Source: Candidatus Limnocylindrales bacterium
Lineage (GTDB): Bacteria > Eisenbacteria > RBG-16-71-46 > SZUA-252
Length of the DNA: 39,502 nt
Reading direction: 5' to 3'
Assembly (NCBI GenBank): GCA_035300625.1
Contig: DATGVG010000193.1
Location: 1 to 39,502 of the forward strand
The notes under the pieces were generated by a model. It worked only from the letters and a program-made list of their open reading frames with translations. It was not told the origin of the DNA and did not search any database. The position numbers and the translations under genes are program-made. Below are positions 1 through 39,502 of the stretch, one piece after another. The stretch's first letter is position 1; each line of letters opens with the position of its first letter.

Positions 1-204
1 GGGCGCGATGCGGGGGTTAGGTGGGCGCTCGCGGGGGGAGGGATTGCGAAGGGATGGGGGGAGCTGCGTTCCGCCGGGGGAACCGCGGAAGTGAGGGGTG
101 GAGGGGGCGACGGGGGTGCTGCGGGGACGACGGGGGTGGAGCGGGGGCGACGGGCGGCGGTGGGGTCGCGGCGCGCCTTTGCGGATCGCTGGCTGGATGA
201 CCAA

Positions 205-496
205 GCTCAACTTGCCCCGGGGCAAGTGCGCCATCGGGGGTCTCTGGGCCGGACCCATGGAAGTACATTCAACATGCGCCGGCGCATGTTGGTCACTGAA
301 ACGTCCCGGGCAAGTCGGGCGTTGGAACGAGGAAGACGGCCGCGGGGTCCCCGTGATTCATGTGAGGGCGTATGCGCTGGCGCATGCGCCATGCAGGCAC
401 ATACAACTTGCCCCGGGGCAAGTTGGGCGTTGGAACGACAAAGACGGCCACGGGTCCCCGTGATTCATGTGAAGGCGTGTGCGCTGGCGCATGCGC
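205..496. repeat. Tandem ~108-bp repeat family. The two well-conserved copies are 305-389 and 413-496, with a degenerate third copy at about 205-300. GC-rich perfect palindromes are embedded in it.
   Basis: Copies 305-389 and 413-496 align over about 85 nt with only a few mismatches and one 1-nt indel (cccgggcaagtcgggcgttggaacga...gtgattcatgtgagggcgtatgcgctggcgcatgcgc). Perfect palindromes: acttgccccggggcaagt at 210-227, aacatgcgccggcgcatgtt at 271-290, ggcgcatgcgcc at 379-390, aacttgccccggggcaagtt at 405-424. No convincing ORF covers the region. Confidence 0.8.
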
Positions 497-713
497 TCGG
501 GATACACGTGAAGCTCGGTCAGAACCTCGCGGCCGGCTTTGGGGGGCAGACGGGCGGGAGCCGGGATGCGGGCGGGCTCGCTGCGCGTGACCGGCCACGG
601 AAACCGAGCCGATGATGGCAGCGAAGGGGTGTGAGCGGCCCTTGGTGGTGTCAGCGGCCCCTTAGTTTCGAGGTCCCCGGATCATCTGACGATTTTGCTG
701 CAGCTTATGCCCA

Positions 714-729
714 TGTTTCACGTGAAACA
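714..729. promoter_or_regulatory. parS: parS centromere-like site (ParB binding site)
   Basis: TGTTTCACGTGAAACA is a perfect 16-bp palindrome matching the widely conserved chromosomal parS consensus tGTTnCACGTGAAACA. It lies about 30 bp downstream of the rsmG stop, in the origin-proximal position typical of parS. Confidence 0.85.
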
Positions 730-758
730 TGCCCCGCGGCCCCAGCCCCCACAACTCC

Positions 759-1430
759 TCAGGCTCTGGTCGAACCAAAGCGCCCTACGAGGAGACGTCC
801 GCCCAAGGCTCCCTCCACCACCTCCCCCCGCCATGTATCCAACTCACCCACGCCCGAAAGGGCGTCGGCCTCCGTACGGCTTCCTAGAAAGTAGACCCAC
901 CGACCGTCCTCCGCCACCGCACGTGACGCGTGCGCCAGAAGGGTAGGCAGATCTCCCAGGGCACGGACGACGATCGCTGCGACGGGATCGGTGCTCCACC
1001 CCCTCCCGACGTCCTCCATCCGGGCGCACACGACTCGGGCGTTCTTCAGCTGGAGGGTGCGCACCGCGTGCTCCAGGAAACCGGCCTTTCGCTCGCGCGA
1101 CTCGAGCAGGAGGACGCTCGTCATGGGCCATGCTATCGCAAGCGGGATTCCCGGGAGGCCGCCCCCGCTGCCGACGTCCATGACCGAAGCCGGCGGCTCC
1201 GGAAAACCAGCGAGCGCATTCAGCGAGTCGAGGACGTGCCGCGTGAACAGCCGGGGGCGATCGCTCTTCCCGATCAGGGCTAGGTCGGCGGACTTATCGT
1301 AGAGGAGGCGCCCATACTCGCATAGCAGCTCCGGCGCTCCCGGCGGGAACGCGCCGGGAAGGACGCGCCGTAGCGACTCCTCGAACCTTCTGTAGTCCGG
1401 AATCAGGTCAGGCGGGAGATTGGGAGACAC
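759..1430 (-). CDS. rsmG: 16S rRNA (guanine527-N7)-methyltransferase RsmG (GidB)
   Basis: 223-aa ORF with the SAM-binding motif [17 protein letters not shown]. It sits directly downstream of mnmG, the canonical gidA-gidB arrangement. Confidence 0.9.
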
Positions 1431-3237
1431 GCCTGCGATCTCTCTCGGCGTAGATCATGAGCACCGCGACATCGGCGGGCGAGAATCCCGGAAGCCGGGA
1501 CGCCTGGCCCACGGTCGCGGGCTTGAAGCGTCTGATCTTTTCGAGACCCTCCCGCGAGAGTCCACGGAGAGGCTGGGTCGCGATCCCGTCGGAGAGTTTC
1601 AGATTCTCACTCCGGGCGGCGCGCTCGACCGCTCGCTTCTGGTGCTCGATGTACCCCTCGTAGCGAATCTCGACAAGGGCGGACTCGATCGCCTCGACTC
1701 CGAGATCCGCGAGATCGGGGCGCGCGGCCAGAGCCTCCGCGTCCGCGACCGGCATGGCGGCCACTCCCCGCGCCGCACCGCCAATGCCGCGCACCAGGCG
1801 CAGAGCCTCGCCGCGCACGGCAACGCGCGCGTCCAGGCGGGCCAGCTCATCCTGGCTCAAGGTCCCGAGCGTGCGCGCGTGCCGCGCCAGGCGCTCGGGA
1901 GCGTTATCCTGCCGTAGCAGTAGGCGGTGCTCGGCACTGGAGGTGAACATGCGATACGGCTCCTCCGTTCCCTTAGTTACTAGATCGTCAATCAACACAC
2001 CGATATACGCCTCATCTCGTCCAAGCGTGAACGCCTCTCGGCCGCTCAGCCTGAGCGCCGCGTTGATCCCCGCCATCAGTCCCTGCGCCGCGGCCTCCTC
2101 GTAACCCGACGTTCCGTTGATCTGGCCGGCCAGGTAAAGACCCCGGACCGGCCTGGTCTCCAGCGTCGGGCGGAGCTGGGTCGGCGGGACGAAGTCGTAT
2201 TCGACGGCGTAGCCCGTCCGGAGTAGCTCGGCCTCTTCCAGTCCCGGGATCGTTTTCAGCATCGCGCGCTGGACGTCCTCGGGGAGACTGGTGGAGAGGC
2301 CGTTCACGTAGTACTCGTGCGTCGTGCGCCCCTCCGGCTCCAGGAAAATCTGATGCGAGGGCTTTTCCGCGAAGCGCACGACCTTGTCCTCGACCGAGGG
2401 GCAGTAGCGCGGCCCGATGCCGCGGATCTTCCCGGTGTAGAGGGGCGAACGATGGAGGTTCGCCCGGATGAGAGCGTGCGTCTCGGCAGTCGTGGCCGTG
2501 AGGTGGCAAAGGACCTGATCCGCGCAGAGGGAGTCGGTGAAATGGGAGAACGGGCGCGGGGGCTCGTCGCCGGGCTGCTCGAGGCATCGCGAAAAATCGA
2601 TCGAGTCCCGGTGGATGCGGGGAGGCGTGCCCGTCTTCAGGCGCACGAGCGAGAATCCCAGATCGGTGAGGCAATCCGAGAGCCCCCGCGACGGCTCCTC
2701 GCCGGCGCGGCCGCCCGGCACGCTCGTGTCTCCGACGTGGAGGAGCCCGTTCAAGAACGTGCCCGGCGTGATCACCACCGCCTGCGCTTCGATTGTCGCC
2801 CCATCCGCCGTGAGGACTCCCTGAATCGCGCCCTCCCGCACGAGGAAGGAGACGACCTGCGCCTGCACCAGCGTGATCCCCGGATCGGATTCGAGGTGCT
2901 CGCGGACGATCGCGCGGTAGAGGGCCTTGTCCTCCTGCGCGCGCGGCGACCAGACGGCCGGGCCCCGGCCGCGGTTCAGCATCTTGAACTGGATGCCCGC
3001 GCGGTCGGCCATTCGCCCCATGAGGCCGCCCAGGGCATCGATTTCGCGAACCAGGTGCCCCTTGGCCAGCCCGCCGATCGCGGGATTGCAGGGCATGTGC
3101 GCGATCGATTCGAGGCTCATCGTCACCAGCCCCACCTCGATCCCCATGCGGGCCGCGATGCACGCCGCTTCGCACCCCGCGTGCCCCGCGCCGATGACGA
3201 GCAGGGGAAAGTGGGAGCGCCCCACGCCGTCGCTCAT
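1408..3237 (-). CDS. mnmG: tRNA uridine 5-carboxymethylaminomethyl modification enzyme MnmG (GidA)
   Basis: 609-aa ORF with the N-terminal FAD motif [12 protein letters not shown] and conserved blocks [19 protein letters not shown] and [16 protein letters not shown]. Its start overlaps the mnmE stop by 4 bp. Confidence 0.95.
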
Positions 3238-4649
3238 TTCCCGATGCAGAAGCGCGCGAAGATGGCCGCAACCACGTCCTGATCGACGCCGCGCCCGACG
3301 ATTTCCCCCAGCGCGCGGCGCGCGTCCGTGAGATCGAGCGCGATCAGGTCGCAGGACTCGTCGGCGCGCAGGGCCGCCTCAGCGCGCACGAGCGCGGCGT
3401 GGGCCTCGGCCAGAAGCGCCTCCTGGCGGGCGCTCGCGGTCGGGATCTCGTCTCCCGCGTGGCCGGAGAGCACGGAGGGGAGCGCTTCGCGAAGAGCGTC
3501 GCGCAGCAGATCCGCCCCCGAGGGCTCGATCGCTACCGTTTCCACCTCGGCCAGGACGCGGGTTCCCGCGAGGGCGGTCCCGCTCCAGCCCTCCGGGCGC
3601 GGCACGCCTCCGGCACCCCCGACACCACGGGACCTCGCGAGGTCCGCCTTGTTCCATGCGACCAGCACCGGCGCACTCTCGCCCAAGGCGCCGGCCAGCG
3701 CCTCCACGCTCGCGCCCGGCGCGGAGCGGTCCAGCACGACCACCGCGAGATCGCTCCGCGACAGCGCGAGCGCGGCCCGCTCGGTTCCCAGCCGCTCGAT
3801 CGGATCGTCGCTCCAGCGAAGGCCCGCCGTATCCACCATGCGGAGCTCGACGCCGTCGAGCCAGATCGATGCCTCGACGGTGTCGCGCGTGGTTCCGGGG
3901 GTATCGCTCACGATGGCGCGCTCGTATCCCACCAGCGCATTCAAGAGGCTCGACTTTCCCACGTTGGGAGGGCCCGCGAGCACCACCGAGACCCCCCCCT
4001 CGCCGCGCCTCGCGCCGGGAAGACCCGCAAGCCATCCGCCGATCTCGGACGCGATCCCGCCACACCGCCCGGCCAACGCCGCGCCGTCCAGACGCTCGCC
4101 CGCCTCCGAGGGGAAATCGATCCGCGCCTCGACCTCTGCCAAGAGCTCGACCAGCGCGCCGTCCAGCCGCTCGATCCGGCGCGACAGGGCCCCGCCCAGC
4201 GTCGCCCGCGCCGCCCGGGCCGCGCGGTCCGACCGCGCGCGCACCAGCGCGGCCACCGCCTCGGCCTGGGCAAGGTCCAGCTTCCCGTTTCGGAACGCGC
4301 GCTCCGTGAACTCTCCGGGGCGCGCCGGCCGGGCTCCCGCGCGCACCAGGGCCTCGAAGATCGCGGCCGGCACCGCGGCGCCCCCATGGGACGCGATCTC
4401 CACGACGTCTTCTCCCGTGTAGGAATGGGGCGCGCGGAAAACCGACAGCAGAACGGTATCGATGGGGGCGCCGGATCCGTCGTGGAACCGGCCGTGGAGA
4501 ATGCGGTGGGTTGGGGTCTCTTCGGGGGAGCGCTTACCGCTGAAGTGGCCCGACGCGATGCGCAGGGCGCCGGGGCCGCTCAGGCGAACCATGGCGACGG
4601 CAGCCTCGCCCGGGGCCGTCGCCGGGGCGACGATCGTATCGTCTGCCAC
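3234..4649 (-). CDS. mnmE: tRNA modification GTPase MnmE (TrmE)
   Basis: 471-aa ORF with the G-domain motifs [14 protein letters not shown] and DTAG, and the hallmark C-terminal FCIGK. Confidence 0.95.
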
Positions 4650-4675
4650 CTGCCGTCACGTCCGCCCGGTCCCGA

Positions 4676-5518
4676 TCACGCGTCCCTTCGCGGCGCGGAT
4701 TCGCCGGTGCCCTTGCGGATGACGACGCGCTTGTAGTGCCCGTCGCCCACGGTCACCGTTTCCATCCCGGGGACCTCGGCCACTTCCAGGTGCACGATGC
4801 GCCGCTCGCTGGCCGGGAGCGGCTCCGTGGTGACTTCGTCGCCCGATTCGCGGGCCGCCTCGATCAATTCGCGCGCCATCTCGCGGAGCGCTTCGATCTG
4901 CCGGTCGCGATAGCCCGCCACGTCCACTTCCAGGCGGGGCGGCGCCTCCTCGGGCATGCGCGCGCGGATCATCCGCCCCAGCAGGTGCTGGAGCGCCGCG
5001 AGGGTTTCGCCGTCGGGGCCGATCAGGTACTGGTCCCGGTCGCCCGCGCTGACCGCGACGCGAATGCCGTGGCGCGTCTTTTCCGCATCCACCGTGGCGG
5101 GAAATTCCATGTGCTTCATGATTCCCTCGGCCAGGTCGCGGACGTCCGCGACCAGCTCGGGGGTGATCTTCTCGGGATCCATCGGAGGAGGAGGCGGTCC
5201 GTAGCTGATCGGCGCCGGCCGGCGCGAGGCGCCACGATCGTACGACCCGCCGCGGCGGCCCCCGTCGTCGTAACCCGAGGACGCCCGGCGCGGGGCTCCC
5301 GGCGCGGGCTTCCGGAGTCCGTCCGCGGATGCGTCCGGATCGCGCTGCCACGCGCGGATGCGCACCGGGCGGTAACCCGTGCTGGATTCCGTCGACGCGC
5401 CGGGATCCAAGATCTCAATGCCCAGCTCCGTCGTGCGCAGGCCCAGCTGCGCGGATGCGGCCGCGACCGCGTCCTGGAACGTTTCGCCTTCGATCTCGAT
5501 GCCGTTACGGTCGTTCAT
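4676..5518 (-). CDS. khpB: RNA-binding protein KhpB/Jag (Jag_N, KH and R3H domains)
   Basis: 280-aa ORF. The N-terminus (IEIEGETFQDAVAAASAQLG) is Jag_N-like and the C-terminus (ERRIVHLEVAEVPGMETVTVGDGHYKRVVI) is R3H-like. It lies between yidC and mnmE as in many bacteria. A Gly/Arg/Pro-rich low-complexity linker sits in the middle. Confidence 0.85.
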   Translation of the reverse strand: MNDRNGIEIEGETFQDAVAAASAQLGLRTTELGIEILDPGASTESSTGYRPVRIRAWQRDPDASADGLRKPAPGAPRRASSGYDDGGRRGGSYDRGASRRPAPISYGPPPPPMDPEKITPELVADVRDLAEGIMKHMEFPATVDAEKTRHGIRVAVSAGDRDQYLIGPDGETLAALQHLLGRMIRARMPEEAPPRLEVDVAGYRDRQIEALREMARELIEAARESGDEVTTEPLPASERRIVHLEVAEVPGMETVTVGDGHYKRVVIRKGTGESAPRRDA

Positions 5519-5543
5519 CGGAGCCGCCCGCGCTCTCCGGATC

Positions 5544-7244
5544 TCAAGTGTGCGCCGCCATTCTCCGATCCTCGGCGACGTTGACCAGATACTGCTGCAT
5601 CGCTGACACCAGGTTGTTCACCGTCCAGTAGATGATCACGCCCGAGGGCAAATTATACATGATGTAAAGCATCATGAGAGGCATCAGGTACATCATGAAC
5701 TGCTGACGCGGATCGACGGGGGTTTGCGACTGGAGCAGGAAAGTGCTCCCGGTCATGAGGATGGGCAGCACGTGCATCGGGAACCCGGCGACGTATCCGA
5801 CCACGTCCGGGGCCGAGAGGTCGTGGATCCACCCCACGAAGCCCGCCGACCGGAGCTCGATCGCGTGCAGCAGCACCTGGTAGAGGGCCAGGAACACCGG
5901 AAGCTGCAGGAGCATCGGTAGGCACCCGCCCATCGGGTTCACCTTGTGCTCCTTGTATAGGCTCATCATGGCCTGGTTCATCTTGGCCGGATCGCTCTGG
6001 TGCTTCTCTCGGATCGCGTTCACCTGCGGCTGCAGCCGGTGCATCACCTTCATGGTGCGCAGGCTGGACTGCGTCAGCGGATAGAAGATGAGCTTGGCGA
6101 CCAGGGCCACCATGATGATCGCGATTCCATAGTTGGGGATCGCCCGGTGGATGAGTACGAGACTCTTGAGGAGAATCGCGCTCACCGGGACGATCCACTT
6201 CCATCCCAGATTCGCCAGCTCCTCCAGTCCCGCGCCGATCCGCACCAGCGTCTCGAAGTGGATCGGTCCGGCGTAGAGCCTGGCGTGCCGCACGACCTCG
6301 ACTCCGGGCGCGGACGTCCCCGCCAGCCAGACGATCGGGACCTTGCCCGGCCCCGGCTGGAAGACCACTTCGGGGATGCTCGCCGAGTCCGGAATGACCG
6401 TGGCGATGAAGTACTTGCTCCGCTGGCCGGCCCAGCGGACGTTCCCCTGGAGCCGCTTCACTCCATCCTTCGCGCTCCGCCGCATGTCCTCGGCCTCGAG
6501 CCGCGTGCCCAGGTAGGCGACCGCGATCCGCTCCTCGGGCCGCGAGTTCACCTCGGTCAAGGGGAGCGGATTGGCCCAGCCGATACGGTAGCGGATCGGA
6601 CCCAGCTGGGCAGGCGCCGCGACCCGCACTTCCACTTCGAGCAGGTTGGGGTCCTGGGCCAGGCGGTACGTCTTGGTGACTCGGATCCCGCTGGAATCCT
6701 CCGCGCTGAAAGCGAGCCATCCCTCGCGCGCGCTCCCGCCTGTCTTCCGGAAGGGGGCGTTCGCGAAGTCGTAGAAGACGCCCGGGGTGCCCACCGTGAC
6801 GTGCATGGCCGTCTCGCCGGGTGGGATCAGGTCCAGCGGCACCTTCCGGCGTGGGTCGCGGTACTGGGGGAGCACCCACGACGAAACCGCGCCTCCCTGG
6901 CCGGTAAAGGAGGCGTGGAACTGGCTCGTGTCCAGGGAGTCCCGCACCGCCGGCGCCGACGGAACGCGCGCCGCGACGATCGGCTCGCCTCCCTCGCCCA
7001 CCCCGGTCGAGGCGCGCATCGCGACCGATTCCGCGGCGGAGGAGCGCGCCGCGCCCGCTGCGCCCGCGCCCAAAGCGCCAGCCCCCGGCGATGCCCCCTT
7101 ATCGGGCGCGCCCGGAACGGCCGGAGCGCCCGTGCCCGGAGGGGCCGCGGGATGCCGCGCCCGGTTCCACTTGGACCAGAGCACCTGGTCCACGAGCAGG
7201 ACGCCCATGATCAGCACGACGGCGAGCAGTGTTCTTCGATCCAT
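5544..7244 (-). CDS. yidC: Membrane protein insertase YidC
   Basis: 566-aa ORF with an N-terminal TM segment, a large periplasmic domain and the conserved C-terminal core (NYGIAIIMVALVAKLIFYPL, MMSLYKEHKVNPMGGCLPMLLQLPVFLALY). Confidence 0.95.
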   Translation of the reverse strand: MDRRTLLAVVLIMGVLLVDQVLWSKWNRARHPAAPPGTGAPAVPGAPDKGASPGAGALGAGAAGAARSSAAESVAMRASTGVGEGGEPIVAARVPSAPAVRDSLDTSQFHASFTGQGGAVSSWVLPQYRDPRRKVPLDLIPPGETAMHVTVGTPGVFYDFANAPFRKTGGSAREGWLAFSAEDSSGIRVTKTYRLAQDPNLLEVEVRVAAPAQLGPIRYRIGWANPLPLTEVNSRPEERIAVAYLGTRLEAEDMRRSAKDGVKRLQGNVRWAGQRSKYFIATVIPDSASIPEVVFQPGPGKVPIVWLAGTSAPGVEVVRHARLYAGPIHFETLVRIGAGLEELANLGWKWIVPVSAILLKSLVLIHRAIPNYGIAIIMVALVAKLIFYPLTQSSLRTMKVMHRLQPQVNAIREKHQSDPAKMNQAMMSLYKEHKVNPMGGCLPMLLQLPVFLALYQVLLHAIELRSAGFVGWIHDLSAPDVVGYVAGFPMHVLPILMTGSTFLLQSQTPVDPRQQFMMYLMPLMMLYIMYNLPSGVIIYWTVNNLVSAMQQYLVNVAEDRRMAAHT

Positions 7245-7259
7245 GGATGGAGCCCGCCC

Positions 7260-7517
7260 TTACGGGACGGGGTCGTAGCCTCCGGGGTGAAACGGGTGGC
7301 AGCGCGCGATGCGCCGGACGATCAGCAGGGCAGCCGGGAAGAATCCGTGCTTCTGGAGCGCCTCCTCGGCATACGACGAGCATGAGGGGTAAAAGCGGCA
7401 GGCCTTCGGCAGCACGGGAACGGCGATGAGGCGATAGGCGCGCACCAGGGTCGCGGCGAGGGCGCGCAGGCCGAAGCCCTCGCGGATCGCCCGGCCGGCG
7501 AGTGCAGTCGCGGTCAT
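7260..7517 (-). CDS. yidD: Membrane protein insertion efficiency factor YidD
   Basis: Conserved YidD core CRFYPSCSSYAEEALQKHGFFPAALLIVRRIARCHPFHPGGYDPV. The ATG at 7517 overlaps the rnpA TGA (7514-7516) as ATGA. The 185-aa ORF in the track is an upstream extension running through rnpA in another frame. Confidence 0.85.
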   Translation of the reverse strand: MTATALAGRAIREGFGLRALAATLVRAYRLIAVPVLPKACRFYPSCSSYAEEALQKHGFFPAALLIVRRIARCHPFHPGGYDPVP

Positions 7518-7861
7518 CGGCGCTCGCGGCCCACGAGAAGGGCCATCTCGTCGGCCACGTTCTGTGCCGTCGAGCGCGAGCAGGCGGCGCGCGCGATCCA
7601 GATGCGCCATCTGGCTTCGTCCCGCCGCTCGGCCGGCAGACGGCGGTATCCCTCGCGCAGGAGGCGCTTCGCGCGATTCCGGCGCACGGCGGGGCCGACC
7701 TTCCGGCTCGCCACGTACGCGACGCGGCTCCAGTCGTCGGACTTGCCGAGGCTGACCAGCGTCATTAAAGATCCGTGGAACGAGCTGCCGGAGCGGTACA
7801 CCTCGCGGAATTGCCACCCCGAGCGGAGACGGCGATCACCAGTCGGGGCCACGCCGGCCAT
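7514..7861 (-). CDS. rnpA: Ribonuclease P protein component
   Basis: 115-aa basic ORF with the RnpA-like motifs RLRSGWQFREVY and VSRKVGPAVRRNRAKRLLRE, located 25 bp downstream of rpmH. Confidence 0.9.
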   Translation of the reverse strand: MAGVAPTGDRRLRSGWQFREVYRSGSSFHGSLMTLVSLGKSDDWSRVAYVASRKVGPAVRRNRAKRLLREGYRRLPAERRDEARWRIWIARAACSRSTAQNVADEMALLVGRERR

Positions 7862-7886
7862 GCGCGAGTCGCCGAGTGCGGCCGCG

Positions 7887-8021
7887 TCAGACCGTGAGAC
7901 GTTTGCGGCCCCGGTCGCGGCGGCGCTTCAGCACCGCCCGGCCGCCGCGGGTGCTCATGCGCTCGCGAAAGCCGTGGACCTTTTTTCTGCGGCGATTGTG
8001 CGGCTGGAACGTGCGCTTCAC
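7887..8021 (-). CDS. rpmH: 50S ribosomal protein L34 (not listed in the supplied ORF track)
   Basis: Hand translation of the minus strand from GTG (8021-8019) gives [44 protein letters not shown] then TGA at 7889-7887. That is 44 codons and matches the L34 family closely. Position upstream of rnpA is canonical. Confidence 0.92.
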
Positions 8022-8074
8022 AGTCGGAATGCCTCTGTTTGAATGGGTTATCTGCCGTGCGACGCGAGTCGGGG

Positions 8075-8103
8075 AGTCTACTGGACCGGGGCCGGCGGGT
8101 CAA
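8075..8103 (-). promoter_or_regulatory. Candidate sigma70-type promoter for the rpmH operon
   Basis: The minus strand reads TTGACC (8103-8098), a 17-nt spacer, then TAGACT (8080-8075). This is about 55 bp upstream of the rpmH GTG. Confidence 0.45.
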
Positions 8104-8354
8104 GGCGGCGGCGAGGGCAAGAATTTCGTTGCGCGACTCCGGCCCGGGTCGTAGATTCCGACCCTCGACAGACGCGAGACGCGAGGCCCTGTTCGCGGCT
8201 CACGCCTGTCTCACCGCTTCTTCCCTCGGCGCGCGCAGCGCGCTACCAACGAAAGTCGAAATGCTTTGAGCGAGGCGTCGCCCGACATCGCGTACCCTGT
8301 GGTATTCACGGGGCGTAACGGAGCCACACGCAATCCGTTACGCCCCGGTCGTTT

Positions 8355-8375
8355 TGTGGATAAGTCTGTGGATAG
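8355..8375 (-). promoter_or_regulatory. Two tandem DnaA boxes upstream of dnaA
   Basis: tgtggataa (8355-8363) is the reverse complement of the perfect consensus TTATCCACA. tgtggatag (8367-8375) is the reverse complement of CTATCCACA, one mismatch. The two are 3 bp apart and about 40 bp upstream of the dnaA ATG. Confidence 0.8.
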
Positions 8376-8411
8376 TGCGTGGAGTGGGTGTGTGAAGGTG
8401 GGGATAGGGAC

Positions 8412-9833
8412 ATGATCGAAAAGGCCGCAATCGATCTCTGGGAACGCGCGCTCGGAAGGATCCAGGACAGCACCTCGCCGCAGACGTATGAAACGTGGTT
8501 CCGATCGCTCCGGCCTCTGGAGCTGAACGGTGGCCTGGTGCTGGAAGTGCCCAGTCAGTTCTACGTCGACTGGCTGGAGCAGTACTACCGCGGGCTCATC
8601 GAATCGTCGGTGGCGGACGTGGCGGGCCAGGCCCTGAGCGTGACGTTTCACGTCCGCCAGGATGACGGACCCGAGCCGTTCGCCTGGGGCGGCAAGCCGG
8701 AGAGCGTCGACGGCCTTCGTCCCCCGTACGAAGGGCCCGGGGCGGGCGGCTCGGGGGCGGGTATGTCGGGCGGCCTGGCCGGCTGGAGCGGACGGCTGCC
8801 GGCGCGGGATGAAAGCTCGCTGGTCCCGCACAACACGTTCGACACGTTCGTGGTGGGGAACGGGAACCAGTTCGCCCACGCCGTCTGCCAGGCCGTGGCG
8901 CAAAGCCCCGGCGAGCGCTACAACCCTCTCTTCCTGTATGGGGGCGTGGGTCTGGGGAAGACGCACCTCATGCACGCGGTCGGACACCACGTGCGCGCGC
9001 AGCGCCGCCACGCGAAGATCTTCTTTGTCTCGGCGGAGAAGTTCATGAACGAGATGATCTACTCGATCCAGCACGCCACGACGCTCGAGTTCAAGGCGCG
9101 CTACCGGTCGGCGGATCTCCTCCTGATCGACGACATTCAGTTCCTGGCCGGCAAGGAGTCGACGCAGGAAGAGTTCTTCCACACGTTCAACGCGCTCCAC
9201 GACGCCCACAAGCAGATCGTCCTGACCAGCGACGGGCCGCCCAACTCCATGACCGCCACGCTCGAGGAGCGGCTGGTGTCGCGCTTCACCTGGGGCGTGG
9301 TGGCCGACCTGCAGGCGCCCGACCTGGAAACCCGCGTCGCCATCGTGAAAAAGAAGGCCGAGCTGCAGGGGCGGATAATCCCGAACGAGATCGCGCTCCT
9401 CCTCGCGAGCAACATCAAGTCGAACATCCGCGACCTGGAGGGCTCCCTGGCGCGGCTTCTGGCGTTCGCCGAATTGACGAACAGCCCGCTGACCGTGGAG
9501 TTTGCCCAGGAGGTGTTGCGGGATCAGATCAAGCCCGACCTCGCCCGGTTCGACCTCCACGACATTCAGCGGCTGGTCTCGCGGCACTTCAACGTGACCG
9601 AGGAATCGCTCCGCGGAAAACGCCGCACCGACACGATCGCGTTCCCCAGGCAGATCGGGATGTACATCGCGCGCACCATGACCGACCTCTCCCTCGCCGA
9701 TATCGGGGGAAAATTCGGAGGGCGGGATCACACGACGGTTCTCCACGCGTGTCAGAAGATCGAAAATCTCATGTCCAACGATCCCGAAGTCCGCGGCGTG
9801 GTGGAAGAGCTGATGGCCCAGCTGAGCGCTTGA
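8412..9833 (+). CDS. dnaA: Chromosomal replication initiator protein DnaA
   Basis: Walker A (LFLYGGVGLGKTHLMHA), Walker B (LLLIDDIQFL), and the C-terminal DNA-binding domain (FPRQIGMYIARTMTDLSLADIGGKFGGRDHTTVLHA). ATG 8412 gives the DnaA-typical N-terminus MIEKAAIDLWERAL. The track start, GTG 8379, is an alternative. Confidence 0.95.
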   Translation: MIEKAAIDLWERALGRIQDSTSPQTYETWFRSLRPLELNGGLVLEVPSQFYVDWLEQYYRGLIESSVADVAGQALSVTFHVRQDDGPEPFAWGGKPESVDGLRPPYEGPGAGGSGAGMSGGLAGWSGRLPARDESSLVPHNTFDTFVVGNGNQFAHAVCQAVAQSPGERYNPLFLYGGVGLGKTHLMHAVGHHVRAQRRHAKIFFVSAEKFMNEMIYSIQHATTLEFKARYRSADLLLIDDIQFLAGKESTQEEFFHTFNALHDAHKQIVLTSDGPPNSMTATLEERLVSRFTWGVVADLQAPDLETRVAIVKKKAELQGRIIPNEIALLLASNIKSNIRDLEGSLARLLAFAELTNSPLTVEFAQEVLRDQIKPDLARFDLHDIQRLVSRHFNVTEESLRGKRRTDTIAFPRQIGMYIARTMTDLSLADIGGKFGGRDHTTVLHACQKIENLMSNDPEVRGVVEELMAQLSA

Positions 9834-9849
9834 TTCGGCTGCTTCGACA

Positions 9850-9886
9850 ACGAGCGTCGCCACCCGCGGCGCTCGTTTTATTTCTG
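9850..9886 (+). terminator. Rho-independent terminator downstream of dnaA
   Basis: An 11-bp stem (acgagcgtcgc / gcggcgctcgt, including one G-T pair) with a 5-nt loop at 9850-9876, followed directly by the T-rich tail ttttatttct. Confidence 0.7.
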
Positions 9887-10164
9887 GTGGATGGGGTGTG
9901 GAGAAGTGCCGTGAGGAGTGCCGCGATCGAGAAGCCTGGGGAGCGCTGGGGACAACGGCGCGGTTATCCCCGGGCCGTTCCGGGCTCGACGTGGCCGAGC
10001 TTCCTTGCTCAAGTCGTTGCGGTTCAGCGAATTAAAATGCTCGTCCTCGCGCCTGTCCCCGCCCTCCACCGACCCTACTACTACTGCTTCTATTCACGGA
10101 ACCTAACCAGTCTTAGAGGCCCCAAACACCGTGGAAAACAACGCGCTTAACAGACCCTTTCTTG
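9887..10164. other. oriC: Candidate oriC / DNA-unwinding region in the dnaA-dnaN spacer
   Basis: Non-coding spacer of about 425 bp, visibly less GC-rich than its flanks. DnaA-box-like 9-mers: tgtggagaa at 9897-9905 (1 mismatch), ttatccccg at 9964-9972 (2 mismatches), cgtggaaaa at 10130-10138 (2 mismatches). AT-rich patches include gaattaaaatg near 10029. A triplet-periodic tract ctactactactgcttctattc sits at 10075-10095. Confidence 0.5.
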
Positions 10165-10193
10165 TTGTTCCAACGCCCCTGAAAACCTATAAT
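10165..10193 (+). promoter_or_regulatory. Candidate sigma70-type promoter for dnaN
   Basis: TTGTTC (10165-10170), a 17-nt spacer, then a perfect TATAAT (10188-10193). This is about 65 bp upstream of the dnaN ATG. Confidence 0.55.
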
Positions 10194-10258
10194 TTCGAGC
10201 GAAGGACTAGCCACCCCGACGCGACCGCAACCACCAAAATCTAAAGGGACTTAGACAC

Positions 10259-11419
10259 ATGACAATCGCCCAGGACGTGGCCATGAAATGCTCCATCGCC
10301 CAAACCGAATTGCTGCAGGCTCTGGGGCTCATCTCGAGCGCCGTTCCCAGCCGAACGACCCTTCCGGTTCTTGCGAATATCCTCATGGAAGCGACGGACG
10401 AAGGACTTCAGCTGACGGCCACCGATCTGGATCTCTCCGTGACCACGCGCGCGATGGCGGACGTCAAGGCGGAAGCCGCGCTGACGGTTCCGGCAAAGAG
10501 GCTGCTCGAGCTGGTGCGGAAGCTCCCGAAAGAAGAGCTCCGGCTGGAAGCGAAGGATCTGACGCTGAACGTCGGAAGCAAGACGGGGCGATTCAAATTC
10601 CTCTGCATCCGCCCCGAGGAATTTCCGGCCCGCGTCTCCGTGGCTCCCGATTCCACGCTCACCATCGACGCGCGACAGCTGGAACGGATGATCAAGCGAA
10701 CGATCTACGCGGTCTCCACCGACGAGACGCGCCCCGCATTGAACGGGGCCCTCTTGCAGATCGGCGAAGGAGAGATCCGGCTGGTGGCGACCGACGGCCA
10801 CCGCCTCGCGCGTGCGACGCTGAAGCACCCCGGCGCGGTGAAGGGGGCGCTCAAGGGCGATGTGATCATCCCGCTCAAGGCGCTGACCCATCTGCACCGG
10901 CTGGTCGCGGAGACCGAGGATCCGGTGCACGTGGAGCTGTCGCGGAATCACGCCCGGTTCACGGTGGGGAAGACGTCTCTCACGACCAAGTTGATCGAAG
11001 GGCCGTTTCCGAACTACGAGCAGGTACTTCCCAAGAACAACAATAAGCACCTGAACGTGAAGTGTCAGGAGCTGTCCGCCGCGCTCGACCGCGTTTCCGT
11101 GTTCTCGGACAGCTTGACCCGCCAGGTGAAGTTCGCGATCGCCCGGAACAAGCTGACCCTCATCGTCCAGACTCCCGACCAGGGAGAGGCCACCGAGGAT
11201 CTCGACGTCCGGTACGACGCCGAGGATCTCGAGATCGGATACAACGCGGGCTATCTGCTCGACATCCTGCGAACGATCGACACGGACGAGGTGACCATCC
11301 AGCTCAACACGCCCGTGACGGCGGGGCTGATCCTGCCGGCCGTCCCGGCGGATCCGAAGGGAACTCCGCCCCTGGAAGGGCTCCTCTGCCTCGTCATGCC
11401 CCTCCGGCTGGCGGGCTGA
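10259..11419 (+). CDS. dnaN: DNA polymerase III beta sliding clamp
   Basis: 386-aa ORF with the typical DnaN N-terminus (ELLQALGLISSAVPSRTTLPVLANILMEA) and three-domain length. An SD-like aaaggga lies 9 nt upstream of ATG 10259. ATG 10283 (MKCSI...) is an alternative start. Confidence 0.93.
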   Translation: MTIAQDVAMKCSIAQTELLQALGLISSAVPSRTTLPVLANILMEATDEGLQLTATDLDLSVTTRAMADVKAEAALTVPAKRLLELVRKLPKEELRLEAKDLTLNVGSKTGRFKFLCIRPEEFPARVSVAPDSTLTIDARQLERMIKRTIYAVSTDETRPALNGALLQIGEGEIRLVATDGHRLARATLKHPGAVKGALKGDVIIPLKALTHLHRLVAETEDPVHVELSRNHARFTVGKTSLTTKLIEGPFPNYEQVLPKNNNKHLNVKCQELSAALDRVSVFSDSLTRQVKFAIARNKLTLIVQTPDQGEATEDLDVRYDAEDLEIGYNAGYLLDILRTIDTDEVTIQLNTPVTAGLILPAVPADPKGTPPLEGLLCLVMPLRLAG

Positions 11420-11426
11420 CGGGTTC

Positions 11427-12544
11427 GTGAGGCTTCTCTCGCTCGAGCTCCGGGATTTTCGAAACCACCGCGAGGCGCGCGCCACCCTCGACCAGGGGAG
11501 CGTTCTCCTCCTGGGCCCGAACGGATCGGGAAAGACCAACTGGATCGAGGCTGCCGTGCTCCTCTCCCTCGGCCGTTCGTTCCGGGGAGCGCGGGATCGC
11601 GAGCTGGTCCGAAACGGGGCCGCGGCCTTCGAGGTGCGCGGCGTGGTGGAAGGACGCGGCGGCGTCACGCGAGAGCTCACGGCTCGCGGCTCGCGCGAGG
11701 GGACGCGTGAGATGCGGATCGACGGCGAGGCGCTCGCGCGGCTCACCGACCTCCTCGGACGCTTCCCGACCGTCCACTTCTCGGTGGACGACGTGTCTGT
11801 GTTCGGCGGCGGTGTCCCCGAACGGCGGCGGTTCCTGGATGTGGCTCTCTGCCAGCTCGAGCCGGCTTACGTCGGTTCCTTGCGCGACTACACCTCCGCC
11901 TTGAAGCAGCGGAATCGCCTTCTCGCGCAAGGCAGCGACGGGGATCGTGCCGTGCGGTCCGGCCGTCCCCGGGCCTCGGACGAGGAGCTCTCCGTGTGGG
12001 AAACGATCCTCGCCCGCGCCGGCGCCGAGCTGGATCGGCGTCGCGAGGGACTGGCCCGCGATCTGCATACCGTGATGCGCGACCTGGCGGCGCGCGTGGA
12101 TCCCGCGCTCGCCCCGCTCCTCGAGTACGTGTGCGTCGGGGGCGGAAGCGTCGAGGAGCGCTTGGCGCGGCTTTCAGCCTCGCGCGGGAGGGATCTCCGG
12201 CTGGGTTGGACGGGCGACGGTCCCCACCGCGCGCGCCTGATCTGCAAGGTCGGCGGCATGGAGCTGGCCGAGGGCGCCTCGCGCGGCTACTCGCGCCTGT
12301 ATTCGATCCTCCTCAGGCTCGCGCTCGCCCGCGTGCTGGAGGAGCGGCTGGACGAGGCTCCGGTCGTCCTTCTCGATGATCCCGAATCGGAGCTGGACGC
12401 GCGCTGGATCGGTGCGCTCCTCGCGCTGTTGCCCGAGTCGAGCCAGCTGATCGTGACCGCCTGCCGCGCGCTCTCCAACGCGCCCACGCGCATGACGGCG
12501 CTCCCGATCGAGTCGCTCGCGGCGTGCACCGAGGTCGGAGCGGC

Positions 12545-12548
<4 letters not shown>
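11427..12548 (+). CDS. recF: DNA replication and repair protein RecF
   Basis: 373-aa ORF with a GTG start and a canonical RecF N-terminus including Walker A (LSLELRDFRNHREA...LLGPNGSGKTNWIEA). A Walker B-like LLDDPESELD is near the C-terminus. Position in the dnaA-dnaN-recF order is canonical. Confidence 0.9.
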
Positions 12549-14951
<2,403 letters not shown>

Positions 14952-14999
14952 TCCGCTTCTAGCTTCTCGCGGTTAATCCGGGGAGGGAGAGAACGCCGC

Positions 15000-17450
15000 A
15001 TGGCCACGCGTGAGAAGGTCGTTCCGATCTACGTCGAAGACGAGATGCGGAATTCCTACATCGATTACTCGATGTCGGTCATCGTGTCGCGCGCGCTACC
15101 CGACGTGCGGGACGGGCTGAAGCCCGTTCACCGCCGCGTCCTGGTCGCGATGCGCGAGCTGAACCTTCTCCACGACCGCCCCTTCCGGAAGTCCGCCAAG
15201 ATCACCGGCGACGTGACCGGCAACTACCACCCGCACGGCACCGCGGCCGTCTACGAAACGATGGTCCGCCTGGCCCAGCCGTTCTCGATGCGCTACCCGC
15301 TGGTGGACGGGCAGGGGAACTTCGGATCGGTCGATGGCGACGCTCCCGCGGCCGAGCGGTACACCGAGGCACGCCTGACCGAGTTCGCGGAGGAGATGCT
15401 CCGCGACATCGAGAAGGACACGGTCAACATGCGGCCGAACTACGACGAGTCCCGCGAGGAGCCCGTCGTTCTCCCGGCCGCGGTCCCCAATCTGCTGGTG
15501 AACGGATCGTCGGGAATCGCGGTGGGGATGGCCACGAACGTGCCGCCGCACAACCTCCGCGAGATCGTCGACGCGATCCACTACGTGATCGAGAACCCCG
15601 ACTGCGCGGTTGAAGATCTCTTGAAGATCGTCCAGGGCCCCGACTTCCCGACCGCCGGCATCATCTACGGGCGACAGGGAATCATCGACTGCTACACCAC
15701 CGGCCGCGGACATATCACCGTGCGCTCGGCGGCCACGGTCGAGGAGCTGAAGAAGGACCGGAGCGCGATCATCGTCACCGAGATCCCGTACATGGTGAGC
15801 AAGTCCGCGCTCCTGGAAAAGATCGCGGACCTGGTCAAGGACGGCACCCTGGACGGCATCTCCGACCTGCGCGACGAGTCCGATCGCGAGGGAATGCGCG
15901 TCGTGATCGAGCTGAAGCGCGACGCCCAGCCCCGCGTGATCCTGAACCAGCTGTACAAGCACACCCAGATGCAGACCACCTTCGGCGCCAACATGCTCGC
16001 GCTGGTCGGGAACCGGCCCCAGACCTTGACGCTGAAGGAGATGATCGGGCATTACATCGCGCACCGGCAGGAGATCGTGGTGCGGCGCACGCGCTTCGAC
16101 CTGAACGAGGCGGAGCAGCGGGCGCACATCCTGGAAGGCTTCAAGATCGCGCTCGACCATATCGACGAGATCGTGGCGCTGATCAAGGCATCGGCCAACG
16201 TCGACGCGGCGCGCCAGGGGCTGATCGCCACCTTCGGCCTGAGCGAGATCCAGGCGAACGCCATCCTCGAGATGCGCCTCTCCCGCCTCACGGGCCTGGA
16301 GCGGAAGAAGATCGAGGACGAATACCTGGAGGTCATCCAGCTCATCGAGCGCCTGCGCGCCATCCTGGACAGTCCGGCCCAGGTCCTCGAGATCATCCGC
16401 GACGAGCTGGGGCAGGTCCGGGAGAAGTTCGGGGACGACCGCCGCACGCGCATCGAACCCGCGACGGGCGAATTCGAGGTGGAGGACCTGATCGCCGAAG
16501 AGGACATGGTGATCACGATCAGCCACGCCGGCTACATCAAGCGTCTCCCCGTGACGACCTATCGCAGCCAGCGCCGCGGCGGCCGCGGCGTCACCGGCGC
16601 GGGCACCCGGGAAGAGGACTTCATCGAGCACCTCTTCATCGCCTCGACGCACAGCTACATCCTGGTCTTCACCGACAAGGGCCGCGTGTACTGGCTCAAG
16701 GTGCACGAGATCCCGCAGGCGGGCCGGACCGCGAAGGGGAAGGCGGTCGTCAACCTGGTCGAGATGTCGCAGCAGGAGCGCATCGCCTCGGTGCTGCCGG
16801 TGAAGCAGTTCGACGACAAGCACTTCATCCTCATGACCACCGCGCGGGGCACGGTCAAGAAGACGCCCCTCTCGGCCTACTCCAACCCGCGCCGCGGCGG
16901 CATCGTGGCGATCGGGGTCGACGGGGAGGATACGCTGATCGACGCCGTCCTCACCGACGGCACGCAGGAGATCATCCTCTCGAAGAAGGACGGCAAGGCG
17001 ATCCGCTTCAAGGAGACCGACGTCCGCCCGATGGGCCGCACGGCGTACGGCGTGCGCGGCGTCACGATCGAAGGAGACGACGCCGTCATCGGCGTGCTGG
17101 CCGTGCGCCGCGAGGCCTCGATCCTGGTCGCGACCGAGAACGGATACGGCAAGCGCACCCCCATCAGCGAGTACCGGATCACCGGACGCGGCGGGAAGGG
17201 GATCATCTCCATCCAGGCCAACGAGCGGAACGGGCGCGTGGTCGCCGCGATCGAAGTGGTGGCCGACGACGAGGTGATGCTCATCACGCGCGGCGGGATG
17301 GTCATCCGCATGCCCGTCAAGGGGATCTCCGAGATCGGGCGGAACACGCAAGGCGTGCGGCTCGTGAATCTCGAGCCCGGCGACCAGCTCATCGACGTCG
17401 CCAAGGTGGAGGAGGCGGTAGAAGAAGCGGAAGTAGGCGAGGAGGCGTAG
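15000..17450 (+). CDS. gyrA: DNA gyrase subunit A
   Basis: 816-aa ORF with the canonical N-terminus ([29 protein letters not shown]) including the [10 protein letters not shown] region, and a C-terminal beta-pinwheel repeat region. SD ggggaggga lies upstream of the ATG. Confidence 0.97.
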
Positions 17451-18104
17451 CTGGAGCCACGCATCCCGACGTCGACCGTCCGGCGTCTCTCCGCGTACTA
17501 CCGAGTCCTCGAAGACCTGGAGGGCGAGGGCCACCGCACCGTGTCCTCCCAGGGCCTCGCGCACGAAAGCGGCGTGACCTCCGCCCAGGTGCGCAAGGAC
17601 CTCTCCTACTTCGGCAATTTCGGAAAGCGCGGCCTGGGCTACCGGGTCGCGCGGCTGAAGAAGGAAATCCGCCTGATCCTGGGGCTGAACCGCCGGTGGC
17701 GGGTCGCCCTGATCGGCGCGGGGAACATGGGCTCGGCCCTCTTCTCTTACAAGGAATTCCACCGCCAGGGCTTCGACTTCGCCGGTGTCTTCGACGTGAG
17801 CCTGGATCGGGTCGGGCTTCAGTGGCGCGACCTGACCGTCCGCCACATCGACGACCTGGAGGCTGACGCCTCGCGGTTGGGGATGGAGATCGGCGTCATC
17901 GCCGTTCCGGCGCGCGCCGCGCAGAGCGTCGCCGATCGGCTGGTCGCGGCGGGAATGCGCGGGATCCTGAACTTCGCGCACCGCCGCATCCAGGTTCCCG
18001 CTACTGTCGCGCTCCGCACGGTCAACCTCTCCATCGAGCTGGAGAGCCTCGCTTTCGAGATCAAGGCGCTGAACCCCCGAGGGACCCGGTCCCGCCGGCG
18101 ATGA
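17451..18104 (+). CDS. rex: Redox-sensing transcriptional repressor Rex (proposed CTG start)
   Basis: The track ORF (17541-18104) has the Rex core VRKDLSYFGNFGKRGLGYRV and the Rossmann motif ALIGAGNMGSAL. The conserved N-terminal winged-helix segment LEPRIPTSTVRRLSAYYRVLEDLEGEGHRTVSS is encoded in frame upstream (17451-17540), where there is no ATG, GTG or TTG. GAGGAGG at 17439-17445 lies 5 nt before CTG 17451. Confidence 0.8.
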   Translation: MEPRIPTSTVRRLSAYYRVLEDLEGEGHRTVSSQGLAHESGVTSAQVRKDLSYFGNFGKRGLGYRVARLKKEIRLILGLNRRWRVALIGAGNMGSALFSYKEFHRQGFDFAGVFDVSLDRVGLQWRDLTVRHIDDLEADASRLGMEIGVIAVPARAAQSVADRLVAAGMRGILNFAHRRIQVPATVALRTVNLSIELESLAFEIKALNPRGTRSRRR

Positions 18105-19015
18105 GCCGCGCCGATGTAGCGCTGCTCCTGATCTGCGCCGTCTGGGGGACCACGTTCGCGCTGTTGCGCGACGCGCTGCGGACGCTCCACCCCTTCGAGC
18201 TGATGGCTCTCCGTTTCACCATCGCGTCGGTAATCTTGATGGCGGTCTACTGGCGCCGCCTGTGGCCGGTCCGCCGCCGGTGGCTCCTCGACGGTCTCTG
18301 GCTGGGCGTCTGGCTCACAGCCGGGTACCTGACGCAGATGATCGGGCTCCAGACCGTCTCGGCCTCGCGCTCCGCCTTCATCACCTCGATGACGATCGCG
18401 ATCGTTCCGTTCATCGCCTATTTCATCCTTCGCACGCGCCCGGTGCTGGGGGAGGCGCTCGGGGTGCTCTTGGCGGCGGCGGGCCTGGCCATGCTCTCGG
18501 CCGACGCGGGCTTTGCGCTAACTCCGGGCGAGCTGTGGAACCTGGGCTGCGCCGCGGCCTTCGCGGTCCACATCGTCCTCACCAACTCCCTCGCCAAGCG
18601 GAGCCCAGCGATCCCCCTGGCGGTGCTTCAAGTCTCGGTTCCCGCGGCGGCGGGGTGGGCGCTGGTCGCGGCGCGCGGCGGGCTCTCCGTGGCGCCGCGC
18701 GAGATCCCTTGGGGCGTGCTGATCTATCTCGGAGTCCTGGCCACGGCGTTCATCATCGTGCTCCAGACGTGGGCGCTCGCGCGCACGTCGTCCGTGAAGG
18801 CGGGCGTTCTCTACGCGACGGAGCCGGTTTTCGCCGCGGTCTTCGCCGCGTCCTTCTTCGGGGAGCGCATGACGCATCGAGAGCTGGCCGGCGCCGCGCT
18901 CATCCTGGCAGGGGTGATCGTGAGCGAGCTGTGGCGGCCGGCCCGGGCGAAATGGGCGGAGCGCCGGCGCGTCAGGGCGGCGCGGGGCCTCCGGGGAGGG
19001 AGCGGGCCAGGATGA
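18101..19015 (+). CDS. EamA/DMT-family transporter
   Basis: 304-aa polytopic membrane ORF with about 10 hydrophobic segments and two EamA-like halves. Its ATG overlaps the rex TGA as ATGA. Confidence 0.8.
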   Translation: MSRADVALLLICAVWGTTFALLRDALRTLHPFELMALRFTIASVILMAVYWRRLWPVRRRWLLDGLWLGVWLTAGYLTQMIGLQTVSASRSAFITSMTIAIVPFIAYFILRTRPVLGEALGVLLAAAGLAMLSADAGFALTPGELWNLGCAAAFAVHIVLTNSLAKRSPAIPLAVLQVSVPAAAGWALVAARGGLSVAPREIPWGVLIYLGVLATAFIIVLQTWALARTSSVKAGVLYATEPVFAAVFAASFFGERMTHRELAGAALILAGVIVSELWRPARAKWAERRRVRAARGLRGGSGPG

Positions 19016-19844
19016 GAAAAGCGTTCTCGGCCGCTCGCGCGACGGAAGGCGGGTCGGGATAGCCGAAGTCGGCCGGCGAATCGCCCGGGCCGGGAATCGG
19101 ATAGGTCATACCCGGACGGAATGTCTGGCTGGGACCCCGCGGCGGGCGCGGCGGCGGGAGCGAGTCGGGATTCAGCGTGTCGGCTGGAGGCGGCCTCAAG
19201 TTCGGAGCATCGTCCGACGCGCCGATGAACTTGGCGCTGTAGACGACTGCGCCCGTGCCCAGGTCGTAGACGGTGGCCGAAACATGGGCGTCGCGTCCGG
19301 TGATTCGCACGTCCTGCTCCGCTTCGCCGGTCGCCGCGCTCGTCGGCACCGTCCGGGTGCCGTAGCGGATCGAAGTCCCCTCGACGCGGGCGAGAACTCC
19401 GTAGCGGGCGAAGGGGCGGACCGCCTGGGCGGCGCGCGCGAGCCAGAGGGAGTCGGGGTCGCCGCGCATCTGGTAGCCGAGCAGGAAGAGGCGGACGACC
19501 GAATCGCCCATGGCGGCCTGCGCCCGATCCGCCCGGACCAGCGGGACCTCCTTTCGCGCCGACGCGAACACGCGCTCCAGGGCGGCGACCAGCGGAGGGC
19601 GCGCCTGAGCCACCTCGTCCACCTGCACCACGCCCAGCACCGCGAGGCCCCCCTTCCGGAGCGACTCCGCGGTGAAGCCAGGATCCTCGCGCACGAGCTT
19701 CGACTCGGTGGCGCAGCCCGACGCGACCGCCGCCACCACCGCCGCCACCACCGCCGCGGCCAGAACAAGCGCCTTGCCCGCCCCTAGAGCGGGGCAGAGT
19801 CGCGCGGTGAATCGCGTGCTCTGGATCGGTCTGTTCGGATTCAT
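18972..19844 (-). CDS. Hypothetical lipoprotein with a Pro-rich C-terminal region
   Basis: 290-aa ORF with a basic n-region, a hydrophobic stretch and a lipobox-like AVASGC. No recognisable catalytic motif. Its 3-prime end overlaps the convergent eamA gene by 44 bp. Confidence 0.6.
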   Translation of the reverse strand: MNPNRPIQSTRFTARLCPALGAGKALVLAAAVVAAVVAAVASGCATESKLVREDPGFTAESLRKGGLAVLGVVQVDEVAQARPPLVAALERVFASARKEVPLVRADRAQAAMGDSVVRLFLLGYQMRGDPDSLWLARAAQAVRPFARYGVLARVEGTSIRYGTRTVPTSAATGEAEQDVRITGRDAHVSATVYDLGTGAVVYSAKFIGASDDAPNLRPPPADTLNPDSLPPPRPPRGPSQTFRPGMTYPIPGPGDSPADFGYPDPPSVARAAENAFLILARSLPGGPAPP

Positions 19845-19950
19845 GGGAACGGTCGCGCGCTATTGGCTCCAGGGGGCCGTGCAGCGGGTCACGGGAACGA
19901 CGTTCCCATACGGAACCCTGGCGGTCAACGTGATCGGCTCGTTCCTGCTC
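19807..19950 (+). pseudogene. crcB: Truncated crcB/fluC (fluoride channel) remnant, N-terminal ~48 codons only
   Basis: The translation VNRVLWIGLFGFMGTVARYWLQGAVQRVTGTTFPYGTLAVNVIGSFLL matches the CrcB TM1-TM2 signature (G..G..aRY ... FP.GTL.VN..GsF.LG). After 19950 the frame becomes Pro/Arg-rich non-membrane sequence antisense to the aminotransferase gene. About 80 expected C-terminal codons are missing. Confidence 0.6.
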
Positions 19951-19981
19951 CGCCGGAGCGCGCCCCGCATCTCCCCGCCTC

Positions 19982-21334
19982 TCAACGATCCTCCCAGTCC
20001 TCCACCCACGAGCGCCGGGGCCCGCCCGGCTCCAATACGTCCACCGCCTCGGCCAGGGCGGCCGCGATCGTCTTCAGCGCCTCCGGCTCCGCGATCAGGG
20101 GCGGCGCGATCAGGATCGCGTCGCCGCCGCCGGCGGCGGCGAATCCCGCGGTCGCGTGGACCAGGACGCCCCTGGCGCGGCAGCCCGCCGCCAGCTCTTC
20201 GGCGACGCGGCGGGCGCGCGCGAAGGGGGGGCGCCCCTCGCCCGGGGCCGCCAGCTCCACGCCCCACAAGAACCCGATCCCCCGAACGTCGAACACGGCC
20301 TCGTTCTCCGCGAGCGGCGCGAGCGCGCCCCGGACCTCCGCTTCGCTCTGCCGCACCCGCTCGAAGACGCGCTCTTCCTCGTAGGCGGCCAGCGCCCTCA
20401 GGCCGACGGCGCACGCGACCGGATTCCCCCCGAACGATTGCGCGTGGTGAAACCCGCCGTCCCCTTCGTCCAGTGCGGCAGCCACGCGCTCGGAAATCAG
20501 GACGCCGGCGAGCGGGAAGAATCCCGCGCCGGCTCCCTTCCCGAAGACGACGAGATCGGGCGTCGCCGTTCCGCCGTCCCGCTCCGCCAGCCGGGACCAG
20601 GCGAAGAGCGCTCCCGTCCTGCCGAATCCGGTGAGCACTTCGTCCGCGATCCAGAGGGCGCCCGCGGCGTCGCATCGCTCCCGGACCCGGGCCGCCCAAC
20701 CGCTCGGCGGCACCGCCGCGGCCAAGCCGGCGGCGGGGACGGTTTCGGCGATAAGGGCGGCCGCCTCCTCCGCGCGCTCCAGCGCCGCGCCCGCGCACGC
20801 GAGGGCGCAGGCCGGATAGTTGAGCCCGCGGAAGCAGCGGACGCAGTGGGCCGCTGGCCCGAACGTCCGCTCGCCCAGGAGCCCGCTGAAAGGCGCGCGG
20901 CGGGCGGCATATCCGGTCGCGTCCAGGGCGGCGAGGGTTGCGCCGTGGTAGTGGCCCGCGAGAGAGAGGATTTCCTTCCGATGGCCCGCTCCGCGCGCCC
21001 GCTGGAACCACCACGCCGCCTTGATCGCGACTTCCACCGCCTCACTGCCCGACGAAGTCAGGAGCACGCGCGTGAATGGGGGGCCGGCCGCGCGGAGGAG
21101 CGCCTCGCGGTAGCTCTCTCCCTCGGTCGAGTCGAATGTGGCCGGGCGTGCGTGGGGAAGGCGGGATGCGGTTTCGGTCATCGCCGCGACGAGGTCGGGG
21201 CGTGTATAGCCGAGCTGCATGCAGAAGGCGCCGGAGGTGGCGTCGAGATAGCGGCGTCCAGCCGCGTCCCAGACGTGGATTCCATGGGCCCGGTTCAGCG
21301 TGGGCCGCGGCGGGATCGCGGGCGGCCTGCTCAC
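19982..21334 (-). CDS. Class-III PLP-dependent aminotransferase (BioA / omega-transaminase-like)
   Basis: Motifs LLTSSGSEAVEVAIKAA, WIADEVLTGFGRTGALFA and the catalytic-Lys region VVFGKGAGAGFFPLAG. The proposed GTG start at 21334 (MSRPPAIPPRPTLNRAHGIHVWDAAGRRYLD) gives a typical 450-aa length. The 582-aa track ORF extends upstream over the M23 gene. Confidence 0.85.
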   Translation of the reverse strand: MSRPPAIPPRPTLNRAHGIHVWDAAGRRYLDATSGAFCMQLGYTRPDLVAAMTETASRLPHARPATFDSTEGESYREALLRAAGPPFTRVLLTSSGSEAVEVAIKAAWWFQRARGAGHRKEILSLAGHYHGATLAALDATGYAARRAPFSGLLGERTFGPAAHCVRCFRGLNYPACALACAGAALERAEEAAALIAETVPAAGLAAAVPPSGWAARVRERCDAAGALWIADEVLTGFGRTGALFAWSRLAERDGGTATPDLVVFGKGAGAGFFPLAGVLISERVAAALDEGDGGFHHAQSFGGNPVACAVGLRALAAYEEERVFERVRQSEAEVRGALAPLAENEAVFDVRGIGFLWGVELAAPGEGRPPFARARRVAEELAAGCRARGVLVHATAGFAAAGGGDAILIAPPLIAEPEALKTIAAALAEAVDVLEPGGPRRSWVEDWEDR

Positions 21335-21383
21335 GGCGTGAAGATGACAGCGAAGGGGGCCGGGCGCCAGCCAGATCCGGCGG

Positions 21384-22919
21384 CTATCCCGGCGAGGCGG
21401 TGGCCACGCGAGTCGCCGCCCGCTCCAGGGCTGACGTGCGCTCGTGGCCCAGGCGAAACGCGGAGGCGAGAAGGAGACAGGCTTCGGCGCGAGAGAGGTT
21501 CTTGTCGGAACGGGCAATGGCTTCGAAGCCCGGATCCAGACGTGGAACCGGTACCACCGCCTTGACCGCGCGGCGCCGGATCCTCTTCTTCGGCGCGCCC
21601 GCGGCGACGGCCGGACCGGCCCCGCGGACGGCCCGCGCGAATTCCGCCTCGGCCGCCTTCCGCTGGGCCGCGGTTTCGGCGCGCGCCAGCTGCACCGCCT
21701 CGCGGTCGGCCTGGAGCGCCGCTTCGGCACCCGCGAAGACGCGATTGAAGTCGCCGCAGAGCCGCGCCCGGTCGAAGGCGGCGAGGTTCTGTCCGCGGGC
21801 GGGAGCCTTGTCCAGGCAGCGAAGGAGGATTTCGAGAGCCTCGCTCCGCTTCAAGTGGCCGCCCGCCTCTTCATCCTTTTCCGAGGTCAGGGCCCCTGCT
21901 TCGGCGAGCGTCGTCTGGAGCTCCAGGAAGGAGGGCCGCGCCGCGGAGCCGTTCAGGCGGAACGCCATGACGAGCGCGGCGTAGAAATCGGAGCGGGTGA
22001 TCGATTCGTCGGGATCGAACTGGTCTTCATCCCCGCCCACGATGCCGTCCCGGCAGGCCGCCAGCGCATAGGGAGCTTCCCAGCTTCGCGGGTCCAGATC
22101 GTCGAAGCCCCGTACGTGCTGGCTCAGGAAGGAGACCGGGTCGACCGTGGCCAGGAGCGCGAAGGTGCGATCCTCCACGGTGGGCTCCTCGATGGCAGCC
22201 TCGGCGTCCTGATCCTCGTCGTCCGACGCGGGCAGCGATTTCCGGATTTCCAGGTGGAGGTGCGCCGAGGTGGCATGGCCGGTCCTTCCCACCTGCGCGA
22301 TCACCTGCCCGGCCGCGACCACGTCCCCCTGCTTCACTAGGACCGATCGCGGCTTCAGGTGGCCGTAGAGCGAGTGCACCGTCTCTCCGTCGGGGAGCAC
22401 GTGCCGGATCACGACGTAGTTCCCCCATCCCGTGCGCCACTTGTACACCCACCGGTATCGGGTGCCATTCTTGTAGACGCGCTTTCCGTTCACCATCACC
22501 GGGACCTTGGTCCGCTGCGTCCGGCGCACCTTGATCATCGCCTTGGCGTCCGAGACGACCACGACGCCCGAGCCAATGGCGCGGACCGGGGATCCGCCGC
22601 GGCCGTTCGCCAGATCCACGCCCTTGTGGGAGCGCTGGCCGTGCTTGCCGTGACGGATGACAAGATAGGAATCGGAGATGTGGAAACCGACGGGCTCACC
22701 GGCGTGCGGCTTGGTGAAGTCGAGCTCGTCCCCGACCGGGTAGACGAAAGCGCCGGCGACGGGGGCGGTGGAGGCGGCGCGCTCTTCAGCCGAGGCGAAC
22801 GCAGGGATGGACAGGGCGGCGGCTGCGAGAACGGCAAGGAGAAGCCGCCCCGGGTGGAGCGGCGCCCAGCGCGTCCGGTTACGCGAGGTCCGCGCCCGTG
22901 TGCGCCGCGCGAGCGGCAA
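21384..22919 (-). CDS. Secreted M23-family metallopeptidase with C-terminal SLH-like repeats
   Basis: A signal peptide is followed by the M23 zinc motifs HKGVDL (HxxxD) and TSAHLHLEI (HxH). A basic insertion of about 40 aa precedes GWGNYVVIRH. The C-terminal half carries SLH-like segments (FDDLDPRSWEAPYALAACRDGIVGGDEDQFDPDESITRSDFYAALVMAF, and more degenerate copies). Confidence 0.8.
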   Translation of the reverse strand: MPLARRTRARTSRNRTRWAPLHPGRLLLAVLAAAALSIPAFASAEERAASTAPVAGAFVYPVGDELDFTKPHAGEPVGFHISDSYLVIRHGKHGQRSHKGVDLANGRGGSPVRAIGSGVVVVSDAKAMIKVRRTQRTKVPVMVNGKRVYKNGTRYRWVYKWRTGWGNYVVIRHVLPDGETVHSLYGHLKPRSVLVKQGDVVAAGQVIAQVGRTGHATSAHLHLEIRKSLPASDDEDQDAEAAIEEPTVEDRTFALLATVDPVSFLSQHVRGFDDLDPRSWEAPYALAACRDGIVGGDEDQFDPDESITRSDFYAALVMAFRLNGSAARPSFLELQTTLAEAGALTSEKDEEAGGHLKRSEALEILLRCLDKAPARGQNLAAFDRARLCGDFNRVFAGAEAALQADREAVQLARAETAAQRKAAEAEFARAVRGAGPAVAAGAPKKRIRRRAVKAVVPVPRLDPGFEAIARSDKNLSRAEACLLLASAFRLGHERTSALERAATRVATASPG

Positions 22920-22921
22920 CC

Positions 22922-23959
22922 CTATTCACTCTCCAAGGGGGTGTCGAGATCGCGATGAAGGGCGAAGCGGAAGGTCCAGTCGAGGATTCGCTTCGCCTCC
23001 GCGAACCGCAAGGCATTGCTCGGCGCGCCCAGGAGGACGGCCGTGACTTCCGCGCCGGACGGCGCCTGGATGTTGGTGGCCAGGCAGTAGCCCGATTCGC
23101 TGATGAAGCCCGTCTTGCCCGCGGTCACCCGCCACTTGCTCCTCAATAGCCGGTTGGTGTTGATCAGGCTGTGGAGCCGACGGTTGGACGTGAAGGTGTA
23201 CTGCTCCTTCTGCATGATCGTGCTGACCAGCTCGTTCGAAGCCGCGGCGCGAAGCAGCTTGGCCACGGCCTGGGCGGTCGCCACGTTCTGTTCGTCCAGC
23301 CCGGTGGGCTCGACGAAGTGGGCCCCAGTGAGCCCCAGCGAATCCGCCTTCACGTTCATCCGCCGCACGAACTCCATCCGATCCAGCCCGCACGTGCGGG
23401 ACAGCGCCCTCGTGGCCACGTTGTCCGAGGACATCAGCGCGGCGTGGATCAGGTCGCGGACGGTGATCTCCTCGTGAGCCCGGATGTGGGAGTGGCTTGA
23501 ATGGTACTTGTCCTCGGGGAGGACCTCGACGACCCGGTCCCAATCAGGGGCGGTATCCAGGAGGACCATGGCGGTGACAAGCTTGGTCAGGCTGGCGATG
23601 GGGTAGACCCGCTCGGGGTTCTTCTGGAACAGCACCTGCCCGCTGGCGTCTTCTACGTAGGCCGCCTTCACGTGAAGGCGTGGGATTCCGTAGGGAGTGA
23701 TCGCTGGAAGCCGGAGCGCCAGGGCCCGGCGACGACGGCGGACGCGGCGGTGCCTGACGACGCGGCTGGTTGCGGTGGCGTGGTGGCGCGCGCCTCTCCC
23801 TCGGGCGCTTCGCGAAGCGGCCTGGGCGTCGCGGGCCTCGGCGGCAAGGCCAAAAGCAATGAAGGCGCAAAGAATTAACGAGAATTTTCGCAGATTCCGA
23901 GGTGAGGCCATGTGATGCGAGGTCATAGAGGCTTCTGCCCTCATCCGTGAGTAACTCAC
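22922..23959 (-). CDS. D-alanyl-D-alanine carboxypeptidase/endopeptidase (peptidase S11, low-molecular-weight PBP)
   Basis: Motifs SxxK (ASLTK), SxN (SSDN) and KTG (GKTGF), with a signal peptide (KFSLILCAFIAFGLAAEA). The start is uncertain: GTG 23959 or internal ATGs. The stop lies 2 bp upstream of the M23 start. Confidence 0.88.
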   Translation of the reverse strand: MSYSRMRAEASMTSHHMASPRNLRKFSLILCAFIAFGLAAEARDAQAASRSARGRGARHHATATSRVVRHRRVRRRRRALALRLPAITPYGIPRLHVKAAYVEDASGQVLFQKNPERVYPIASLTKLVTAMVLLDTAPDWDRVVEVLPEDKYHSSHSHIRAHEEITVRDLIHAALMSSDNVATRALSRTCGLDRMEFVRRMNVKADSLGLTGAHFVEPTGLDEQNVATAQAVAKLLRAAASNELVSTIMQKEQYTFTSNRRLHSLINTNRLLRSKWRVTAGKTGFISESGYCLATNIQAPSGAEVTAVLLGAPSNALRFAEAKRILDWTFRFALHRDLDTPLESE

Positions 23960-24205
23960 TGCACAGCGGTCTTGCGGAGAGGCGAGGAGAACGCCCCTCT
24001 TAGAGTTATCGGGATCGGGCAGGCAGAACTGAAGGGGTAGTTCGTGCCCGACAGACTCGGAAGCTGCTTCTGCACATAATCATAGCATGAGCCGAGTCGG
24101 GGTGTCCATCCCGGGAGCGGGTCCGGCTGGAGGGAGGGGGGAAGCGGCGCACAGGGCCCCCTGCGCGCCTCCTCCAACCGTTTTCAAAGTAACAGGTTGC
24201 GGCTC

Positions 24206-24928
24206 CTAGTCGTTGTCCCCGTTGTCCCGCGAGCGGTTGTCGTTGTCGTCATTGGACTGATGAAGCTCGGCGCGGAGCGCGCGGACTTCCTCCCGAAGCT
24301 GCTCCAGCTCCTTCCGGAGCTCCCGGATCTGCTGCCGGACCTGGTCACGGTCGCCCATCGTCGGGGGCATCGGCATCGCCATCGGCGCGTCGCCGTCGTC
24401 GTTGCCCGTTCCCCAGCCTCCCATGTTGGGGGGCATGCCCGGCATACCCGGCCGGGTCTTCGGCCGCACATCCAGCTGGGCGGTGATCGTTCGGAGAGCG
24501 CCGGAGCGCCACAGGGTAATCCGCACCTTGCTGCCGGCGTCGAGCTGCCGGACCGAGCGGATCAGGTCGGCGGAATCCTGGACCTTGTCCCCGTTTATCT
24601 CGACGATCACGTCGCCGCGACGGATTCCGTTCCGATCGGCGGGGCTGTCTTGCTCGACCCGGTTGACCAGGGCGCCTTCTTCCGTGGGGAGATTCCGGGC
24701 GCGCTGGAGGGCGCGGGTGACGTCCTGGACCTGTACGCCCAGGAACCCGCCTCCCGAGGCGGAATTGTCGTCCTTGTTCTGGTAGATCCGGACGGTGCCG
24801 GAACGCCCGTTATCCTGGTCGTCCTGGTCGTCCTGCGCTCTCGCCGCCATGGGGGCGACGAGCAGCGACAGCGCCAGCCCGAGAGCCGCGAGGCTCCCGG
24901 CCGGCCGCAGTGCCTGAGACAATGGCAT
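24206..24928 (-). CDS. Secreted PDZ-domain protein with a C-terminal coiled coil
   Basis: ATG 24928 is preceded by GGAGGAG with a 7-nt spacer. The protein has a signal peptide (LAALGLALSLLVAPMAARA), a PDZ core (GFLGVQVQDV...GALVNRVEQDSPADRNGIRRGDVIVEINGDKV) and a heptad-like segment (QQIRELRKELEQLREEVRALRAEL). Acidic D/N/Q-rich low-complexity stretches follow the signal peptide and end the protein. Confidence 0.8.
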   Translation of the reverse strand: MPLSQALRPAGSLAALGLALSLLVAPMAARAQDDQDDQDNGRSGTVRIYQNKDDNSASGGGFLGVQVQDVTRALQRARNLPTEEGALVNRVEQDSPADRNGIRRGDVIVEINGDKVQDSADLIRSVRQLDAGSKVRITLWRSGALRTITAQLDVRPKTRPGMPGMPPNMGGWGTGNDDGDAPMAMPMPPTMGDRDQVRQQIRELRKELEQLREEVRALRAELHQSNDDNDNRSRDNGDND

Positions 24929-25029
24929 GGTGGTACTCCTCCGTATTGGATGGGTGGGGTGCGCCACGCTTCTCTCTCCGGTCTACCGCGGGGGCCAGCC
25001 GAAGTTCCCGCCTCCCTTGGACGGCGGAA

Positions 25030-26343
25030 CTAGTTGGCCGGTTGGAGCCGGAATGAGGCGCAGCCCGCCTTTTCGGAGAGCGCGCCGATTGGACCACACG
25101 GAGCGCGCAGCGCGGGCGACAGGTCGCGGAGCTTGAAATTGCCGCGCTCCGCGTCGCAAAAAAGAGGGTCCCCGACCCAGGTGTTGGCGGAGGGCAGCGC
25201 ACCAATGGACCCTCCGGACGGATCCCAAATGAGGTTGCAGTCGAATCGCGGGGTGGTCTGCATCCCCGAGACGGCGCGCTGATCGCGGCTCACGACAAAG
25301 ATGTTGTTGCGCACCTCAGGTGAAACGTCGACGAAGTAGAGCGTGCCTCCATCTCCGGTGTCGTTCTGGTAAAACGTGTTGTTGGAGAGCACCGGGTTCA
25401 CGTTTGCGGTCTTGCGTCTCACGATGCCGACGGCGGCGGCGGCCACGACCGCCGTATTGCGGTCGAATATCGAGTATCCCACATTCATGCTCGATCCATC
25501 GGCGTGAAGCGCGCCGGCCGAGCCCCCGTGGTTCTTCTGGAAGAACGATCGGGAGACGTTCACCATGGAGCCGCTCATCACGGCCACCGCGCCGCCCGCC
25601 ACGTCCGTCGAGTTTTCCCGGAACGTGCAGTTGGCGATGGTTGCCTCGGACGAGTCGGCCGCGTTCACGGCGCCCCCCGTGGCCCCGTGGGCCCGGTTCC
25701 GCTCGAAGAGGTTTTCCCGGAGCGGGATGACCAGGTGGCTGCCGACCAGCGCCAGGGCGCCCCCGTCGTAGCCTTCGTTCTCCGTGAATTCGCACGTGAA
25801 TACGGCCCCGGTGGAATTGTTGAAGCGGACGCCGGTCCCCTTGTTCTGGCGCACCCGGCATCCGCCCATGGAGATTTCGTCGGACGCCCAGACGCCGACC
25901 GCCGATTCCCAGTTCTTCGTAAAGGTGCAGTCGCGGATTTCGAAGGAGGAATCGCGAACGCACTGGATCCCGCCGCCCCCGTTCGCCTTGCCGCGGCGGA
26001 TCCCGAAGCCGATGAGCGAGCCCCCCCGCACGCCCTCGACATGGAGCACGCGGACGCTGTCGCCCCCGTCGAGGATGGTGCTGTCCGGGCCGCCCTCGCC
26101 GAAGAGGACCAGGCGCTTCCGGATCTCGAACGGGCCGGGATAGACCCCGGCCGCCACCCAGATCGTGTCTCCCGTCTCCGCGGCGTTCAACGCGCCCTGG
26201 AGCGTGCGGTGTTCCTGGGGCACGAAGCGGCGCCTCGCCTCCGCCGCGTGGGGTACCGCGGCGAGGAGGAGGAGCGCCGCCAGGAGACGGCTCGCGCGTC
26301 TACGGCCCACCCGCGCCTCCGGGCGTGGTCGCCGGCCCCGCAT
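25030..26343 (-). CDS. Secreted right-handed parallel beta-helix repeat protein
   Basis: 437-aa ORF with an Arg-rich signal peptide and repeated PbH1-like units (IRDCTFTKN, FTCEFTEN, IANCTFREN, VSRSFFQKN, YSIFDRN, LSNNTFYQN, VRNNIF). Its start overlaps the upstream M16 stop by 44 bp. Confidence 0.75.
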   Translation of the reverse strand: MRGRRPRPEARVGRRRASRLLAALLLLAAVPHAAEARRRFVPQEHRTLQGALNAAETGDTIWVAAGVYPGPFEIRKRLVLFGEGGPDSTILDGGDSVRVLHVEGVRGGSLIGFGIRRGKANGGGGIQCVRDSSFEIRDCTFTKNWESAVGVWASDEISMGGCRVRQNKGTGVRFNNSTGAVFTCEFTENEGYDGGALALVGSHLVIPLRENLFERNRAHGATGGAVNAADSSEATIANCTFRENSTDVAGGAVAVMSGSMVNVSRSFFQKNHGGSAGALHADGSSMNVGYSIFDRNTAVVAAAAVGIVRRKTANVNPVLSNNTFYQNDTGDGGTLYFVDVSPEVRNNIFVVSRDQRAVSGMQTTPRFDCNLIWDPSGGSIGALPSANTWVGDPLFCDAERGNFKLRDLSPALRAPCGPIGALSEKAGCASFRLQPAN

Positions 26344-29140
26344 TCTGGGGCGTAGCGTTTCCTGCCGGGCCGACCGATCCCGCGATCACGAGCGCGTAGC
26401 CGGACTTTGGCTTGAGATACGCACGCGCCGCCGCGGCGGCCGACTCGCGGGTGATCCCGCGCACGATCGACGCGTAGCGCTCGATGTAGTCCAGGCCCAG
26501 ACCGTAGAGCTCGGCGGTCAGGAGCTGGGAGGCGACCCCGGCGTTCGTCTCCAGCCGCACGGGAAAAACGCCGGTCAGGTAGTCCTTCGCGTCCTCCATC
26601 TCCTGGGCGGTCGGTCCCTCCTCAGACATGCGCCGCACCTGCTCGAGCACGCTCGCGACTGCCCGGTCCGCGTTCGCGGGATTCGTTCCCGCGCGGATCG
26701 AGAGCGGTCCCGCGCCGATCCCCGCGGACAGCGAGGAGTAGACGCCGTAGACCAGCCCCTGCTCGTCGCGCAGGTTGTTCATCAGCCGGCTGGACAGGGA
26801 GCCGCCGCCGAGGATGTAGTTCATCATCATCGCCGCGTCGTAATCGGGCGCCGTCCGCGCGATCCCCGGAACCGCGTAGACCACGTCGGTCTGCGATTTC
26901 CCCTTCATCGGGACCTTCAAATTCAGGACCGAGGCGGGCGGGTCGGCGTTGGGCACCTGGAACGGGGGCGGCGCCGGGAGCTTGGCCCACGCGCCGAATG
27001 CCGCGCGAACCAGCTCGGTCGCCTGCTTCAGGTCCACGTCGCCCACCAGCACCAGCACCGTGTTGTTCGGCCCGTAGTGGCGCGCGTGGAACGCGGCCAG
27101 GTCGCCCTTGGTGATCACCTGGAGCGTCGAGTCCGTCCCGAGCGGATGGTCGTGATAGGGATGGCCCACCGGGTAGAGAAGCTGGTTCGCGCGGCGGGCG
27201 GCCACGCTCGCCGTGGAATTCTCGGCGATCTGGTAGTCGGTGATCCGCTCGGCGCGGATCTTCTCGATCTTGTCCGCCGGGAAGGCCGGATTCCGGAGCG
27301 CGTCCGCCAGCACGTCGAGCACGGCGGGAAGATCGGGGGAGAGCATGGTCGCGGAGAAAGACGCGGTCTCGGAGCCGCCGTCGAAGCCAAGGCGGGCGCC
27401 AACGTTCTCGACCGCCTCCGCCATCTGGAGCGCGGTCCTCTTGGCCGTTCCCTGGTCGAGCATGGCCGCGACGAAGCCGGCCAGGCCGCTCTTTCCGGGC
27501 GGATCGAAGATGCCCCCCGCGCGGACGAGGCCCTGGAGCGAGACGGTCGGGTTGGCGGAGTTTCGGCGGACGATGAGCGTGAGGCCGTTCGGCAGCACCG
27601 TCCGGTAGGCGGGAGCGCCCATCGCGCGCGCGGCGCCCGCCGGGGCGGCCGACGCACCCGCCGCCGCCGCGTCACCCTCGGGGCGGTAGTGCTCGACCCA
27701 GCGGGCAGGCGCGGTGCCCGGGCCGTCGCCGGACCCGCCGCTTCCCGCCGGGCCGGCGGCCTGCGCCTCCTCGGTCGGGTCGTACCAGCCCACGGTGCGC
27801 GAGTTCTCGGTCAGATACGCCGCCGCCACGCGCTGCAGATCGGCGGCCGACACCGCGCGAACGCGGTCGAGATAGGTGCCCAGATAGCGCCAGGTGGCCA
27901 CGGTGTTGTAATACCCCAATTGCTGCGCCAGGCTCCGGATGGAATCCTTGGAGTAGACGAATCCCGCCTCCACCTGCTTCTTTGCCCGGTCCAGCTCCTT
28001 GGTGGTGACCGGCTCCCGCTTCAGACGGTCGATCTCGGCCGTGAGAGCGGCCTCGACCTGGTCCAGGGACTTCCCGGGAGCAGCCGTGGCCTGCGTCATG
28101 AAGAGCATCGGATCGCGCCCGGTCTCGTTCGAGGCGTCGACCTCGGTCGCCAGCTTTTTCTCGACCAGCGCCTGGTAGAGCCGCGAGGTCTGGCCGTGGC
28201 CCAGGATGATCCCGAGGACGTCCAGCGCGTAGGTGTCCGCGTGCGTCATCTCCGGATTTCGGTAAGCGACGAGCAGGTAGCGCGTGTCGCCGGGCTTCCG
28301 GATCTTGAACCGGCGCTCGCCCAGCTGCTGCGGCTCCACCGTCGTCACCGGGGGCGGCTCGGTCCCCTTCGGGATCGCGCCGAAGTAGCGCTTCACCATG
28401 GCGAGCACAGCGCCCTTGTCCACGTCGCCCACGACGACCACGGTCGCGTTGTTCGGCATGTAGTGGCGCTTGTAGTAGTCGCGGATCTGGCTGGTCCGGA
28501 TCTGTTCCACGTCGGTACGCCAGCCGATCGTGGGCCAGTGGTACGGGTGCGCCTTGAAGGCCTGCGCCATCGCTTCGATATACAGGGCGCGCTCGGGATT
28601 GTCCTCGTTCCGCTCCAGCTCGGAGCGGACCACGGTCATCTCCAGGCGGTGCTCCTCATCGGGGATCGTCGCGTTCACCATGCGGTCGGACTCGATCTTC
28701 ATCGCCAGCTCCAGCCGGTCGCTCGCCAGCACTTCGTAGTACTCCGTGTAGTCGAGCGAGGTGCCGGCGTTGAACGAGGCGCCGTTCTTCTGGAGCTGGC
28801 GGGCGATCTCCCCCTTGCCGAAGGTCGGAGTCCCCTTGAACATCATGTGCTCTAAGAGGTGCGAGATGCCGGTCTCGCCGGCCGTCTCGTTCCGCGAGCC
28901 TACCTTGTACCAGACCATGAACGACACCACCGGCGCCGTGTGGACTTCCTGGACGAGGACGGTGAGCCCGTTCTCTAGGATTGTCTCGGATACGGGGGAC
29001 TGCGCCGCGGCGGCCGCGGTGGAAATCGCCATCGATCGGGTTCCTTTGCTCGAAGATTTGGGGCCGGCCGAGGCCGGAGTCGCGTGCATCGCCGTGAGCG
29101 CCAGGATGGCGAGAAGCCATGCCGAGGGGTGCCGCATCAT
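26300..29140 (-). CDS. Fused two-unit M16 (pitrilysin-family) zinc peptidase
   Basis: ATG 29140 is preceded by AGGGAGGA. After a signal peptide, the first half carries the inverted zinc motif HLLEHMMFKGT (HxxEH). The second half (from about APAYRTVLPNGLTLIV) is M16-like but has GFVAAMLDQGT in place of HxxEH. The protein is 946 aa. The 1458-aa track ORF extends upstream over rlmD in another frame. Confidence 0.85.
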   Translation of the reverse strand: MMRHPSAWLLAILALTAMHATPASAGPKSSSKGTRSMAISTAAAAAQSPVSETILENGLTVLVQEVHTAPVVSFMVWYKVGSRNETAGETGISHLLEHMMFKGTPTFGKGEIARQLQKNGASFNAGTSLDYTEYYEVLASDRLELAMKIESDRMVNATIPDEEHRLEMTVVRSELERNEDNPERALYIEAMAQAFKAHPYHWPTIGWRTDVEQIRTSQIRDYYKRHYMPNNATVVVVGDVDKGAVLAMVKRYFGAIPKGTEPPPVTTVEPQQLGERRFKIRKPGDTRYLLVAYRNPEMTHADTYALDVLGIILGHGQTSRLYQALVEKKLATEVDASNETGRDPMLFMTQATAAPGKSLDQVEAALTAEIDRLKREPVTTKELDRAKKQVEAGFVYSKDSIRSLAQQLGYYNTVATWRYLGTYLDRVRAVSAADLQRVAAAYLTENSRTVGWYDPTEEAQAAGPAGSGGSGDGPGTAPARWVEHYRPEGDAAAAGASAAPAGAARAMGAPAYRTVLPNGLTLIVRRNSANPTVSLQGLVRAGGIFDPPGKSGLAGFVAAMLDQGTAKRTALQMAEAVENVGARLGFDGGSETASFSATMLSPDLPAVLDVLADALRNPAFPADKIEKIRAERITDYQIAENSTASVAARRANQLLYPVGHPYHDHPLGTDSTLQVITKGDLAAFHARHYGPNNTVLVLVGDVDLKQATELVRAAFGAWAKLPAPPPFQVPNADPPASVLNLKVPMKGKSQTDVVYAVPGIARTAPDYDAAMMMNYILGGGSLSSRLMNNLRDEQGLVYGVYSSLSAGIGAGPLSIRAGTNPANADRAVASVLEQVRRMSEEGPTAQEMEDAKDYLTGVFPVRLETNAGVASQLLTAELYGLGLDYIERYASIVRGITRESAAAAARAYLKPKSGYALVIAGSVGPAGNATPQNAGPATTPGGAGGP

Positions 29141-29226
29141 TCCTCCCTGGCGCCGGAGCGCCCAAGCGTAGCATGGGAAAGCGCCGTCGCGGCGCGGGGC
29201 GCGGGGAGCGGGAACAGGAGCGGGCA

Positions 29227-30651
29227 TCACCCCGTCCGGACCAGCGTCGCGACGCATTCGATGTGGGGCGTGTGCGGAAACATGTCCACCGGGCGGACCC
29301 ACTCGAGGCGGTAGCGGGACTCGCAGAAGAGCGCCAGGTCGCGGCCCAGAGTCGACGGATTGCACGAGACGTAGACAAGTCGCGGCGCCCCCATCCGGAT
29401 CAGCCGGCTCACCACGCCCGGATGAAGGCCCGCCCGCGGCGGGTCGACGAGCACCGCGTCGATGGCGGCCGGGCTCGCCGACCCCTCGGCGCCGAAGTGG
29501 TCGCGGAGCGCTTCCACCGCCTCCTCCCGGAGAAACCGGACGTTTGAGATCCCGTTCCTGGCGGCGTTCCGCTCGGCGTCGAGCACCGCCGCCGCGGACG
29601 ACTCGACCCCGATCGCCTCCCGCGCTCGGAGCGCGATCGGGAGGGTGAAGGTCCCAGTTCCAGAGTACAGGTCCAGCACCCGCTCGCCGCCGGTGAGGGC
29701 CAGTCCCTCGAGGGCGGTCTCGAGGAGGCGCTCCGCCTGCTCGGTGTTGGTCTGAAAGAACGAGGCCGACGAGATCTCGAAGACCAGTCCTCCCAGGCGC
29801 TCCTCGATGCGGTCCTTCCCCGCCAGCACCCGCTCCTCCTCGCCGACGGCTACCTGCGCCTTCCGGCGCGTCAGGTTCAGGAGGACGCTCGCGACCGCCG
29901 GGAAGCGCGCGGTGATCCGCCGCGCGAACCCCTCGAAGGCGGGGTGCGGGTCGCCCGCGACCAGGTTGACCATCACCTGGCCGGTCCGGACGCCCTCGCG
30001 GACGACGAGGTAGCGCAAAAGACCGGCGTGGCGGCGCGTGTCGTAGGGGGTCAGCTTTTCCTCGATCGCCCAGGCGCGGGTCTCGGCGACGATCTCGCTC
30101 GCGATCGGCCTCGCGATGTGGCAGCGCGCCAGGTCGAAGGCGCGATCGAAGAAGCCGCGGCGATGAAGTCCCAGGGTGAGTGTGCCGTCCGCGTCCCCCC
30201 GCCCGAATGAGAATTCCATCTTGTTCCGGTAGTGGAACTGGGACGGCGCCGCGATGACCGGCAGGGCGGCGGCGGCGATTCCGCCCAGATGGGCCAGGCA
30301 CGCCTCCACCTGCCGCTCCTTGTGGCGGAGCTGCTCCGGGTAGGCGAGATCCTGGAAACGGCAGCCGCCGCAGATCGCGACGTGCTCGCAGCGCGCCTCC
30401 ACCCGGAACGGGGAGGCTCGAAGAATCCGGTCCGCCCGCGCCTCGGCGTACTGGCGCTTCCTGCGGAACACGGTCGCCGCGACGCGATCGCCGGGGAGGG
30501 CGTTTTCGACGAAGACCACCAGGCCGTCGACCTTGGCAAGGGCGGCCCCGCCGAAGGCGAGATCCTCCACCTCCAACTCGAGCGTCGCCCCCCGGCGAAC
30601 GTCGGCGGCCGGGCGGGAAAATGGCGGTGCGGACGCTTGATTGTGGGTCAC
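29227..30651 (-). CDS. rlmD: TrmA/RumA-family 23S rRNA (uracil-C5)-methyltransferase
   Basis: N-terminal TRAM-like domain (LEVEDLAFGGAALAKVDGLVVFVENALPGDRV), an Fe-S cysteine cluster (CEHVAICGGCRFQ), a SAM fold (VLDLYSGTGTFTLPIA) and the catalytic tail VYVSCNPSTLGRDL...DMFPHTPHIE. The exact rRNA target is not resolvable from sequence alone. Confidence 0.8.
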   Translation of the reverse strand: MTHNQASAPPFSRPAADVRRGATLELEVEDLAFGGAALAKVDGLVVFVENALPGDRVAATVFRRKRQYAEARADRILRASPFRVEARCEHVAICGGCRFQDLAYPEQLRHKERQVEACLAHLGGIAAAALPVIAAPSQFHYRNKMEFSFGRGDADGTLTLGLHRRGFFDRAFDLARCHIARPIASEIVAETRAWAIEEKLTPYDTRRHAGLLRYLVVREGVRTGQVMVNLVAGDPHPAFEGFARRITARFPAVASVLLNLTRRKAQVAVGEEERVLAGKDRIEERLGGLVFEISSASFFQTNTEQAERLLETALEGLALTGGERVLDLYSGTGTFTLPIALRAREAIGVESSAAAVLDAERNAARNGISNVRFLREEAVEALRDHFGAEGSASPAAIDAVLVDPPRAGLHPGVVSRLIRMGAPRLVYVSCNPSTLGRDLALFCESRYRLEWVRPVDMFPHTPHIECVATLVRTG

Positions 30652-30726
30652 CGGCCGATCTTACACCACGGCGCAAACCCCAAGAACGGGCTTAGGGTAG
30701 CTCGTCTCAGGGCCGATAGGAGACGC

Positions 30727-31395
30727 ATGCGGTCTCGACCGACCGCCGGGGGCGTCGTCCTGGGCCTGCTCCTGGCAAACTCAGCCGTTGCGGGAACGAT
30801 CGTGGGGTCGGTGACACTCACGCCGGCCGACCTTTCGTTCCGCGGGGGAGCCAGATCGAATGCGTATGTGGGACAACTCAGCGGAGCGGCCGGAAATTCC
30901 GGATCCGTGGTTCCATCCGACACCACCTACGGCGTCGCCTACCTCTCGGACGTCCCGATCACGGAAGCCCCGCCGGCGTCCGTCCTCCTCGACCAGAAGG
31001 GGCAGAGGTTCATTCCTCGGATTCTTGCGGTCGTGGTGGGGCAGGCCGTGGAATTCCGGAACAGCGACAACGTCTTTCACAACGTGTTCTCGTACTCCCC
31101 GCCCAAGCGGTTCGACCTCGGACGTTACCCCCGGGGAAAGTCGAAGCGACTGATCTTCCAGAAGCCCGGGCTGGTCCAGGTCTTCTGCGACATCCATTCG
31201 GACATGCGCTCGGACATCGTCGTCGTTCCCAGCCGCCGCTTTGCGTACGTCGGGGCGGACGGCCGTTTCCGCATCGAGGATGCGCCGGAGGGGAAGCACA
31301 CGTTGGTGCTATGGCTCCCGCGGCGGGGGGAGCGGACCGCCTCGATCGAGGTCGCCGCGAATGGAACGACGGCCGCCGTTCTCGGCGCCGAGTGA
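30727..31395 (+). CDS. Exported cupredoxin-like protein with a type-1 copper ligand set and a CarboxypepD_reg-like C-terminal domain
   Basis: ATG 30727 has AGGAG 4 nt upstream. After a signal peptide come the candidate ligands His (VFHNVFS) and C-x2-H-x2-M (FCDIHSDM), spaced as in amicyanin. The C-terminal part, GRFRIEDAPEGKHTLVLW, is beta-sandwich-like. Confidence 0.65.
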   Translation: MRSRPTAGGVVLGLLLANSAVAGTIVGSVTLTPADLSFRGGARSNAYVGQLSGAAGNSGSVVPSDTTYGVAYLSDVPITEAPPASVLLDQKGQRFIPRILAVVVGQAVEFRNSDNVFHNVFSYSPPKRFDLGRYPRGKSKRLIFQKPGLVQVFCDIHSDMRSDIVVVPSRRFAYVGADGRFRIEDAPEGKHTLVLWLPRRGERTASIEVAANGTTAAVLGAE

Positions 31396-31408
31396 CGCCC
31401 CGGCACCG

Positions 31409-33310
31409 ATGACGCGCCGCCCCCGCATCTCCCTTCTTCTCAAGATCACCGCCCTCACGTCCCTTCCGATCCTGGGGGTGATGGTGGCCGCGCTCTTCCT
31501 GGTGAATTACCGCCTAGCGGACGAGGTGAACAAGACGGTCACGTCCGACCTCTCCCGCGCCGCCCTCGCCTTCGAGAACCAGATGGAGCGCGAGGGCGAA
31601 AACCTCGAGCGGATCGGCGTGGTGGTGGCGCGCGATCCGAAGTTCTTCGCCCTCCTGATCCTGCCGCGGACCGACCGGCAGAACGCCGATTTCCATCAGA
31701 CTCTTCTCGGAGTGGCGAGCGACTTCCAGCGCGACGCCGAGACGCATCTCTTCGACGTGACCGACGAGCACGGGATCGTGCTCGCGGGAGCGGGCCGGAC
31801 CGATCCCCCGGGCGCGGACCGGTCGAGCTGGCCCCTCGTCCGGGCCGCGATGGCCGGGCGCCCGGGGCGAGGCTACCTGATCGAGGGCGATCGGGCCTAC
31901 CGCGTGGCCACCGTCCCCATCCTGGTCCAGGGCGAGCAGGTCGGCACCCTGACCCTCGGCCGCCTGATCGATTTGCCGCTGGCCGAGCGCCTGAAGGCGA
32001 CCACCCGGAGCGACGTGATCTTCGTCGTGGACCGCCAGGCTCTGATCCGGACAACGCAGCGGAGCGGGCTGGCGGAACGGCTCGCGGCTGCCCCCCCGAC
32101 GGCCGGCGTGACCCACGTCATCGACGGCGGCAGCCGGTTTCTCGCCCTGCGGGAACGGCTGGACGGCGCGACCTCGGGCGGCACGGTGGACTTCGTCCTC
32201 CTCCGCGCGCTCGACCAGGAGACCGCCGTCCTAGCGCGCATCAGCCGGGACCTCACCCTCGCGGGCGCGGCCCTGATCGTGGTGGCGCTCCTGGTCGGAT
32301 TCCTGGTCTCCAGCGGCATCACCCGCCCCGTGCGCCGGCTCGTGGAGGCGGCGTCCGCGATGCGCGACGGCGACTACGACTACCCGCTCGAGGTGACCTC
32401 CCGCGACGAGATGGGCCTTCTGGCGGCGCACTTCGAGGAGATGCGCGAGTCCCAGCGGCACGAGATCGAACGTCTCGAAGAGGTCGACCGCATGAAGTCC
32501 AACTTCATCGCCATCGCCTCCCACGAGATCCTGACGCCGGTCACCACCATCCGGGGCTACGCCGACCTCATGGGGGAAGGCACGGCAGGAGCCGTTACGG
32601 ACATGCAGCGGGAGGGATTTCGGGCCATCAAGAGCGCGGCGGACGCATTGACCCGTCTGGCGCGGGACCTGACCCACATGTCCCTGATCGACCGGCGGAA
32701 GCTGCCGGTCCAGCTCGCCCTGGTGGACGTCGGAGCACTGGTCGAGGAGGTGGCGGTGCACACCGTCTCTCTCGCCGCCGAGCGGAGCCAGATCGTGTCC
32801 ATCTCCATCGAGCCCGACCTGGGCCACCCGCGGATTGACGCGGGGTACCTGAAGCAGGCCATGACCAACCTGGCCATGAACGCCGTGCGCTTCACCCGCG
32901 ACGGGGGGTCGATCGAGATCGGCGCCCGGCGGGGTGGGGGCGAGGCGCCTGCCGGGGGGGCCGAAGGGGCGGCGAGTGCCGGTGCGGCGGAGGCAGGTGT
33001 GGGAACGGTCGAGATCTACGTGACCGACACGGGGATCGGAATCTCGAAGGACGACTTCGAGAAGATCTTCGCGAAGATCGTGGAGCTGAAGGACGTGAAC
33101 CTGCATTCCTCCGGCACCACGCAGTTCAACTCCTCCGGGCTGGGACTGGGGCTCTCCATCGCCCGGGGAATCGTGGAGGCGCATGGCGGCACGATCGAGG
33201 TGGAGAGCGAGGTCGGCCGGGGAAGCACCTTCACCATCGTGATCCCGCTCCCGCAGGCGGAAGTGGATCTGGTCCCGGGAAGCGACCTGGACCTCCCTCT
33301 AGCTAGCTGA
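31409..33310 (+). CDS. Membrane sensor histidine kinase (extracytoplasmic sensor, HAMP, HisKA, HATPase_c)
   Basis: ATG 31409 lies 13 bp after the cupredoxin stop. Two TM segments flank a domain of about 280 aa. Then come a HAMP-like region (ITRPVRRLVEAASAMRDGDYD), an H-box (ASHEILTPVTTIRGYADL), an N-box (NLAMNAVRFT) and G-boxes (DTGIGI, GLGLGLSIARGIVEAHGG). A Gly/Ala-rich insertion interrupts the ATPase domain. No response regulator is adjacent. Confidence 0.9.
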   Translation: MTRRPRISLLLKITALTSLPILGVMVAALFLVNYRLADEVNKTVTSDLSRAALAFENQMEREGENLERIGVVVARDPKFFALLILPRTDRQNADFHQTLLGVASDFQRDAETHLFDVTDEHGIVLAGAGRTDPPGADRSSWPLVRAAMAGRPGRGYLIEGDRAYRVATVPILVQGEQVGTLTLGRLIDLPLAERLKATTRSDVIFVVDRQALIRTTQRSGLAERLAAAPPTAGVTHVIDGGSRFLALRERLDGATSGGTVDFVLLRALDQETAVLARISRDLTLAGAALIVVALLVGFLVSSGITRPVRRLVEAASAMRDGDYDYPLEVTSRDEMGLLAAHFEEMRESQRHEIERLEEVDRMKSNFIAIASHEILTPVTTIRGYADLMGEGTAGAVTDMQREGFRAIKSAADALTRLARDLTHMSLIDRRKLPVQLALVDVGALVEEVAVHTVSLAAERSQIVSISIEPDLGHPRIDAGYLKQAMTNLAMNAVRFTRDGGSIEIGARRGGGEAPAGGAEGAASAGAAEAGVGTVEIYVTDTGIGISKDDFEKIFAKIVELKDVNLHSSGTTQFNSSGLGLGLSIARGIVEAHGGTIEVESEVGRGSTFTIVIPLPQAEVDLVPGSDLDLPLAS

Positions 33311-33381
33311 TCCGCGCCCATCAGTGCTCCCGTGCGATGGGCGCTCGGGGGGCTCCCATAGACAAGCGCCGCGGACACGTA

Positions 33382-33410
33382 TTGTCAAGCTTTGGCGACA
33401 TAACTAAACT
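33382..33410 (+). promoter_or_regulatory. Candidate sigma70-type promoter in the AT-rich island
   Basis: TTGTCA (33382-33387), a 17-nt spacer, then TAAACT (33405-33410). This would give a leader of about 240 nt ahead of the first sORF. It is a motif match only. Confidence 0.3.
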
Positions 33411-33653
33411 GCTATTAACTAATAAGTTACTAGGTGCCGCTGAGAGTAGTCACTCCCCACGGACACTCTGAAGCTCTCCGTAGCGCCGCAGCGCGCAAAT
33501 CGCCATCCCTGTAACGCACTTCCAATCAATGGATTAGCGCCCAAGATTTAACGTGCCTTGCAAATGGCATGGCGACTGCTTTGTAACCCTCGCGTCGAAG
33601 CTCACTCGCGGACGCGAGCAAGGCGACGGACCCCAAACCAGACGAGGTGTGAA

Positions 33654-33725
33654 ATGGCAGCTCTGATCCTGATCGCGATCTTCGTGTCATTGGCTGATGG
33701 CTCGGGCGGCAAGGCTGGCTGGTAA
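33654..33725 (+). CDS. Small ORF 1, 23-aa hydrophobic peptide MAALILIAIFVSLADGSGGKAGW
   Basis: ATG 33654 has an SD-like gaggtg just upstream, and TAA is at 33723-33725. A paralogous copy lies 137 bp downstream and differs almost only at synonymous sites. Too short to appear in the ORF track. Confidence 0.65.
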   Translation: MAALILIAIFVSLADGSGGKAGW

Positions 33726-33790
33726 CGAATCGGAAATGCGGTGCCGGTGACGAACGCAGCTGACCCAAACCGAAGAGAGGGGGTGACAGC

Positions 33791-33862
33791 ATGGCAGCTC
33801 TGATCCTGATCGCGATTTTCCTATCGTTGGCCGACGGTTCCGGAGGTAAGGCAGGCTGGTAA
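33791..33862 (+). CDS. Small ORF 2, 23-aa hydrophobic peptide MAALILIAIFLSLADGSGGKAGW
   Basis: ATG 33791 has an SD-like agggggtg 5 nt upstream, and TAA is at 33860-33862. An in-frame TGA at 33761 rules out a longer N-terminus. Of the 11 nt differences from sORF1, 10 are at third codon positions, and the only residue change is V to L. Confidence 0.65.
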   Translation: MAALILIAIFLSLADGSGGKAGW

Positions 33863-34092
33863 GCGGTAACGCCGCGGTCCCTACGCGGCGCCGTCTGCAG
33901 GGAGGGCGAACCCCTGGAGGCGGGTGAGGCGGACCGATGGGCCATCGGAAGAAGCCCCCCTGGTGGCCCGTCGTTTTGCCTGTGGCGGCGGAACGGATTC
34001 CAGGGGGGCGGCTGGCCAGCGGCGGGGGTGTGTGGTACCGTGGCCGGTCGTCTCCCAAGCCGTCGCATGGCACCGTAGGGAAGGGGCGCCGG

Positions 34093-36678
34093 GTGAGCAA
34101 ACGAACACCAGCCGAAGTCGGGCTGATGCTGCAACGCGATGTCCCGTCTGAAATTCCCCTCCTTCCCCTGATGAGCACCGTCGTTTTTCCCCTCGGTGTC
34201 ACCTCCATCCAGGTCCGCATCGAGCAATCGAAGGCCCTCCTCCGCGAGCACTCCGATCCCGACACGCTGGTAGCCCTGGTGTACAGCCCGGCGAAGCGGG
34301 AAGAGGAGATCCGGTCCGAAGAGCTGAGCAAGATCGGGCTCGCGGCCCGGATCATCCGGAGCATGAACATGCCCGGGGGAAACGTGCAGGTCACCCTCGA
34401 GGGACTGCGCCGCCTCCGGATCGAGGAGATCCTGCGCACCGAGCCCTACCTGATGGCACGCGTGACCTGTCCCGAGGAGACCGTCAGGGATCCCGAGAAG
34501 GTCCACGTCCTGATCAGCCGCATCCTCAAATCGCTGCGCACGCTCACGCAGCTGGACACCGGCTACCCGCCCGAGATGGACAACATCTTCAGCATGAACC
34601 TGGGCGACCCGGGACTGTTCGCCGACACGGTCGCCTCCATCGTCCGGTTCCCGCTCGAGATCAAGAAGCGCGTGATCGAGGCGCTCGATGTCGAGGGACG
34701 ACTGGCCGTGGTCGCGGAGGGGATCGATTCGGAGATCGCGCGGCTGAGTGTGGCCGAGGACGTGGTGCGGCGCACGAGCGCCCAGCTGGAGAAGAACCAG
34801 CGGGAGTTCTTCCTGCGCCAGCAGCTCATGGAGATCCGCCGCCTCCTGGGCGAGGACGACCCCCAGGAAATGCTGGTGCGGCAGATTCTCGAGCGCGCCG
34901 ACGGGCTGGCCCTGCCGTCGCACGTGCGGGCGGTGATGCAGGAGGAGACGAACCGGCTCCGCCTTCTGCCGCCCGCGTCGCAGGAGTCGGGAGTCATCCG
35001 GAACTATGTCGAGTGGCTCCTCTCGCTCCCCTGGGCGCGCGAGAAGCCGCCCGACATCCGGCTGGAAGAGGTGCAACGCCGGCTGAACGAGGAGCACTTC
35101 GGGCTGGAGAAGGTGAAGGAGCGGATCCTCGAATACCTCTCGGTGCTGAAGCTGAAGAACGACATGCACGGGCCCATCCTGTGCTTCGCGGGGCCCCCCG
35201 GCACGGGGAAGACCTCGCTGGGCGCGTCGATCGCCCGCGCCATGGGCCGCGCCTTCGTCCGCATGAGCGTGGGGGGCGTGCGCGACGAGGCCGAGATCCG
35301 CGGGCACCGCCGCACCTACGTCGGATCGCGGCCGGGGAAAATATTGAGATCCCTGCGCGACGCTCGCTCCTCCAGCCCGGTCTTCATGATCGACGAGATC
35401 GACAAGCTGGGGCACGACTCCGACGGGGATCCCGCCTCGGCCCTGCTCGAGGTGCTGGATCCGGAGCAGAACCGGCACTTCGTCGACCATTACGTCGAGA
35501 TTCCGTACGACCTGTCCGACATCCTCTTCATCACCACCGCGAACGTGCTGGACTTCATCCCCTCCGCGCTCCTCGACCGCCTGGAAGTGATCCAGATCCC
35601 GGGCTACATGGAGGAGGAGAAGCTGGAGATCGCGCGGCGCCACCTGGTGCCGCGCGAAGCGAAAGAGCACGGCCTGGCGGCCACCGACATCGCATTCGAC
35701 GACGCGGCCCTGATCAAGATCATCCGCGAGTATACCCGCGAGGCGGGCGTGCGGCAGCTGGAGCGCGCGATCGACACCTTTTGCCGGAAGGCGGCTCGTC
35801 AGCGCACCACCGGCTACACGGGAGACTGGCGCTTTTCGGTGGCCGACGTGGAGCCGATCCTGGGCCCGCCCTACATCGTCCCTGACGTCGCCGAGGGGCA
35901 CGCCGAGGTGGGCGTGGCGACGGGACTGGCCTGGACGGCCACGGGCGGCGACCTGCTCCTGATCGAGGCACTCAAGATGCGGGGCGCCGGCCGCGTGATC
36001 GTGACCGGCCAGCTGGGCGACGTCATGAAGGAGTCGGTGCAGGCCGCGCATTCGTACGTGCGAGCCCGGGCCGAGCTCCTGGGAATCGACCCCCAGCTAT
36101 TCGACGATTACGACCTCCACATCCACTTCCCCGAGGGCGCCGTGCCCAAGGACGGCCCCTCCGCCGGGATCACCATTGTCATGGCCATCGCCTCGGCGCT
36201 GGCCGAGGCGCCCATCCGGAACGACGTGGCCATGACCGGCGAGGTGACGCTGCGCGGCAAGGTGCTCGCGGTCGGGGGGCTTAAAGAAAAGGTCATGGCT
36301 GCCTACCGCGCCGGAATCAAGACCGTGGTCTTTCCGTCGGACAACCAGAAAGATTTGGTCGAGATTCCCGAGCCGATCCGCTCGAAGATCACGTTCATCG
36401 CGGTCAGCGCCGTGGACGAGGTCTTCCAGCACGCGTTCGCGGGCGTCGCCGAGCGCATCGCCCAGCTGGAGGCGAAGCGCAAGGCGCGCGAGGAAAAGCG
36501 GAAGTCGAAGACGCGGAAGACCCGCACGGTTCAGGCGGCGCGCCGGAGGAAACCCAAGCCCCCGAAGCGCGCACGCCTGCCCAAAGCCGCGGGCGCCACG
36601 CGAGCCGCGAAGGGGACGCGCGGGAAGACCGGCCGAAACGGACGTTCGGCAGCGCGTCGCGCCCAGCGTTCTCAGTAG
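34093..36678 (+). CDS. lon: ATP-dependent Lon protease (LonA) with a basic C-terminal extension
   Basis: Lon N-domain ([21 protein letters not shown]), Walker A ([11 protein letters not shown]), Walker B ([10 protein letters not shown]) and the S16 catalytic region ([19 protein letters not shown]). The start is either GTG 34093, with ggaagggg upstream, or ATG 34126 ([15 protein letters not shown]). Confidence 0.95.
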
Positions 36679-36693
36679 CCGCCCGCGGCGACC

Positions 36694-37014
36694 TTATCCG
36701 CGCGCCGGAGCGGCGCCCACCCTGCCGCCCAGCGATTCCAGCACGATCCACGTCGACAGGATCACGAAGGCCGCCCTGACGTCCGACCCCGGAGCCGCCT
36801 CGAAGAGGACATAGGCCTGCGCGCTCGCGAGCGCCAGGAATGCGGCGGCCCGCAGGAGCGCGCCCGCCGGACGCCGGAGCGCGCCGAGGTAGAGCGCCGT
36901 GCCGAAGAGAGCGCCGTGAACGGGGGCCACGCTCCACGAGCGGGGAGCGGCCGAGGCCAGCACGACCCCCAGCGCGACGGCCAGGAACAGGAGCCAAAGC
37001 CTCGTCCGCGGCAT
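36694..37014 (-). CDS. Hypothetical small integral membrane protein (about 3 TM segments)
   Basis: 106-aa ORF with three hydrophobic stretches. Its start lies 4 bp downstream of the stop of the upstream lipoprotein gene, suggesting co-transcription. No recognisable family. Confidence 0.5.
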   Translation of the reverse strand: MPRTRLWLLFLAVALGVVLASAAPRSWSVAPVHGALFGTALYLGALRRPAGALLRAAAFLALASAQAYVLFEAAPGSDVRAAFVILSTWIVLESLGGRVGAAPARG

Positions 37015-37018
37015 TGGG

Positions 37019-37729
37019 TCACTTCCCCGTCAGGAATTGGAGGCCGCAGGTGAGCGCGCCCCCGGCCGCCCCGATGGCGCAGCCGATCGCCGCTGCCTGA
37101 GGAAAGTTCGGAGCGATTTCCCTCCCCATTTCGGCACCCATCGAGCAGCCCGCGGGCATCCGCTCGGCGAGGCAGCCGAAGAGCTTTCCCCACTGGATTC
37201 TCGCGGGAGCCAGGTGCCCGATGTGGGGAGCGAGCGCGTACGCTTCCCCGGTCCGGATCCAGGCGATCTGGGTCCCCCACGTCGTCGCCTCAAAACCGAC
37301 TTCGCTGGGGTAGGGATCCCGCCCCACGATCATCTCCGCGAATTCCGCGGCCTGGAGTCCGGAAGCCTCCGCCACCGAGATGAACGCGGCGTGCGTGGAG
37401 TCGTTCCCCACGGAGAAGGGAAGGATGGTGAGCCCGACCGCCACCCCGCGGGAGTCTTCACCCACCGCGCGGACGGCGAGATCGCTTCGCGGCCTGAGGC
37501 CGGCGACGTTCGAGGTCGTGAGCGCCCGCTGGACCAACGGGTTCGCCCTGGCCTCGCGCACGGCGCCGGCCAGCGCCGCGGGCTCCCAAATCCAGCGGCC
37601 CGACACGACGTGAGGCGGGTCGACCGGTAGGTTGGGCGCCACCACCCGTTTCTCGTCCCCCCTCGAACACGAGGTCGCGACCAGGAGAAGCGGGATAACG
37701 GCGGCAAACCTCGGACGGATCCTGTTCAT
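37019..37729 (-). CDS. Hypothetical Cys-rich lipoprotein
   Basis: ATG 37729 is preceded by AAGGGGG with a 7-nt spacer. It has a signal peptide with a lipobox-like LLVATSC, and a Cys/Gly-rich C-terminus (FGCLAERMPAGCSMG...GCAIGAAGGALTCGLQF). The 399-aa track ORF is an unsupported upstream extension. Confidence 0.6.
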   Translation of the reverse strand: MNRIRPRFAAVIPLLLVATSCSRGDEKRVVAPNLPVDPPHVVSGRWIWEPAALAGAVREARANPLVQRALTTSNVAGLRPRSDLAVRAVGEDSRGVAVGLTILPFSVGNDSTHAAFISVAEASGLQAAEFAEMIVGRDPYPSEVGFEATTWGTQIAWIRTGEAYALAPHIGHLAPARIQWGKLFGCLAERMPAGCSMGAEMGREIAPNFPQAAAIGCAIGAAGGALTCGLQFLTGK

Positions 37730-37956
37730 GACGGCACCCCCTTCGATGACGCGCGGCACGCCGCGCACACGGTGCCGAGGGGCAGGGGCTGGAACACGCG
37801 ATGCACGAAGCGTTCCATCGCGAGGGGTGCACGTCCCCAGGAGACGCGGGCCCGCGGTGGGATCCGGGCGCGTCGGGAAACCGTCGGCGGCGGAAGTACT
37901 CGCGGCAGTGTACGGCGGCGGCGGCGGAGTTACGGGCGGCGATGGAGCGCGGGACT

Positions 37957-39501
37957 CTACGGCAAGAGCGCGATCTGCTTGCCGAGCGTGAGCTCGACGC
38001 CTCCCTCGGTATCGTGGGTGCCGAGGGGTCTTCGATGCCAGATCCGTTCCAGGCGCCCCTGGATCGAGAGCGCCGCGTCGCCCAGCCCGGGGAGGCGGAG
38101 GAGCGAGATCTGGAGGCGCCCGCCCAGCCGGTCCTCGCGCGTGCCGTGAAGCTCGTAGTCGCGACTGGAGTAGGAGACGAGCGGGGCGACGAGGAGTCGC
38201 CGCGGCGATGCCTCCCACCGCGCTTCCAGCGAGCTCAGGATGGTGAGGTCGCGCGCGCGGAGATCGCGGTTCTCGTCGCGCTCGATGCCGGCCGAGATGG
38301 TGCTGGTCACCCGCCCCGGATGGCGGCGCACCGAGACGACCGAGCCCGCAAGCACCCGCCGCCTGGCGTTCACGCCCTTCGAGTCATCGTACGTGCCCGC
38401 GTCGAAATGGGCCGTTGTCCGTCCCCCCAGCGGCTCGGAGGCAGTGAAATCGGTCGCGATCCGTGTCTGCGTGAAGTCGGTCTGGGACCCCTTCTGCCGA
38501 ATCCGGATCAGGGACGGCGTGACCCAGCTGTCCTGGTTCAGGGAGAACGAAGCCCCGGCGGTGAGGCGCTCGGCGGTGACCGCTGGCGCGCCCGACGACG
38601 TGTCCTCCGGGCGCTCGCGCCGATAGCCCGCGAAGGCCTGCCAGCGAAGCACCGGGCGCGCCAGGTCCAGGGCGAAGCCCCGGCGGTCGGAAATCGCGTA
38701 CGGGTTCAAGGCCGTGGCAAGCCCGGGCTGGTAGCGGAACGCCTCGGCGCGCGCTTTGAATCGGGCCGCGGTCCCCGAAAGCTCGCCGCGCATGCCGGTC
38801 CGGGTGCGTCCCGTCTCGACTCCCGCGATCGCGCGGTGGCGCACGCTCGCCGCGTCCGCGACCAGCGTCCAGTCCCTGGCGAAGAGTAGCGTGGCCGCGC
38901 CGCCGTACACGGCCCTGGCCCGCACCGCGGTTTCGACCCCGCCCAGCGTGGGGTCCTCGTGGGTGTAGCCGCCGTACAAAGAGGCGCGCAGCCGGTCCCG
39001 CATCAGGACGCGCGACAGGCGCGCGGCGTAGAGATCCGAGCGAAGCTCGCGAAGCGGCCCCCCCGCCGAGCGCGGCCGGGAATCGAGTGCGGCGTACCCC
39101 TCGAAAGTGCCGAGCCTGTCGTCGCTCAGGACCGCCTGGGCGCCGCGCCGCGGCAGCGGGCTCGCGAAGATCGGCGCGCCCGCGGCGAGCGAGGGTGCCA
39201 GGTCTCCCCACTCGACCGTAGCGCGCGACGCTCGGTAGCGCACGAGGAGCTGCTCGGGCGAGGCGCTTCCGTTCTTCGGATCGTCGAAGCGCACTCGGCT
39301 GGTGACCCGGGCCTCCAGCGCACGGGTCGGCGAGAGCGCGAGATTCGCGCGCCAGGCGGCCCAGCCTGTCGCCGAGGATTCCTCCGACCGGAAGCGGGAG
39401 CGGGTGTCGGCGAGCCAGGTGGCCTGGAGGTGGAGACGCGACGAGTCGCTGGTCGCCGCCGCGGGGAGCGCTCCTCCCTGGGGCGGGCTCAAGCCGCTGG
39501 C
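37957..39501 (-). CDS. Putative outer-membrane beta-barrel-like protein (5-prime end probably outside the window)
   Basis: ORF of more than 511 aa, open to the window edge. It has many amphipathic alternating-residue segments of beta-strand length separated by short polar turns (for example AERLTAGASFSLNQ and RVTSTISAGIERDE). No family is recognised and there is no terminal aromatic residue. Confidence 0.45.
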   Translation of the reverse strand, partial: ASGLSPPQGGALPAAATSDSSRLHLQATWLADTRSRFRSEESSATGWAAWRANLALSPTRALEARVTSRVRFDDPKNGSASPEQLLVRYRASRATVEWGDLAPSLAAGAPIFASPLPRRGAQAVLSDDRLGTFEGYAALDSRPRSAGGPLRELRSDLYAARLSRVLMRDRLRASLYGGYTHEDPTLGGVETAVRARAVYGGAATLLFARDWTLVADAASVRHRAIAGVETGRTRTGMRGELSGTAARFKARAEAFRYQPGLATALNPYAISDRRGFALDLARPVLRWQAFAGYRRERPEDTSSGAPAVTAERLTAGASFSLNQDSWVTPSLIRIRQKGSQTDFTQTRIATDFTASEPLGGRTTAHFDAGTYDDSKGVNARRRVLAGSVVSVRRHPGRVTSTISAGIERDENRDLRARDLTILSSLEARWEASPRRLLVAPLVSYSSRDYELHGTREDRLGGRLQISLLRLPGLGDAALSIQGRLERIWHRRPLGTHDTEGGVELTLGKQIALLP

Positions 39502-39502
39502 C

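Follow-up and report, generated by a model that had tools for sequence, protein, structure and literature searches.

Two tandem short open reading frames (sORFs) precede the lon gene in the 39.5-kb stretch of Candidatus Eisenbacteria DNA analyzed here (the window), and comparative sequence data indicate that they are nearly certainly protein-coding and that they represent a new, phylum-wide small-protein family. Exactly two tandem sORFs were found upstream of lon in all 13 Candidatus Eisenbacteria lineages sampled, and the sORFs adjoin lon in each of them (13/13). The conserved unit runs in the order activator-site blocks, IHF-like site, sigma-54 promoter, sORF1, sORF2, a structured RNA of ~175 nt, and lon; from the promoter through the sORFs and the RNA to lon, this order is likewise kept in 13/13 lineages. 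The coding features and their SD sequences are as follows, with positions counted in the window.

31241..33310, + strand: sensor histidine kinase (dCache_3-HAMP-HisKA-HATPase_c), from Pfam domains and synteny
33644-33649, + strand: SD1, GAGGTG, serving sORF1
33654..33725, + strand: sORF1, ATG start, 23 codons, TAA at 33725, peptide MAALILIAIFVSLADGSGGKAGW, with homologs in other lineages
33779-33785, + strand: SD2, GGGGGTG, 5 nt ahead of the sORF2 start
33791..33862, + strand: sORF2, ATG start, 23 codons, TAA at 33862, peptide MAALILIAIFLSLADGSGGKAGW
34093..36678, + strand: lon, ATP-dependent protease La, 861 aa, with Pfam domains LON_substr_bdg, AAA, Lon_lid and Lon_C

A sequence-only reading of the window had proposed that the two sORFs differ almost only at synonymous sites and that each has its own SD-like purine tract, and both points were confirmed. 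The starts of sORF1 and sORF2 are 137 nt apart, and a comparison of their 69 coding nt gives 11 differences, all but one at codon position 3; the exception is at codon position 1 (GTG to CTA, V11L). By our own arithmetic, the chance of at least 10 of 11 differences falling at position 3 under random placement is 23/177147 (~1.3e-4). Both SD sequences are real, and SD2 reads GGAGGTG or GGGGGTG in every lineage. The exact repeat is limited to the 72-nt ORF, and the SD context is dissimilar between the copies.

Homologs were searched for with a concatenated two-copy peptide query, and the sample comprised 30 copies from 15 loci in the 13 lineages; 28 copies were tabulated, representing 26 distinct sequences. 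Lon homology (73-86% identity) was the sole criterion for picking six of the loci, from six of the 13 lineages, and each of these contained both sORFs. At two lon loci of other phyla (~51% Lon identity), the sORFs and the rest of the conserved unit were missing. The proposal that selection acts on the peptide was supported by the retention of frame, length class and C-terminal motif in 13/13 lineages and by a check for frame-breaking indels, which found none: every indel within the ORFs is a multiple of three. The spacer between the sORFs varies freely (61-84 nt). In the 28 tabulated copies, the peptides are 19-25 aa long and a strong SD lies 4-8 nt upstream of the start; the two L022 copies likewise show an SD, the frame and the GGKAGW tail.

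The peptides share a layout of a hydrophobic N-terminal part (GRAVY 1.3-2.5), a variable linker of 0-6 aa and an invariant C-terminal GGKAGW; they begin with fMet-Glu/Asp/Ala, and the hydrophobic stretch covers ~11-14 residues. In the last six codons, the 26 distinct sequences contain no non-synonymous changes and at least 10 synonymous variants. Between copies from the same genome, pN/pS was 0-0.13 in six of eight lineages compared and higher in L004 (0.26) and L009 (0.31), and pS rose to 0.55 in two lineages. High-GC DNA gives many spurious ORFs and a structured RNA follows immediately downstream, as would suit the view that a non-coding direct repeat, or a stretch of structured RNA, accounts for the sORFs and that the ORFs are accidental. 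This view is opposed by the third-position bias, by indels that are only ever in frame, by an SD in every copy and by an invariant motif written in varying codons; the comparative data effectively refute it, and we attach a negligible probability to it.

The first 26 nt of sORF1 and sORF2 are identical, which had been taken as a possible sign of an RNA-level constraint. No conserved pairing involving the sORFs was found, and the only helix predicted there, between the GAUCGCGAUC palindromes, is disrupted in one clade (L006/L009); RNA structure was thus rejected as the cause of sORF conservation. Codons for Ile, Phe and Leu are near-fixed by codon bias (ATC 93%, TTC 91%), and synonymous differences within the 26-nt stretch are present in other lineages.

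The sequence-only reading had recognized no named family for the peptides, and searches of Pfam and NCBIfam agreed, with no match for four peptide variants even at E<=10. Gene callers miss the sORFs or call them only as wrong, N-terminally extended ORFs. A first degenerate DNA pattern (A-I-F, 21 nt, then GGKAGW-stop) matched two species representatives in genome contigs, and three real loci plus two chance matches in metagenomes, and Lon-anchored sampling revealed many further lineages with a different hydrophobic part. Because the pattern was too narrow, its scans do not set the outer limits of the family beyond Eisenbacteria.

Stop codon usage in the sORFs is TAA 22, TAG 4 and TGA 0 among the 26 distinct sequences, compared with TGA 16, TAG 6 and TAA 1 for the other genes in the window; the sORF usage fits avoidance of leaky UGA. 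Trp is placed directly before the stop codon in all 30 copies despite the varying peptide length, and from this pattern a free C-terminal Trp must matter. Copies 1 and 2 have different SD contexts, each of them conserved, so the duplication is ancestral. The coding parts, however, cluster by genome in 13/13 lineages, with a variable-part identity of 0.84 for copies of one genome and 0.45 for copies of different genomes; each genome's pair of copies shows concerted evolution. The constant presence of two copies and their concerted evolution look like dosage of a trans-acting product.

Upstream of the sORFs, a conserved promoter region and a short leader were identified.

33359..33400, + strand: GACA/GTCA blocks (AGACAAG, GGACA, TGTCAAG, CGACA), ~10-11 bp apart within AT-rich sequence, a candidate enhancer-binding-protein site (UAS) by inferred function
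33447..33466, + strand: another conserved block, TAGTCAC...GGACACT, and candidate for a second activator site
33524..33536, + strand: site matching the IHF consensus, AATCAATGGATTA, located 29 nt ahead of the -24 element
33565..33580, + strand: sigma-54-type promoter TGGCATGGCGACTGCT, with GG at -24 and GC at -12 and a predicted start at ~33591
33591..33653, + strand: short 5' leader with hairpin UCGC/GCGA (~33606-33617), a C/A-rich tract and SD1, from the alignment

The sigma-54 pattern TGGCAC-N5-TTGCW has a single match in the window, where 0 are expected, and TGGCA[CT]G.CG..TGCT is invariant in 13/13 lineages with flanks that vary. The IHF pattern WATCAANNNNTTR also matches once in the window (0.07 expected) and is partly conserved elsewhere. 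The conserved GACA/GTCA blocks lie 100-200 bp upstream of the sigma-54 promoter. Within the first set, alignment columns C40-A42, G51-A54, G61-A64 and C73-A77 are invariant, with similar blocks in L017-L022, and a sigma-70-like match (TTGTCA-17-TAAACT) overlaps it; the second block is a direct repeat of 33359-33378, and its GACACT (columns 139-144) is invariant. No rpoN or enhancer-binding activator gene is present within the window. The pairs of the leader hairpin (alignment 31-34/39-43) are invariant. A long structured leader had been supposed to precede the sORFs, but since the predicted sigma-54 start lies only ~63 nt from sORF1, the leader is not long, and the strongly structured RNA is found downstream of sORF2 instead.

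The sequence-only reading had also noted a resemblance to type I toxin loci (ibs/sib and ldr/rdl), which likewise consist of very short hydrophobic ORFs in tandem paralogous copies. Under such a reading, the sORFs would encode type I-toxin-like or stress-induced membrane-depolarizing peptides of the Ibs, TisB or DinQ kind, silenced by the sigma-54 promoter or by an antisense RNA; their length of 19-25 aa (Ibs, 19 aa), their hydrophobicity and the tight promoter control agree with this. The resemblance did not extend to the organization of the locus. In ibs/sib and ldr/rdl the whole module is repeated, promoter and antisense RNA included, whereas here only the SD plus ORF is duplicated and both sORFs belong to one sigma-54 transcription unit. 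Their SDs are strong and exposed, in contrast to the sequestered ribosome-binding sites typical of such toxins, and the locus is syntenic core genome across the phylum, fixed as a neighbor of lon, and not patchy. No toxin family in Pfam or NCBIfam was matched. Neither the opposite strand nor the spacers contain a conserved element, and the opposite strand has no promoter-like site as judged by a promoter consensus that may not be that of this phylum. We consider a toxin function very unlikely.

Two RNA elements were located between sORF2 and lon.

33870..33890, + strand: GC-only hairpin CGCCGCG-N7-CGCGGCG without a U tract, from alignments
33892..34066, + strand: conserved structured RNA of ~175 nt, from covariation

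The GC-only hairpin is confined to the group formed by the studied contig, L001, L002, L004, L016, L017 and L018, and it is probably not an efficient terminator; as it is absent in L019-L022, it was rejected as a universal terminator. In the ~175-nt RNA, one hairpin carries the conserved loop AGGGCGAAC, a long hairpin is formed by CGAUGGGCCA.../...UGGUGGCCCGUCG, and several helices make up a third domain; an alternative or pseudoknot helix (33954-33963 / 34000-34009) is possible and weakly suggested. Its 54 predicted pairs are 91% paired and 16 show compensatory changes; none of 500 shuffles reached these values, and slid controls were 41-55% paired. The many conserved G-U pairs assign the RNA to the + strand, and a 1-nt indel marks the region as non-coding. 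Rfam gave no matches at gathering thresholds across the window, and at an E-value threshold the best match in the region scored 20.9 bits against the 55 needed. This is a new covarying RNA motif. Folding of the whole transcript gave an unremarkable z-score of -0.76, as expected for GC-rich sequence. The lon gene starts with GTG after GGGAAGGGG (34078-34086), aligned with the ATG starts of orthologs, and its product shares 93% identity with the Lon protein from a Candidatus Eisenbacteria MAG. A longer Lon N-terminus, beginning at the ATG at 33937, was rejected, as the 1-nt indel, which occurs among close relatives, and the covariation show that this region is RNA.

The position of the sORFs within a structured lon leader fits cis-regulation equally well. 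They may be cis-acting uORFs for leader or arrest peptides, whose translation or stalling, perhaps at GGKAGW-stop, would remodel the leader RNA and thereby set lon read-through or translation. The sORFs lie between the promoter and lon, followed by the covarying RNA with its possible alternative helix; the last six residues, which would be nearest to the peptidyl-transferase center, are the most conserved; and K-A-G-W loosely recalls the R-A-G-P motif of SecM. TnaC (24 aa), SecM and attenuator leaders are similarly short 5'-leader ORFs with a conserved C-terminal end followed by structured RNA, and in L019-L021 the leader RNA starts, without a terminator, only 8-20 nt past the sORF2 stop. Across lineages, however, the register is not fixed, as anything from ~8 to 45 nt separates the sORF2 stop and the first conserved helix, with an extra hairpin inserted in some clades, and the alignments show no conserved or structured element 3' of sORF1. 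The varying distance of 0-6 residues between the hydrophobic part and the C-terminus would be unusual for tunnel-dependent arrest, and the conserved hydrophobicity has no obvious role in the exit tunnel. TAA, which is the most efficient stop codon, is strongly preferred, and this speaks against stalling at termination; two copies under concerted evolution look like product dosage. In their near-identical twin genes, variable RNA spacing and linker, and TAA preference, the sORFs differ from the TnaC, SecM and attenuator leaders. We regard regulation in cis as a rival but rather unlikely reading.

The sensor kinase, whose true start is probably ~60 codons downstream of the listed TTG, raises the further possibility that the peptides are small membrane modulators of this dCache-HAMP protein, providing an MgrB-PhoQ-like feedback via the sigma-54 promoter. 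A small membrane modulator had been suggested earlier and is plausible. In favor of the kinase as its target, the kinase or an ortholog, even one with 32% identity, lies directly upstream in 11 of the 13 lineages; the hydrophobic peptides could, by their size, form a single membrane span; and the promoter is of a regulated type. The kinase is not beside the sORFs in L020 and L022, however, and in the L009/L006 clade the ortholog lacks the H-box (phospho-acceptor) histidine while the peptides are of the same kind. The universal linkage is to lon and not to the kinase, and the invariant C-terminal Trp-stop is left unexplained, so that we judge modulation of the kinase to be unlikely, and clearly so. 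Known small membrane proteins (KdpF, AcrZ, CydX, MgtS and MgrB) resemble the peptides in being tiny, probably single-span, encoded beside a partner, missed in annotation and conserved in hydrophobicity, but they are single-copy, 29-49 aa long and lack an invariant C-terminal hexapeptide. To our knowledge, none of them partners Lon or is encoded in a structured sigma-54 leader.

Secreted or processed peptides had been mentioned as well, and here a signal, a leaderless bacteriocin-like peptide or a RiPP precursor would be conceivable. The linker varies among close relatives, with the same 'allele' GNPD in two clades in the manner of a pherotype, a sensor kinase adjoins, and enterocin HF, a class IIa bacteriocin, has GGKAGW close to its C-terminus as well (PMC5041338). 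The latter match is, however, a low-complexity 6-mer. Homology to class IIa bacteriocins was rejected, as only GGKAGW is shared and the peptides have no YGNGV box, no Cys for a disulfide and no double-glycine leader. The suggestion was left without support because there are no export or maturation genes nearby; no transporter, peptidase or modifying enzyme was found at any locus examined. We regard secretion or processing as highly improbable. In the PSM-alpha operon of Staphylococcus, several leaderless peptides of ~20-26 aa with their own SDs are encoded on one regulated transcript, and in RNAIII/delta-toxin of the same genus a structured regulatory RNA also carries a small ORF; PSMs are, however, amphipathic secreted toxins of Firmicutes, whereas the Eisenbacteria peptides are uniformly hydrophobic, come from an unrelated phylum and are tied to lon.

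The explanation we favor, tentatively and as possible more than probable, is that the sORFs make a Lon-associated, trans-acting hydrophobic micro-protein together with Lon, via a sigma-54 transcript. On this view, one micro-protein would be produced, with efficient translation, from the two gene copies, and their inducible sigma-54 promoter would require an enhancer-binding activator. By analogy to HsfB/HsfA acting on lonD in Myxococcus, the neighboring sensor kinase probably feeds this activator. The same transcript most likely continues through the structured leader RNA into lon, and we therefore propose that peptide and protease are made together under stress. The peptide may insert in the inner membrane with its N-terminus out and its C-terminus in, since by the positive-inside rule the acidic N-terminal end would be outside and the Lys inside; with 11-14 aa, the hydrophobic stretch falls short of a usual membrane span if the helix does not take in the entire peptide, and the peptide might alternatively just present a hydrophobic patch. 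A turn-like linker would join the hydrophobic helix to the GGKAGW-COOH tail, which, by analogy to the heat-shock protein LarA and degron peptides, could fit its Trp and carboxylate into the substrate pocket at the N-terminal domain of Lon and thereby tune, activate or recruit the protease. LarA (89 aa) is unrelated to the peptides in sequence and fold, and any likeness would be one of mechanism only. The full form of the proposal, a single sigma-54 module composed of a membrane-anchored, twin-gene micro-protein that plugs its Trp into the Lon N-domain, a ~175-nt RNA that gates lon, and lon itself, is in our estimation rather unlikely as a whole.

Dedicated Lon regulators (LarA, HspQ and SmiA) have been recognized only recently. 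If the three-part Lon module were true, no smaller protease co-factor would be known, and the peptide would also be the first whose genes lie within the leader of the protease itself; if regulation in cis were true instead, a major protease would turn out to be controlled by a new arrest or leader-peptide system. As a candidate Lon regulator, the peptide is very small and chemically synthesizable, with a sharp GGKAGW-COOH motif and natural linker variation. Whatever the function, the locus offers a new small-protein family, concerted evolution of tandem micro-genes and a new RNA motif in a lon leader with a sigma-54 promoter.

For the promoter and for the proposed protease contact, there are counterparts in characterized systems. 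In M. xanthus, lonD is switched on through a kinase and an NtrC-like regulator (PMC9109919, citing Ueki and Inouye 2002), and it provides an enhancer-dependent lon promoter under a histidine kinase pathway, the HsfB/HsfA phosphorelay (NtrC-type, sigma-54); in contrast to the locus described here, neither sORFs nor a structured leader are described for lonD. LarA of Caulobacter and HspQ are stress-induced activators of Lon and, as proposed for the present peptides, are small, tied to stress and dedicated to Lon; the Eisenbacteria peptides are always encoded beside lon and end in an invariant free Trp. At 19-25 aa they are far from the alpha/beta fold of LarA, and they differ from LarA and HspQ in their tandem genes within the lon leader, their sigma-54 promoter, and their very hydrophobic and probably membrane-embedded nature. 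LarA acts via a short degron at its C-terminus, and the last residue of this degron, an aromatic one, binds together with its carboxylate to a pocket of the Lon N-domain (PMC11882793, PMC10665427); the structural description of LarA predicts further partners that use this pocket. In Caulobacter Lon (CcLon), the pocket residues are L12, I15, L25 and R29, the last of which binds the carboxylate (PMC11882793); in an alignment to the E. coli Lon N-domain, these correspond to L, T, I and I in the Lon encoded here, in which an Arg is found one position earlier than R29 (VRI in place of VGR).

The twin sORFs upstream of lon have the positions, 137-nt offset, number of differences, SDs and stops that the sequence-only reading had described. 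The elements between the upstream sensor kinase gene and lon (GTG start at 34093) in the window are as follows.

33524-33536, + strand: IHF-consensus site, the window's only match, 29 nt 5' of the -24/-12 element
33565-33580, + strand: predicted sigma-54 -24/-12 element, an invariant motif with its sole match in the window here and zero expected
33654-33725, + strand: sORF1, ATG to TAA, 23 codons
33791-33862, + strand: sORF2, ATG to TAA, 23 codons, starting 137 nt from the sORF1 start
33892-34066, + strand: structured RNA of ~175 nt, from just 3' of sORF2 to ~30 nt before lon

The two copies differ at 11 of 69 coding nt, with ten third-position changes and one first-position change (P ~1.3e-4 for at least 10 of 11 changes falling at position 3 by chance placement), and V11L is the sole residue difference. 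The SD of sORF1 (GAGGTG) lies 4 nt, and that of sORF2 (GGGGGTG) 5 nt, 5' of the start. In the window the exact repeat is limited to the ORF itself, the initial 26 nt of which are the same in both copies. An RNA-level constraint had been suggested for these 26 nt, but the alignment fold of the sORF region showed no conserved pairing.

Relatives were searched with both peptide copies concatenated as a single query, and six mis-called 'hypothetical proteins' with N-terminal extensions were recovered, all ending ...LIAIFxS[LF]xxxxGGKAGW. Seven lineages came from the contigs of these proteins and from degenerate DNA scans, all with exactly two tandem sORFs in the kinase-lon interval; two metagenome-scan matches that were obvious non-ORFs were discarded as chance. 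Because the scan pattern required an A-I-F motif, a second sample blind to the peptide was drawn by picking six Lon orthologs (73-86% identity), and two sORFs were present 5' of lon in all six loci. The arrangement therefore occurs in 13/13 Eisenbacteria lineages sampled, whereas two outgroup lon loci (~51% Lon identity), with a miaE-lon spacer of 25-105 nt, contained nothing comparable. About 90 Lon orthologs share 73-93% identity, with the next matches only at ~50%, and the nearest come from MAGs named Candidatus Eisenbacteria.

In all, 30 copies from 15 loci were collected; at the nucleotide level the 28 tabulated copies comprise 26 distinct sequences, which encode 21 distinct peptides, and two copies from locus L022, outside the table, are further distinct peptides. 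In these peptides of 19-25 aa, the initial Met is usually followed by Glu or Asp; next come 11-14 hydrophobic residues, a turn-like linker 0-6 residues long (e.g., ADGS, GNPD, ADTG, GPIG, AGGG, LPPP, or none) and an invariant GGKAGW. Frame, length class and this C-terminal motif persist in 13/13 lineages. The final six codons show zero non-synonymous changes and at least 10 synonymous variants (GGC/GGT/GGA/GGG, AAG/AAA, GCT/GCC/GCA/GCG). Length varies within the ORFs by whole codons only (inter-ORF spacer, 61-84 nt), and an SD precedes the start by 4-8 nt in all tabulated copies. Among the 26 distinct tabulated sequences the stops are TAA in 22, TAG in four and TGA in none, compared to 16 TGA, six TAG and one TAA in the window's other 23 genes; the tightest stop codon is thus strongly preferred right after the terminal Trp. 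Across the family, the synonymous-only change in the motif, whole-codon indels, SDs and stop usage decisively indicate coding genes under strong purifying selection. A non-coding repeat is ruled out by the same in-frame indels, synonymous-only variation in the GGKAGW codons and SDs, in agreement with the original proposal of selection on the peptide. The sORFs make up a new micro-protein family, present in twin copies across the phylum. In public protein calls (P0002, P0004, P0005 and P0006), sORF1 appears only inside 52-75-aa 'hypothetical proteins' whose N-terminal part is translated sigma-54 promoter and leader (e.g., ...CKWHGDCFVTLASK...), and sORF2 is mostly uncalled; the same was noted for the window ORFs 33553-33666 and 33558-33725.

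Copy 1 (...CCCAAACCAGAYGAGGTG) and copy 2 (...GAAAGGAGGTG) keep distinct upstream contexts, each conserved on its own, which argues that the duplication is ancestral. The coding parts nevertheless group by genome in 13/13 lineages, with variable-part identity of 0.84 within genomes and 0.45 between them, so the pair evolves in concert, whether by gene conversion, co-selection or both, as would fit a single product supplied from two genes. Eight lineages were compared within genomes: pN/pS was 0-0.13 in six, 0.26 in L004 and 0.31 in L009, and pS reached up to 0.55 in two of the eight; between lineages pN/pS was 0.2-1.0, with changes gathered in the linker. Loci L001 and L002 stem from nearly identical genomes whose Lon proteins are 99% identical (pN 0.007, pS 0.20), and their sORFs have a pN of 0.12; the whole four-residue linker (codons 14-17) differs in both copies, GNPD in L001 and L010 versus ADGS in L002, and GNPD is found again in the distant L009. 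This pattern suggests that linkers are exchanged in the manner of alleles or are under diversifying selection.

The RNA between sORF2 and lon is present in the window and in L001, L002, L004, L006, L009 and L016-L022, and exceeds the flanking genes in conservation. It is considered non-coding because of a 1-nt indel among close relatives, and is assigned to the + strand because G-U pairs are conserved. Its multi-helix fold of 54 pairs is 91% paired, with compensatory changes in 16; slid controls were 41-55% paired, and 0/500 shuffles reached these values, so covariation is strong. One hairpin of the fold carries the conserved loop AGGGCGAAC; 33954-33963 may also pair with 34000-34009 in a 10-bp alternative or pseudoknot helix, for which support is weak. 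Rfam returned no family match; a regulatory role for the RNA as the lon leader is probable. An ORF from ATG 33937 (33937-34092), considered as a Lon N-terminal extension, was rejected as spurious, since it coincides with the structured RNA and close relatives carry a 1-nt indel that disrupts its frame. In L019-L021 the RNA starts 8-20 nt past the sORF2 stop without a terminator, and no U tract accompanies the GC hairpin at 33870-33890, which is clade-specific; we infer from this a single transcript comprising promoter, sORF1, sORF2, leader RNA and lon.

In the kinase-lon spacer alignment, extended to later-sampled loci, TGGCA[CT]G.CG..TGCT is invariant and corresponds by sequence to a canonical sigma-54 -24/-12 promoter. 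Conserved GACA/GTCA blocks with helical spacing lie 100-200 bp upstream, so that 33359-33580 (+ strand) would hold a complete enhancer-dependent promoter layout of GACA/GTCA blocks, IHF-consensus site and -24/-12 element. No activator gene lies within the window. M. xanthus lonD (PMC9109919) provides a precedent for a kinase and an NtrC-type activator driving a lon gene. In the sampled lineages the pair is, as judged from sequence, always duplicated and always tied to lon, promoter and RNA, which places a twin micro-protein family within a conserved unit of putative sigma-54 promoter, structured RNA and lon.

The main alternative is that the sORFs are cis-acting uORFs or arrest peptides, as might be expected from their position within a structured leader. 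However, their register to the RNA varies, as does the linker, nothing is conserved after sORF1, and TAA is preferred. The dosage-like duplication, strong SDs, TAA stops and lack of conservation after sORF1 suggest instead that the product would act in trans. An invariant free C-terminal Trp on a flexible Gly-rich tail, joined to a hydrophobic helix, is the form that a C-terminus-binding pocket would select. The Lon N-domain has a pocket for the carboxylate and the aromatic or hydrophobic end residue of LarA, the small Caulobacter heat-shock Lon activator, and of degron peptides, and their binding activates Lon proteolysis (PMC11882793, PMC10665427). The acidic N-end and the Lys near the C-end predict, by the positive-inside rule, an N-out/C-in orientation, with the tail on the cytoplasmic side. 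Given the invariant Trp, the Lon pocket and the predicted cytoplasmic tail, the preferred reading is a Lon cofactor, similar to LarA and possibly anchored in the membrane, that would be made together with Lon under stress. A weak point is that the carboxylate-holding Arg of Caulobacter Lon is displaced by one position in this Lon. A synthetic peptide would put the Lon-cofactor model to a direct test.

The type I toxin resemblance (ibs/sib, ldr/rdl) raised from the sequence alone is not supported, as it does not pass the module test and Pfam and NCBIfam gave no family match, and a secreted or precursor peptide lacks support, as the loci contain no gene for export or maturation. The class IIa bacteriocin enterocin HF carries GGKAGW one residue before its C-terminus (...NLTTGGKAGWK; PMC5041338), but it shares only this 6-mer and has a Lys after the Trp; the match is probably fortuitous; at most it would reflect convergence on a membrane-interface tail.

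The 5' neighbour of the sORFs is the sensor kinase (dCache_3-HAMP-HisKA-HATPase) and the 3' neighbour is lon. Modulation of this adjoining kinase by the peptides is weakened as an explanation, since L020 and L022 lack the kinase and its phospho-acceptor His has been lost in the L009 clade. The kinase ortholog of L009 (82-1593, + strand) and L006 (8184-9299, - strand), at 32% identity, has TALD in place of the window's H-box SHE and no Pfam match to HisKA or HATPase; it is apparently a pseudo-kinase, still adjoining the sORFs.

The window (G+C, 68%) carries gidB, gidA, trmE, jag, yidC, rnpA, dnaA, dnaN, recF, gyrB and gyrA, and is therefore assigned to the origin-proximal part of the chromosome. 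A few Lon matches in the Eisenbacteria cluster (P0012, P0060 and P0069; 75-81% identity) are labelled Hyphomicrobiales, Latescibacteria or Dormibacteraeota at NCBI, and their contigs are likely mis-binned. In most of the lineages in which this flank was visible, the gene directly 5' of the sensor kinase encodes a ~225-aa protein:

30232-31395, + strand: gene for the ~225-aa protein in the window (orthologs at L001 7276-7956, L017 666-1337 and L021 759-1442)

This protein has no Pfam domain, one ortholog gives a faint cupredoxin-like match, and it is possibly an accessory or periplasmic partner of the kinase.
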